Below, piece by piece: positions 1-64,000 of a DNA stretch of 64,000 nucleotides; within the stretch, counting starts at the first letter, position 1, and each line of letters starts with the position of its first letter. The stretch covers positions 98,984 to 162,983 of the forward strand of contig CAWEPG010000002.1 in assembly GCA_963810905.1 (NCBI GenBank), given 5' to 3'. Position numbers and translations under genes: made by a program. This stretch comes from an uncultured Acidimicrobiia bacterium. GTDB lineage: Bacteria > Acidobacteriota > Terriglobia > Versatilivoradales > Versatilivoraceae. The notes beneath the pieces were generated by a model, which saw nothing but the letters and a program-made list of their open reading frames with translations, did not search any database and was not told where the DNA came from.

Positions 1-1019
1 TTCGGGAAGAACCAGGAGACAGGGAAATTCAGAGTTTCTTCGATGTCTTTTGACCGTATTTCCAGGCTCTTCTGATAGCGATTAATCAAGAGTTTAATCT
101 TGTCTTTCTTATACCCCATTCTTTCAAAAATGGAAAGACATCGCTGTGCATTGCGCAGGGACGGCAAGTCTGTATTCGAGATCAAGAAAATCGTCGTCGA
201 AAGGTCTAAGGCAGAAACGGTATAGTCATCAAAAGTGTTGGAAGTATCAACAATAACGTACTCATAAACACTCTTGAGGAACTGCAGGATCTGGGCGACT
301 TGTGGAGCTCCAATCGATTCCACTTTTTCCAGTGAATCAGGGGCTGCCAGGACATCAAGTCCCGAAGCATGCCTCTTTACAAAACCCTTTAATAAGGCGT
401 CGTCCATCCGATGAATGTTGTCTGCCACATCGACAATATTAAAGGCGGGTTTGATCCCTAGAAACAATGAAACTTCTCCAAGTTGCATGTCCAGGTCTAC
501 CAGGATGGACGGTTTCTTGGTCTGTTCCATTAAACTGACTGCAAAGTTCGTCGAAATGACTGTTGATCCTGTCCCACCTTTTGCACTGAAGAAAGTATAG
601 AGCTTCCCAAACCTTTTCTTGTCCCGATTAACGACAGCGTGGACTTTGCTCACTCGTTCGATCGCATTAAACAGCTGCGGACTTTCGATCGGGGTTGACA
701 AGAATTCCTTCGCACCCGCACGCATGCATCGAAGAATCAGATCTGCATCCGTTCTGTCCCCTGCCACGAAAACGTGACTTTGCTTAGAAAGCTCGACAAT
801 CTTTTCAATCGTTTGAACCCCTTGTTCTTTATCAGGGCTGACATCGACGATAATGATGTCAGATTCCATATTCTTGATCTCGTTAAATATCCAACTGTCG
901 AGTTCCGAATAGAAGTTATTGAGCTCGGCACGTACCTCGATTTGATCGGATCCCTCCAACAACTCTCGGGTCGTGTCTCTAAACTTCTCGTCTGGACTAA
1001 TAATGATGGCAGACAGCAT
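1..1019 (-). CDS. cpaE: Flp pilus assembly protein CpaE/TadZ (receiver-like domain + MinD/ParA-like ATPase), truncated by the window edge
   Basis: Not in the ORF track; translated by hand from ATG 1019 (GGAGCAGGGAACC upstream): MLSAIIISPDEK...RCMRAGAKEFL...FFSAKGGTGSTVISTNFA...LVDLDMQLGEV...YVIVDT. Open to position 1 and directly downstream of cpaC. Confidence 0.9.
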   Translation of the reverse strand, partial: MLSAIIISPDEKFRDTTRELLEGSDQIEVRAELNNFYSELDSWIFNEIKNMESDIIIVDVSPDKEQGVQTIEKIVELSKQSHVFVAGDRTDADLILRCMRAGAKEFLSTPIESPQLFNAIERVSKVHAVVNRDKKRFGKLYTFFSAKGGTGSTVISTNFAVSLMEQTKKPSILVDLDMQLGEVSLFLGIKPAFNIVDVADNIHRMDDALLKGFVKRHASGLDVLAAPDSLEKVESIGAPQVAQILQFLKSVYEYVIVDTSNTFDDYTVSALDLSTTIFLISNTDLPSLRNAQRCLSIFERMGYKKDKIKLLINRYQKSLEIRSKDIEETLNFPVSWFFP

Positions 1020-1046
1020 TGGTTCCCTGCTCCCTTCAAAAACTCG

Positions 1047-2582
1047 CTATTTGGGATTAGCCGTCCCACTGTCGGGGCTCGCTTTACTACTTTGTTTATC
1101 AGCTGCCCCTACTTTACCATCGAATTTATATTCATCCAAAAAAGGTTTTGGCATTTCAGGCACTGGTGGAACTTGGTCCGGATTCAATGGCTTCACAAAT
1201 TTAGGAGTAACTAAAACAATCAGCTCAGTCTTAGACTTTTTTATTTCTCGACTTTTGAATAAATAGCCAATGATTGGCAAGTCCCCCAACCCTGGAATCT
1301 TGTTTCCAATTTCAGTCACTCGATTATCGAGCAACCCGGCAATGGCGAAGCTCTGTCCGTCGGCTAGTTCAACTTCGGTTTCCGCTCGTCGCGTGCTCAG
1401 TGCGGGGACCAGGAATCCTCCGATGTTCACTGCGTTATTAAAGTCTAGCGCGCTTACTTCCGGTTTTACTTTGAGCCGAATCTTTCCACTAGAAGTCACC
1501 GTAGGGGTAAAATTCAACCGGACTCCAAATTCTTTAAACTGAATCGTGACCGTATTGATGTTCGCCCCACCTTGTACTACCGGAAATGGGAATTCTCCGC
1601 CTGCCAGGAAACTCGCTTCTTTTCCATTCGAAGCCATCAAATTGGGTTCAGCCAGGATCTGGAGCAAATTCTTTTGTTGTAGGGCCTTAATTGTGACACC
1701 TATGTTGATATCTTGATTGAATGCAAAAATATTTAAGGCATCCTGCAAGAGCAAATTCGCAAGTCTCCCTCCTTGGTCAATACTCGAATTATTTAAAGGA
1801 GCACCAAACTGTTCAGTTCCAACTGAACCTATAGTATGGCCTGCTCCGGTGCTGAAAATATTGACTCCCAATTGCTGACCCGCTGCACGATCAACGTCGG
1901 CGAACTTGACCATAAGCAAGATCTGCTCCGTATCGGGTGGAGGGGGCAACTGCAGGAGGTTGATCACCTTAGGGGAAAAGGACCCGGAAATTTCAATGGC
2001 TTTTTCCACTACTCGCGGATCACTGGCTGATCCCGAAAGAACCACTGCGCCCTTGGCGGAAGACACGTTGATATTTTCGGTGGGAAACTGTTCCTCTAGC
2101 TGGCGCTGCAAGAGGGATAGGTCTATTTCCACGACCAAATCGTAACTCGTGCTTTTCCCGTTTTTGTCCCACAAGATCAAGCTCACAATTCCGGGAGTCT
2201 TCCCGTTGATCATGACTTGTTGAGGAGAAATCACCAGTGCATCAGCAATTTCAGTGCTGGTGACGGCGACTCGTTCAATCGGCTCCGCCGTGTTAACAAT
2301 GATGGACTTCGAAGCAATCACCGTAAGTTGTGGGACTTCTGAGACCTGAGGCTTTGAAGATTGCCCCGTTTGGGCTGTCGCCGGAAGAATCAGGAGAATC
2401 CAGGCGGAAATGACCAATAACCACGAATTCCTGATCGCCTGAATCGAGAGCCTTTTGTTATCGAGTGCGAGTTGCAGCATTTGAGTTTCTCCTCCAAAAG
2501 ACGCAGGACCTAGGTTGGGATAAGGTTTTGATTTCCCTTTATCCTTCCGGAATGATTTCCGAATAGGGCCTCGCGTTATCAT
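1047..2582 (-). CDS. cpaC: Tad secretin CpaC/RcpA (type II/III secretion system secretin family)
   Basis: Signal-like N-terminus, pil_N/BON region, and secretin motifs LAEPNLMASNGKEASFLAGGEFP and IPGLGDLPIIGYLFKS. True start may be the ATG near 2480. Confidence 0.93.
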   Translation of the reverse strand: MITRGPIRKSFRKDKGKSKPYPNLGPASFGGETQMLQLALDNKRLSIQAIRNSWLLVISAWILLILPATAQTGQSSKPQVSEVPQLTVIASKSIIVNTAEPIERVAVTSTEIADALVISPQQVMINGKTPGIVSLILWDKNGKSTSYDLVVEIDLSLLQRQLEEQFPTENINVSSAKGAVVLSGSASDPRVVEKAIEISGSFSPKVINLLQLPPPPDTEQILLMVKFADVDRAAGQQLGVNIFSTGAGHTIGSVGTEQFGAPLNNSSIDQGGRLANLLLQDALNIFAFNQDINIGVTIKALQQKNLLQILAEPNLMASNGKEASFLAGGEFPFPVVQGGANINTVTIQFKEFGVRLNFTPTVTSSGKIRLKVKPEVSALDFNNAVNIGGFLVPALSTRRAETEVELADGQSFAIAGLLDNRVTEIGNKIPGLGDLPIIGYLFKSREIKKSKTELIVLVTPKFVKPLNPDQVPPVPEMPKPFLDEYKFDGKVGAADKQSSKASPDSGTANPK

Positions 2583-2743
2583 CCAAGTATTTCGACCTTA
2601 CTAGTCTTCATGATTAGGGGAATTGCTTCCCAGTTCCCGTTATTCAAAACTCCAAAATCCTTTTTCGTAAATTCGGCTTTTCCAATTCACTTCTAACCAT
2701 AAACCGCAAGGCGAGCGCATTGCCCCGTGCATTCTGCTCAATT

Positions 2744-3589
2744 TCAGAACTTGACGGTGGAGCGCTGCTCGCCTTTAATGACTTCAATATTTGTTGCTGG
2801 AGACACGGGTGGTTGGGGTGCGGCTATGGACTGAGGAACCTTGGGCGCCCTTCGAACCGCAGTGGGCGCAGGCGGCGGCGCACCACCCCGCATTAATTGA
2901 CTCATCTGTATTCCGCGAGTCTTGGCTTCTTCCAGATCCAGCGGGTGCCTCAAAGCTAATTGGAACTGCCCTTGTGTGCTAGCACTCGTGATTTTTTCCG
3001 CATCTTCAGGCGTAACAAATAAGGTAACCACCGTAACTGTCACTGGTTTCCCTTCTGGATCCTTTTGAATCACTTGTCCGGCCGTGGCAACCTCAACGTT
3101 TTGAATAACAATCTTAGATATGGGTTCTTGGGCGCCCTGAGGCGAAGCAGTAAGAATGACATCGACTCTTGTTCCGGCAATTACGAACCCGGCAACTCCG
3201 ATAATTTCATTGGCACGGATAGAGACCGCCCTCATCCCCTGCGGGATAATTGGAGGCAGTCCCGCACCCGTCCCTTTCGGGGCCAGTTTCGATTCGAGGA
3301 TAGGTTCATTCTCAACGAGAGGCTGGATAGTCCCACGAGAGACAAGATCTTCTTTTCGATCGAAATAGCCCTGAGGAACGTTGGGGGCAGGCCAAGGGAC
3401 AAACTTAAGGTTCTCGTCTTTCAACAGAGTCCCGAGAGGCAAGGTGCCTGCTGCCACAACAATGTTCTTCTCGGGCGTTTTGACAATAGTTGGTGGCCGA
3501 TTCTGCAAGAAATTGTACACCGCATAACTTAGAATCCCCCCGACGAGAACCGCAACCAGCAGTACAATTAATGTTCTTGCTCTGTTCAT
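2744..3589 (-). CDS. cpaB: Flp pilus assembly protein CpaB/RcpC (SAF domain)
   Basis: N-terminal TM helix, VVAAGTLPLGTLL (SAF), GMRAVSI...GVAGFVIAGTRVDVILT; position in the tad locus. Confidence 0.93.
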   Translation of the reverse strand: MNRARTLIVLLVAVLVGGILSYAVYNFLQNRPPTIVKTPEKNIVVAAGTLPLGTLLKDENLKFVPWPAPNVPQGYFDRKEDLVSRGTIQPLVENEPILESKLAPKGTGAGLPPIIPQGMRAVSIRANEIIGVAGFVIAGTRVDVILTASPQGAQEPISKIVIQNVEVATAGQVIQKDPEGKPVTVTVVTLFVTPEDAEKITSASTQGQFQLALRHPLDLEEAKTRGIQMSQLMRGGAPPPAPTAVRRAPKVPQSIAAPQPPVSPATNIEVIKGEQRSTVKF

Positions 3590-3613
3590 TTCGAGCTCCT
3601 TTAAAAGTGACGA

Positions 3614-4183
3614 CTATTTGAACCAGATCAAGCGAACCGAGCCACTTTGGAACGCCACGCCTGGGATGTTTTGAAGCCATACCGCTATGATTGCACCTAA
3701 GGCTATAGCAACTCCATATGGCAGCTTAAGTAAAGATTGGTTTCGAATGGTCATAATCGTTTCAGACGTAGAGGTTCGCAATATCCATCCAAAAAGGAGA
3801 AACCTGAGATTTTGCAAAGTCTGAGAGAAAGCCCTTTTGTAAATAATGAGCATTAATGCCAATACTCCTCCAACGAGAGCCATCCAAATAAATGTGTAAA
3901 ACACCAATTTGGGGCCGACAAACGCACCAACCGTGCTTAACAGCTTGACGTCTCCCGCCCCCATCCCCCCCCAAAGGTAAAGCAAAAAAAGCAATGAGAA
4001 CCCTGTACCAATACCAAGGATACTCCATACTAACCCTTGTATACCTGACAGGATGAAATTCAGTAGAACAGCAAGTAGGGCAGATGACAGGGTCAGCCAA
4101 TTTGGAATCTTGTTCTCACGGATATCCGTGACGGCCGCCAATACTACACAAAGAACAACAGGTATGGAGATCAGAAGGCTCAT
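3614..4183 (-). CDS. cpaA: Prepilin peptidase CpaA/TadV (A24 family)
   Basis: AVTDIRENKIPN, GMGAGDVKLL and LPYGVAIALG motifs; multiple TM helices. Confidence 0.93.
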   Translation of the reverse strand: MSLLISIPVVLCVVLAAVTDIRENKIPNWLTLSSALLAVLLNFILSGIQGLVWSILGIGTGFSLLFLLYLWGGMGAGDVKLLSTVGAFVGPKLVFYTFIWMALVGGVLALMLIIYKRAFSQTLQNLRFLLFGWILRTSTSETIMTIRNQSLLKLPYGVAIALGAIIAVWLQNIPGVAFQSGSVRLIWFK

Positions 4184-4530
4184 TGAAATACAAAAATAGT
4201 ACTACTTGGGTTTTTCCATTTAATACTTCGTAGGCTCAATAAGCTCGTCTAGTTACGATAATGTAATCTAGCAAGCCCAAGAAGGTCCACTACAAAATCC
4301 AACTCTCGCCAAGCCTATGTCAAATATGCCACATATCGGGACATCCTCTGGAACTTTGACGAATGCCCTTGAAGAGAGAAATCTGGATTGAAACGCAACA
4401 CTTCACTTCACCTTTTGCCAAATCAAATTCACAAATTATAACACAACCCTTGAATCCACAACGGGATATTCGAATTCCAATTTCCAAATATCCTATCGGC
4501 TGTTTTTTTCATGAGATTAGAAAAATGAGC

Positions 4531-4563
4531 AAAAAAAAAGTCCAGCGGGATAGCCCGCTGGAC
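4531..4563 (-). terminator. Rho-independent terminator after flp
   Basis: Perfect 10-bp stem GTCCAGCGGG/CCCGCTGGAC with a 4-nt loop, followed on the minus strand by 9 T, 20 nt after the flp stop. Confidence 0.85.
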
Positions 4564-4583
4564 TGGTCATTCAGACAACTAGC

Positions 4584-4757
4584 TTATGAACCTGATTCAA
4601 GGGTAGACTTTGCTCTTACGAAGACATTGCTGACAGCCTGGCCTAACGCCGGCAGCGCAGTAATGGCTGCTAAAGCCAAGAAGACCAACAGCAAAGCGTA
4701 CTCAACCAGATCCTGCCCTTCTTCTTCCTTTACAAACCTCTTCATTAATTCACTCAT
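4584..4757 (-). CDS. flp: Flp family type IVb pilin
   Basis: ATG 4757 with AAGGAG RBS. MSELMKRFVKEEEG|QDLVEYALLL carries the Flp G|xxxxEY motif and hydrophobic helix; 57 aa. Confidence 0.95.
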   Translation of the reverse strand: MSELMKRFVKEEEGQDLVEYALLLVFLALAAITALPALGQAVSNVFVRAKSTLESGS

Positions 4758-5586
4758 TGTTTTTCTCCTTAATTGGTTTTGAAAGTATTTCCGTCTAGTT
4801 CTACTCTTGAAGTATCGAAAAGGATTTCGCATTTGAAGTTCTTATCCGTCATCGATATAGTCTGTCTCCATCACCTCGCTCCCGCCCACCTGAAATCATC
4901 TTTGGACGGGAAGTCGCCAGCTGTTCTGGCTGCAAATATTTCTCTCTGCGGTATCATGTGCAACTTCCAGACCAAAGATCGTTACAGATTTTTTTCCAGC
5001 GCCAAATTAACAATAAGTCAAGCAAAGTAAACTTATACAATAATTTAACTGATTATTCTTATCCTAGGAAATTATTTCCTTTTGATCCCAATATAGAAAT
5101 CAGATTCCCAATTTTGTCTATGCCGTTATCTATATTGGAATATTTTTGATGCATATCACTTATTTCCTCTATTATGGGTTCTTTTGGGACTTCCGTGCTC
5201 TCTAACTCGGTTAATGCCCAGCCACCCAATTTAGTTTTCATTGTAATAGCCTCTTCCATCGCACTTAACCATCCCAGGACAATTATCGTCATCTGAGGGG
5301 ATGGAAATATCTGAAATCTTGGTGAGTCTCTGCTCCTTATACTGTAACTCCAACTCGACTTCTCTTTCCATGTTGGCATTATCGGGAAGTTGAGATAAAG
5401 AATCAATTGGACAAGAGGAGGATTTTGCGAAGGTCAAAAGGTCTAAATGGGGGGCGATCGAGGTACGAAGAAAGTCGTAGTCTTAACTCTAAACCGCTTA
5501 TTCAAAGCAACTTAAGTTTTGTGAAATTCTTATTATTCCCAGGAGAGACGTTGAGAATACCCAAAATAAATTGCCTGTTTCCCGAT

Positions 5587-6255
5587 TTAACGATTACTAA
5601 CCAAGCCATTTCGCATGGCATAGAGTGCAAGCTCCAAACGGTCGTTGACACCCAACTTTTGGAAAATGTTGCTGAGATGAGTCTTTACGGTTTGTTCACT
5701 GATAAACAGCTTACTCGCAATTTCTTTATTCCGGTGCCCAGACGCTATTAGCACAACAACTTCCGTTTCCCGTTCAGACAAATCCTTCCGGCCCCTTTCA
5801 GGGCGACTGTCTACACGGAATTTGCGCGAAAGTGACTCCACCACTTGTGTCATTGTTGAACTATCTGCCCACAGTTCCCCATCAATAACCTTGTGAATTC
5901 CTTTGATCAGGAATTCACTTGCAGCGTGCTTCAAAATGATCCCCCTGGCACCATCCCTGATTGCTTTGACGCTTTCAGCAAGGCTAACTTGTGCAGTCAG
6001 AATGATTACCTTGAGCTGGGGATACTGGTCAATGATCTGGGGAAGAATCTGTAGCCCATTGATTTTTTCCATCTTAATGTCGAGAAGCATGATATCGATT
6101 GGGCAACGATTCAGAAGGCCAAGGACCTCCTCGCCGTCTGTTGCCTCTCCCACAACCTCAACGTCCTGTTCTAGCGAAAGTATCTTCTTGATACCTTCTC
6201 TAAATAGAGTATGGTCATCAACAATCGCAACCTTGATTTTGGGAGTGGTAAGCAT
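5587..6255 (-). CDS. NarL/LuxR-family DNA-binding response regulator
   Basis: KVAIVDDH, MLLDIKM phospho-Asp, and LSERETEVVVLIASGHRNKEIASKLFISEQTVKTH HTH. Likely start ATG 6255 (the ORF extends to 6387). Confidence 0.95.
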   Translation of the reverse strand: MLTTPKIKVAIVDDHTLFREGIKKILSLEQDVEVVGEATDGEEVLGLLNRCPIDIMLLDIKMEKINGLQILPQIIDQYPQLKVIILTAQVSLAESVKAIRDGARGIILKHAASEFLIKGIHKVIDGELWADSSTMTQVVESLSRKFRVDSRPERGRKDLSERETEVVVLIASGHRNKEIASKLFISEQTVKTHLSNIFQKLGVNDRLELALYAMRNGLVSNR

Positions 6256-6470
6256 GCAAGTCCCTCCAAATAAAACGATTCTTAGGCTCTCGGATTCCAA
6301 GAGTCCAAGCAGAACAACCCCTAACAATAGGAACAAATCGTGCGTAGGCCAACGCAAATCCCGTTCCGCTACATGCCTGCATGGCAAAAGAAGTCAAATT
6401 CCTATTTATCCTATGACCCAAACCATGATGAAAACAGACACTGCCACTAGTGTTCATTGATTTGGTTACC

Positions 6471-8216
6471 TTAATTTGGCTTTACCCCACTGAACTCCCC
6501 ATAAGTTGATGCCACCTGCATTGGAATACTGATAGTCAAGCGACACCCTTGACCAGGAGTAGACTCTACCAGTGTAGACCCTTGCAGAGCATTGGCCCTT
6601 TCGGAGATAGACCAAGGAACGCCCTTCCCTTTCCTATCCTCATTCGAGTGTGCAGAAAATCCATGTCCATCATCAGATACAACCAGGGAGAAGAGGTCTT
6701 CTTTCTGGATTAGTTCCACCAAGACGTGCTTTGCTCCGGAATGTTTCCTGACGTTGGTGAGAGCTTCATGAATGATTTGGTAAAACTCCCGGCTAACCTT
6801 TCTTGGTAAGCGGAGAGGGCTGTTGGGAACGGAAACCTTCACTTTGAGATTATTCTCCCGTTGGTAGGCTTTGACATAGCTCCGTATGGCCTTTTCGAGT
6901 TCTTCACCATCAAACGAGGGGGTTCTCAGCCTCCTCATATAATTCCTCAATTCCGAGTACTCGTCACGGACAATGCTTTGTAACTCATCTAATTCACCTT
7001 TAAAACTTGATGAGGAGTTTTGAAACATCTTACGACAGACCTCAAGCCGTATATCTAAACTGGCAAGCGACTGAACCAAGCCATCGTGGAGGTCTCGAGC
7101 GATACGGTTCTTTTCTTCGAGCACGGAGATTTTTTGCATTCGTTGTAATAAGCGGTAATTGTCTAGCAAAGGAGCCAATTGAGAGACAAGTAATTTCAGG
7201 TATTGGAGGTCAGAGCTGGAGAAGATCCCATTTCTTCGGTTCACCAAGTAGGTCCGCCCCACATAAGTTCCCCCAACATAGACCGGAACTGAAAGCATAG
7301 ACTTCATTTCAAAAAGAGTTGCTAGTTGACGGCTAGGGTGAAACCCTTGAGAGACAGGCTTCTGGGATTCAAAGTCGTAAACGAATATGTCTTTGACGGC
7401 AAGTAGCTTGATTAATTGGTTCTGAGGGTTTATGAAATACCCCCAATTCTTTCGCGGCGCCATGAGAAATTCCATTTCACTGGATGGGAGCCCCCCAACC
7501 TGGTAAAAGCGGTTTCCCAAGGAAATGCCCACTTTTCGAAGGGAAATCCGTTTTGACAGATCATCCTCTAACACGAGGATACACTGTTCCACGCGAAAAA
7601 GCCGGCGCACTTGCTCCATGGACGCCTCCAGCATCCGCGGGAACGACGCTTTCACCAAAATGGAACTGGACAATTCTGCTAGGGAAATCAATTGTCTCTG
7701 GACTCTTCTCTGGTGTTCCCCCAGATAGCCGATAAGGCAGGCCAAAACGTACAAATAGGTTGGCCGAACCCAAAATCGGTTGAAATTAAACCCTTCCTGC
7801 ACGGTGGCAAAATGGACAATAACGTACATACCTACATTTGCAGTGTTGACAAATAGCGCCTCCCTAAACCCCCAGCGAAAACTTGCCGTGATCAGTGAGA
7901 ATACATAATAGAGAAAGAAAGGACTATTTTCCCCTTGTGTGCGCAGGAGGATAAGAGGAAACCAAAGAGTATCGACGACTTGTGTGCCAAATCCTAACCT
8001 GTCTACCCGCATTAAGTTGCGGTCAACGATCCAGACCACGGCAAACGCGTAAAGGAAATATAAGACAACGACACTATATGCAGTACCAGACTCGGGATCT
8101 GCTGGATTCGGGTAAAGCAACACCAAACCGATTGCTGCGATGGCCAGGACAAGCCTGGCCCCCGCAATAATCCGTTCGGTACGTACGATCCTTTCGTCCA
8201 TGATTCCTGAACTCAA
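6471..8216 (-). CDS. Membrane sensor histidine kinase (TM + GAF-like + HisKA_3 + HATPase)
   Basis: EKNRIARDLHDGLVQSL H-box, EALTNVRKHS N-box, DDGHGF G1; multi-TM N-terminus. Confidence 0.93.
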   Translation of the reverse strand: MSSGIMDERIVRTERIIAGARLVLAIAAIGLVLLYPNPADPESGTAYSVVVLYFLYAFAVVWIVDRNLMRVDRLGFGTQVVDTLWFPLILLRTQGENSPFFLYYVFSLITASFRWGFREALFVNTANVGMYVIVHFATVQEGFNFNRFWVRPTYLYVLACLIGYLGEHQRRVQRQLISLAELSSSILVKASFPRMLEASMEQVRRLFRVEQCILVLEDDLSKRISLRKVGISLGNRFYQVGGLPSSEMEFLMAPRKNWGYFINPQNQLIKLLAVKDIFVYDFESQKPVSQGFHPSRQLATLFEMKSMLSVPVYVGGTYVGRTYLVNRRNGIFSSSDLQYLKLLVSQLAPLLDNYRLLQRMQKISVLEEKNRIARDLHDGLVQSLASLDIRLEVCRKMFQNSSSSFKGELDELQSIVRDEYSELRNYMRRLRTPSFDGEELEKAIRSYVKAYQRENNLKVKVSVPNSPLRLPRKVSREFYQIIHEALTNVRKHSGAKHVLVELIQKEDLFSLVVSDDGHGFSAHSNEDRKGKGVPWSISERANALQGSTLVESTPGQGCRLTISIPMQVASTYGEFSGVKPN

Positions 8217-8243
8217 TGGGTTTTTATTTACAAACTCACTTTT

Positions 8244-9893
8244 CTATTTCGTCTTCCTGACAAAGATGATGGCTCTGTGGTCGTCATAGACGACCTTCCA
8301 TTCCGGCAAATCCTTCAGGGCAGCGGGAAGTGGTACGTCAAATGGCAAAAGCATCCACTCGATCCTATACTTGTCGACAACACTTTTCCAGTCGAACTCG
8401 AGATTGACCAGTTTCAGGTAGTCCTTCATAATTTCTTCACCATACATGTCGCTGCGTCCGTCGAAAAAAACTGGGTAGCGCGGATAAAATCGATAAATGA
8501 GATACCCTCCCCACTGGTCTGTTGTGAATAGGTTTCCGTTCAAACTCTGCTTATCCATGAAATCCGCTGCGGCAACAGGGAATTTGTCCGAGTCGAAATT
8601 CTTATTCATCACTTGCGTGCCGAATAGCCTTCCATGGTTAAGAGAAATAAGAACTAAGATTACGACTGCTAGAATTGGATAAATGACGCCCTTGAATTGG
8701 TTCTCAAATCCAGTGATGTTCATCGAATATCCGCGAAACCATCCTGCCAACTTCTTTACCCAGCTCTTCAAATCTTGTAATTTTTCGACATTTTCTAGGT
8801 ATTCAGTCAAGTGATACACCACGATGGGCACTACTATCAGCGCATACAAAGGGATATGCCGGGCAGAAAGAAGCGCCATATGTGTCCAGAAAACCAAAAG
8901 GCCGATTTCGACAAAGCTGAAACCTCGAAGTGAAATGGAGGCAACCACTGTCGCCATCAAAATGAGTAGTTCAAAAAACTTGACGACTCCGACATGAAAG
9001 CTTGGGGATCGGAACTCTGTGATATTGTCCATCAGATGATTGGAGCTGATATAGGACTCGATGATATGTGTGTGAAGACTGACTCCATACGGGTTTATGA
9101 AGCTGACCAACAAACACACTCCGAAGACTTTAGTTAAGGTGATCGCTCGTGATCTGGCCTTTGACTGTTCGTCTTCCTCGGCACAAGTCAGGCTTCGCAA
9201 TAGATTCCCCAGGGCATAGATAAGCAACACAATTAAACCAACAACAAATCCCGCGTGAAGATTTGCCCACAAAAGCATTACGGGGGGAAGAATATACAAA
9301 CTTCGTAAATCAGTGTTGTGTTCAAAACGTTCTAGAAAAATATACCAGACCAACAGCAGAAGCATCGTAAAGAGATGGGGGCGGGCAAGCCAATGAATAG
9401 AAGCCGCAAAGCCCGCAAGCCCGGACAGGATCACAGCCACGAAAATGTTTCCACCTCTCTTAAGGGCCCAGACAAAAAGAAGCGTGAATGTGATCGCAAA
9501 GGTGATATTGGCCCAGACCACAATCCCATTGAGGCCTGCATATCTGTGAATGATGGCCATCATAACGTCTGACAGCCATTCCCAGGCAAACCAGGGCCTT
9601 CCATGGGCGGTGTAGGAAAAATAGTCTTCATGTGGCAGGCGCATTGTTTTCAGAATTTGCTCCCCATTACGGATATGCCAACCTGTGTCACTGTCGCCCA
9701 GACAGGCTGATGAACTCCCCATTAATGGTGCAAAGAGGTAAGCCAGAAACAGGATGTCTTTTATGGACGGGAAAAGCCAGCGAGCCAAACCACTGTATTG
9801 GGTGGGGGGAAGCCCCGAGGATTTACGCATGCAATTTCTTTGACAGGTATCGAGTGGGTGAATTCCCCGCCCCGAAATTATTCTTTTCCTCAA
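8244..9893 (-). CDS. Polytopic membrane protein, putative GT-C-fold glycosyltransferase
   Basis: DSDTGWHIRNG...DYFSYT...WFAWEWLSD in the first loop, RPHLFT, LWANLHAGF, about 11 TM helices and a soluble C-terminal domain. Start uncertain (ATG near 9830). Confidence 0.7.
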   Translation of the reverse strand: MRKRIISGRGIHPLDTCQRNCMRKSSGLPPTQYSGLARWLFPSIKDILFLAYLFAPLMGSSSACLGDSDTGWHIRNGEQILKTMRLPHEDYFSYTAHGRPWFAWEWLSDVMMAIIHRYAGLNGIVVWANITFAITFTLLFVWALKRGGNIFVAVILSGLAGFAASIHWLARPHLFTMLLLLVWYIFLERFEHNTDLRSLYILPPVMLLWANLHAGFVVGLIVLLIYALGNLLRSLTCAEEDEQSKARSRAITLTKVFGVCLLVSFINPYGVSLHTHIIESYISSNHLMDNITEFRSPSFHVGVVKFFELLILMATVVASISLRGFSFVEIGLLVFWTHMALLSARHIPLYALIVVPIVVYHLTEYLENVEKLQDLKSWVKKLAGWFRGYSMNITGFENQFKGVIYPILAVVILVLISLNHGRLFGTQVMNKNFDSDKFPVAAADFMDKQSLNGNLFTTDQWGGYLIYRFYPRYPVFFDGRSDMYGEEIMKDYLKLVNLEFDWKSVVDKYRIEWMLLPFDVPLPAALKDLPEWKVVYDDHRAIIFVRKTK

Positions 9894-9905
9894 ACATCTA
9901 TCAAG

Positions 9906-9921
9906 GCAAGGGAATGTGCCA
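9906..9921 (-). promoter_or_regulatory. Sigma54-like -24/-12 motif with one extra spacer base
   Basis: Minus strand reads TGGCAC-ATTCCC-TTGC; the consensus needs a 5-nt spacer and this has 6. Lies upstream of the GT-C gene. Confidence 0.25.
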
Positions 9922-10350
9922 ATTTCTTCTTCACATTCATCGGCTTTCCAGCGAAAACAATTAGCAATGTGACTCTTAGGTCTCTTCGCGAATTCAAAAT
10001 CAGAATTGCAATTTAATCGGTCAACCCTTAAGAAAGAGCGCAGAATAACTCGATCTCATTGCTATAACTTCTTGCTTCTTAGCGATATTCCTCAAAATCG
10101 GGGATTTCTAGCGAAGCACTGGGATCTAACCTAAATGGGAGCCATCACGGGAGGAATTCTGGAATCCTGTTCGTTCTGGATCGGATTTAGGTCTTTGGTT
10201 ACCTAAGTAGATCGTTTTTACTTCGCCTCTTTTCTGTGCGTCAAAAAGGCTTACCTTCACAAGCAGAACTAGGCGGTAGTAGCGCGATCGGCTCGTCGAA
10301 ATCGTGCCTTCTGCCGGGGATCTCCACTTCAAGCTAACCCAGACTTTCGT

Positions 10351-11550
10351 TTAACCTTGTATTGGCGTCGTACTGCCTGCAGGAGCTTCGGCCAAAATAC
10401 CCCTCTTCTGAATTTGCAAGTAGCTAATCAGGATTGCCGGAGAGATCCAGGCATAATAAGCACCATTTACTCCGCATACATTCATAGCAAAAGCGGTACA
10501 GTTCAACAACATATAGACAAAGAGATATAATATCGTCTCTATCCCCAAGTTCTGACTCAGCTTCAATAGAATCTGAATAAGGAGCGGTAGAAGTAATACT
10601 AGATCCGAAGCCCAACTGTAAATAGAGGTGATTAGCCCTAGAGCGATAAGTAAAGGTAGCTGCTCAGACCAACTCCAATCCTTTTTCTTCGCGCGCCAAT
10701 AAAAGATAAGACCAATGGACATGGCAATAGTCGGCACCCACTGCAGAAAAACCTTCTCAGAGCCAAAAACAATCCTCAAAAGCGTACCAAGAGTGGGTGT
10801 AACCCAATCAAAAGGCGGCAGATTTGCCTTTACCCTAAGGCTCTGAGCAATCAGAGCGGGATTGAAAAATAAAGGCAGAACAGTTGCGACAACAATGGAA
10901 AGAATCGCAGACTTCAGGATGGTCCATCTCTTTCGTTCCAAAATCCATAGACAGAGGGCAATCCAAAAAAGGAAGGCAAGGTGGGGCTTTACGGCAAGCA
11001 AGCAAAGCGAGATGCCTGCAGCCCAATCGTTTCTGACCTTTTCAAAATAGAGAAACCCAACCATTCCAGTCAGCAGTACCAATCCCATCTGCCCATTCCT
11101 CAACACAAAAGTCGAGGGAGCAAAAGTCAAGGCAAACGCCCATGCTAGCAAGACATCCTTTTGAGAGCCACCATACAGCCTCCATAACTTACTTGTGCAA
11201 AACACTAATAATAAAAGGTGGGCGAGTAACCAGAACGCCCGGCCGGTCACAAAATTAAGGCATCCAAACGGAAGAAAAAGGGGAAATGCCCAAGGTGGGT
11301 ACCACATCATTAAAGGGACATCATCCTTGAATCCCACGGCTTTTTGAAGGCTATCTAGTTGTTCAAGAGAATAAGGATTGTGCCCAGTTAACTGTAGTCG
11401 CGCTGCAGACCAGTAGGCTAGGAAGTCATCGAATGGGACACTCTCGGCAAAGCGCTGTGCTGGATACGATAGACCCATCAATAACAGTCCCAAGAAGAAC
11501 CATTTCATCAGTTTTCGGAACCGAAAGGTATCTATCATCATCCCAAGCAT
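10351..11550 (-). CDS. Glycosyltransferase family 87-like (DUF2029) GT-C protein
   Basis: DDFLAYWSAARLQLTGHNPY, YPPW, GQMG and KPHL motifs; polytopic. Confidence 0.85.
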   Translation of the reverse strand: MLGMMIDTFRFRKLMKWFFLGLLLMGLSYPAQRFAESVPFDDFLAYWSAARLQLTGHNPYSLEQLDSLQKAVGFKDDVPLMMWYPPWAFPLFLPFGCLNFVTGRAFWLLAHLLLLVFCTSKLWRLYGGSQKDVLLAWAFALTFAPSTFVLRNGQMGLVLLTGMVGFLYFEKVRNDWAAGISLCLLAVKPHLAFLFWIALCLWILERKRWTILKSAILSIVVATVLPLFFNPALIAQSLRVKANLPPFDWVTPTLGTLLRIVFGSEKVFLQWVPTIAMSIGLIFYWRAKKKDWSWSEQLPLLIALGLITSIYSWASDLVLLLPLLIQILLKLSQNLGIETILYLFVYMLLNCTAFAMNVCGVNGAYYAWISPAILISYLQIQKRGILAEAPAGSTTPIQG

Positions 11551-11576
11551 GGTCTTTAGGGGTTAATCACTCGATT

Positions 11577-12632
11577 TCAGGATTCCTTTATTTGCGGGCC
11601 ACAGATCACAAGAAAGCCAACAAGAAGAACCGGCGCCATCCAAACGAAATAAAGTTCGCTGTAATCATGGGAATTAAGCCAGTAGGCTAATGCGTTAAGA
11701 AGCAAAAAGCCAAAAAGAGCGGATCCAGCAAACTTCGGACTAGCTCTTTGAATAGTAATGACTGTAGCCTGAATCAAGGCTGGGATAAGCACAACCAGGT
11801 CAAAAGACCATCCGTAGGCCGCCGTGCTCACTGAAACAAGTAATAGAATGGGCATTTGTCTTTCCCACACCCAGTCCATTTTATTGCGTTTCCAATACAC
11901 GCAGGAGAACAATAATAGACCCAGTATCATGGGCAAGAATTTGAACCAAACTTTCCCGGTGCCCATGACAGTTCCTAAGAAGCACCCGATGGTTGGGGTC
12001 ACCCAGTATAAAGGGGGCGCTTCTATACTGGATCTGAAGAAATGAGCAATGATTGAGGGGTTGAGGCTTAAAGGAACCGCCGTCGAGAGAATCAACATAA
12101 TGCTAATCATCATGAGCATCTTCCATTGCTTCCGATTGATGATCCAGAAGAGAAGTGCAATCCAGAATAAATAGAGGAGATGCGGTTTGAGGGAGATAAG
12201 GATGGTCGAACATGCAGCCAGTTCGTATTGCTCTTTGCGAACAAAAAAGAGGAAACCGATCACTCCCAGCAGAACAAATGGGGTAATTTGTCCCACTCTC
12301 AGGACAAACAGGGTTGGGAAGAATCCCAACCCCAAAGCCCAAGGGAGCCAAAAATATCGCTTCGGACCCCCATAAATTCTCCAACTCAGATCGATGCATA
12401 AAACGACGACTAATAGGTTTACCAGCAGCCAGAGGAACCTCCCAACTTCAAAACTAAAAAACCCGAATGGAAGAACAACTGAGAGAGTCCATGGTGGATT
12501 CCACATCATCAATGGTCTTTGATCTGTCCATCCGATTGAATTTTGCAATCTGAGCATCTGTTCTGCGGAATAGGGATTTCCCCCTTCCAAAAGCAATCTC
12601 GCAGCAGCCCAATATTCGATGAAGTCGTTCAT
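11577..12632 (-). CDS. Glycosyltransferase family 87-like GT-C protein (tandem paralog)
   Basis: NDFIEYWAAARLLLEGGNPY, NPPW, GQIT and KPHL; clearly similar to 10351-11550. Confidence 0.85.
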   Translation of the reverse strand: MNDFIEYWAAARLLLEGGNPYSAEQMLRLQNSIGWTDQRPLMMWNPPWTLSVVLPFGFFSFEVGRFLWLLVNLLVVVLCIDLSWRIYGGPKRYFWLPWALGLGFFPTLFVLRVGQITPFVLLGVIGFLFFVRKEQYELAACSTILISLKPHLLYLFWIALLFWIINRKQWKMLMMISIMLILSTAVPLSLNPSIIAHFFRSSIEAPPLYWVTPTIGCFLGTVMGTGKVWFKFLPMILGLLLFSCVYWKRNKMDWVWERQMPILLLVSVSTAAYGWSFDLVVLIPALIQATVITIQRASPKFAGSALFGFLLLNALAYWLNSHDYSELYFVWMAPVLLVGFLVICGPQIKES

Positions 12633-13137
12633 ACATATTTCTTGTTCAGCTTACTACTCCAAAATTGGCCATCTGGGTACTCTCCAAAGAACCTCTAACC
12701 ATTACAGCTAGGCTGGGGAAATAACACCCCACGACGTTTAATCAGAAAACACTTTTTCGTATCGGCTCTAATTGAGTGATCGACAGCAAAACTATCTTTT
12801 TAAAGGCAGAATACCAAAGAAGCACACATGTTAAATAACCCAAGGACAAAGGCCAATGAATCTGAACAAACCGAATGAGGCATCCGACATAAAATCAATT
12901 TCCAAGGAGCTTCCTCGGGGATGCCGATTTCTCGCTAGGTCATATCCCTCAGAAAGTGGCTTCTGCTGAAGCTGTCTGGCCTAAGCCTTATTTTGAGGAA
13001 AATAATAACTCCCGCCCAGAGAAGCAATGATATCGCGCTCACACAAATGCAAGCTACGAACTTGAAACTTCTAAATGACGGCGCTTACTCGAAGGATGAA
13101 GGTGGTTCGCAGCTGCCAACGGAAGAATCAATACCAG

Positions 13138-14451
13138 TTAGCTCGAAAGCATCGTTCGTGGCAACTGGGGGTTATCGTAAAGAAAGTTTACGTAGTTAGA
13201 CAAAAAGTTTCTCTCTTTCGCTATCTTGTTAAATAGCGAGTTACCTAGAAACTTCTCGACAACTTTTATAGCAAAAACTAAATCTTCTTTCGTCACATTG
13301 GTGCGCTGCTTTGAAGCAGCGAACGCACGACTGAACCACTGCACCATCGCAAAATTCGTCGCAATGATGGATATCCTCTTCATAATTGGAATTTTGCCAG
13401 TCCCAACCAGCCTTCTGACCAAATGGACAAGATAGCGATCTAAGATTCCTTTGCAAGGTTCCTTTTCTACCTGATAAGCAATTTGATTAATGTCGGAATA
13501 GTTGACATGAAAGCCAAAGACATGGAAATCATTCTGGCCCGCCCGTTTCCATTGACGTACAATCTTGTTCAAGAGGCCGAACATGCCTAAGCGTTTAACT
13601 CCCACTTCTCCAGAATAAACGGATTCGACAAGTTGGATGAGTATGGCCAAATAAAGATCTCGCTTCGACCGACTGGAAGGTAGTGTGGCAATTTCGGTAA
13701 GGAACGGTGCGGGGTCACGACAGAGCGCGGCCTGTATTGCATCCGCTGTCGCGATATTACTCGAATCAGAAGACAATTTCTTGCTCGTCTCAGAAACAAT
13801 TAATTGAAGACAATGAATCTTTTCTTCAAATGAATAGGTTTTCTGCAAGACGTTCAAGAGAGCTTTTTCCAATGCCAGAAAATTCTCCCATTCCAAGTTT
13901 ATGGCCGACGTAAGAGGAATAGGAAGGGATATGTTTATGACATGCTCTTGAAAACCCATACGGCTCTGGACTTCTTCACGGCTGACCAACTCCCCTAAAT
14001 TCTGGATGATCTCGGGACAGGAATGATCTAAGAAGACTTCCAAGCCACGAGGGGTGTGGTAATAGATAAATGGAAACTGCTGGCACGCCACAGGCTTTGC
14101 TTCGTACCCTTCCAGAGCGTGAATCGAACAGAATTTTCGCTCGTTGATAAAACTGCAAGCTCCTTGCTGACGCTCGATAACAGCGTGATCCTTCTGCCCA
14201 ATAATTTTAAACACTCCATGCCCTTTTCTTTTCCCTAAGTCTTGGTCAATTTTTCGGACCCAGGCTTTTTCTAGTAGTCTATCTTTTCTCGTTAAGTCGA
14301 TTGGAATATTCCAAAAGCCGCAACAAAACCCGCAGTCCGGGACACATTGGTAGCGTGCTCCTGGCTCAATGTAAATAGCGTCTGTCATCATAGCAAGAAG
14401 TCCACCTCTCAGGAGATCGCCTTTGATATCGGCAATCTCGGAGGAAACCAT
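13138..14451 (-). CDS. YkgJ-family cysteine-cluster protein, FliB-like architecture
   Basis: YQCVPDCGFCCG, CSFINERKFCSIH and KPVACQQFPF Cys motifs plus a long helical C-terminus. Likely start ATG 14391. Confidence 0.75.
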   Translation of the reverse strand: MVSSEIADIKGDLLRGGLLAMMTDAIYIEPGARYQCVPDCGFCCGFWNIPIDLTRKDRLLEKAWVRKIDQDLGKRKGHGVFKIIGQKDHAVIERQQGACSFINERKFCSIHALEGYEAKPVACQQFPFIYYHTPRGLEVFLDHSCPEIIQNLGELVSREEVQSRMGFQEHVINISLPIPLTSAINLEWENFLALEKALLNVLQKTYSFEEKIHCLQLIVSETSKKLSSDSSNIATADAIQAALCRDPAPFLTEIATLPSSRSKRDLYLAILIQLVESVYSGEVGVKRLGMFGLLNKIVRQWKRAGQNDFHVFGFHVNYSDINQIAYQVEKEPCKGILDRYLVHLVRRLVGTGKIPIMKRISIIATNFAMVQWFSRAFAASKQRTNVTKEDLVFAIKVVEKFLGNSLFNKIAKERNFLSNYVNFLYDNPQLPRTMLSS

Positions 14452-14584
14452 GACTCAAAGGGAAACCTCAAATAATCCCTCTTAAACCCTGTAGCGGGGG
14501 AGGATTTGTAAGGGCTCTATTTGTGATCAGTTGCACATTGACCAATTAATTTGTAGTTGCTCTGTCGTTCACTCAAACTTACTC

Positions 14585-16150
14585 TCATTCATTGCAATAG
14601 TGAATAAGCATTAGACCGAACTGATCGATCTTTTTATCTGCTTTCAACCGCAGGGTCTTCTGCTCGAAAATTGCATTTTGAAATGATTGCAGAAAGTCTT
14701 CTGATTCCTGCCCCATCCGTGTAACAAACCAGAACTCGTTGCTTTTTATAATTTGGGGAATCACTTCCTTTTCAAAGTACGTGTTGGCATTGGGTATCTT
14801 CCAGCGGTAAGGCAGATCAATTATTCTCCAATCCTTACTGACATAAAAATCTCCAAAAGCAGAATGAATCAGCTCGTTCCAGTGGGCATCTCTAATTTCA
14901 GAGTTCAACATAAGGTCTCCCTCTACGAGGCCGCTCCGCAACAATATTAGGACTTTGTCAGGGGAATTTGATTCTAAGTACCGAATCGCTCCGCGCCAAT
15001 CTTCTCCGTGGCTGGTCGAAAATAGGCGGTTCTGCCTAAAATTAGGGTACAAGTAGAGACTAAAATTCAGTAGCAAAAAGGTTGAAATCCAAAGAGTCTT
15101 AAGCTTAGGTATTCGAACGGATGCGATCACCCAGCCCCAGAAAAAACTTGCGGGTATGAAATAGATGATTAGATAACGAAGAATGAGTATCGAATTCGAT
15201 CCGGAAATCTTGTAGGCCAGAAGGTAGAACGGCCAGGGCAGGACAAACCAGATTAGAAAATAGGAGAGGTAATGGGACCTTGCGGGTGTTCTTGCGAATC
15301 CTGGCTTCTGCCTCAAGCCGATCCGCAAGAACAGATAGACCAGCAAAAATGAAAAAGTGAGTGAAATGAAAATCAGAATCTCAGGGCCGATTAAAGCCAG
15401 AAAGTATGGGATATCCGTCTTTATTTGGTATTGAAGCCCCTGACGTCTATGCCAGATGCGGTAGGCTTGCGACAGGACTGGAGAAATGAGAATAGTCATT
15501 GCAATATGTGCTAATAACCATGGTTTGATCCCTTCTCGCTTTGTTGATCCCTTACTTCTTAAGATGAGGCATAGCCAAAATACGGATTGGAATACGACGA
15601 AAAGCGCGAAAAGAAATTGTAGATATATTAAGCAGGCTGAGGCCGTCGCATACAACAAGGCATCCCAAGCTTTGCGCGAATCAAGTGTGCGAAAAAAGCT
15701 GAGGCTCGCAAACAACGTGAAACAAACTGCTAGAGAATAAGCTCTCGCATTTTGGCTCTGGTCAATAAACCAGGGATGGAGAGCAAAACACCAAGCAGCC
15801 ATTAAAGCAGTTTCATCAGATAAGGCTTTTCGACCTAAAACATAGACGAGATAGATTGAAAAAATCCCCGCCAAAACAGAAGGGAGCCGCAGGGCGAATT
15901 CGGACTCTCCAAATGTCAAAATCGAAATTCGAACAATGGAAAAATAGAATGGAGAGTTTGCAAGATAATTGACGGATCTTTCCCAACATTGCCCTGATGA
16001 GGGGGCTGCGGCAGCCCAATGTGTAGCAAACTCATCAAGCCACAAACTTGGAGCCCAAAAGTTCCAGCATCTGAGTAGACTTCCAGCTAGCAAAGGAAGC
16101 CACAGCTGTGTTGGGAAGTCCAGCCTAGATGAGCTTTTGTAGGATATCAT
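14585..16150 (-). CDS. ArnT/PMT-like (GT39/PMT_2) GT-C glycosyltransferase
   Basis: SLWLDEF catalytic-loop motif, SPFYF, SEFALRLPS, SQNARAYSL. Confidence 0.85.
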   Translation of the reverse strand: MISYKSSSRLDFPTQLWLPLLAGSLLRCWNFWAPSLWLDEFATHWAAAAPSSGQCWERSVNYLANSPFYFSIVRISILTFGESEFALRLPSVLAGIFSIYLVYVLGRKALSDETALMAAWCFALHPWFIDQSQNARAYSLAVCFTLFASLSFFRTLDSRKAWDALLYATASACLIYLQFLFALFVVFQSVFWLCLILRSKGSTKREGIKPWLLAHIAMTILISPVLSQAYRIWHRRQGLQYQIKTDIPYFLALIGPEILIFISLTFSFLLVYLFLRIGLRQKPGFARTPARSHYLSYFLIWFVLPWPFYLLAYKISGSNSILILRYLIIYFIPASFFWGWVIASVRIPKLKTLWISTFLLLNFSLYLYPNFRQNRLFSTSHGEDWRGAIRYLESNSPDKVLILLRSGLVEGDLMLNSEIRDAHWNELIHSAFGDFYVSKDWRIIDLPYRWKIPNANTYFEKEVIPQIIKSNEFWFVTRMGQESEDFLQSFQNAIFEQKTLRLKADKKIDQFGLMLIHYCNE

Positions 16151-17826
16151 TCACCGATTTGACGAAAGGCTTCCTTCTCACGAGGAGTTACCCAAAGGAG
16201 GTCGAGGTTTTCATATCGATTTACAGAGCATGGTACCGCAATATTTATCTGCTGGATATTTACCGGGAGTGTTTGAAACAAGCGGGCCGTCTGATACATC
16301 CAGAAACGGATATGCGGCCATTCTAACCAGTCTGAAGGTTTCTCAGGAGGCGGAGGCAATTCGCGAGGAAACGGTCCAGCTGAAAGATACAACTCTTTTC
16401 CCACAAACCAAACATTGTGACCCGAATTCAAAGTGCTGGCAACCCTCTCCAAAAATGGCTTGGAGGCATCTCGTTCTGTCATTCTTTGCTTAATCAAATC
16501 TCTTCGATCTACAAGGTGGTCATCAATCAGAGGCAATGTTATCCAAGGGGTTTGCCCCTTATAATACCTCATGAACGTGATCCCCAAATACCAGGGACTG
16601 ACGACAATTAAATCGTCTCTGTGCGTCGCTTCCATCAGTCGCTCAGCGATGAGGTCTACATTTGTCTGCCGAGTCTGAATGGCATTATAGACATTCGTGG
16701 AGATCAATATTGCAACTATTGAGACGAAGCCTAGCCGCCCAATTCTCCACCTTTGATTTGAACGAACAAGTAGGTGGGTGGCAACATCAAATAATGCAGC
16801 CATGTATCCCATAATAGAAATGTAGTACCAAGGCTCCGTGATGTAGCTCAGGGCAAGAAGGAAACTCAAATAACAGGTTACTCCCAGGACTAACGCTGTG
16901 CCAATAAACAGGGAAAGATCTTTCTCATTCGAATCCAAACTAGTCTCCGAACACAACTGTTGCCGGAAACAAAAGTGAATCGAGACGATCAAGAGGCCAA
17001 ACCAGACCCAGGTAATATAAGCTCCGGAGGATTGCACCGTGTTATGGAACTTAAAGAGGAGCCATGGGACGTTAATTGGAATCTTTAGGGTCATACTCCA
17101 TTCGTAAGTTCCGGCGATCCTTTCATGGTATGGGAGGTAAATCGAAAGTGCACAAACGAAGCCCATTCCAAGAAGCACAAAAGGCCTTTTCCAATCCGCA
17201 CGCCTCCAGCCGACTATAGCCCCCGCCGTGCAAAGCGCGAATAGCAGCACCGAATTGTAATAAAGTGTATGCACGCTTAGAACAGAAACCAGTGTGGCAA
17301 GGATAATTCTCGTTGGCGTGGGTCGGTCGACTACTTTCCAGATCATCCCAATCATCACAACCATCAGTGCCGTTCCGAGCCCGTAGGCCCGCAATGAGTC
17401 TCCATACAGGATCATCGTCGGGCTTGCAGCCAACATTACCATTGAGCAAAGAGGGACGGCCTTGGCGGTTTGCCGAGCGTTCCACCATAGGGCACCCAGA
17501 ACTGACAAGCCTACAATCATTCCCAAAATTCTTAAGCGCAAGTCTGGAGAACCTGACTCAGAGCCCGCCCAGAGACGCAATAGCGATGGCCAAAGCGGTG
17601 GACAGGAGTCCCATTTAAGATAGGTCCAAAATTGGCGTAACGTGGGCTGCGTTGCCACATTGAGTGTATTTATTTCGTCACGCCACAGGGCGCCTGCATG
17701 AACCCAAAAAATAATATGAGCAACAACCAGCGTTAGAGTAATTGATAAGCCGACGATCCACTCTGCCCGTTGGATCCAGCCGCCTGATGCGGCCCGCATC
17801 CTGGATTCTGGTTCTAAGATCTGCAT
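16147..17826 (-). CDS. ArnT/PMT-like GT-C glycosyltransferase
   Basis: ALWRDEI motif, CPPLW, LRAYGL; polytopic; 4-bp overlap with the downstream gene. Confidence 0.75.
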   Translation of the reverse strand: MQILEPESRMRAASGGWIQRAEWIVGLSITLTLVVAHIIFWVHAGALWRDEINTLNVATQPTLRQFWTYLKWDSCPPLWPSLLRLWAGSESGSPDLRLRILGMIVGLSVLGALWWNARQTAKAVPLCSMVMLAASPTMILYGDSLRAYGLGTALMVVMIGMIWKVVDRPTPTRIILATLVSVLSVHTLYYNSVLLFALCTAGAIVGWRRADWKRPFVLLGMGFVCALSIYLPYHERIAGTYEWSMTLKIPINVPWLLFKFHNTVQSSGAYITWVWFGLLIVSIHFCFRQQLCSETSLDSNEKDLSLFIGTALVLGVTCYLSFLLALSYITEPWYYISIMGYMAALFDVATHLLVRSNQRWRIGRLGFVSIVAILISTNVYNAIQTRQTNVDLIAERLMEATHRDDLIVVSPWYLGITFMRYYKGQTPWITLPLIDDHLVDRRDLIKQRMTERDASKPFLERVASTLNSGHNVWFVGKELYLSAGPFPRELPPPPEKPSDWLEWPHIRFWMYQTARLFQTLPVNIQQINIAVPCSVNRYENLDLLWVTPREKEAFRQIGE

Positions 17827-18155
17827 GGGCTCACAATTGAAAAAGTTGTTCTTTGAGAATTAGCATCTTATAATCCCTCCCGGAATTGTAGCTTAACCCC
17901 TATTTGAATGTTGGGTAACGCAATGGATGACACCAGACTTGTCAGCATAACTGGCTGCAATTTACCCGCTAAATCTATCACGTTCAAGAGTTTCAACCAT
18001 CGAGTTATTGCTCGGATTTCGTCAATTAATTGTCGAGTATTTTATCGGCTAACACTTTCAACTCTATAGAAAATCAGGAAGCATGAGTTAACACCTAATG
18101 CTTCTAATGTTGTATTCCGATTCGTCAGATCTTTAAAGGATCTCGAGGAGAGACA

Positions 18156-18815
18156 TTGGCAATCATCCGTCTCACGAATTCCGAACCGCTCTCTTATTTC
18201 CAGGAGATTGCACAGATCCACACTGCTGAAATCCAGCATGGAATGCTTCCATTACTTGGAAATGAGTTCCTGACTAAGCTCTATTACGAAATCTGCCGCG
18301 AATCAAAGAACGGCATATGGGTTGCGGCAGAAGATGGAAAAATTCTAGGCTTCCTGGCAGGCTGTGCCGATGTGAGGCTAACTTGCAAAAGGCTAGTCCT
18401 GCAGAGCGGGCTTTCTCTTGGCTGGAAGATTTTGCATGCCATACCAAATCTGAAATTGCTGAAGAAGCTCTATTCGTTGTTTGCTTACCCTTTTCGGAAA
18501 AAAGGAGAGCGGCTCAACCTTCAGGAAAGGCATTCACCCAGTGCGGACCGAGCAGAGCTCCTTGCCATGGCAGTCCATCATGAGGCTCACCGGCAGGGTA
18601 TTGGCAGGGCGCTAGTGGCAGCATTCGAAGAAAGCTTATTGACTTGGGGCGGGCTCGATGGCTATTGGGTAGCCACCGATGCAGCCCAGATGGTTTCAAA
18701 CAATTTCTATATTTCGTTAGGATTTGAGCCACGTGGAAAGATCAAACATCACGACCTTATTCTCCAGCATTACTACAAGAGCCTCCATTGCAAGACCGTT
18801 GGACGGAATGGCTAA
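18156..18815 (+). CDS. GNAT-family N-acetyltransferase
   Basis: ELLAMAVHHEAHRQGIGRALV acetyl-CoA motif A and NNFYISLGF; TTG start after a GAGGAG RBS. Confidence 0.88.
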   Translation: MAIIRLTNSEPLSYFQEIAQIHTAEIQHGMLPLLGNEFLTKLYYEICRESKNGIWVAAEDGKILGFLAGCADVRLTCKRLVLQSGLSLGWKILHAIPNLKLLKKLYSLFAYPFRKKGERLNLQERHSPSADRAELLAMAVHHEAHRQGIGRALVAAFEESLLTWGGLDGYWVATDAAQMVSNNFYISLGFEPRGKIKHHDLILQHYYKSLHCKTVGRNG

Positions 18816-18866
18816 GATTGTAGATACTGCTTACTACTAAATTGGTATTCAAAGAGAACTAGAACG

Positions 18867-19973
18867 GTGACATTGAAGATTCCAAACAAAATTCCCTGGG
18901 CAAAGCCGACCCTTTGGGGGAATGAGAAGAGTTATATTGATGAAGCTCTCAGTTCTACTTGGATTTCGGCCGGTCCATTTGTCGATCGTTTAGAGGCTGA
19001 TTTTCGTCAACAGACAGGCAGCTCGTTTGCTCTGGCAGTCTCAAACGGGACAACATCGATTCACTTGGCGTACCTGGCTTTGGGGATAGGGCCTGGAGAT
19101 GAGGTCATTGTTCCAGGATTTGGATTCATGGCCGCGGCAAATGTGGCTCTACACGTTGGCGCCAAACCTGTATTTGTAGAGGTTGACCCTGACACGTGGT
19201 GCTTAAAGGCGGATGCAGTGGAATCAAAGATTACAACGAAGACTAAACTGATTGTTCCGATCCATACGTATGGCAATGTTTGTGAAATGGACAAGATCCT
19301 TGCTTTGGGTAAAGCCCATCAAATCGACATTCTTGAAGACGCTGCGGAAGCATTGTTTTCTCGATACAAGGGCAGATTGGCCGGCACTCTTGGGACTCTG
19401 GGGTCTTATAGTTTTCAAGCGACCAAGACAATCACCACAGGTGAAGGCGGCATGGTGGTTACCAATGATCATGAACTCAATATCAAAATGCGGCTCTACC
19501 GAAGCCACGGCATGGATCAGAAACGTTATTGGCATGAGGTCCCTGGTCACAACTTTCGGCTCACAAATCTCCAGGCAGCTCTAGGTTGTGCCCAGTTTGA
19601 ACACTTGGACGAGATTATAACCGAGAGGCGCCGAGTCCACGACACATACCGGAATTTGCTACGCAAGGTTTCAGGATTAACCCTTCAAAACTTTACCACC
19701 CATGTTGAGCCTGTCTTGTGGGCTATGGCCGTCAGAATAGACCCGAAGGCGTACCCGCAGGGAAGAGATCAGCTGATCGCTCAGCTTCTTGACGAGAACA
19801 TCGAAACGAGACCAGGATTCTATGCGGCCAGTCAGATGAACATTTATGACTGTAAACCTCTTCCCGTCTGTGAAGCGATTAGTTGCCAGGTAATTAGTCT
19901 CCCGACTTTTCCTACTTTGGCAGAATGGGAAATTCACTTCATAAGCGAGCGGCTGAAGGCATTAAGGAGTTAA
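18867..19973 (+). CDS. DegT/DnrJ/EryC1/StrS PLP aminotransferase (perosamine-synthase-like)
   Basis: SNGTTSIHLA, LEDAAEA, YSFQATKTITTGEGGM (PLP Lys), GHNFRLTNLQAALG. Confidence 0.93.
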   Translation: MTLKIPNKIPWAKPTLWGNEKSYIDEALSSTWISAGPFVDRLEADFRQQTGSSFALAVSNGTTSIHLAYLALGIGPGDEVIVPGFGFMAAANVALHVGAKPVFVEVDPDTWCLKADAVESKITTKTKLIVPIHTYGNVCEMDKILALGKAHQIDILEDAAEALFSRYKGRLAGTLGTLGSYSFQATKTITTGEGGMVVTNDHELNIKMRLYRSHGMDQKRYWHEVPGHNFRLTNLQAALGCAQFEHLDEIITERRRVHDTYRNLLRKVSGLTLQNFTTHVEPVLWAMAVRIDPKAYPQGRDQLIAQLLDENIETRPGFYAASQMNIYDCKPLPVCEAISCQVISLPTFPTLAEWEIHFISERLKALRS

Positions 19974-19978
19974 GCAAC

Positions 19979-20779
19979 CTGCGATTCCGCGAGAATATCC
20001 TCCTAGAATATATTTCGATGGCACCGTTGCCTTTGGCATTTGAGCGGTCAGTGGAAGGGGAAATATTTGCCGGCTTGAGATTTGAACGCCCTATATTGGA
20101 TCTAGGCTGCGGCGAAGGCCTTTTCGCGAAATTAGTTTTTGCCGAACCGATAGAAACCGGTATTGATCCAAATCCCAGGGAACTTGCGAAGGCGCGAGCT
20201 TATGGTAGCCATGCTCAACTAATTCAGTGCAGCGGCAACGACATTCCCATGAGCGATGCCTCATATAAAACAATTTTTTCTAATAGTGTTCTGGAACACA
20301 TTCCAGAGATTGAACCTGTTTTGGCGGAAGTGCATCGATTACTGGCAACTGGAGGCCGATTCTATCTAACTGTCCCATCCGATAATTTCGCTCATTTCAC
20401 TTTGGGGTATCAAATTTTGACCTCCCTTGGTCTTGATCAACTAGCCAACCGTTATCAAAGTTGGTTTAATTCTTTCTGGCGGCACTACCATTTCTATTCC
20501 ATCGAGCAATGGAAGAATTTGGCTGGCAAGAGCGGTTTCGAGATTATCAAGGCCTATAGATACGACTCTAAGAGCCTTTGCCTTTTGAACGACTGCCTGG
20601 TTCCATTGAGCATCTTTGGATTCATCATGAAGAAACTATTCAATCAATGGACCCTGGTCCCTCGATTTCGCAGGATTGCTTTTTACCCGGTATTTTGGCT
20701 GGCAAGACCTTTTATTACACAAAGCACGCAGGATGAGAAAGGCGGACTCATTTTCATGATGCTTTCAAAGGCAGAGTAA
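19979..20779 (+). CDS. Class I SAM-dependent methyltransferase (type 11)
   Basis: ILDLGCGEG, FSNSVLEHIP, GGRFYLTVP. Start ambiguous: ATG 19925, CTG 19979 (after AAGGAG) or ATG 20018. Confidence 0.88.
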   Translation: MRFRENILLEYISMAPLPLAFERSVEGEIFAGLRFERPILDLGCGEGLFAKLVFAEPIETGIDPNPRELAKARAYGSHAQLIQCSGNDIPMSDASYKTIFSNSVLEHIPEIEPVLAEVHRLLATGGRFYLTVPSDNFAHFTLGYQILTSLGLDQLANRYQSWFNSFWRHYHFYSIEQWKNLAGKSGFEIIKAYRYDSKSLCLLNDCLVPLSIFGFIMKKLFNQWTLVPRFRRIAFYPVFWLARPFITQSTQDEKGGLIFMMLSKAE

Positions 20780-20780
20780 T

Positions 20781-21491
20781 ATGCTTGTTTCTTTGATTCT
20801 ACCAACCTACAACGAAGTCGAGAATATCATTCATCTTTTGCGCTCCGTCATCGAACATATCCCCCCTGGCTGGGAATATGAAATCATTGTGGTAGATGAC
20901 AATAGCCCCGACCATACTTTGAAAGCGGTGGAAGAATCCTTCCATGACAATCCAAGAGTGATCCCCTTATTGCGAACTACCGATCGAGGCCTTGCGAAAT
21001 CGATTAGAGCGGGTGCCGAAAGATCTAAAGGAGACGCCCTCATTTTCATGGATACGGACTTCAACCACAATCCGGCAGAGATCCCTCGCCTGTTGCACTT
21101 ACTCCAAGTCAGCGATGTGGTAATCGGGTCTCGATTCTGTGCCGGTGGATCTATGGAGGATGTCCCACACTACTTGCTCAGCCTTATATACAACTGGTTC
21201 CTCCGCGTTGTTCTGCGAACCCAAATTCAGGATAACTTGAGTGGGTTTCTTGCTCTTGGAAGACAATCCCTAGAGCAATTGCCTTTTGATGAAATTTTTT
21301 TCGGGTATGGAGATTACTGTTTTCGGCTGCTGCATTATGCTCAAAGACGCGGCTTGAGCCTGCTCGAAATGCCTGTTAACTATCATACTCGTCAAAAGGG
21401 GAAGAGCAAGTCGGTGTTCTGGAAGCTCTTTTTCTTATACACAAAAGAACTCCTCAAACTCAGGATAATCGCAGACAGAATTGTTCATTAA
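20781..21491 (+). CDS. GT2 polyprenol-phosphate sugar synthase (Dpm1/Ppm1-like)
   Basis: LILPTYNE, IIVVDDNSPDHT, MDTDFNHNP, VIGSRF; no C-terminal TM helices. Confidence 0.88.
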   Translation: MLVSLILPTYNEVENIIHLLRSVIEHIPPGWEYEIIVVDDNSPDHTLKAVEESFHDNPRVIPLLRTTDRGLAKSIRAGAERSKGDALIFMDTDFNHNPAEIPRLLHLLQVSDVVIGSRFCAGGSMEDVPHYLLSLIYNWFLRVVLRTQIQDNLSGFLALGRQSLEQLPFDEIFFGYGDYCFRLLHYAQRRGLSLLEMPVNYHTRQKGKSKSVFWKLFFLYTKELLKLRIIADRIVH

Positions 21492-21508
21492 TGCGGAACC
21501 CGTTCCCT

Positions 21509-22780
21509 TTAAATAACTTCAATCTCTGGGAGCGGGAAGATCATTTTCCCGCCATTTTTCAGGAAGGCCTCCTCTCTCTTGAGCAAGTAATTTTTAAAAT
21601 GCCAGGGCAAGACGAGAAAGTAACCTGGCTTCATCTGACGAGCAGTCGATTCGGAGACAATTGGAATGTTTGTTCCGGGTGTGTAGCAGCCAACTTTTTC
21701 TTCGTTCACTTCAGCGATACAAGAAAGGTGGTCGGTTGAAAGACCGCAAAATTGCAGAATCACATTCCCTTTCGTTGAAGCTCCGTATCCCAGTACAAGC
21801 TGGTCTTTGCTTTTCAAATTGTTTAGGAGCTCAACTAATCTTTCTCGATGCTCAAAAACTCGGCCGGCAAACTCAGTGTATATATCAAAGGATCCAAGTC
21901 CTGTCTTTTCTTCTATTCGAAGTAGCCGCTCAAGCTCATAAGTCAATTCTGGATAAGGTGCACTTTCCTTGGACACTGTCACAGTAATGCTCCCCCCGTT
22001 GACATCGTTCAAACTCAAGTCAATGATCTTCATTCCGACTCGGTCGGCCATGAATTTGATTTGGCGCAAGGCATAGTATTCCAGATGTTCATGGCAGATT
22101 GTGTCATAGGCATTGGACGAGAGCATTGATGGCAGGTAGCTCTGTTCAAAAAGCCAAACGCCATCATCGGCAAGAATCTCATTGACCTGCCTCACAAAGC
22201 CCAGCGGATCTTCTAAGTCATAAAACATGGCAATGGAAGTCACAATTTTTGCCTTACGCTCTCCGTACAGACTCTTGAATCGATCTGCTGAAAAGTAGTC
22301 TGGAATAGGTCGAATATGAGGCTTATAGTATTGGCCAAATCTCTTGGCTGTGGGGTCCATTCCGACCAGGAGCGGTCCGTTCTCCGGATAAAAAGAAAGA
22401 AGAGTCCCGTCGTTGCTTCCAATGTCGAGGATGACATCCTCAGCGCTTACGGAAACAATCGTGAGTAGTTTTTCGGTCAACGCCTGAAGATGATTAGCCA
22501 TGGAACGATTAAGCGATGAGCGATATCCGTAGTGATCACCATACATTTCGTCTAAATTGTACGACTGTCGTAGCTGGATAAGTCCACAGTGATCCCGGTA
22601 CTCTAATTGGTTGCACTTGACAAGGTCCAATGGGCCCTGTGTCAGGCTGCGGTCGACCTTATTCGGAAATACCCCCGTGAGATACTGGCTACCCAGCGAA
22701 AGGATAGAAACCAGGTCCTCATTTCCACAGATCCTGCATCGGTCGATTTCGATATAGCTTTCTCTCATTTCAGAAGCCAT
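21509..22780 (-). CDS. NDP-hexose 3-C-methyltransferase family protein (Zn-binding N-terminus)
   Basis: CRICG, YGYRSS, LDIGSNDG, YDTICHEHLEYY, GYGASTKGN, LVLPWHF. Confidence 0.88.
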   Translation of the reverse strand: MASEMRESYIEIDRCRICGNEDLVSILSLGSQYLTGVFPNKVDRSLTQGPLDLVKCNQLEYRDHCGLIQLRQSYNLDEMYGDHYGYRSSLNRSMANHLQALTEKLLTIVSVSAEDVILDIGSNDGTLLSFYPENGPLLVGMDPTAKRFGQYYKPHIRPIPDYFSADRFKSLYGERKAKIVTSIAMFYDLEDPLGFVRQVNEILADDGVWLFEQSYLPSMLSSNAYDTICHEHLEYYALRQIKFMADRVGMKIIDLSLNDVNGGSITVTVSKESAPYPELTYELERLLRIEEKTGLGSFDIYTEFAGRVFEHRERLVELLNNLKSKDQLVLGYGASTKGNVILQFCGLSTDHLSCIAEVNEEKVGCYTPGTNIPIVSESTARQMKPGYFLVLPWHFKNYLLKREEAFLKNGGKMIFPLPEIEVI

Positions 22781-22977
22781 AGGACTTTCTAGTAATGAAT
22801 CTGGAGAAAATTGAGGGATGGCCATTTTTCCGATTCTCTAAAGAAAAGGCGACAATTGGCTCTATCGGTAATATGAGAGTCAACATTAAGGATTCAGGTC
22901 GTGCCACAACAAGTCGACAAGCGAGCCACTTGCCAAGGGAAGAGGAGGGCAAACGGCGAGTTGAAGACTCAGTAAAA

Positions 22978-25102
22978 TCAAGGAACCTCAACCGAAAAGC
23001 GGCTAATGTTTCGTGAAGCTCGGGTCGCGAACTTTCTAGAAAGAAAAATAAATGACAATACGTAGAGGAGCAGTGCAATAATATTCAACCCCCTCAGCCC
23101 AATCCACATATCAAGGTACTCCAGAATTCCTCCCACCAGCGCGCCCAGCAAGTTACTCCCTAATGCCAGACTTGGGATCTTAGCCTCTTCAAATACCCGC
23201 GCAAATATTAATGCTGCTAAAAAGAGCGGCATACTGATAATCAAGCCACCCCAAAAAAAGCGAACATAGATTCCAAATTGATTCAAGACGTCAAATGGAA
23301 ACCAAAAGTTAAAAAGAATGACCAAAAACAGGGTGACATAGAGGATCGTTAAGTCGACAATTGGTTTCTTTTCAACAAGCCAATTGGCCAGCAAAATCAA
23401 CACCATAATGGAGCTGAAAACCACTGAATTTACCATCCAGGTCGAACCAAAAATCAGCGCCAAGGTAGTGACCGATTTGGTCTCGACGAGCAAGAAGGCT
23501 GCTCCCATGAAAAATAAAGTCCAATCAATGTGTTCCGTCTTCAGATGTGCCTTCCGAAGCAGTATGACAACGAGACCGAGAATCAGGAGAAGGGGTAGGA
23601 TGTAATGGAAAGGGACTCCGCGCTTTTCAAGGAAAAGGAACGGCCAATTGTCTGTCACGGGTTCAACCGCCACGGCCCCAAAACCTAGCGGGACAGGACG
23701 ATAGACCGTTACTCCCGGACTTCGTCCTGGATCGAAGCGTTCACCCGCAAGAAGAATCGTTTCTTGAACCTCCGAGCTAGAGTAAGCCAGCAATTTTTCT
23801 CCCATCACCGCTCTCAAGGTATTGAGGTGTCGTTGGGACAACCAAGGTTTACTCGCGAAGAAATTGATTACAATGCCACCATCAATCGTCAAGTGCCTCC
23901 GGGCATTTTCAATGCTTTCCTTAGTAAAAACAAAATTGTCCAAACGGATCGAGGAAAGAGATGAAAAAACGGTATGGCTGTCGAGCGTCGCAAAGACGAC
24001 AAGGTCATATTGATTGCCGGTTCTTTGTAGAAACGAACGGGCATCATCCACATACACATGAACTCGAGGGGAGGAGTAAGGGTGCTCCGGATGGATCTCA
24101 CGGCCTATCCGGGCTATAGCCGGATCAATTTCGACAACATCTATTCGTTTGGCGCCATTGCGGAGCGCCGCAGCCGCATCATTACCGGCTCCGCCTCCCA
24201 AAATAAGAACAGACTCAATTGGCTTCTTACTCAACAGATACGGGAGATTATAGTGGCGATTGTATAGTGCTTGAAGTTCGACCGGGTAATTTGAGAGAAA
24301 TGAACTTGAGAGATTCTGAACTACTTGGAACCCGTCATAATTCACGTAAAGATGAGACTCAACTGGCATTCCCGGCGAGCTATACGTTGACAGATGGATG
24401 CGATAGTAGGGAGACCATTCAACCGGGTTGATCAATTGCACATAATAGGCAAAAGCCAACGCAGCGACAAAGTAAACCAAGGTGGACTTCAGCCGTTCTC
24501 TGAAGAAATAGAGCATTCCGGAAAAGAAAATGAGAAACCAAACGGCAGGAGGGGAATGAAGGAATGAAACCAGAGAGAAACCGATGATTCCGAACAAGCT
24601 CCCCGCAACATTTAACGAATATCCTCTCAGAGGTCTATCCTGATTCAAAAGCTGACCCAGCTTGGAAGCAAGTGATGCAAAGACTGCCATCACGAGGAAG
24701 AAGACAGCTACAATAACCGTGAGTGCCTTAGTGATCTGGAGGAACGATGGGATCGAAAGAGAAGCATGGTCTCCAAAGCCTACTCCCAGCAGAAAGTATT
24801 GCTTCGGATCAACAAAAATAACATGGGTTAATCCAAACCCAGCAGCACCTGCGATGATGATAACGAGATAGCAGATGAGTCGAGGGAACCAAGGGAAAAA
24901 ACGTTCCCACTTATCGGTATAACCAAAATCCAGTCCCAAAGCCCAGGAAAGCAGCTAGCAAGGGAAGATTTTTGAAATAGGCAAAAATCCGGATTTCAGA
25001 TGAAAGCCACCGGATAATGGCCAATTCCAGAAACAAACCCAGAAAACTGAGACCAAGAATTTCGTAGGAACCTCGTGTAAACCTTACCTTTGTTTGTTGC
25101 AT
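22978..25102 (-). CDS. Membrane-embedded spermidine-synthase-like SAM-binding protein (paralog 1); +1 frameshift near 24916
   Basis: ORFs 24911-25102 and 22978-24939 join into a collinear homolog of 35014-37092 when one C is removed. LILGGGAGND and VVEIDP motifs. Confidence 0.85.
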
Positions 25103-25150
25103 GATTGAGTTTAATTCTTCATGGTTGAGCCGCTCTCAAAAAAATACCTT

Positions 25151-26138
25151 TCAAGACTTAAGGTAGTTGAAACTTTCGATCACATCAAATGGGGTACGGA
25201 CGTTTCCGATGGACTCCCCAATTTGTTCGATTTTTGCGATATTTAAGTTCCCTAGTGCTTCTTCAGCCTTTTGCAGATAGTCAATCTTCTCTGGATTGAG
25301 ACCGACAATGCGAGTGCAGGTCGCATCGACAGACACCGGATCGTTGCCAAATACCAACACGCCCACGTGTTTGGGTTTTCCTTGGATGGGTCCATTCCCT
25401 TCCATGCCCACTATGCCATCGACAATGACAAAGTGAGGGCGAACGGTGCTGTTGATGTCGAGAATGCTCTCGTTGATTCCGTGCCAGTGCAAAAAGTTCT
25501 TGGGCCATCCATATTTCACACCGGGGACGATGCCAAACAAGTTTTTCATTGCAAGTGTCATTCCTGCCCAATGATGAGTTTTTAACTTTGGCATCGAAAC
25601 AAGGATGTCGGCATTGAGCACTGACTCTGCGAAATACAACGAATCGATACCCATGAAACTGCTCTGAAGCGGGAGTCGGCGAATGTTGTCCAGATTGAGA
25701 TCGACAAAGGTAGCCTGCGTCTCTTTCAGATAGGGAAACAAACCTGAGGCAACGAGCAAACCATCCGTATCACGCCGGTGCCCTGGTCCTTCCCCAACCA
25801 GGACTTCTTTTGCCCCAAGCATTCGAAACGCTTCAATCGTCGCGCCAATCACCGCTGGATGCGTGTTAATCACATTGTCTCGTTCATATTCGACGAGGTT
25901 CGGTTTTAACAGAACTCTCTTGTTTACCACTTCGAGGGAAAAAGCCTTAATCCCGTTCAGGATCGAGCCTAACCAAATCCTTTGTATAACTTTCTGCTTT
26001 AAGAATAGCTACTTTGGATTGATGGGATTTGCAATAAGCGCCCGTAGCCCACCGACCTTGTTGAGAACAGGCCGTGGTAAAGGACGCAATACTACATGCT
26101 GTTGCCGTCTTAAGAAATTGGCGACGATTGAAACTCAT
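25151..26138 (-). CDS. DUF362-domain protein with Tat/lipoprotein signal; +1 frameshift near 25968
   Basis: MSFNRRQFLK...TACS signal; VLLKPN, VGEGPG and MPKLKTH...MKNLFG motifs. The two ORFs join after removing one G. Confidence 0.85.
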
Positions 26139-26215
26139 TCGCTATCCTTCCTCTGATGCAAAGCGGTTGCTCCCATCGATACGCAATGATTGAATTCCTT
26201 GATTCTTGTCATGGC

Positions 26216-27202
26216 TCACAATTTGAAACAATTCTTTCCTTCTCCGGATTGCAGAGCGAGAAGGGCGAGCGCTGTTGTCCGGACATTTGAAAAGAATTGA
26301 GTTTCCGTGTACAAATCAGAGATTTTTTGCACGATTTTCGAAGTTTCAACACCGTAGATTTGAAGGCTGATAGATGCAAAGCTCAATGCTAAAGCGGATT
26401 TTTCGTCATCGATTGACTTTTTCAGATATTCTAGACTGTTCCGATTTTCGGTCCTATCCGGGCTATCCTGCAAAGCTATGAGAGCCAAGGCTGTCGTCAG
26501 GGGGTATGGGCGTAATTCCTCTCCGAGAACGCGCGAATTTCCATAATTCCATCCTCCTCCTTTGCAAGTTCGAGCATAAATGAGTTCATCCGCTTCTCGG
26601 GTTATTGCATTCAGGTTATCTGCTCGACTTTCGTGTGCCCAACCGCCCATGCGGTGAAATCTTTTCAGGAAAGTCAGTGCATAGGTCGTTGGCTCAATCC
26701 AGGTCGCGGTGCCTGGATTCCAATTCCATCCTCGAAGATTCTTGTCAACGTAAGATGCGTCCCAGGATTGCATCCATTCAGATATCCTCAACATCCAATG
26801 ACGGGGAGTTTTCTCTACAGCGTTTACGACGAAATTGGCAGCAAGCCCAGATGCTGCTATAAGTCCTTCAAGGTTAAGCAGTGCGAAACCCGCCAGAGCC
26901 GTTGCCCAGGGTGCTGGTTGGTTGTCTGACAAGCTGGCGGCCCATCCACCTTCTGAAGACTGAGCCATGCGAATAGTCTCGATTCCCTTTTGAAGGTTAA
27001 TGTGCGCACTGGGGATCCCGATGAGAGAAAGGCAAGCGTAAACTGTGGGCTCCAATGCCCCTGTTTTTCCCGGAGTATACCCCCAGCTCCCATCGGAGTT
27101 TTGAGTCTCGAGCAGAAACTGCTGAATAGACTCCTGCAATGTAGAAGGTCCTCTACCTAATCCTGAACACTTAAACGTATGCTCTAAATAATTATCGGAC
27201 AC
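26216..27202 (-). CDS. Prenyltransferase/squalene-oxidase (QW-like) repeat protein
   Basis: QNSDGSWGY, QSSEGGW and CKGGGWNYGN repeats, each followed by T-x-x-A helices. Confidence 0.8.
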   Translation of the reverse strand: MSDNYLEHTFKCSGLGRGPSTLQESIQQFLLETQNSDGSWGYTPGKTGALEPTVYACLSLIGIPSAHINLQKGIETIRMAQSSEGGWAASLSDNQPAPWATALAGFALLNLEGLIAASGLAANFVVNAVEKTPRHWMLRISEWMQSWDASYVDKNLRGWNWNPGTATWIEPTTYALTFLKRFHRMGGWAHESRADNLNAITREADELIYARTCKGGGWNYGNSRVLGEELRPYPLTTALALIALQDSPDRTENRNSLEYLKKSIDDEKSALALSFASISLQIYGVETSKIVQKISDLYTETQFFSNVRTTALALLALQSGEGKNCFKL

Positions 27203-27302
27203 TCCAAAGATAAATCTAACGGAATTTGATCTCAGGCCGAAAAAAAACAGTGGGTGAGGAATACCTCAAGACTCAGAAAGCTCATAACATTAGGAGGAAA
27301 AA

Positions 27303-27422
27303 GTGGATCCACTCAATATTAGTCTTCTGCTGATAGCCTGCTTTACTGGATTGTGGTCGGTTTTTTATGCTCGCCGAGCCTATCAAAATACGAAGAAAAT
27401 TTTGGACAAGGTAGACCAGTAG
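27303..27422 (+). CDS. Small 39-aa single-pass membrane protein (not in ORF track)
   Basis: AGGAGG RBS 5 nt before GTG; MDPLNISLLLIACFTGLWSVFYARRAYQNTKKILDKVDQ. Confidence 0.6.
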   Translation: MDPLNISLLLIACFTGLWSVFYARRAYQNTKKILDKVDQ

Positions 27423-27675
27423 AAGGAAATCTGAGACACACTGAAGGTGTTGCGCCTCAGGCATTAACCGGTCATTCAATGCTGTGCTTTTAGAATGGCT
27501 TGACGTACTGTCTGGGGAGAATTTGGGTTCGGTGACCTCTGCGTGAGGCGCATTCCACAATTTGGCTGCAAGATCCGAGGCCGCCCGTGTTGGGAAATAA
27601 GGAATCACTATCCGTGTGATATCGGTAGCATGCTGAATAAAGCAAGGTCGATTTCAACTCCAAAACCACTTGTTT

Positions 27676-28020
27676 TCAAGAAAAGCTCTTAATAGCACGA
27701 ACTTCATCGTCAAAAACTTCGAAAACAGTCAAGAGTTTGGTAATTGACAATAGATCGTGAACCTTCTTGGTGAGATTGAGCAATTTAAGTTTCCCGCCTT
27801 GCTTCCCTGCCATTGTAAAACTGCTCACTAATTCCCCAATTCCAGAGCTATCGATGTAGGTGATGTCCCCGAGATTCAAAAGGATCTTGGGCTCACTCTT
27901 CTGCAGTAGAGTTCGGACAGTCTCCTTGAGGATGACCGTTCCCTCACCAATCGTAATTCGTCCACTCAGGTCTACGATATCTATGTTTTCTACTTTTCGA
28001 GTCGTTGCAGTTAGACCCAC
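27676..28020 (-). CDS. STAS-domain anti-sigma factor antagonist (RsbV/SpoIIAA-like)
   Basis: VDLSGRITIGEG, LLNLGDITYIDSSGIGELV with the phospho-Ser. GTG 28020 follows GAGGGGG. Confidence 0.92.
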   Translation of the reverse strand: MGLTATTRKVENIDIVDLSGRITIGEGTVILKETVRTLLQKSEPKILLNLGDITYIDSSGIGELVSSFTMAGKQGGKLKLLNLTKKVHDLLSITKLLTVFEVFDDEVRAIKSFS

Positions 28021-28070
28021 GACTACCCCCTCTTTGCCAATGCTGCACCCCATTCATGAGAATGAATAGA

Positions 28071-28508
28071 CTACGCCTGATCCTTTCGGTAGATACTTTT
28101 CGAAAACCGAACCTCTGTGCCCTGGTTGGGGATGTGGGACAAAGAAAAATTATCCATGAATGAGCGTACCAAGAAAATTCCTCTGCCGGAAGATTTCAGC
28201 AAATTCTCCGGGTCACAGGGATCAGGGAGGTGGCTAAAATCAAACCCATTGCCCTGATCATGGATCACTACCTCAAATGTCTCTAAGTCGTACCGAAACT
28301 GAACTCGGACCGTCTTATTTAAATCCAACTGATTTCCGTGGCGAATAGCATTAACTACGATTTCGCGGACAGCCATCTCAATGAAATAGGCGCTGTCAGG
28401 ATCACAACCTGCGAGTGTGGTCAGATTATTCGTGACGCTTTCCACTAACTCTGCGTAATCCAAGCTGCTTTGGATTTTTAATTGGACGGTGACCGGCCTG
28501 TTGCTCAT
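28071..28508 (-). CDS. Anti-sigma factor Ser kinase (RsbW/SpoIIAB-like)
   Basis: MAVREIVVNAIRHGN, DQGNGFD, SGRGIFLVRSFMD. Confidence 0.92.
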   Translation of the reverse strand: MSNRPVTVQLKIQSSLDYAELVESVTNNLTTLAGCDPDSAYFIEMAVREIVVNAIRHGNQLDLNKTVRVQFRYDLETFEVVIHDQGNGFDFSHLPDPCDPENLLKSSGRGIFLVRSFMDNFSLSHIPNQGTEVRFSKSIYRKDQA

Positions 28509-29048
28509 TCCAGATTGGAAAGCACCACACCTCACTTAAAATGACACTAACCAGTAACATACGGGTCTTGCTTTGTCAAGTGAAGGGGAAGCACTAAAGC
28601 TAATGCGCGTCTTTCGAGAGAAATATTTCTGCTTTCAGTCTTGAGGTGCCTGCCCATGTCGCACAATTTCCCTCAATTCACTGAACTTTTCGATAAAATG
28701 ATCGAAATACTGACTCATCAATTGTAATGAGCGCCGATGTAACCTAATTTAACAAACCTTAACAAGGAAAACCTCGCTGGTATTCAAGAACAAGAACACT
28801 GCGCGGGATCATACAAAATTTCACCCCCAAAGGGTTCATTTAATAACATTAAGAAGGCTAGTTCTAACCAGTGTGTTTGACTTTCATTGAAATGTAATGT
28901 TATTTTTGGATTTGCCTTCACACTTAGGAGAGACTAGAGCAATCATCCAAGCCAACTGTACTATCTTGCTCTGATTATTCTAACCTGGAAGACTTCACTC
29001 AACAGAAACTAACCAAGGTCCTCAATAGACTGCTGTGGAGTTTGAACT

Positions 29049-29981
29049 ATTCTCAAGACTGCCAAAGGCTCCAAGCCAAGCTTACGGTTAAGGGTTGAGT
29101 ATCTCGCCATCCTTTTTCTCATCAAATCCCTCGGTGCACTCCCTCGTAGTCTGACCCAAGCACTCTGCCAGGTCATCGCGTGGCTGGGTTACCATTCTTG
29201 TGGAAAACTAAAGCTCATTGCGCATCGGAACATCTCCGTTGCGCTTCCGCAGGCAAATAAAGCCCAAAGGGGGAAAATCATTAAGGGGGTTTTCAAAAAC
29301 CTGGGAATACTTTTGGCAGAATTTAGCCATTTTCCTAAGCTGAATGCCTCAAATATTGCCGACGTGGTCGTCTACGAAGGATTTGAGAATTATGCCGAAG
29401 CGGCTCAACGCGGAAAGGGAGTCCTTTACTTAACGGCCCATTTTGGAGCCTGGGAGCTCTGTTCCTTTTCGCATGCTGTTTATGGGCATCCGCTGAAGTT
29501 CGTTGTACGACCCTTAGACAATCCATTGGTGGACACATTAGTAAATCATTACAGAACCTTGAGCGGTAACAAGACGATTGAAAAGAAAAATTCCCTTAAA
29601 GAAATCGTAATGACATTAAAGCAAAATGGAGCAGTTGGAATTCTTATGGATCAGAACTCGACCCGAGATGCTGGCGTCTTTGCGGATTTCTTTGGAGTGC
29701 CTGCCTGTACAACACCGAGCATTGTGAGTATCGCATTACGAACCGGGGCCACCATTATTCTAGCGGCCTTGATCTGGGACCACCAACTTCGAAAGCATCG
29801 CCTGTTTTTTGGACCTCCTGTTGAGTTAGTCAAAACCAGCGATTTACAGAGGGACATTGAAGTTAACACGGTACGGTGCAATCAAATATTGGAAGAGTTA
29901 ATTCGAAAATATCCAGAACAGTGGCTGTGGGTTCACAGGCGCTGGAAAACTCGGCCTGAAGGCGAGCCTAGTTTCTATTGA
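29049..29981 (+). CDS. lpxL: Lipid A lauroyl/myristoyl acyltransferase (LpxL/HtrB family)
   Basis: LTAHFGAWEL (H-x4-E), LMDQN, YPEQWLWVHRRWK. The frame is open upstream of TTG 29313 back to 29046 with no ATG, so the start is uncertain (ATT 29049 after GGAG). Confidence 0.85.
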   Translation: MLKTAKGSKPSLRLRVEYLAILFLIKSLGALPRSLTQALCQVIAWLGYHSCGKLKLIAHRNISVALPQANKAQRGKIIKGVFKNLGILLAEFSHFPKLNASNIADVVVYEGFENYAEAAQRGKGVLYLTAHFGAWELCSFSHAVYGHPLKFVVRPLDNPLVDTLVNHYRTLSGNKTIEKKNSLKEIVMTLKQNGAVGILMDQNSTRDAGVFADFFGVPACTTPSIVSIALRTGATIILAALIWDHQLRKHRLFFGPPVELVKTSDLQRDIEVNTVRCNQILEELIRKYPEQWLWVHRRWKTRPEGEPSFY

Positions 29982-31171
29982 GCAGAGATCAGATGAGTGG
30001 TATCGGGAGTCCATGCAGTAGTTGTGAGATTCTGATTGTAGCTGGCGAGAGCTCAGGGGATCTCTATGGTGCAGACCTCGTCACTGAACTCAAGGCCAGG
30101 GCACCAAAGAGGCAATTGGATTTTTTCGGCTGCGGGGGGGAACGCATGCGTCAGGCTGGAGTTGAAACCTTGATCGATATGCATCAAATGGCAGTGCTTG
30201 GCCCCCTTGAGGTTGTGTCGCATCTGTCGCATCTCTTCTCGGCACTCAGGCAACTAGAAAATACGGCTAAAGAACGCCGTCCCCTTGTTGCCATACTGGT
30301 GGATTTCCCTGATTTCAATCTCCGTTTGGCCAAGAAGCTCCATGCAATTAATATTCCTATTTTTTATTTGATCAGTCCTCAAATCTGGGCTTGGCGAGGG
30401 AACCGGATAAAATCTATTCGGCGAATTGTCAAGCGGATGTTGGTCATTCTCCCCTTTGAAAAGGAATACTATTCCGGAAGAGGCGTGGAGGTCGAATATA
30501 TCGGGCACCCTCTTATTGATCGCGTATCCACTACAACTTCTAAGCAATTATTTTTCGAATGTCATTCTCTCGATGAGAGGATCCCAACGGTCAGTTTACT
30601 CCCCGGAAGCAGAAAGAAAGAAATCTCCTACAATTTGCCGATTCTCCTGCGAACCGCCAGGCTACTTCATTGGAACCGTCAGGTTCAGTTTCTCCTCCCG
30701 CTCGTATCTGACGTCCATTACCCAATTGCGAGGAAAATCTTGAAGGAAGAGTTGGGAGAACTACCGGTACGTATTGTCGTTGATGATACTTATAATGCGG
30801 TGGGGCATTCGGACTTGGCCGTCGTTGCGAGTGGCACCGCTACATTGGAGGCTGCTCTTTTGGGAACTCCCCTGATTGCAGTCTTCAAGATTTCCATTCT
30901 AACCTGGATCATCGGACAGTATCTCGTAAGAGTCCCTCACTACTGCTTGGTCAATTTGATTGCGGGGAAAAGAATTGTTCCCGAGCTTTATCAAGCCGCA
31001 TTCACTGAAGAGAACCTTTACGATGAAATAACAAAGTTTCTAGACAATGAGTCCCTTCTGAATCGTGCTAGAATTGAACTCAATGAGGTCAGGATGAAGC
31101 TGGGAAGGGGTGGCGCTATGGCCAGGGCCGCGGAACAAATATTAACCTTTCTCGAAAACTCTGCTCCCTAA
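29978..31171 (+). CDS. lpxB: Lipid-A-disaccharide synthase
   Basis: IVAGESSGDLYG, VDFPDFN, SPQIWAWR, LLPGSRKKE, ASGTATLE. Confidence 0.96.
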   Translation: MSRDQMSGIGSPCSSCEILIVAGESSGDLYGADLVTELKARAPKRQLDFFGCGGERMRQAGVETLIDMHQMAVLGPLEVVSHLSHLFSALRQLENTAKERRPLVAILVDFPDFNLRLAKKLHAINIPIFYLISPQIWAWRGNRIKSIRRIVKRMLVILPFEKEYYSGRGVEVEYIGHPLIDRVSTTTSKQLFFECHSLDERIPTVSLLPGSRKKEISYNLPILLRTARLLHWNRQVQFLLPLVSDVHYPIARKILKEELGELPVRIVVDDTYNAVGHSDLAVVASGTATLEAALLGTPLIAVFKISILTWIIGQYLVRVPHYCLVNLIAGKRIVPELYQAAFTEENLYDEITKFLDNESLLNRARIELNEVRMKLGRGGAMARAAEQILTFLENSAP

Positions 31172-31283
31172 TTTGCTTTCATTTCTAAAATTAAATTCTC
31201 TTGAAGGCAACGAGTTATGAAGAAAGACAATCCTAACAGGATGATTGAGGTAAAAAGTGTCCCCTCAAGTGGAGACGTGACTC

Positions 31284-33584
31284 ATGTTTAGATTGCGGCC
31301 CTTCTTATTCAGTTTCCTTTTGTTAGCCTCCTTTACTAGCTTTCACTTTTCGGCTCAGACAGGGCGGCCAGAGGTAGAGCGGACGCCTCACATCGATGTA
31401 CTAGATTATCAGGTGGAAGCAGAATTGGAGCCTCCGTCCCATCGGCTGAAAGCTAAGGCTACTGTGAAGTTTACCCCCCTCGAAGATTCGATTCGCTCCG
31501 TAATTTTCGATTTCAGTGCGAACTTGAAAATCCAGAGGGTGTATTTCACTGATAAGCCCCCCGCCCCTGGTGAGACTCAGCTGACAGAATCCACTTCAGA
31601 GATTATTTCCTTATCTGGCAGCAGTCCAAACAAAAGGGAGAGCACGGAGAGACGCATAGATTCTGGAGATTCGAACCAGTCCGAAGTGCCTCACCTGACT
31701 CGCCGGGGAACCAAACAGTCAACCGGGACGACTTCTGGCAATGAGAACACGAACCTATCTTCGACACAACCAGAGGGGGTTGTAGTGCTCAAAAGCGAAA
31801 AAAAGAAGTCGGCTTCCAAACCGGGTCAGAGCCCGATTCGCCAAAGTGAATCCAACTTGCTCCGATTTACGCGTTTTGAGGAAGACAATACCCTCCAGGT
31901 TGATTTCAACCGTACGCTGGAACGTTCTCAACCCGTTTCTCTTTCATTTGAGTATGAAGGCATATTTTCATCGGCCGATAAATCCCCATTGGAAGGGATT
32001 CAATTGGCCCATATCGGAGAGGATTTTAGCTACTTACTCGCGATCAGCCGATGGTTCCCTATCAACCAGTATTTAAAAGACCGCGCGACCGGAACATTTC
32101 GGGTAACTGTTCCGGACGGATATGTCGTCGCCATGGATGGTCAGGAAAAACCAAAGGAGAAGAGCGAAGGAAAGGAAGTTTTTACTTTTCTGAATGAGCG
32201 TGCCACTTTCCCAGGGTCCCTTTCAGTTGCCAAATATGTGGTAATCCCGGCAACCGCCGGGAAGACAGAGTTAGTCTACTACGTATCGGACAGCAAGCGC
32301 GATTTTGTGGAGAGCCAAACTGAAATCATCTCCAAGATTTTGGAAGTGGATTCACAAAAATTGGGACCCTATCCGTTTAAGTCCTTGAAAATTGCTCTGA
32401 TTGACAACAACTCCTTGCTTGGATACTCGGCACCGGGAATCGAATTTCTCGCCGAAAGGGCGTTTAGTCGTCCACCCAACTCCAATCTGCTAGCCAGGGA
32501 GATTGCTTATCAGTGGTGGCAGAATCTCATCGTTCCAAAAACGCCCCAAGATCTTTGGCTGAAGGAGGGCTTTGCCAATTATATGGCCTTGCTCTATCAA
32601 GAAAGTGTTTCCAGTGAGGCTGGTTTTACGCAGGAACTCAAGGACACCGCGGTCTCAGCACTCCTCCATGAGGGGAAGAGCACTATTCGCGATGCCTACC
32701 AACTCCAACTCTACTCGCCAGAATACAATTCCATTCTGAAGAGCAAGGGCGCTTACGTCCTATTAATGCTACGGAGTGTTCTGGGAGATGACAATTTCTT
32801 TAAACTGCTCAAGGAATACGTTTACAACTACGGCTTTCAAGAAGCTTCGATCCAGGACTTCAAGAAATTGGCTGAGAAAATTTCTGCTCAAGATCTGACT
32901 TATTTTTTTTCAGAGTGGATCGACCAAAATGGAGTTCCTCAGATTCAAGATGAGTACACAACTTACCGACTCAAAGATGGTTTCAAGGTCACGGGGACCA
33001 TCAAGCAAGATCTTGATACATTCCGCATGCCAGTTGAGATTCTCATTGAGACTGAAGGGAAGCCGGAAATAAAGAAAGTCGATGTGATTGGACCCGAGAC
33101 TAATTTTTCAATCAGCACCTTTGGAAAACCTCGAAAAGCGAAAATCGACCCTAACTTTAAGCTGCTTCGGCTCACTGATGAGTTAAAGGTTTCGATGGCA
33201 ATTGCCAAAGGAGATGAACTGAAGCGAATGGGTGATACGGGTGAGGCTATCGCCGAATATCAGAAAGCGATTGAGTTAAAGAAACGGAGTTCGCTAGCAT
33301 TCTTCAAAATCGGAGAGGCGCTGTTTGAACAGCGCAGCTACAATTCGGCGGCCAATTCCTTTCGGGAAGCGCTGAATGGGAATCTTGAGCCTAAATGGAT
33401 CGAAGTTTGGTGTCATATCAACTTAGGGAAAATTTACGATGTCCTGGGTCAGCGAGAAAGAGCGCTTGGAGAGTACCAAAAAGCAGTCGACACGAATGAC
33501 AATGCCCAAGGAGCTCAAGAAGTCGCCCAAAAGTACATCCAGGAACCTTATAAATACGAGGGAAAGACAGAAAAGGTCCAGTAG
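31284..33584 (+). CDS. Secreted M1-aminopeptidase-like protein with C-terminal TPRs; Zn motif degenerate
   Basis: Signal peptide; LLAREIAYQWW in place of HExxH, WLKEGFANY, YSKGAYVL-like KSKGAYVL; TPR tail. Confidence 0.85.
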   Translation: MFRLRPFLFSFLLLASFTSFHFSAQTGRPEVERTPHIDVLDYQVEAELEPPSHRLKAKATVKFTPLEDSIRSVIFDFSANLKIQRVYFTDKPPAPGETQLTESTSEIISLSGSSPNKRESTERRIDSGDSNQSEVPHLTRRGTKQSTGTTSGNENTNLSSTQPEGVVVLKSEKKKSASKPGQSPIRQSESNLLRFTRFEEDNTLQVDFNRTLERSQPVSLSFEYEGIFSSADKSPLEGIQLAHIGEDFSYLLAISRWFPINQYLKDRATGTFRVTVPDGYVVAMDGQEKPKEKSEGKEVFTFLNERATFPGSLSVAKYVVIPATAGKTELVYYVSDSKRDFVESQTEIISKILEVDSQKLGPYPFKSLKIALIDNNSLLGYSAPGIEFLAERAFSRPPNSNLLAREIAYQWWQNLIVPKTPQDLWLKEGFANYMALLYQESVSSEAGFTQELKDTAVSALLHEGKSTIRDAYQLQLYSPEYNSILKSKGAYVLLMLRSVLGDDNFFKLLKEYVYNYGFQEASIQDFKKLAEKISAQDLTYFFSEWIDQNGVPQIQDEYTTYRLKDGFKVTGTIKQDLDTFRMPVEILIETEGKPEIKKVDVIGPETNFSISTFGKPRKAKIDPNFKLLRLTDELKVSMAIAKGDELKRMGDTGEAIAEYQKAIELKKRSSLAFFKIGEALFEQRSYNSAANSFREALNGNLEPKWIEVWCHINLGKIYDVLGQRERALGEYQKAVDTNDNAQGAQEVAQKYIQEPYKYEGKTEKVQ

Positions 33585-33597
33585 TTCGGGAGTGTTC

Positions 33598-33959
33598 CTA
33601 GACTTCCCGATGGAGAATAATCAGGGCGAGTGCGCTTCGAAGCTTTTCGATGGTCGCTAGGAATTCCCGATACTCATTGTCGTTCCATGCACGCCACTCG
33701 ACCTTGAGCGAACCATGAATTCGACAATAAGTGTTCAAGAGCTCTTTCCAGCAGGCTGCATTGTTTCCCATCTCATCCGCACCCGAGAACTCCGTTTCCC
33801 TGGCTGGCGGAATTGGCCTTCCTTCTTTGGCATTCTCATACGCCCTCTCAACCAGCGGCTGTTCCCACTTTCCATAGTCGTGGGGGAATCGTTCTGACAG
33901 CTCGCGGTGGTGGAACAAAAAAGCAATTCAATACGCCAATAAATTGAGTTTTGTTCCAT
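33598..33959 (-). CDS. Hypothetical protein, probably frameshifted in a T6 run near 33920
   Basis: ATG 33959 with GAGGGGG RBS gives MEQNSIYWRIELL, which joins FHHRELSERF... of ORF 33598-33918. Confidence 0.45.
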
Positions 33960-34275
33960 CCCCCCTCGGCTTGTGCGCGAAGGCAGTCGTATTGGCTTAC
34001 AAATTGAGACCAAGCGTCTGCCAAGGCCAGATTGGTAATTTCGGGCGACATGATAACTCGGATGGGATCTTTTTTCGAAAACATCTGAGATCCTTTAGGT
34101 TTTTGAAATATTTATTTAAAACATGGGTGGCTAATTGTCAAGAATCGAGGAAGATTTTTTTTGGAGTAGATTCTGCAATGGCTAGATTCCATTGGAAGGG
34201 AGGCACCGCACAATGGATCGAGCCAGTGGCGATGAAAACTATTTGCTCTAGGACGCAAGTTGGTTAGTATTTCAA

Positions 34276-34956
34276 ATGGATTGTTTTCAGCGCGCTGTCA
34301 TGAAACCGCAAACATACAAAAACTTCGATGACTTGTTTCGCCATCTGCGAAGTCACTCTTCACAGCATGCAGCCACGCGGGAGAAGCCTCCGTCAGTTTT
34401 GACCTCCCAAACCGAGGGCCTCTCTGAAGATGAACTTTTCGAGCACTCGATGAAGGGCGTCAACCCTCGCCGCTGGAAGTCAGTTCCAGTCCGCCGACAC
34501 CACCCGGTAGAAACCAACAATCTCTTTCAACAGGAAGAGTCCGGGTTACAAGAGTTTTTTGAATTCGTACAAGGAAGAGACTCCATCAATCTCCAAGCTA
34601 CAGGCGAATATGTCGAAGGGGCACCTCACCCCAAGGGGAAATTCCTGTTACATAAGCTTCATCGGGGTCATTACACGATCGACGCCAATTTGGACTTGCA
34701 CGGGCTGAATATTCGTGATGCAAGGGCTCTCTTCGAGACTTTTCTTAAGCATTGCCTGCGACGAAGTTTTGGATGTATCCGAATTGTACACGGCCGCGGA
34801 CATCACTCCAAAGACGGACAGCCCGTTTTGAAAGAGAATTTACAAAGGTGGCTGCAATCACGCCGCTTCGGCCGGCATGTCGTAGCGTATGCTTCCGCAC
34901 AACTTTCCGATGGTGGATGTGGTGCAACATACGTTCTCCTGAAGAATTTCCGTTAG
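34276..34956 (+). CDS. Smr/MutS2-domain protein (SmrA-like)
   Basis: LDLHGL, IVHGRGHHS, VLKENL, GGCGATYVLL. Confidence 0.92.
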   Translation: MDCFQRAVMKPQTYKNFDDLFRHLRSHSSQHAATREKPPSVLTSQTEGLSEDELFEHSMKGVNPRRWKSVPVRRHHPVETNNLFQQEESGLQEFFEFVQGRDSINLQATGEYVEGAPHPKGKFLLHKLHRGHYTIDANLDLHGLNIRDARALFETFLKHCLRRSFGCIRIVHGRGHHSKDGQPVLKENLQRWLQSRRFGRHVVAYASAQLSDGGCGATYVLLKNFR

Positions 34957-35013
34957 TCGAGCGCACCTACTGCAGTTTAAGCCGCCAAATGCCTAGCCAA
35001 TTCTATTGCGGTC

Positions 35014-37092
35014 TCAAGGCTCAAATGTGGATTGAGACCTCAGCTTCACGCTCAAACAGACGGCTGACAGCACGTATAAGGTTAATGCAATCAGATTCAG
35101 AGCGCGCAATCCCGTCCACATGTCCAGATATTCCAACAAACCTCCAACCAACCCGCCCAACAGATTACTTGCCAGACCATTGCTTGGAGACTCCACCGCG
35201 GAGAAGGCTTTTGCAAAGATCAACGCAGCAAAGAATAGAGGTAATGCGATAACGAGGCCACTAACCAGAGCCTTTGTCTGCCATTCGAGTTGGTTTAGTG
35301 AATCGAAAGAAAACCCAAAATTGAACAAGATACTCGCACTGAGCCCCAAATAAAGGACAAGGTAACTCATAGATGGCAGCGACGAAACGACGAGATTTGA
35401 GAGCAGAATCATTAACAAAATGGCAGCCATCACTATCGAATTCACCATCCAAGTTGAGCCGAAAACCAGAGCTAGGGTGGTCACGGCTTTGGTCTCAATC
35501 AAAAGGAAAGCTCCGCCCATGAAAAATAAATGCCAGTTTACATCCATTGGTCTTAAACCAATCTTGTAGAGTGGGACAAAAGCAAGCGCAAAAATAATAA
35601 AAAGTGGAAGCAGGTAATGAAACGGCACGCCTCTTTTTTCTAAAAAGAGAAATGGCCAGTCATCCGTGGTCGGCTCAACAACCAAGGTCTCTGTGCCAAC
35701 CTTTTCTGGCAAATAATTGGTCAGCCCAGGGTCGCGATTTGCGTCAAAGCCCTCACCTGCCAGGAGAATGACTTCTCCGTTTACAGGGCTTGTATATGTG
35801 AGCGGCTTGTTGCCAGTAACTTCCATCAAGGTGAGAAAATGCCGTTGAAACAACCAATCCTTGGTCTTGAGGAAGTTGATGGCGATTCCTCCCCCAGGAT
35901 TTAGCAAGTTGCAAGCATTTTGGACGCTTTCTTTGGTGAAAACAAAGTTATCCAGACGCAATGAAGATAGCGACGAAAATACAGTATGACTGTCCAGCGT
36001 AGCAAAAATCACCAAGTCATACTTCTGAGACGTTTTTTGCATGAAAGAACGCGCATCATCTACGTACAAATTCACCTTTGTTGATTCGTAGGGCTTTTCG
36101 GGATGGAGTGTCCTGCCGAGCATGGCGATGGCAGGATCAATTTCAACCACGTCAACCCGATTTGCCCCATTCCGCAGCGCAGCAGCCGCATCATTTCCAG
36201 TGCCTCCACCCAAGATCAATACCGATTCAATACTCTTTTTGCTCAGACAATACGGAATATTGTAATGCCGGCTGAATTTTCGTTGAATGTCCTCTGGAAA
36301 ATCTTTCAAATGCTTCGCTGAAAGATCTTCAATCACCTGGAATCCATCATAATTGACCAAGACCTTCGTTATGGACGGCTCGTTCGAAGATGCCATACTG
36401 CGCACCATGATACGGTAATACGGAGACCAGATCGCGGGATTGTGCACACCCACTTGATAAACAAATAGCAGCGACGCCAAGAAGTAAATGGCACTAAAAA
36501 TGAATTGTCGGCGGTAGAAATAAAGAAGCGGCAAATAGATCAGTATGAGCCAGGCTAGCGGTTGCCACTCGAGGTAAGAGACCAATGAAAAAGTGCCAAT
36601 TCCAATAAGGCTCCCGGCAATATTGATAGAATATCCCCACAAAGGCCTTTCTTTGTTTAGAAGTTCTCCGATCTTAGACACAAGAGTGGCAAAGACCATC
36701 ATGACAAGAAAGAAGATGGAAACGATCACTGAAATGGCTTTTGTAATCTGAAATAACTGTTGCGTCTTGTTGGCAAAGTGCCAGCTAAAACCGCCTCCAA
36801 GTATGAAAAACTGCAGCGGGTCGACGAAAATGACATGTGTAATTCCGAAAACGAGTGCTCCCGAAATCAGGATTGTCAAAATGCAAATCAGTCGCGGAAA
36901 CCACAAAAAAAGTTTATCCGCTCTGTCATGGAGGTAGAATCCTATCCCAAATCCAAGGAAGGCAGCCATCAAGGGGAGGTTCTTGAAATAGGCAAAAATT
37001 CTCACCTCGGCGGAAAGCCACCTAATGATGGCTAATTCCAAGAAGAGGGAAATCCAGCTTATCAATAACAATTCCCAGCTGTTTCTTTTCAT
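35014..37092 (-). CDS. Membrane-embedded spermidine-synthase-like SAM-binding protein (paralog 2)
   Basis: Intact 692-aa ORF: TM block, LILGGGTGND, VVEIDP, DDARSF, TDDWPFL, C-terminal TM block. Confidence 0.85.
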   Translation of the reverse strand: MKRNSWELLLISWISLFLELAIIRWLSAEVRIFAYFKNLPLMAAFLGFGIGFYLHDRADKLFLWFPRLICILTILISGALVFGITHVIFVDPLQFFILGGGFSWHFANKTQQLFQITKAISVIVSIFFLVMMVFATLVSKIGELLNKERPLWGYSINIAGSLIGIGTFSLVSYLEWQPLAWLILIYLPLLYFYRRQFIFSAIYFLASLLFVYQVGVHNPAIWSPYYRIMVRSMASSNEPSITKVLVNYDGFQVIEDLSAKHLKDFPEDIQRKFSRHYNIPYCLSKKSIESVLILGGGTGNDAAAALRNGANRVDVVEIDPAIAMLGRTLHPEKPYESTKVNLYVDDARSFMQKTSQKYDLVIFATLDSHTVFSSLSSLRLDNFVFTKESVQNACNLLNPGGGIAINFLKTKDWLFQRHFLTLMEVTGNKPLTYTSPVNGEVILLAGEGFDANRDPGLTNYLPEKVGTETLVVEPTTDDWPFLFLEKRGVPFHYLLPLFIIFALAFVPLYKIGLRPMDVNWHLFFMGGAFLLIETKAVTTLALVFGSTWMVNSIVMAAILLMILLSNLVVSSLPSMSYLVLYLGLSASILFNFGFSFDSLNQLEWQTKALVSGLVIALPLFFAALIFAKAFSAVESPSNGLASNLLGGLVGGLLEYLDMWTGLRALNLIALTLYVLSAVCLSVKLRSQSTFEP

Positions 37093-37642
37093 AACGTTAT
37101 GTTGCTGTTATCTTTCAATTACGCCTGAGAAATGTGCCAGTTCCAAGAATGCCTCTAATCGATGGCGCAAAGACATCCCGAATTATGCTCGTATTGTATA
37201 TCGGCAAATATTACTGGGAGTTGGCTTGAGTTTTTGTGGATCCTAAAGAAAGATGACGGACGACTTCACAGTGGCAAGAAGTCTACGGTACTGCACCAAT
37301 ATCTGACAGATTTTTTTGCGAGGAAGACGGACAGATGGGGTATTTTTCAAATAAATATCAACGACCAGATTCAGATTTAAAGAAATTACTGTTGAGGTCT
37401 ATTAGTCAATACCTAGAATCGCGAATCTGTAGTAAGAACTGGTCTTCAGCCTTTTCCATAGAATTATTTGGTTGCCGGCCGCCTAATATCTTTACTAGCA
37501 TGTAGACCGTGCTAATTCTATGCCTCACAACTGGATTAACCATATTTTACCCCCTGGCCAGAATTTTCCTGGATGGGAAAAAGAAAGCCACCCATCAGAC
37601 CTAAATTAGATTCACTTAGAATCAAGAAAGCGTGGAGGATCT

Positions 37643-37897
37643 ATGCACATTGTCTGGACAATTTTGATCGGATTTATCGCGGGAGTTGTTGCTAAGCTGT
37701 TAATGCCTGGTAAAGACCCAGGGGGGTTCATCCTCACGACTTTATTGGGAATCGGAGGTGCCGTCGTCGCGACGTCACTAGGCAGGCTTCTTGGATGGTA
37801 CCAAGAGGGCGGGTCGGCTGGATTTATCGCAGCTGTCATCGGTGCTATCCTGATCCTAGCAGTCTACCGGATGATTAGGTCGAAAAAGCAGTCGTAA
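37643..37897 (+). CDS. GlsB/YeaQ/YmgE family stress-response membrane protein
   Basis: IGFIAGVVAKLLMPGKDPGG...GIGGA...IGAILILAVYR; GGAGG RBS. Confidence 0.92.
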   Translation: MHIVWTILIGFIAGVVAKLLMPGKDPGGFILTTLLGIGGAVVATSLGRLLGWYQEGGSAGFIAAVIGAILILAVYRMIRSKKQS

Positions 37898-38086
37898 TAA
37901 CCATTAAAATTCAGGTCCCTAGCCTCCGGCTAGCTGGCGCAGAAAGAAACTCGTGGCTTTTCAAGTTGGATTGCCAATTCTGTCCGACTCCCCTAAGACT
38001 CAAGGTTTGCCTCGCAATCCATGAGTCTTGCCTAATTCTTTTTCTGACTTGAGATTATCAACTGAAAGCCATATTGGGAGGTACTG

Positions 38087-39769
38087 ATGGCGTTTGATCC
38101 AAAACATAAGAGTCATGTGATTTACGAGGGTCGAGATCGTGCTCCGGCTCGCTCTTATATGAAAGGTATTGGGTTCAGTGATGAAGACCTGAAAAAGCCT
38201 ATTATCGGCATTGCCAACACCTGGATTGAAACGATGCCCTGCAATTTCCATTTACGTGAACTGGCCGCAAAAGTAAAGGAAGGGGTCCGAGCCGCGGGTG
38301 GAACTCCTATGGAATTTAACACCATAGCGATTAGTGATGGGATCACCATGGGTACCGAAGGGATGAAGGCGTCTTTAGTCAGTCGTGAGATCGTGGCCGA
38401 TTCGATTGAACTGGTCGCCCGAGGCTATATGTTCGATGCGGTAATTGCTTTGGTAGGCTGTGACAAGACCATTCCGGGAGCAGCGCTTGGACTCATTCGT
38501 CTAAATCTTCCTTCCCTGATCTTATACGGTGGGTCGATTGCCCCTGGACGATTTCGAGGCAAGGACATTACAGTCCAAGATGTATTTGAAGCGGTTGGCG
38601 CTAACGCAGCCGGGCGCATGACTGATGAAGAATTGCTCCAGATTGAAAACAACGCTTGTCCGGGGGCAGGTGCCTGTGGTGGTCAATATACGGCCAATAC
38701 AATGGCTACAGTAATGGAATTCATCGGCTTTTCCCCATGGGGATCCTCAAGCGTGCCAGCAACTGACCCAAGGAAAGATCAGGTGGGTTACGAATGCGGT
38801 AAACTGGTTATGGATGTGCTAAAGCGTGGAGTAAAACCCAGCGATATTCTTTCTCGTAAAGCGTTTGAAAACTCGATTGCCAGCGTCGCCGCAACAGGAG
38901 GCTCAACCAACGCTGTGTTGCACCTTCTCGCCATGGCCCGCGAAGCTGGGGTTCCGCTTGAAATGGACGATTTCGACACGATCAGTTCTCGGACTCCGCT
39001 GCTGGCAGATCTGAAGCCGTCAGGGAAATATGTGGCCGTCGATGTCGATCATGCGGGTGGAGTCCCTTTGATTGCAAAGATTCTCTTGCAGGGAGGCTTT
39101 GTGGATCCTTTGCAAAAGAATGTTGACGGCAAGACGCTGCAAGAGGCTGCAGAGAGGGCAACCGAGACTGCAGGTCAAGAAGTGATTCATCAACTTTCCA
39201 AGCCAATCAAAACGAGCGGGGGACTTGTGATTCTGCGAGGGAACCTCGCACCCGAAGGCTGCGTTGTGAAAGTTGCCGGCTATGAACGCATCTACCATCG
39301 CGGTCCAGCCCGAGTTTTTAATCGAGAAGAAGAAGCCATGAAAGCAGTTACCAGCCGTCAGATTCACGCAGGAGATGTCGTTGTTATCCGGTATGAAGGC
39401 CCTTGTGGAGGACCGGGCATGAGGGAAATGCTTGGCGTAACCGCAGCATTGGTCGGAGAGGGCCTTGGCGAATCTGTCGCCTTGCTCACCGACGGCCGAT
39501 TCAGCGGTGCGACAAGAGGTTTGATGGCAGGACATGTTGCCCCTGAAGCGGCACGGGGCGGTCCTATCGCCGCGCTCAAAGAGGGCGACATGATCGTCTT
39601 TGACATTAAGAGTCGTCGTCTGGACGTCGAACTGACTGATGAAGGCATCCGAGAGCGATTGGTAACCTGGCAACAGCCGGCGCCTCACTATTCAACTGGG
39701 GTGTTTGCAAAGTATGCAGCCTTGGTTTCTTCTGCCTCTGAAGGGGCGATCACCAAGCCATCGTTATGA
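38087..39769 (+). CDS. ilvD: Dihydroxy-acid dehydratase
   Basis: [40 protein letters not shown]. Confidence 0.96.
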
Positions 39770-39877
39770 AGGATCATGCCCTTCGATCGGGACAGACGAC
39801 TCGATGAGTAGACAGGGAATGAGGAAGCTATTGATTCCACCCATGGCTCTGAAGAAGTTTAATCTAGCCTTGATTAC

Positions 39878-40882
<1,005 letters not shown>

Positions 40883-40982
40883 TCATCAGCGGTTCAGCTT
40901 CTTGAAGGAATGCGCTCTCCGCCAGATCGGAGATCGGTGAAGGGGTTCTTTACCCCTCGATCACATCAACCGAACTCGTATC

Positions 40983-42230
40983 TCAGTCTTTCATGTTTTC
41001 AATAATCGCCGATGCAAATTCACTCGTTTTCAGTTTGGTGGCACCCGTCATCAGACGTTCCAGGTCGTAGGTCACTTTTTTCTGCTGAATCGTCTCTGCA
41101 AATGCATTTTCAATGATTTCCCCTACTTCGGTCCAACCCAGATGATTAAACATCATAACCCCCGACAGGATCATCGAGCCTGGGTTGATGACATCTTGAT
41201 CCGCATACTTTGGAGCCGTGCCATGGGTTGCTTCAAAGACGCCGTATTCATCGCCAATGTTGGCCCCAGGAGCAATGCCAAGACCACCCACTTGCGCTGC
41301 ACATGCGTCCGAAAGATAATCGCCGTTAAGATTAGGAGTGGCCAAAACTTCATATTCGTCTGCCCTTGTTAAGACTTGCTGAAACATGGAATCTGCAATA
41401 CGATCATTAACAAGGATTTTCCCTGTAGGCTTGATTCCTCCTAATTCTTTGTTAACGGTCTCTTCCGAAATCGTCTGATCAGCAAATTCCTCATGAGCAA
41501 CTTGATATCCCCAATCCCGAAACGCTCCTTCGGTATACTTCATAATGTTTCCTTTATGTACCAGCGTAACGACTTTTCGACCATTCTCGATCGCGTGTTG
41601 GATGGCCCTTCGCACCAAATTTTTAGTGGCGGTAATGGAAATCGGTTTCACTCCGATTCCAGAGTCGGGAAGTATTTTCTTTCCCATTTCCTTCGCCAGA
41701 AAATCGATGACTTTCTTGGCTTCCTTGCTCCCCTGCTGCCATTCAATCCCTGCATAAACGTCTTCTGTGTTTTCCCGAAAAATCACTACATTCATTCGTT
41801 CGGGGTTTTTGACAGGCGATGGGACCCCAGCATAGTATTTAACAGGGCGGACACAGGCGTAAAGGTTCAGGACTTGCCGGAGGGTAACGTTGAGACTTCT
41901 AATCCCTCCGCCTATTGGAGTTGTTAATGGGCCTTTAATGGCCACCCGGAAAGCCTTGATCGCTGCCACTGTGTCGTCTGGTAACCATTCCCCGAACTTC
42001 TGATATGCTTTCTCCCCGGCAAAGACTTCGTACCAGCAAACAACTTTCTTGCTTCCGTAAGCCTTTTTGACAGCTGAATCAAATACTCGGGCGGAAGCTT
42101 TCCAGATATCACGACCGGTGCCATCTCCTTCAATATAAGGGATGATCGGATTATCTGGGACCACGAGCTTCCCATGAGCAAATGTAATCTTGGCACCTTT
42201 CTTAGGAATACTTATGCCATTATAGGCCAT
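40983..42230 (-). CDS. icd: NADP-dependent isocitrate dehydrogenase
   Basis: [55 protein letters not shown]. Confidence 0.97.
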
Positions 42231-42597
42231 TGCAGAAACATTCCTTCCCGGTTGGAATAAACCGGATCTCGAATTAGTGAGGGTTCTGAAATTCTAGATA
42301 AAAAACTGGGTGGTGAATGAAGAAAAGAAGAGGGGTTGGGTTTTGGGTTCACGGAATTGAATTGAGCACCGACGGGAAGTATTCTTTTAACACTTTTATG
42401 AGTGACGTGTCAAGAACGATGGCCAGCACAAATTTCTATTCCAATTGGCCAGCTCTCCGGAAGACAAAGTTAAAAAGAATTGACATCTAATTGTCTCGTA
42501 GGCTAGCTTTGGCGCGGATTCATTGCATCCCCGATCCCTATTGAGGCCGACAGAATTGAATGCACTATGAGAAAACTAAGCTAGGAAAGACACACTT

Positions 42598-43572
42598 ATG
42601 GACGAGGCTGAACATTCAATCGATGGCTTTGTAGGAATAGACATCGGTGGGGTCACGATAAAGGCCGGACTAGTCGATTCAGATGGGAACGTCCGCTCTC
42701 AACGTCAGCAACTCATTGCTCACGAAAACTTGGAGACGCTGACACAGCAGATCCTTCATTTGACGGAGGAGCTTAGAGGCGACACCGATATTCATGTGAA
42801 GAGTGTGGGTATTGGCGTTCCCGCACTTGTTTCCAAAACTAGTAGGAAGATTGTCATTTCCCCCAGCCTGCACTATTTGGATGGCATTGAACTAAAGAAC
42901 AGAATGGAGCGCCTCTTACAGCTGCCGGTGTTGATTGAGAATGACGCCAATGTCGGCGCCTATGGAGAAATGATCCAAGGAGCTGCCACAAATATAAGGG
43001 ACTTCGTCTATATTTCCATTGGTAGTCGAGTCGGGGCGGGGATCATTTTCGACAGGAAGATCTATCATGGAGCCGGTGGATTTGCGGGAGAACTTGGACA
43101 TATGAGTGTCGATCCGGAAGGGAAAAGTTGCTTCTGTGGATCGAATGGATGTCTCGAAAGGTACGTTTCAGCAGCTTCAATTGCTCAACGGGTGGAGGAA
43201 CGCATTGTACTGAATCCTTCATCCGCTTTGCAGATCATTACAGATCGGCCCATCACCGCTCAAGATATTTTTGCCGCCGCCCAACTCGGCGACAAAATGG
43301 CTTGCGTCATTGTGGGGGAAGTCAGCCGTTATTTGGGGATAGCCATTGCCGGACTTATTAATCTGCTGAATCTGGAAGGGGTTGTGTTAGGAGGAGGTGT
43401 CCTTGGGAGCGGTAGCCTGCTGCTACAGCCTACTATTGAAGAGGTCAAGAGACACACGCTTCCACCCGCTTACGAGAATTGTGTTATTGTGGCGAGTGCT
43501 CTCGGCCCCTCAGCAGGGGTTATCGGCGCTGCCTTACTGGCTCGTGATTTCAATGGTAGCCAATTGGAATGA
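42598..43572 (+). CDS. ROK-family sugar kinase (glucokinase-like)
   Basis: GIDIGG, ENDANVGA, AGELGH, CFCGSNGCLE; no N-terminal HTH. Confidence 0.9.
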   Translation: MDEAEHSIDGFVGIDIGGVTIKAGLVDSDGNVRSQRQQLIAHENLETLTQQILHLTEELRGDTDIHVKSVGIGVPALVSKTSRKIVISPSLHYLDGIELKNRMERLLQLPVLIENDANVGAYGEMIQGAATNIRDFVYISIGSRVGAGIIFDRKIYHGAGGFAGELGHMSVDPEGKSCFCGSNGCLERYVSAASIAQRVEERIVLNPSSALQIITDRPITAQDIFAAAQLGDKMACVIVGEVSRYLGIAIAGLINLLNLEGVVLGGGVLGSGSLLLQPTIEEVKRHTLPPAYENCVIVASALGPSAGVIGAALLARDFNGSQLE

Positions 43573-43699
43573 GTGTCTCTTTAACTGCATTCTGATTTAG
43601 GATCGTTTTCCTTGCAGGAATACTTCCTCGCAGCCATACATCTCCCCCATTAATCGCGCTACTCAAATGATGACAACTCTAAAGGTATTCCCTTAAATC

Positions 43700-45496
43700 A
43701 TGGACCCGCAACATATTCGAAATTTTTCAATCATCGCCCACATTGATCATGGGAAATCCACCCTGGCTGACCGCCTTCTGGAATTCACCGGCGCGCTGTC
43801 CCAACGGGAGATGTCTGAGCAGGTATTAGACGACATGGATCTTGAAAGGGAGCGTGGAATTACAATCAAGGCCCACTCAGTCCGATTGCATTATCGGAAC
43901 GAAAAGGGAGAAGACTATCAGTTGAATCTGATTGACACCCCGGGTCATGTTGACTTCTCTTACGAGGTTTCCCGGAGCCTGGCTGCTTGTGAAGGGGCCC
44001 TTTTAGTGGTGGATGCCTCTCAGGGAGTCGAAGCCCAAACCCTGGCCAATACTTACCTCGCATTAGACAATAATCTGGAAATCGTTCCGGTCATTAACAA
44101 GATTGATCTTCCCAGCTCAGAACCAGATCGCATCAAGGAGCAAATTGAAAATATCATCGGATTGGATGCCAAAGACGCCATCCTGGTCAGCGCAAAGCAA
44201 GGAATCGGAACCCGAGAAGTTCTCGATGCTATCGTCGAAAGGATTCCTTATCCCAAAGGCTCTATCGAAGCCCCACTAAAAGCCCTCATCTTTGATTCCT
44301 GGTTTGACATTTACCGCGGCGTGATCGTGCTCGTGAGAGTGTTTGATGGCACTTTGAAAATCGGGATGAAGATACGTTTGGTGTCCAATGGGCAGGCCTA
44401 TGATGTGGAGCGCGTTGGCGTCATGAGCCCGAAGATGAAGGAAACCGATCAACTTTCCGTCGGAGAGGTCGGCTATGTGGTTGCCAACATCAAAAAGGTG
44501 TCAGACACAAAAATTGGGGACACGATCACCGAAGAGGCCAGACCAACAACCGTTCCATTCCCCGGATTCCAGGAAATCAAGCCCATGGTCTTTGCGGGCC
44601 TCTACCCCATCGAGCCAAACCAATACGAAGCATTGCGGGATGCATTAGAGAAACTGCGCCTCAATGACTCCTCCTTCTTCTATGAACCCGAGACCTCTTT
44701 GGCGTTGGGGTTTGGCTTTCGTTGTGGCTTTCTCGGTTTATTGCATATGGAAATTGTCCAGGAACGGCTGGAACGTGAATTTAGCCTGTCGCTAATCACT
44801 ACGGCCCCCGGAGTACGCTACCGCATTGTCCGAACGAGCGGTGACATCATTGAAATCGATAGCCCGACAAAGATGCCCTCCCCGTCGGAGATCGCAAAGA
44901 TTGAGGAACCGGTCATAACCGCAATGATCATTACAAATGATGAATATGTTGGTCCGATCCTGAAACTCGCCGAAGAAAAGCGGGGCATTCAAAAAGGGCT
45001 CGATTATGTGACTGCAAAGCGGGTGCTCATCACTTATGAATTGCCTCTCAATGAAATCGTGATGGACTTTTACGACCGTCTCAAATCTGTTTCCCGGGGT
45101 TATGCTTCGCTGGACTATCACTTTTCTGGTTACTGGACATCTCCTTTGGTTAAGCTCGATATCCTGGTTTCCGGAGAATCTGTGGATGCCCTCTCGATCA
45201 TCGTACATCGTGATTTTGCTTATGCACGAGGGCGGGCCTTGGTTGATAAGATGAAAGAACTCATTCCTCGGCAGATGTTTGAGGTTTCCATCCAGGCTGC
45301 CATTGGAAGCAAGATAATTGCCCGTGAAACCGTTCGTGCCATCAAGAAAAATGTTATCGCAAAATGTTACGGGGGGGATATTACACGTAAAAGGAAACTC
45401 CTGGAGAAACAAAAGGAAGGCAAGAAGAGAATGAAACGCGTAGGCCGGGTAGATATTCCCCAGGAGGCTTTCCTGGCAGTTTTGAAAGTAGATTGA
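43700..45496 (+). CDS. lepA: Elongation factor 4
   Basis: [45 protein letters not shown]. Confidence 0.98.
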
Positions 45497-45536
45497 AGAC
45501 CCTCAATTTCCTTTGATCGACATCCTGCACTGGACT

Positions 45537-46871
45537 CTACACTCCGGGCATGGCTTTCTTCAAAGGCTTTAATACGGCCCAAAGCAAGATCGACATCGCC
45601 ATGGCGAACGTCGCAAGGACGGCAAAAAAAGTGGAGTGCTTCCAGACACTCCAATAGACCCCGATAGCCGTGAGTTTACCACCTAAGGCGGTCGCGACAA
45701 ACCACCCTCCCATCATGACCCCGCGCATCCTGACAGGTGCCACTTTTGAAACCAGCGAGAGGCCCATTGGTGACAACATGAGCTCTCCCAACGAGACTAA
45801 GGCGTAAGCACTGATGAGCCATAGTGGAGAAACTCGCCCTTCATTCCCGCCAGATAGGCTGGCTATGGCCATCAGGTAAAAGGAACAGGCGATGAGTGCC
45901 ATTCCGAATGCCATTTTAGCAGGTGTCGAGGGCTGCAATCCTTTCCGGTCAAGCCAGCCCCAGAAAGCAATCAGCGGGAATGTTAATGTGATGATCCAGA
46001 AGGGATTAATTGCCGCTGAAAGAACACCGGAGACTTCGCCAATGGCTGACCAGTCGGTGTGATCATTGGCAAAATAGATAAGTGTTAAAGTGTTTTGATA
46101 AAAAAGCATCCAAAACACAATTACAATCGCAAAGATCACCAAGAGGGCGGTGATGCGCCAAGAGTCAGGAACGCAATTAGTTTTGTCCGCTCTATCGGAA
46201 GGCTTGAGCGAGTCTTCAGTGCGACAAGCTTCCCTCACAATCCTTTCTTTGACGTCAATCCATTTGCTGAAGCTCCAAAAGATCAGCAAACAGATAATCA
46301 TCCCGAAGCCGGCAATAGTAAAGGCAGATCTAAACCCCTGACGCTGGTGAACCCATTCAGCCACTAGAGGCGCGAGAAATGCGCCTGTATTGATACCCAT
46401 GTAGAAAATATTGTAGGCCGAATCCTTGAGGGGACTGCCTTCCTTATAGAGGTTGCCAACCAAGGTGGACACACATGGTTTAAAGAATCCGTTTCCTATG
46501 ATAATAAGACTCAATGCAAGGTAAAGAGAAGAGACAGAAGGCAGATAAAGAAGAAAGTAACCCGTACCCAGAAAAATTCCGCCTATTGTGACTGCCATCC
46601 TATAACCAATGATTTTATCGGCTATCCAGCCGCCAACGAGCGGGCTAGCATAGACAAACATCAGAAAATTTGACACCAGCATCGCCACACGCACTTCTGA
46701 CCATCCCATTCCGCGAACCGTATCCCGAAGATAAAGTGCCAGCATGGCACTGAGCGTATAAAATCCAAAGCGCTCCCACATTTCAGTCGCAAACAAGACA
46801 TAAAGTCCTTTGGGATGCTTCCCTTCTCTAGTTGCTCGATGAATCTCATCTGGAGGACTTGCAGGAATCAT
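45537..46871 (-). CDS. Proton-dependent oligopeptide transporter (POT/PTR, MFS)
   Basis: EMWERFGFY (ExxERFxYY), GNGFFKP, FYMGINTG, GELMLSP. Confidence 0.93.
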   Translation of the reverse strand: MIPASPPDEIHRATREGKHPKGLYVLFATEMWERFGFYTLSAMLALYLRDTVRGMGWSEVRVAMLVSNFLMFVYASPLVGGWIADKIIGYRMAVTIGGIFLGTGYFLLYLPSVSSLYLALSLIIIGNGFFKPCVSTLVGNLYKEGSPLKDSAYNIFYMGINTGAFLAPLVAEWVHQRQGFRSAFTIAGFGMIICLLIFWSFSKWIDVKERIVREACRTEDSLKPSDRADKTNCVPDSWRITALLVIFAIVIVFWMLFYQNTLTLIYFANDHTDWSAIGEVSGVLSAAINPFWIITLTFPLIAFWGWLDRKGLQPSTPAKMAFGMALIACSFYLMAIASLSGGNEGRVSPLWLISAYALVSLGELMLSPMGLSLVSKVAPVRMRGVMMGGWFVATALGGKLTAIGVYWSVWKHSTFFAVLATFAMAMSILLWAVLKPLKKAMPGV

Positions 46872-47050
46872 GGTGGGCTAAGAATAGAGGAGAGGGGGTA
46901 AATTTGCAATAAACCAGGTTCTAGTGGTGGAACGGTTGTGCCTAACAAATGACTCCAAGCCTGTTTCCGCTCTTCACAGTGGGACAGCTTGATGCTACTC
47001 TTGGGGCTTCTTTGAGTGAAAACTGTCCCTGGAACTTGGAGCATTGCCTT

Positions 47051-47743
47051 GTGACAAGAAGTACCCGTGGATTGATCATTGCCATTGATGGACCTTCCGG
47101 AGCTGGTAAAAGCACTGTGGCCAAGAGAGTTGCGAAGCAATTGGGCTATCTTTACATTGATACAGGGGCTATGTATCGCGCGGTGGGTCTCAAGGCTTTA
47201 AGGTTCAATGTGGCGCTCGATGATCCTCAACAGATCATTGCCCTCGCTCAGGCTGCGAGAATCGAGCTGAAAGGCTCTGTCGACAATTACCAGGTCTTTC
47301 TGGACGGCGAAGAAATTACTCGGGACATACGCGATGAAGCCGTGAGTCAGGCGGCATCCAAAGTATCCGCTATCTCAGAAGTCCGAAAGATTCTGGTTGA
47401 AGCTCAACAAAAAATGGGCGCAGGTGGGGCTGTAGTTATGGAAGGGAGAGACATAGGTACGAAAGTGTTCCCGAGTGCGGATCTCAAGATATTTCTCGAC
47501 GCCTCTGAGAACACACGCGCCGAAAGACGTTTTCTTGAAAACCGACAACGCGGAGTTCACTTGAGCTTGGTAGAGACTCTAGCTGATATTAAGGAACGTG
47601 ACGAAAGAGATAGCCAACGAGCCGATTCGCCCCTCGTAAGGACCAATGATGCCTTTAATTTGGACAGTTCCGATAAGTCAATTGAAGAAGTCGTCCAGGT
47701 AATCCTTCGATGGGTAGGAGAAATCACAGAGAGGAACCGCTAG
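47051..47743 (+). CDS. cmk: Cytidylate kinase
   Basis: IAIDGPSGAGKST, DTGAMYR, EGRDIGT, ERDERDSQR; probable GTG start at 47051. Confidence 0.96.
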   Translation: MTRSTRGLIIAIDGPSGAGKSTVAKRVAKQLGYLYIDTGAMYRAVGLKALRFNVALDDPQQIIALAQAARIELKGSVDNYQVFLDGEEITRDIRDEAVSQAASKVSAISEVRKILVEAQQKMGAGGAVVMEGRDIGTKVFPSADLKIFLDASENTRAERRFLENRQRGVHLSLVETLADIKERDERDSQRADSPLVRTNDAFNLDSSDKSIEEVVQVILRWVGEITERNR

Positions 47744-47840
47744 GGTGAGGGTGCTCAAGTTCTTGAAATCTTTGAAAAAGCGACTTCACTTTCGAAATAC
47801 GTTCTGCATCGGACAAACCGCAGTCTCAAATTCCCAATTC

Positions 47841-49094
47841 TTATCCCCCATTGCTCATCGAACCCAAGAATTCAGCATTCGTCTTTTTCTTGGATAGCCT
47901 GTCAATCAATAGTTCCATCGTTTCAACCGGGGAGAGCTGATTCAGTACTTTTCTCAGGATCCATACCCGATTGAGCTCATCCTTGGAGAGCAACAATTCT
48001 TCTTTCCGTGTGCCAGAGCGGTTGATATCAATCGCCGGAAAGACCCGCTTATCCGCCAGTTTGCGCTCTAAGTGAACCTCCATATTTCCTGTGCCTTTGA
48101 ACTCTTCAAAGATGACGTCGTCCATGCGGCTTCCAGTGTCAATGAGCGCAGTGGCAATAATGGTTAAGCTGCCGCCCTCTTCAACATTCCTTGCTGCCCC
48201 GAAGAACCGCTTCGGCCGCTGCAAGGCGTTCGAGTCCACACCGCCGGACAAAACCTTTCCAGAAGGCGGCACAATTGTGTTGTAGGCTCGAGCCAGACGA
48301 GTGATGGAGTCTAGTAGGATCACAACGTCTCTCTTGTGTTCCACTAACCTTTTTGCCTTTTCAATCACCATTTCTGCCACCTGGACATGACGAGTAGCTG
48401 GTTCATCGAAAGTTGAGCTAATCACCTCACCATTCACCGACCGCTGCATGTCGGTGACTTCTTCAGGGCGCTCATCGATCAGAAGAACTATAAGAATCAC
48501 TTCAGGGTGATTCTGGGTGACGGAATTTGCAATCGTCTGTAACAGCATGGTTTTCCCGGTCCGTGGCGGAGAGACGATCAATCCACGTTGTCCTTTGCCA
48601 ATGGGTGTCAGCAAATCCAATACACGAGCCGAAAGGTTATCCGGCGACGCCTCCAACCGAAGTCGCTGATTGGGGTAGAGGGGAGTGAGATTGTCGAAAA
48701 AGATCTTGTTTTTAGCAATATCGGGGTGTTCAAAGTTGATGGCCTCAACTTTAATCAAAGCAAAATATCGCTCTCCGTCCTTAGGGGGGCGAATCTGACC
48801 GGAGACGGTGTCTCCCGTATGCAAGTCAAATTTCCGGATCTGCGACGGAGAGACATAAATGTCATCGGGCCCTGGAAGATAGTTGTAGTCGGGAGCCCGC
48901 AGGAATCCAAAGCCGTCTGGCAGGGTTTCCAAAACCCCTTCGGAAAAGATAAGCCCACTCTTTTCAGTTTGGGCTTGCAGGATCTTAAAGATCAATTCCT
49001 GCTTACGCATTCCAGTTGCGCCAACTACGTTCAGATCTTTCGCGATCTGAGTCAAGGTAGCGATGTTCATTTCCTTTAGTTCAGCAATATCCAT
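47841..49094 (-). CDS. rho: Transcription termination factor Rho
   Basis: [43 protein letters not shown]. Confidence 0.98.
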
Positions 49095-49220
49095 AGATGC
49101 TCCTTAATTAAGTCTCTAGTCCCAGTCCAGTTTTAGAGACGGGGGAAAGTACAATGTGTAGAAATAGATGCTCTGTTGTTGTCAACGGATTTGGTAAGAG
49201 AAGTTCATCGGCAGAGTTTG

Positions 49221-49814
49221 TTAAGAATGAATTGGCTTTCTATAGATTAGTGGACAAAGTAACTGCCACACTTGGTCTCTTCCCTCGCCACTTTCAGCGG
49301 AGAAGGCAATGAGCGGGGTATTTGGAGAGAAGCTCTTGGTGTGTTTCAGTGACTTTTGCAATTCGGCTTTGGACAACTTATCGGATTTTGTAGAAACAAT
49401 TATAAAAGGAAGGAGATTCTGCTGAAAGCTTCTTAACCGCTCCAGATCTAAATCAGTTGGACCGAAGCGGGAATCGATAGTTAATACGCAACTAACGAGC
49501 TGATCCCTACCTCCAAGATAATGTTGAATAAGTTCCGCCCACTGTTGCTTGCACTCACGAGGGGCTTTGGCAAAACCATATCCCGGTAAGTCAACAAAAC
49601 AGAATTCCCGGTTGATTCTGTAGAAATTGATTTGCTGAGTTCGACCGGGTGTTGAACTGGTAAAAGCCAGTTTCTTCTTTTTTATAAGGCTGTTGATCAA
49701 ACTGGATTTTCCAACGTTTGATCTTCCAACAAACGCTACTTCCGGAAGTTTCTCTTTTGGGAAATGACAGGGTTCAGCAGCCGTGCAAATCAGTTCTGCA
49801 GATACTATCGTCAA
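49221..49814 (-). CDS. yihA: Ribosome biogenesis GTPase YihA/EngB/YsxC
   Basis: [20 protein letters not shown]; overlaps the lon stop. Confidence 0.95.
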
Positions 49815-52226
49815 TGGGTGATAGATTCCTGAGAAAAATCTTTCTCTATGGGCTTCTCGAATTCAGAAATCTTCTCTTCTTTATTTCCAGTGACCTGGAG
49901 CGGGTATTCAAGAGCCACCCGGAGTACATCGTCCATCGTTTCAACCAGATTGATCGAGAATTGGTCCTGGATATTTTTCGGGATTTCCGAAAGGTCTTTT
50001 TCGTTTTCTTTCGGCAAAATGATCGTCTTAAAGCCGAAGCGGTGTGCCGCCAGAAGTTTCTCTTTTACTCCGCCAATGGGAAGGACCTTACCGCGCAACG
50101 TAATCTCTCCGGTCATCGCAACGTCTCTACGTACCGGTATCTTCGTCAACGCCGAGACAAGCGAGGTCGCCATTGTGATCCCCGCCGACGGTCCATCCTT
50201 AGGAATAGCACCTTCCGGGACATGAATGTGGACATCGTACTCGCGATAAAAGTCTCGAGGAATTCCCAGTAGAAGGGCTCTGGAGCGGACATAACTCATT
50301 GCCGCTTGAGCGGATTCCTGCATTACATCACCCAGCTTGCCGGTTAACATCAGCTTCCCTTTGCCATCCATTAGTGAAGCCTCTGTGGTCAGCACTTCCC
50401 CTCCGAACTCCGTCCAGGCTAATCCTGAAGCAAACCCGATTTCATTGCCTTCCTCAAATTTTCCTTTTCGATATTTCGGAACCCCTAAATACTCTGTGAC
50501 TGCATCGGGTATCACGGTGGCGGACAACTCTTTACTTTTCTTGACGACATTCCGAGCTACTTTGCGGCAGATCGAGGCGATCTCTCGTTCCAGGTTCCGA
50601 ACGCCGGCTTCACGTGTATAGCCCTGGATAATCTGCAAGATCGCGTCGTCCTGGAAGCGGACATTCTTGTCGGTCAGACCGTTATTGGCGATCTGCTTCT
50701 TAACCAGGTAACGTTTGGCAATTTCGAGCTTTTCAGCCTCGGTATACCCGGAGATCCGGATCGTCTCCATGCGATCCTGAAGTGGCTGCGGAATCGTATG
50801 AATGACATTGGCGGTTGCAATGAACATGACTTGCGAGAGATCATACTCAACGTCCAGGTAATGATCAACAAACGTGTGATTCTGTTCAGGATCAAGCACT
50901 TCCAAAAGTGCTGCCGACGGGTCCCCGCGAAAGTCCATACTCATCTTGTCAACTTCATCGAGCAGAAAAACCGGATTCTTCGTTCCCGCCTTCTTCATCA
51001 TTTGAATAATTTGACCCGGCAACGCACCAATATAAGTTCGCCGATGTCCGCGAATTTCAGCTTCGTCTCTAACCCCTCCCAGTGAAAGTCGCACAAACTT
51101 ACGTCCTGTCGCTCGTGCAATGGAAGTTGCCAGTGACGTCTTTCCTACACCAGGAGGCCCGACAAAACATAAGATCGACCCTTTGGGGTTCTTAACAAGT
51201 TGCCGGACAGCCAAAAACTCCAAAATACGCTCTTTAATCTTCTCAAGACCATAATGGTCTGCTTCGAGAATCTTTTCCGCACGCTCTAGCTTATGAATTT
51301 CTTTCGAGCGCCTTTTCCAGGGAACCGCCAGCAACCAATCAATGTAGTTGCGGGATACGGTTGTTTCTGCAGACATCGGAGGCATCATCTCGAGCCGCTT
51401 GAGTTCCTGAAGGGCCTTCTCCATGGTCTCTTTCGGCATTCCAGAAACTTCGATCTTCTTCTTTAAGTCGTCTGTCTCCGATTTTTCATTGCGGCCCAAT
51501 TCTTTTTGAATCGCTTTCATCTTCTCGTTGAGATAGTACTCTTTCTGGGCCTTCTCCATTTGCCGTTTCACCCGTGAATTGATGGAACGGTCCATATTAA
51601 GTTTCTCAATCTCAATATCGAGGATGTCGCAGAGACGGCTCAGCTCGCTCGACGGGGTTGAAGATTTCCAGCAATTCCTGTTTTTCTTCAACGCTCACTG
51701 CAAGATTAGATGCAATCGTATCCGACAGCTTTCCAACATCTTCCAAACGCACGGCAGAAATAATCGTGTCGTAGTTCAGATTCTGACTCAATTTCACATA
51801 CTGTTCGAAGAGAGAAGTAACTTTGTTGACCAAGGCTTCTCCGGCAACAGCAGTCGAATTCACCACAATATTTCGCAAAACCGCTTTCAAATAATGATCT
51901 TCATCATAGATTTGGAATGCTTTTGCCCTCTCAACCCCTTCAACAAGAACTTTTATGTTCCCGTCGGGCAAGCGGAGACTTTGGATAATATTGGCAATCG
52001 TACCCACGGAATAGATCTCTGAAGGCTTGGGATCATCGACGGAAGCATCGTGCTGAGTAGCCAGAAAAATGCGTTTGTCGCCGCTGAATGCCACCTCCAG
52101 CGCCTTGACTGAGGCAGGTCGCCCAATCACGAAAGGAATCATCATGTAAGGGAATAACACAACATCCCGAATAGGCACCATCGGAAGGGTGAGGGGATCC
52201 GTTTTATCTTTTATCCGGTTGAACAT
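49811..52226 (-). CDS. lon: Lon protease; +1 frameshift near 51644 (likely assembly error)
   Basis: N-domain ORF and ATPase/protease ORF ([16 protein letters not shown]) join as [12 protein letters not shown] after deleting one G. Confidence 0.95.
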
Positions 52227-52248
52227 GCAAGGGCCCTGTGCACCCTAA

Positions 52249-53485
52249 TTAGCCTGCCTTCTCAAGCAGAGATAAATCAATACCATTGGAAAGGACCATC
52301 TCTTTGGTGACGACGAATTCTTTGATTTTCCTTTGAGCAGGAAGCAAGTACATTAAGTCCAGCATCAGCTCTTCGATAATGACTCGAAGGCCGCGAGCTC
52401 CTACTTTTCGTTGTTGGGCCAATTCTGCAATCGCTTCCAGGGCGGGCTCATCAAAACGCAATTTCACGCCTTCGTACTCAAAAAGCTTCTGATACTGCTT
52501 CACAATGGCGTTCTTGGGCTTCGTGAGAATCTCGACAAGTGCAGCCTTATCCAAGTCGGCAAGAGTGCCAACGACAGGCAAACGGCCCACAAACTCAGGG
52601 ATGAGTCCATATTTAATCAAGTCCATGGGCTCGACTCGTTCCAAAAGAGCCAGGCTTCGTCGCTCCCGCAGATTCTTTACTTCGCCACGGAAACCCAAGG
52701 TTTTCTTCCCCAAACGCCTCTCAACGATTTTTTCCAACCCAACAAACGCTCCGCCGCAGATAAAAAGAATATTCGTCGTATCGATCTGCGTGAATTCCTG
52801 GTGAGGATGTTTCCGTCCTCCCTGCGGGGGCACATTAGCGATAGTCCCTTCTAAGATTTTCAAGCAGGGCCTGCTGTACTCCCTCTCCAGAAACATCTCG
52901 AGTGATCGACGGATTTTCATCTTTCCGGCAGATCTTATCAACTTCATCGATATAAATAATTCCGTTCTGACAACGCTCGATATCACCGTTGGCACTTTGC
53001 AGTAACTTGAGGATGATATTCTCAACATCCTCGCCGACATATCCGGCTTCCGTCAAGGTTGTCGCATCGACAATGGCAAAAGGAACACTCAGCCGCTTAG
53101 CCAGCGTCTGCGCCAGAAGAGTCTTTCCCGTTCCAGTAGGGCCAATAAGCAAAATGTTGCTCTTGTTCAGTTCAACATCGCTGCGGCGTTTGGATAGCTC
53201 AATCCGCTTATAGTGGTTATAAACAGCAACCGCCAGCTTCTTCTTGGTCTTTTCCTGGCCAATCACGTACTCATCCAAGTAGGCTTTTACTTCATGGGGC
53301 TTGGGAAGGGGATGGCTCTTAAGGTCGGATTCAACGACTTGCTCATCGTCGATGATATCATTGCAGACCCGGACGCATTCATCACAGATAAAGACCGTCG
53401 GCCCCGCGATCAGCTTGCGGACTTCAGTTTGACTCTTATTACAAAAAGAGCAGCGTAGAGTCTCGTCACTGTTATTTCTTTTCAA
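52249..53485 (-). CDS. clpX: ClpX ATPase; +1 frameshift near 52862 (likely assembly error)
   Basis: CSFCNKSQ Zn finger, [23 protein letters not shown] restored by deleting one base. Confidence 0.95.
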
Positions 53486-53587
53486 TCCAATGGCCTCCCA
53501 GAGATGGACGTTGAATCATCTCTATCAGCATATACGTTTTTTCGGCATTGTCTAGGTCGATCAGGAGCGAAATCTGCTGGAATTTGA

Positions 53588-54173
53588 CTATTCGTGGTGA
53601 ACGATGACCTGATCAACGATGCCGTACATCCTTGGCTTCTTCGGCCGTCATGATGTAATCCCGTTCGACATCCCGTTCGATTTTTTCCATTAATTGTCCG
53701 GTATGCTTCAATAGAATGTCATTGCAGATGGACCGAAGTCTCAGAATCTCTTTCGCGTGGATATCGATATCCGTTGCCTGCCCCGAAAGATTCCCCATCG
53801 ATGGCTGGTGGATTAAGATCCGGGAATTAGGTAGGGCAAAACGCTTCCCTTTGGTCCCGGCAGCAAGTAACAACGCTCCCATACTGGCTGCCTGGCCAAT
53901 GCAAATCGTAGTCACGTCAGGTCGAATGAACTGAATCGTGTCATAAATAGCAAGTCCAGCTGTAATCGAGCCTCCGGGGCTGTTGATGTACAGTGAGATA
54001 TCTTTTTCAGGGTCCTCCGCTTCAAGAAAAAGCAACTGTGCCGTCACCAGATTAGCCACATTGTCGTCCACCGGCGTGCCTAAGAAGATGATGCTGTCCT
54101 TGAGGAGCCGAGAGTAGATGTCATAGGCACGTTCGCCCCGGCTGGTCTGTTCGACTACCATTGGTACTAACAT
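53588..54173 (-). CDS. clpP: ClpP protease; +1 frameshift near 53628 close to the 3' end
   Basis: [24 protein letters not shown]; [13 protein letters not shown] restored by deleting one base. Confidence 0.95.
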
Positions 54174-54214
54174 GCGATGAATTCCTTCAAAAGGTGACGA
54201 GTGAGCAACGGATT

Positions 54215-55520
54215 CTAAGGTTGGACAATACTTCCTTGAGGGTCTTTGATAATGGTCGAATTCAGCAACAGGTCTAGGATCTTTCGATTACGAATTCTAT
54301 CTTTAATTCTATCGATCGCCCCATCCTTTGTCAAGCGTGATTTGACCGCTTCAAAGGGTTGGTGTGCGTTGCGCGCGTGCACCGCAATATCGGCATCGAC
54401 TTCTTCATCCGAGCACTGAAATGTCTTCCAGACCAGCAACATGCTCAATCACTAAGGCTGCTTTTACATCGTGAATTGCCTGCTCTTTCTGCCGTTCCCG
54501 GAAATCATCCCAATTGATATCCAGGGTCTGAGGGTGAACTCCCCTTCTGATCAGACTTCTCACATAGTCATTGAGACGATTTTCGGCTTGCCGCTTTACC
54601 AGGGATTCAGGCACCTCAAATGAATTGCGGCTGAATAATCAAATCAAGCACTTTCTCTTGCATGTCCGAACGAGCTGCGTCCTCCTTATGTTGAAGCAAT
54701 TTCTGCTCGCAGTTTCTCACGCATCTCGGCCAAACTCCCATATTCGCCCGCATCTTTGGCAAACTCATCATTCAATTCCGGCACCTGCTTGATTTTTATC
54801 CCATTCACCTCAGACTGAATAATCCACTTCAAGCCCAGCCAACTCTTTATTCGGAAAGTCATCGGGATACTTGACTCGAAACGTTTTAGTCTCCCCGACC
54901 TGTAGCCCCCAACAGATTCTCGCTAAATTCTGGAAGTGTATTTTTAGAACCAATCTCACAGTAAACTTCCTTTTCGTGAAGTTTGGCCCGATTAGCATCG
55001 GCGAATGATCCCGTATAAGCGAGATCCGCAAAATCTCCCAATTGTACCGGCCGATCGGACACTGGGATGAACTGCGCCATTCGTTCTTGATAATTCTTCA
55101 ATGCGTTTTCAACCTCTTCTTCCTTCACTTCAACAGTAGTCCTCTCAATTTCCAAACCTTTATAGATGCGACTTCGATCTTCGGCATCACCTCAAATATC
55201 GCCTTAAACTTCAACGACTCTCCTTGTTGATAGGAGAGATCGTGAATATGAGGAGGTTCCAATGGCTCTAATGATCTGAGCCTCGAGTGCCTCTCTCAGG
55301 CAGCGACGAACAGCCGCTCCAGGAAATCGTCTTGGATCTCTTTCTTGTAACGCTGCAAAATCACCGATAGAGGGGTTTTGCCACGTCGGAAGCCCGGAAC
55401 GCTCGCCTGTCGCTGATACTTCTGACAAACGACCGCATATTCATCCTTCAAACTTTCATAGTCGACCTCAATGGTCAGTTCCTTCTTGCAGGAAGTCTCG
55501 CTTTTGACTTCAATCTTCAA
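54215..55520 (-). CDS. tig: Trigger factor, split by about eight single-base indels (likely assembly error)
   Basis: VPGFRRGK signature, FKBP-like [19 protein letters not shown]-terminal chaperone domain; canonical tRNA-Leu-tig-clpP-clpX-lon order. Confidence 0.9.
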
Positions 55521-55604
55521 TTTTGTATCCTCATCTCGAGAGATTGAAAGGCTGTCTCAATGATTCGGGAAGAACCAGGTGAGCAAATGGAATTGAACGA
55601 ATCT

Positions 55605-55689
55605 TGGTGCGAAAGAGGGGAGTTGAACCCCTACCCCTTGCGGGACTGGATCCTAAGTCCAGCGCGTCTGCCAATTCCGCCACTTTCGC
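55605..55689 (-). tRNA. tRNA-Leu (anticodon TAG), CCA encoded
   Basis: GCGAAAG acceptor stem, GGCGGAATTGGCAGAC D-arm, CTGGA-CTTAGGA-TCCAG anticodon arm, long variable arm, GGTTCAACTCC T-arm. Confidence 0.97.
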
Positions 55690-55872
55690 ATAGAATCGGC
55701 TCAGGCAAAAAGGTCTACAGATGATCTATTTGAGCGTTCGAGTTTCCAGAAACTTTCACCACGAACCCCAAACATTGGCATCTCGTCAGTTGCCCGAATT
55801 GATCCGACAAAGGCACTTTTAACATAAACTATTTTACAGTGTCAACGACAGCTCCCTTGAACCCATCCGGGG

Positions 55873-58269
55873 TTAGGGCTCGATTTTTCTGCCTTGTTCT
55901 CTCTTGAAGCTTCCAAACTCGATCTGACTGACAAATTTCTCTGCCACTCCAACGAGCAGCCCCAGTGACCCAGGTTCCTCCACGGTTAGATTTTCTTTAT
56001 CGAATGACTTGAAGCACGCAATGCCCAGATCCCAGTATTTGACGCTGTGATTGTCTTGATCGATTGAGGCAAGTCCTTGGGCGAGAAGAAACGTTAGTTG
56101 CGGGTATTCCCTGAGCCGATTACTTTCACGATTCCACTCCGCTTCTTGGTTTAAGAGCCTGGCTGTTTCGTTTTTGATTTGATCGAGTAACGCTTTTCGG
56201 CCAGTAACACGTTCAGCGTTAAACAGTCCATCCCAAAGAATCCCATATTGCCAAGCGTCATGAATTTTTTCCCGTTGATGTATTGGATCTTCATTTTGTG
56301 AATTAGTAAATTCATCTAGGAGTTGATTCAAACGTTCGAGTAAGCGCTGATCCCCCAGGACTTCATATCCCCGTGCCAGACAGAGTATGATGTTGCCCAG
56401 GGACGCCAGGTCGTGAAAGAGAGTGGTCTTATCTTTGTGCAACAATTCCTCCAGGGATTTCTTCGCTGCCTCCAAGCTGCGGAGGGAGCCTGTCAATAGA
56501 TATGAATCTAACAGCCCTTCCACCTGATAAAACCGGTAGATTTTCGGACGAAGCGCTGCTTTGACTGGAATTGCGTCCTTGCTTGGACCAAACATATTCT
56601 CCAATTCATCTTGAATCTCGTGAGTTCGAGTGAAGTCTGCCGTGTAAGCAACCGATTCTTCTGCCAATTCCAACGATTTCAGTTCGCCCGTTCGAAGAAA
56701 ATGGAGATAGAGAGCATGTGAAAAATCTCCGATCGTCTGTTGCCATTCCTCTCGCGCATTGAGGGATTTCCTATTTTTCAAGAAATGAAGTGAGTCCCCA
56801 AAACCTAACAGCCCAGAGACCTCCTTTTGGTTAAGGTTACGCATCGCAGCCGATGTGGCATTCCTGTTGTTAATCAGCCATGCTTCATATTGCGGAACAA
56901 TGCTCAACTTGAGCGACCCAAAATCGCGATCAGAACCCCGGCCAAGTTCGACGGACTTAACTAAATCGCTTATGTACGAAGACGGGGGCGCCATCGCTTG
57001 AAGCGGGCTTTGAAATCCAAGCATGACATTTTTAACTTGACCCAGAGCAAGATCTCGCTTGCCGTGAAAGTGAAAGAGTAGTTCGTGGGTCCGGCAAAAC
57101 CCTTTGGGAATCTCTAATGGAGGAGCAATAGACGGGAAGAGCTTAATGGTGAGTGTTCCGTCATCCTTGACCTCAAATCCTTTGGGAAATAATTTCGAAA
57201 ACCAGCGGATCCCCACAGAAAGTCCATATTCATCATCCGAAAGGTCCACCCATCCAAAGCTTGGTGCTCGACTGTCATCCACTGCGCCATTCCCTTCGAT
57301 GGCTCCAAACAGTTGATATTGACTAGCCGTCAGCTGGTACATTGAAGCCATCGGTTTTTGAAGAAAGCTACCTCGATAATCTCCCTCTGCCCCACCAAAC
57401 GAAAATTTCTGTCGGGACGAATCAAGATTGAGTTTCAGCCGAATGGCAAGGTCTTGAAAGAGCGGACTGTTTTCTAGAGGGTTGTGATTTTCATCAAATA
57501 TCGTCAGCTCGAGCTTAAAATAGGTTTTGCCTCCGTATAGAGTGATTCTCGCTAGGTAATCCAACTTCTTCTCTTTTTGTTCTTCCAAAGCAAAACTTCC
57601 GTGGATCTTGATTACAGCACGGAGTGCATTGAACATTTCAACCTCAACCGTTCCCTTCTTCCAATCGCTGGCGTGATAGGTCCGGCCATCACAGGTCAAA
57701 GTCAAATGGAAATTTCCACTATCCAGAATCTTGTTTGTTTCATTGAAATTGTAGCCCCAACCTTCGTCGACCCAGACTTGGTCGAGAAGTTGATTGGAAT
57801 TCCCCAATAAGACCATTCGCAGAGGCCCGGTAATGATCTCGAAGTCTTTTCCCCTAGGCATTAAACCGATTGGTGAGGGGAATGGCGGTAATGAAGCAAC
57901 CTCGCGCAGAAAATAGGTTGCGTTTCCATGGGCCTCAACGGATGCGGCAAAATCACAATGAACCCAGCGAATGCTTCCATCCGCCCACCAGCGACTTGCT
58001 ACACTAAATTGAGCTGGAATGAATCTGCCTTGAGTATCCATGATCTGAAGCATTTCAATAGTCCGAACAGCACCCTTGGGTAGTGGAACCCCAGTCGTGA
58101 TGAGCCACTGCTGACGCGGAACCCCCGCTGTTTCACGAATTGTTAAGGGGATATCGATTCCGGTGGCGCTGGCAAATACTGGGAATCCTAGAGAAAACAG
58201 GAAAAAGCAGATCAGCCGTGGGATAAGAACAGGCAAACACGTCGAACGGTAAATTGTTGCATTAGGCAT
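55873..58269 (-). CDS. Secreted YetA/PcRGLX (exo-rhamnogalacturonan-lyase-like) family protein
   Basis: Signal peptide; LTIRETAGVPRQ...TTGVPLPKGAV N-terminal barrel; central beta-sandwich; C-terminal alpha-barrel with YLLTG repeats. Confidence 0.65.
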   Translation of the reverse strand: MPNATIYRSTCLPVLIPRLICFFLFSLGFPVFASATGIDIPLTIRETAGVPRQQWLITTGVPLPKGAVRTIEMLQIMDTQGRFIPAQFSVASRWWADGSIRWVHCDFAASVEAHGNATYFLREVASLPPFPSPIGLMPRGKDFEIITGPLRMVLLGNSNQLLDQVWVDEGWGYNFNETNKILDSGNFHLTLTCDGRTYHASDWKKGTVEVEMFNALRAVIKIHGSFALEEQKEKKLDYLARITLYGGKTYFKLELTIFDENHNPLENSPLFQDLAIRLKLNLDSSRQKFSFGGAEGDYRGSFLQKPMASMYQLTASQYQLFGAIEGNGAVDDSRAPSFGWVDLSDDEYGLSVGIRWFSKLFPKGFEVKDDGTLTIKLFPSIAPPLEIPKGFCRTHELLFHFHGKRDLALGQVKNVMLGFQSPLQAMAPPSSYISDLVKSVELGRGSDRDFGSLKLSIVPQYEAWLINNRNATSAAMRNLNQKEVSGLLGFGDSLHFLKNRKSLNAREEWQQTIGDFSHALYLHFLRTGELKSLELAEESVAYTADFTRTHEIQDELENMFGPSKDAIPVKAALRPKIYRFYQVEGLLDSYLLTGSLRSLEAAKKSLEELLHKDKTTLFHDLASLGNIILCLARGYEVLGDQRLLERLNQLLDEFTNSQNEDPIHQREKIHDAWQYGILWDGLFNAERVTGRKALLDQIKNETARLLNQEAEWNRESNRLREYPQLTFLLAQGLASIDQDNHSVKYWDLGIACFKSFDKENLTVEEPGSLGLLVGVAEKFVSQIEFGSFKREQGRKIEP

Positions 58270-58518
58270 GAGCCTGAAAATTCCAGAGACTATTGGTATT
58301 CTTGAATAGGATGTTTCACTGAAATTCTAAAGTGAAAGCCAAATCTCAACTATTAGAAATAGTGGCACAAGTGGGATTAGGTTGGGAAGGCACATTTGAC
58401 TGGAGACGGCAGGTTACTCTCTAACAGAATGACATTGATCGAGAAAAAATGTACTTCGAATCGCCCGTCAAGAGTGGCTCATTCGGCGTGATGCCTTGCC
58501 TGATCAAGATTTCTTGGC

Positions 58519-58863
58519 TTAGTGAGGATGGACGTAAAAATTTTTCTGAATAATGGCTTCGGCAATCTTCTTACTACTAACGTGATAGGTCCCTTCGTCA
58601 ATCGCCTTTGTCAACCGACTAATCCTGTCTAACCGAAGCTCCGGCAGATTGTTTATTAATTGCCGGATGCGGATAAACTCGCGTTGCTTGGGGATGGTGA
58701 GTCCTTCGAGATTGTATGATTGATTTGTCATTTTCCCGTTTGACCGATGGTTTGTGGAAGCCGTTTCGTTGGATCTTCTTTTCACTTTTTCTTCTTTACT
58801 ATTTCTTTCGCTCGACATTTCGACCTCTTCGTGGAATTCCATAAATATCATCGGCAGCCCCAC
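58519..58863 (-). CDS. flgM: FlgM-like anti-sigma-28 factor
   Basis: C-terminal LPELRLDRISRLTKAIDEGTYHVSSKKIAEAII matches the FlgM sigma-binding helix pattern; start uncertain. Confidence 0.7.
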   Translation of the reverse strand: MGLPMIFMEFHEEVEMSSERNSKEEKVKRRSNETASTNHRSNGKMTNQSYNLEGLTIPKQREFIRIRQLINNLPELRLDRISRLTKAIDEGTYHVSSKKIAEAIIQKNFYVHPH

Positions 58864-59025
58864 AAATTTCTTTAACTTGATCTGACGTCCCAGAATTAAA
58901 ACAATCCACCGCGAAAAGTTAAACTATTTATTATGATATAGATAGCAAATCTATTTTGATGAACATTTTTTTGACAGGCGAGAAGAAATTAGGCAAATTT
59001 TGTAATGATGATTTCAAATTTGTAA

Positions 59026-59388
59026 TCAATCATCACTCCCTCCCCTCCATTTCAGCCATTCGCCGGTCCGGTTTGGAAGCTTCAGTAGGGAGCACAATCC
59101 TGCCAAATTGAAGAACTCGTACTGACTAATCGCAATCACAAGTTTCCTGTGTTCGAGGCTGAGATCAGCGAGATGCTTCTCGCCAATCCTCTCGCTAATT
59201 GTGAGATTACGACCCAAAACTGATAATTCCAAATATCGATACCCATCGAGATATTTGTGAAGGAGGGTTGGGAACACCGTCTCGAGAACATGATGTTTGT
59301 CCTCAATAATCTCTTCCTGTAGGTCTAACTTTTGTCTGATGCCTTTAAGTCGATTGTTGTGATACTTCCAACGCGAGGATACACCCAA
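59026..59388 (-). CDS. Hypothetical protein
   Basis: 120-aa ORF in an otherwise empty interval; TTG start; no recognised motif. Confidence 0.4.
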   Translation of the reverse strand: MGVSSRWKYHNNRLKGIRQKLDLQEEIIEDKHHVLETVFPTLLHKYLDGYRYLELSVLGRNLTISERIGEKHLADLSLEHRKLVIAISQYEFFNLAGLCSLLKLPNRTGEWLKWRGGSDD

Positions 59389-59695
59389 ACTGGGCCTCTG
59401 TTAGACTAACCACCCCATTGTCGGACCGGCTGGCTATGCAATTCATTCGCTGACGCCTATAAAATCCAAAAAAAATCCAGTACTTCCTGCGGGCTGATCC
59501 CCGCTTTTACATTGCCAAGGCTGACAAAGTATTATAGTTTTTCTCTATCCCCGATCCTATTCGGAAAGGTCGTGTACCTCGAACTCGGGATTTCCCAGAG
59601 GCCTGGATCCGTTAGCGATTGAGAGTTATCCGAAAGCAAATTTGACTCATATTTGCCGCAGGAATTCTTTAACAAGGGATGATGGTGAGAGAGAA

Positions 59696-59720
59696 TGGGT
59701 CTAAACTAGTTATTGACCCA
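59696..59720. promoter_or_regulatory. Imperfect palindrome overlapping a TTGACC -35-like hexamer (candidate operator)
   Basis: TGGGTC-TAAACTAGTTATT-GACCCA, 70 nt upstream of the RiPP precursor. Confidence 0.35.
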
Positions 59721-59790
59721 AATGAAAATAACTTGTGTGCTTGGGAATGACCTGCAGTAGTCCCCAAGAGAAACGTGAAAGGAGAGTTAC

Positions 59791-60171
59791 ATGGATCGAA
59801 GAAAATTTAACAAGGTCATGGGCGCAGCCGTGGCCGGTATGGTCGCCGGCTCCAAATTAACAGGCCGGAAAAGCCAGCTCCTAGCTGATGAGAAAGCAGC
59901 AAAACACGTTTGCAAAGGCCACAATGAATGTAAAGGGCAAGGGAACTGCGCCAGTGGAGATAATGGTTGCGACGGCCAAAATTCCTGCAAAGGGAAGGGA
60001 GGCTGTGCGACCGTCGCGAAGCATGATTGCAAGGGGATGAACGAATGCAAAGGTCAGGGTGGTTGCAAAAGCGGTGATAATGGCTGCGCCGGCAAGAACT
60101 CCTGTAAGGGCAAAGGTGGCTGTCAGGTGCCCTTGAAGGCTGCAACAGAAACCAAGAAGAAAAGCTCTTAG
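59791..60171 (+). CDS. Cys-rich RiPP precursor (BufA2/bufferin-like) with twin-arginine leader
   Basis: MDRRKF leader; four CxGxNxCKGxGxC units (12 Cys); AAGGAG RBS; directly upstream of DUF692. Confidence 0.85.
   Translation: MDRRKFNKVMGAAVAGMVAGSKLTGRKSQLLADEKAAKHVCKGHNECKGQGNCASGDNGCDGQNSCKGKGGCATVAKHDCKGMNECKGQGGCKSGDNGCAGKNSCKGKGGCQVPLKAATETKKKSS
59902..60135 (+). repeat. Two tandem 117-bp (39-aa) repeats in the precursor
   Basis: KHVCKGHNECKGQGNCASGDNGCDGQNSCKGKGGCATVA / KHDCKGMNECKGQGGCKSGDNGCAGKNSCKGKGGCQVPL. Confidence 0.9.
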
Positions 60172-60262
60172 GCTGTCAGAGTTTTCTCAGAAAGGAAACT
60201 TTGGGCACTACTCCTCCCTGAAAGTCTTGTCAGGCAGGAGAGGCCCACAGGAGAAAGCGATC

Positions 60263-61123
60263 ATGGCAAAAAATCGTTGGAATCTTCCGGACCTTGGGTT
60301 TGGAATCGGCTTGCGCACTGTTCACTATGGGACCATTCTAGCCAACCATCCTCCAGTCGATTGGTTTGAAATCTTATCAGAAAACTATATGGACACCGGG
60401 GGCCGGCCACTCTACGTTCTCGACCAGGTGGCCGAACGCTATCCTGTCGTGCTTCATGGAGTGTCCATGTCGGTTGGAAGTACGGACCCGTTGAACATGG
60501 ATTTCCTCTTCAAACTGAAAGCTTTGGCTGACCGGACACAAGCCCGCTGGATTTCGGACCATCTCTGCTGGACCGGAGTCAGCGGACTCAACGTTCATGA
60601 TCTGCTGCCAATGCCCTATACCGATGAGTCCTTGCGCTACACGATCTCGCGGGTGAAGACAATTTCAGATATTCTGGAACGCCCCTTGGTTCTCGAAAAT
60701 CCTTCCACATATTTGGAATTCGGGACATCGACTTGGACAGAAGTGGATTTTCTCTGTGCTTTGGCAGAAGAGGCTGATTGCGGGATTCTTCTGGATGTCA
60801 ATAACGTCTATGTCAGTTCGTTCAACCACGGACTCGACCCCAACCAGTTCATTGATCGAGTCCCTCCCGACCGAGTCGTCCAGTATCATTTAGCAGGGCA
60901 TACTCACAAGGGGACACACATTCTGGATACTCACAGTGATCATGTTATCGACGCGGTCTGGGAGCTTTATCGACGTTCCTGCCAGTTGACGGGCGGTGTT
61001 GCCACACTATTGGAGTGGGACGAAAAGATTCCCAGTTTTGAAGTGGTTCATGCAGAAGCTCTGAAGGCAAGAAAATATCGCGGCTTGCCAGAGGTAGAGC
61101 GATCGAGAGCCTATGGCACCTAA
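60263..61123 (+). CDS. DUF692 multinuclear non-heme iron oxidase (MNIO, BufB/HvfB/MbnB family)
   Basis: HGVSMSVG, WISDHLCW, LENPSTY, LLDVNNVYV, YHLAGH, LDTH, LLEWD. Confidence 0.95.
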   Translation: MAKNRWNLPDLGFGIGLRTVHYGTILANHPPVDWFEILSENYMDTGGRPLYVLDQVAERYPVVLHGVSMSVGSTDPLNMDFLFKLKALADRTQARWISDHLCWTGVSGLNVHDLLPMPYTDESLRYTISRVKTISDILERPLVLENPSTYLEFGTSTWTEVDFLCALAEEADCGILLDVNNVYVSSFNHGLDPNQFIDRVPPDRVVQYHLAGHTHKGTHILDTHSDHVIDAVWELYRRSCQLTGGVATLLEWDEKIPSFEVVHAEALKARKYRGLPEVERSRAYGT

Positions 61124-61943
61124 AGTCAATCTGAAAAAAACTCAACACTGGATGCAGACGGTCATTATGCATCCCGGAACCGACCAGCAGGCTGTAGCGG
61201 CAAGAAAGTCTCAGGCTCTCGTTCCAAAACAACAATTCCCACATTTGGTCCTTCCGTCCAGGACACTGGATTCTTTTCAGCGTATCGGCATCTATCGGGA
61301 TATGTATCTGGCACGGCTTCGAGAGGCCCTCGCCTCGGACTACCCTGCCCTGCTGGACTACTTGGGAGATGAGGCATTCACCCAACTCGTGGCTGGCTAT
61401 GTTCAAAAATTTCCGTCTCAAAGCTATACGCTGAGTCGCTTGGGGGATCGTCTGCCTATTTTCATCCGATCTCTCCGCAGTTTGCCTCGCCGTGAATTTC
61501 TCTACGACTTAGCGCGGCTTGAGCTTGCCCTGAGCGAAGTTTTTGATGCACCAGAATCCCCAGTATTAGAACCAAAGGCAATCGCGAATGTATCGCAAGA
61601 AGCCTGGGAGACAGTTCGGCTGAAACCGATTGAAGCCTTTCGGTTGCTGGCGTTTCATTATCCAGTCAATGCCTATCTGCAGTCAGTTCGAGACAAGGCA
61701 CCTCATCCCAATATGCGGCCTAAAAATAATTGGGCGGTGATCTTTCGGAATCGCTATAAACTCAGAAGATTGGATTTGACCCTCCAAGCGCACGACTTGC
61801 TGCAATCTTTGGCCTCCGGCAAACCATTGGGAAAGGCGCTCTCCTTCAGTTTGAGCAGGAATCCCAGTAAGGTCAGTGAGGTCCAACTCTTTTCGTGGTT
61901 TCGTGATTGGGTAGCCAATGGACTCTTTCAGTCCCTTGAGTAG
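61113..61943 (+). CDS. DUF2063-type MNIO partner protein (BufC/HvfC-like)
   Basis: RIGIYRDMYLARLREALASDYPAL, YVQKFPSQS...LGDRLP; overlaps the DUF692 stop. Confidence 0.88.
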   Translation: MAPKVNLKKTQHWMQTVIMHPGTDQQAVAARKSQALVPKQQFPHLVLPSRTLDSFQRIGIYRDMYLARLREALASDYPALLDYLGDEAFTQLVAGYVQKFPSQSYTLSRLGDRLPIFIRSLRSLPRREFLYDLARLELALSEVFDAPESPVLEPKAIANVSQEAWETVRLKPIEAFRLLAFHYPVNAYLQSVRDKAPHPNMRPKNNWAVIFRNRYKLRRLDLTLQAHDLLQSLASGKPLGKALSFSLSRNPSKVSEVQLFSWFRDWVANGLFQSLE

Positions 61944-62935
61944 CACCGGCTGTCTCTTAAAGGAAACTGCTTGAGAGTTCGATCCTTTGTGTCGGCCGCG
62001 AACCAATTCCACCAGATTGATTCGTGCCAGACTCATCGACGAACAATAGTAGGTTTACTTCCTCGCACCAGTTCTCTCGCCCCAGAACGCTTCGGCGTCA
62101 TGTCTTGCTGTTTCTCACTAGGGGTCAGCTTATTTTCACATTCCAGTAGAAACCCCAGCGATCAATAAACGTGGAAAATGCGTTTAAGGTGAAGAAGGAC
62201 ATAATATGAAGAAATGCCTGACACATTTAAGTCAGCCATTTAGTTGACCTTCGAAATCCAGGAAATGGAGCGACTAAAATAGGGCTGGCAAAAACATTAG
62301 ATTCCTGGAGAAGAGTCCCGTCAGGCTGCATTTCATAAACACGGTGACGTATCTTAGTGTGCGAGACGCGTGGGGGCACGCGGCCTAGAGAGATATAGGC
62401 AGGGGCACCCGACCCGGCGTTAATGCCGTTGAATATCTGAAATGGAGTACATAAGTACCCAGTACGCTCATTTGAACATTTAAAGTTAGTTTGTCTGCTT
62501 GCCTTTTAAGTGAGGGTGCGAATGGAATCAATCTGCCAAGCTTAGCCAACTTCTTTCCTTTGCACCCAAAGTTATTTTCGGTTTTTTCTGAGATTCGGCT
62601 TCAATTAGTGACCTTGCAATGGATTCTATCTAGTTGATGTATTAAGACATACGAGCAATCTCTTATAAAGGGTACTAATTGAGCGGTTTAGATCTGAATT
62701 CAATGGTTGGGCGATTGCATATGAAACCAGGAATTCCTAATGTGGGGTCCAGATCCCAGGTTGCCTTCGAAAGTCGGATGTTCTTTGTCTTAGGTTTCCG
62801 CATGGAACATCTTTTCGACTTGCATTTTTAGTTGTAGAATTAACGGAATAATTTTCCTGATGAAAAATAGTTACAAGCTAGCGAATTATGTTAATGGAAT
62901 ATGTACTACCTGAGAATTATTTGGGGGGTGGAAAG

Positions 62936-63880
62936 ATGACTAGAAATTCGTCTGGAAGTGACCGTAAGAGAGAGCGTGGTGCAATTCTTTATTTGGTTGC
63001 AGCAAGCCTATTTGTATTGATTGGATTTCTAGGTCTCGCTATCGATTTAGGACACATGTACAACAACAAGGGCCAGCTTCAAAATATGGCGGACGCCGGC
63101 GCCCTTTCCGGAGCAACGGCGTTGAATGGCACATCTGCTGGCATTCAGCTGGCGGTGGATCGAGCTAGAGATTTGAATAGCCGCCTCAATAACAAGACCG
63201 AGTTCAATACTCAAAACATTACCATGGCGGAAGCTAATATTACATTTTCCGATCAACTCAACGGCACCTACGTGGATAAGGCCACTGCGCAAGGCAATGC
63301 AGCAAACATAAGATTCGTAAGAGTAGTGATTCCACCACAACAAACCGATATTGTCTTTGCAAAGTTGGTTCCGGGAATTCCTGCCTTCTTAAACTTTGGG
63401 GCGGAGGCTGTTGCCGGCCAGTCTCCTCAGACTCTTGCATCCAGCCCGCAATCCCGGGTTTGTAACGGGCTCGACCCTTTCAGTCCTCAAGCACTCGATC
63501 CTAGCGATCTCAATAATTTCGGATACTCAGGTTGGTTCCTTTTACTCAATGAGGCTGTCACCAGGAGACAGTCGACAATACCTGTGACAGACCTTGGTTA
63601 CACAAACAGTCTTACAGGTAATTTTGGTTTTGCTGACCCTAATGGTTGTGGCAATGGTATGCCATGTCTTGAAGACTCTATTATTAATGGCTCTAAAAAC
63701 AATTGCGTTTCAATTGGCCCCACTCTCCCGAATGTTTGTGGAAAAGCGGGAAAACCCGTTCCTGTGGCTCTGCAGACGAGATTTGACCAAGACAGCGTCA
63801 CAACCGATCCTTTACCGTACAGCCAGTACATCACTTTGACTACAAATTATAGGAGGATCATACGTGACCTCAATTCATGA
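62936..63880 (+). CDS. TadG-like pilus-associated protein (probably continues beyond 63880 through indels)
   Basis: RERGAILYLVAASLFVLIGFLGLAIDLGHMY...LQNMADAGALSGA pseudopilin-like N-terminus. Confidence 0.8.
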   Translation: MTRNSSGSDRKRERGAILYLVAASLFVLIGFLGLAIDLGHMYNNKGQLQNMADAGALSGATALNGTSAGIQLAVDRARDLNSRLNNKTEFNTQNITMAEANITFSDQLNGTYVDKATAQGNAANIRFVRVVIPPQQTDIVFAKLVPGIPAFLNFGAEAVAGQSPQTLASSPQSRVCNGLDPFSPQALDPSDLNNFGYSGWFLLLNEAVTRRQSTIPVTDLGYTNSLTGNFGFADPNGCGNGMPCLEDSIINGSKNNCVSIGPTLPNVCGKAGKPVPVALQTRFDQDSVTTDPLPYSQYITLTTNYRRIIRDLNS

Positions 63881-64000
63881 CGCGTACACTCCAACTGGCT
63901 GTCAGCGATGATTATAATATAATTGGCTTTGGTTGTTACTACATGGTACAGAGGCCTCTAATTGATCCATCGGCAGGCGCCGGGCCGTCAGCGGCGATTT

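Follow-up and report, generated by a model that had tools for sequence, protein, structure and literature searches.

What does a short operon make when it sets a cysteine-rich small protein beside an MNIO (DUF692) enzyme and a DUF2063 protein, and how far does it depart from systems already described? The operon lies in an Acidobacteriota-like genome, on the plus strand between positions 59791 and 61943 of the window (the whole stretch of DNA analysed, 64 kb), where the ORF list and a reading of the sequence give three ORFs in the order bufA, bufB, bufC (Table 1). We assign it with good confidence to the BufA2 (Buf_6/12Cys, ‘Cys-Lys captophorin’) bufferin family, whose precursor cysteines would be converted to 5-thiooxazoles and whose exported peptide would buffer copper in the periplasm. 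Judged from its sequence, the cluster is a double-length bufferin with a twin-arginine signal, and an ordinary member of a described, widespread family.

Table 1. Positions of genes, signals and candidate elements of the bufABC locus in the window
Feature	Positions	Strand	Basis or score
Sigma-70-like promoter candidate TTTACA-18-TATTAT, upstream of bufA	59506..59535	+	weak
Ribosome-binding site AGGAG, 6 nt ahead of bufA start codon	59780..59784	+	direct sequence read
bufA, BufA2-family 12-Cys precursor, 126 aa	59791..60171	+	NF050166 (Cu_RiPP_BufA2) match
Signal peptide, residues 1-32, Tat-like	59791..59886	+	motif conservation and cleavage sites of homologues
6-Cys module 1 (C41-C72), CKGHNECKGQGNC-ASGDNG-CDGQNSCKGKGGC	59911..60006	+	
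6-Cys module 2 (C80-C111), CKGMNECKGQGGC-KSGDNG-CAGKNSCKGKGGC	60028..60123	+	duplicate of module 1
Hairpin 1, bufA-bufB spacer, 12 bp	60176..60204	+	-11.3 kcal/mol, z -2.86
Hairpin 2, bufA-bufB spacer	60208..60242	+	-15.7 kcal/mol
bufB, MNIO (DUF692) bufferin maturase, 286 aa	60263..61123	+	NF050167 and PF05114
bufC, DUF2063 partner, 276 aa, type-1 partner (N-terminal DUF2063 domain)	61113..61943	+	PF09836

Family membership and operon layout

Families were assigned by the NCBIfam equivalog cut-offs for BufA2 and BufB and by the Pfam cut-off for DUF2063. The precursor scores 70.5 bits against NF050166 (cut-off 60, E=1e-19, in three matched stretches), BufB scores 349.1 bits against NF050167 MNIO_BufB (cut-off 310) and 353 bits against PF05114 (E=9e-106), and BufC scores 65.1 bits against PF09836 (cut-off 27.2, E=7e-18), all beyond chance. 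The cluster is called an ordinary member because these are the named BufA2 and BufB families and both curated NCBIfam cut-offs are passed; NCBI's current profile models would already place the precursor and the MNIO enzyme in their families. The first-pass annotation had placed a precursor, a DUF692 and a DUF2063 gene in one operon, and the ORFs are as it described them, with the family matches now confirmed. Its broader reading, that an Acidobacteriota-like genome here encodes a Cys-rich RiPP made by an MNIO and probably able to bind metal, is correct. The five nearest BufB relatives (73-78% identity) are Acidobacteriota MAGs labelled Bryobacteraceae, Bryobacterales, Acidobacteria and Ca. Marinacidobacterales. 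The novelty that it claimed was overstated: both family thresholds are passed, 12-Cys forms are documented and the absence of DoxX is normal in the subfamily. Clusters of a short ORF with DUF692 and DUF2063 genes had already been noted in a 2021 paper.

The three genes hold together across relatives. The order precursor-MNIO-DUF2063 is tight and conserved across many phyla, bufC follows directly 3' of bufB in 77 of 80 related loci, and bufB and bufC overlap here by 11 nt. In the closest relatives the three-gene cassette is kept and the flanking genes differ. Contigs about 96% identical to bufA are found in metatranscriptomes of soil and sediment; they belong to relatives and record presence in a non-quantitative way. 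The cluster adds an Acidobacteriota-like example (sediment, wetland, soil) to a widespread copper-defence RiPP family, and its practical value is modest.

An HMM built on the Pfam-confirmed DoxX genes of six relatives finds no DoxX match in any frame of the whole 64-kb window (best E-value 1.7). The absence of a DoxX/BufD membrane partner therefore stands within the window, but not as the oddity for which it had been taken, since absence is the subfamily norm: among the 77 related loci with bufC downstream of bufB, DoxX lies 3' of bufC in six, and in none of the closest relatives. The buf2 operon of Caulobacter vibrioides likewise has no bufD, and Buf1 can mature without DoxX (PMC11626156). 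We also rejected a DoxX pseudogene in the 0.95 kb that lie 3' of bufC, as no frame there matches the DoxX HMM and the small ORFs have no Pfam match.

The precursor and its two cysteine modules

In-frame stop codons just upstream make the ATG at 59791 the first possible start of bufA. The precursor contains exactly 12 Cys (residues 41, 47, 53, 60, 66, 72, 80, 86, 92, 99, 105 and 111), which fall in four CxGxNxCKGxGxC matches, a motif absent elsewhere in the window when all six frames are searched; count and motif search together bear out the 12-cysteine, four-unit precursor described from the first inspection. Module 2 is evidently an old duplicate of module 1: the two share 76% identity in protein and 67% in DNA, and only 40% at third codon positions. 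The two-module layout is common to 86 of 121 proteins (the query and its 120 nearest relatives), and among 69 homologues ten of the 12 Cys columns are invariant, C53 and C60 being at least 90% conserved. Homologues of bufA number at least 6963, or 1583 representatives when clustered at 50% identity. The 12-Cys form had been regarded as unusual, which the literature contradicts: about 90% of BUF_6/12Cys (Buf2) precursors have a single set of 6 Cys, and the remaining 10% or so reach 12 Cys by duplication of the module (PMC12452194). It appears that no 12-Cys two-module bufferin has been experimentally characterised so far, and in this cluster or a close relative one could count the converted Cys and the copper ions that each module binds.

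The precursor has no Pfam match, and so none to PF10048 (DUF2282). No solved structure related to it by sequence was found, and an AlphaFold2 model built on the 69-sequence alignment is uninformative (mean pLDDT 48, pTM 0.17).

The maturation enzymes

BufB begins at the ATG that follows a GGAG at 60250-60253; an alternative start, TTG at 60227, is unsupported, as alignments with relatives begin at residue 1-4 of the protein read from the ATG. The closest solved structure is 3BWW (E=2e-53). Aligned with MbnB and 3BWW, BufB has all of the residues found at the metal-binding positions of MbnB/DUF692 proteins (H65, H100, E145, D178, N181, H209, D222, H224 and E251) as well as the proposed catalytic base D253; the claim of intact iron-ligand motifs thus holds at the level of alignment. 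E254 is acidic, at the position where Cys-Lys-type MNIOs have an Asp that is proposed to contact the Lys following the substrate Cys (PMC13097082). For BufC, no solved structure related by sequence was found.

Maturation, function and chemistry of the product

The following steps are drawn by homology with Buf2 and Buf1 of C. vibrioides. BufB, an MNIO that depends on iron and O2, would act in the cytoplasm with BufC, the DUF2063 partner that presents the precursor, and together they would oxidise Cys of BufA to 5-thiooxazole, each conversion removing 4.03 Da. Should each module follow the Buf2 rule, its first and last Cys would pair in a disulfide and its four central Cys would be converted; applied to both modules, this predicts eight thiooxazoles and two disulfides, a shift of about -36 Da. 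The modified peptide would then be exported, by a signal that looks like a Tat rather than a Sec signal and is probably cleaved after Ala32, and the Gly/Lys/Cys-rich product of about 94 residues would stay in the periplasm, chelate copper and buffer copper stress.

The product chemistry is partly predictable: 5-thiooxazoles are expected, and the four central Cys in each module are their probable sites. In the Buf2 of the literature, four central Cys each show the -4.03 Da change, the peptide absorbs at about 305 nm and is both copper-induced and protective against copper, and partner-dependent MNIOs of this type broadly install 5-thiooxazoles (PMC13097082). The prediction of eight converted Cys out of 12 is uncertain, because Cys I-VI of C. 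vibrioides BufA2 occupy a shorter stretch (residues 24-50) than the Cys of a module do here. The product had been called unpredictable from sequence; this is too strong, as homology lets one foresee the type of heterocycle and, as a probable pattern, the Cys modified among the 12.

The same biosynthesis could serve another job, namely copper acquisition or delivery (chalkophore-like), the binding of another soft metal (Au, Hg, Ag, Zn) or a redox role. Homologous operons first became known as gold-induced genes (PMC11626156), profile matches identify no copper-resistance, copper-efflux or copper-sensing gene and no copper regulator among the immediate neighbours of the cluster, and the only Buf2 studied is one with 6 Cys. 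Against this, every characterised product of a partner-dependent MNIO of the group is copper-associated (bufferins, oxazolin, fontiphorin, bulbicupramide, gonophorin; PMC13097082), and in C. vibrioides Cu induces buf2, whereas Fe, Zn and Mn do not (PMC11626156). We consider another job unlikely, and copper buffering the preferred function.

It is still less probable, to the point of being very unlikely, that the heterocycle installed is the oxazolone-thioamide of methanobactin rather than 5-thiooxazole. Oxazolone-thioamide was first assigned for oxazolin and MovA, the two structures being isomers that are hard to distinguish, but a re-analysis favours 5-thiooxazole for MNIOs with a DUF2063-type partner, and the methanobactin-type absorbance at 340/390 nm is unseen in the partner-dependent group (PMC13097082). 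BufB itself scores only 46.8 bits against the MbnB model (TIGR04159, cut-off 325), and 5-thiooxazole remains the preferred assignment. An unmodified metallothionein-like or disulfide-rich periplasmic protein, with the adjoining MNIO and DUF2063 proteins acting elsewhere, is the least credible alternative: stand-alone bufferin precursor genes that lack an adjoining MNIO are reported (PMC12452194) and direct coordination by thiolates was one possibility put forward in the 2021 paper, but the tight gene order, its conservation across phyla, the bufB/bufC overlap and the experimentally demonstrated modification of Buf2 all stand against it.

A putative twin-arginine export signal

The bufA signal is called Tat-like on three grounds: (i) a twin-arginine consensus, D-R-R-K-F-N-K, (ii) a weakly hydrophobic, Gly/Ala-rich h-region, VMGAAVAGMVAGS, and (iii) a basic c-region, KLTGRK. 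R3 and R4 are nearly invariant in the precursor alignment, and of the 120 cluster representatives nearest to bufA, 110 keep the twin-arginine motif. Cleavage probably occurs at LLA↓DEK, to judge from the AxA↓D/E sites in homologous precursors.

Bufferins are described in the literature as Sec substrates. A large BufA2 branch, bufA included, may instead be exported by Tat, which would make its members Tat-routed RiPP metallophores, and each two-module peptide may bear as many as eight thiooxazoles and hold more than one copper ion; we offer this tentatively, as a proposal whose chances fall just short of even. Neither Tat routing nor two-module copper capacity is discussed in the main text of the bufferin papers, where Sec signals are described. 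A literature search for bufferins with Tat or twin-arginine gave unrelated papers only, and published supplementary SignalP tables may already record Tat predictions. If the proposal is true, the M-x-R-R-x-F-x-K signal would keep the precursor in the cytoplasm until it is modified by the MNIO, perhaps until it is folded. The conserved signal raises a testable question, how cytoplasmic modification and export are coordinated in bufferins.

Comparison with known systems

The closest counterpart is Bufferin 2 of C. vibrioides (bufA2B2C2, CCNA_02999-03001). Precursor and enzyme pass the same NCBIfam equivalog models, and the two systems share a three-gene operon with no DoxX, a DUF2063 partner, a Cys-Lys-rich core and an N-terminal export signal, which is a putative one here. 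They differ in that the precursor here has two 6-Cys modules (12 Cys) and Bufferin 2 has one, and in that the signal here is of twin-arginine type whereas a Sec signal is predicted for Bufferin 2; further, no SigF/NrsF-type regulator is known or adjacent here, the host is Acidobacteriota-like and the product is a predicted one. With Bufferin 1 (the gig operon, bufABCD, with a DUF2282 precursor) the cluster would share, by homology, maturation by an MNIO and a DUF2063 protein, conversion of Cys to 5-thiooxazole and a small periplasmic copper-binding product. In Bufferin 1 operons DoxX is usual and sigma/anti-sigma genes are frequent, and four Cys are conserved in the precursors; here the precursor has no DUF2282 match and the window has no DoxX.

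Oxazolin (HvfABC, Haemophilus influenzae), fontiphorin and gonophorin, the ‘Lys-Cys’ captophorins with EGKCG repeats, resemble the present system in a repetitive Cys precursor, an MNIO with a DUF2063-type partner and, by homology here, copper binding. However, the repeat here is NxCKG (Cys-Lys), the precursor has no EGKCG motif, BufB scores 253 bits against the HvfB cut-off of 360, and BufC, although related to HvfC, scores 45 against a cut-off of 142. FonBC, the fontiphorin enzymes, did not process Cys-Lys motifs. Methanobactin (MbnABC) shares the MNIO fold and metal-binding positions and, presumably by homology, the conversion of Cys to a copper-binding heterocycle, but its enzyme model is far from reached by BufB and the partner here is a DUF2063 protein, with no MbnC. 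Methanobactin is a secreted chalkophore, made from a short precursor with a leader peptide and carrying oxazolone-thioamide chemistry.

The upstream region and the bufA-bufB spacer

The promoter candidate ahead of bufA matches 10 of 12 positions, and such sites are no commoner in the region than in shuffled sequence; its hexamers are largely retained in L081, an 84%-identical relative. An ECF-type or metal-regulator operator was sought upstream, where the sole comparison, with L081, is too close to inform (DNA 84% identical over the shared region, with column identity averaging 87% in the upstream alignment). No Rfam family matches at gathering scores in or around the cluster, and a sub-threshold match to Proteo-phage-1 (23 bits against 42, E=0.5, opposite strand) was taken as chance.

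The spacer between bufA and bufB is structured as a whole (z -2.8), with none of 200 shuffles folding as well. A stem-loop earlier reported at 60178-60202 is real in this sense, lying inside hairpin 1 (z -2.9). As a conserved regulatory element, hairpin 1 was rejected, since it is not retained in L081, whereas hairpin 2 is kept there in a stronger form (-22.4 kcal/mol, z -5.4). With no T-run behind it, neither hairpin has the form of a canonical terminator, and an intrinsic terminator between bufA and bufB was rejected on this ground. By the general logic of RiPP operons, the hairpins would probably shift the transcript balance from enzyme towards precursor. Strong hairpins are also present in the corresponding spacers of two further relatives, L001 and L002, with unconserved sequence.

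Family assignment and gene layout

Judged by sequence, the cluster of bufA, bufB and bufC, encoding the precursor, the MNIO (DUF692) enzyme and the DUF2063 partner, is an ordinary member of the well-described and very large bufferin family, defined in PMC11626156 (PNAS 2024). Both precursor and enzyme would be assignable to it by NCBI's current profile models: BufA scores 70.5 bits against NF050166 ('BufA2 family periplasmic bufferin-type metallophore', curated equivalog cut-off 60), and BufB scores 349 bits against NF050167 ('MNIO family bufferin maturase', cut-off 310) while staying below the NCBIfam cut-offs of HvfB, ApyH, MbnB and ChrH. BufB also matches PF05114 (353 bits), and the DUF2063 domain of BufC matches PF09836 (65 bits). 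A 90%-clustered protein collection holds at least 6963 BufA homologues; clustering at 50% gives 1583 representatives, 257 of them at E<=1e-10. The first-pass annotation had regarded the cluster as unusual. Its 12 Cys, repeated units and lack of DoxX are all real, and its reading of the cluster is supported, but novelty was overstated: PMC11626156 and PMC12452194 (Microb Genom 2025) already describe such features and each lies inside the family's range.

The genes share one orientation and are closely packed, bufB overlapping bufC, in the single operon proposed at first reading. The start of bufA is placed at the ATG at 59791, since in-frame stops sit just before it. A layout of short ORF, DUF692 and DUF2063 genes with six conserved Cys was reported from Antarctic soil metagenomes in 2021 (PMC8692599). 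A 15-billion-protein collection contains the BufB and BufC of this very window (from NCBI and ENA) but not the exact 126-aa BufA; the deposited annotation may lack a call for bufA.

Features of the bufABC cluster and its surroundings
Feature	Position	Strand	Remarks
tRNA-Leu	55605-55689	-	anticodon TAG
FlgM-like anti-sigma-28 factor	58519-58863	-	PF04316 39.5 bits, slightly below TIGR03824 cut-off
Unassigned ORF preceding FlgM-like gene	59026-59388	-	120 aa
bufA	59791-60171	+	126 aa; AGGAG 6 nt before start
Hairpin 1	60176-60204		encloses first-pass stem-loop
Hairpin 2	60208-60242		bufA-bufB spacer
bufB	60263-61123	+	286 aa
bufC	61113-61943	+	276 aa; 11-nt overlap with bufB
ORF-poor stretch	61944-62887		no ORF >65 aa on either strand; GC drops to 0.39-0.45
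TadE/TadG-like gene set	62888-63880 and 63877-end	+ (first)	PF13400

A two-module precursor

Direct reading of BufA bears out the count of exactly 12 Cys in four CxGxNxCKGxGxC copies, and a six-frame scan of the window found no further copy beyond BufA. Taken two by two, the units make up a first (C41-C72) and a second (C80-C111) 6-Cys module, which are 76% identical in protein, 67% in DNA and 40% at third codon positions. With third-position identity this low, a recent duplication or an assembly artefact is ruled out, and the sequence argues that the duplication is old and has been kept by selection. The same two-module layout occurs in 86 of 121 proteins (BufA and its 120 nearest clusters). 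Buf2 precursors are described as 51-367 aa long; 90% of them have 6 Cys, and the others have 12, read as duplicated 6-Cys domains (PMC12452194).

Variants of this plan occur in loci L003 and L004 and in homologues P0061, P0069, P0074, P0007 and others. They include 10-Cys precursors with other residues in place of the central Cys pair of module 1 (CKGQGGGPKGVAGKNSC), an 18-Cys homologue with three modules (P0007), and forms with additional Cys-rich C-terminal tails.

Predicted maturation and product

Alignment to 3BWW and the MbnB structures shows all nine metal-binding positions of BufB filled (H65, H100, E145, D178, N181, H209, D222, H224 and E251), and D253 aligns with the proposed catalytic-base Asp; the iron-ligand motifs are thus intact, as first noted. 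The ligand positions are those of the MbnB structural papers; their conservation in BufB is an alignment result. The residue next after the catalytic Asp is E254. In Cys-Lys MNIOs this site holds an Asp, modelled touching the Lys behind the substrate Cys (PMC13097082, ACS Chem Biol 2026). Among the loci checked with CK-rich precursors, it is Asp or Glu in L001, L003, L004, L006, L009 and L011, and Ala or Gly in others, e.g. L002, L010 and L068. The same paper uses the group name 'captophorins', places BufA2 in the 'Cys-Lys' precursor group, and argues that 5-thiooxazole formation is broadly typical of MNIOs that act with a DUF2063-type partner.

It is likely that the operon is a functional one of the BufA2 type, in which BufB and BufC would put thiooxazoles on BufA, and the modified peptide would then be exported to serve as a periplasmic copper chelator. 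In Buf2 the central Cys become 5-thiooxazoles with a loss of 4.03 Da each, the product absorbs near 305 nm, and Cys I and Cys VI escape modification and are probably disulfide-linked (PMC11626156). If this rule applies to each module, 8 of the 12 Cys would be modified.

A candidate Tat-type export signal

A twin-arginine consensus, a weakly hydrophobic h-region and a basic c-region are hallmarks of Tat rather than Sec substrates. The N-terminus of BufA (M-D-R-R-K-F-N-K-VMGAAVAGMVAGS-KLTGRK...LLA/DEK) has all three, its h-region being rich in Gly and Ala. Of the 120 cluster representatives nearest to BufA, 110 also have RR-x-F followed by an uncharged h-region, and R3 and R4 are conserved at >=90% in a 69-sequence alignment. 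RR-type signals make up ∼45% of the top 150 representatives from the 50% clustering, the others being Sec-like or lipoprotein-like, and the kind of signal does not depend on how many Cys the precursor has. Since a second protein of the window bears the canonical motif NRRQFLK, the host probably uses the Tat pathway; this motif lies near 26129 (-), in the area of ORF 25151-25930/26216-27202 (MSFNRRQFLKTATACSIASFTTACSQ), with a possible lipobox.

Sec signals are described for bufferins in PMC11626156 and PMC12452194, and the words Tat and twin-arginine are missing from the main text of both; open-literature searches returned nothing relevant pairing bufferins with Tat. On motif evidence, the Tat-type signal would be the sole aspect beyond the descriptions found. 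The points worth following up are limited to two, this signal and the two-module product.

Spacer hairpins and regulation

The 91-nt spacer between bufA and bufB holds two hairpins (z -2.8, a better fold than 200 of 200 shuffles), and the stem-loop noticed at first pass is real, lying inside hairpin 1. In L081, a relative 84% identical in DNA, hairpin 1 is gone and hairpin 2 is retained and stronger; more distant relatives have strong but unrelated hairpins in this spacer. A canonical terminator was rejected, as the T-run is absent. It is reasonable to infer that the hairpins may set the precursor:enzyme transcript ratio. Soil and sediment metatranscriptome contigs, which come from relatives and are not quantitative, are ∼96% identical to bufA, and almost none cover bufB or bufC.

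No sigma/anti-sigma pair or metal regulator adjoins the cluster, and its sole promoter candidate matches the consensus weakly. According to PMC12452194, it is Buf1 clusters, not Buf2 clusters, that come with sigma/anti-sigma genes. In the related locus L083 (310-1760), whose precursor is 80% identical to BufA, ECF sigma and zf-HC2 anti-sigma genes sit a short way upstream, co-oriented, as a possible regulator pair missing in the window. The FlgM-like gene, probably unrelated to the cluster, and the ORF preceding it are both divergent from bufA and lie in a region syntenic in L081.

Related loci and flanking DNA

The nearest BufB relatives (73-78% identical) belong to Bryobacteraceae, Bryobacterales, Acidobacteria and Ca. 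Marinacidobacterales MAGs, agreeing, on one gene's evidence, with the earlier Acidobacteriota call. The closest loci (L081, L082, L083, L085 and L086) keep bufA-bufB-bufC amid varying flanking genes, with no DoxX in any. Of 80 related loci, 77 have bufC directly after bufB, and in only six of these 77 does a Pfam-confirmed DoxX come next. When all six frames of the 64 kb were searched with an HMM made from these six DoxX proteins, nothing was found, in line with the first-pass statement that no DoxX/BufD partner follows the cluster. The C. vibrioides buf2 operon comprises bufA2, bufB2 and bufC2 without bufD (DoxX), and Buf1 can mature and function without DoxX (PMC11626156).

BufB-like MNIOs of 55-67% identity adjoin other Cys-rich precursor types in L013-L037 (Planctomycetota, Thermoanaerobaculia) and in L031, L036, L044-L052 and L059-L076 (Bacteroidota, Alphaproteobacteria, Pyrinomonadaceae). 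One type has ∼150 aa, an RR signal, HVCRGLNxCKG motifs and a helical C-terminal tail; another has 200-500 aa, LHxCMGLNxCxG motifs and, in some, a long N-terminal domain. In L085/L086 (1-5477), a ZorA-like/EH_Signature/SNF2-Mrr gene set, a Zorya-type defence system, lies beside the relative's buf cluster.

Synteny of L081 with the window stops at 61931. The ∼0.95 kb behind bufC neither matches Rfam nor holds a DoxX remnant, and beyond it a TadE/TadG-like pilus-assembly protein opens a new gene set.
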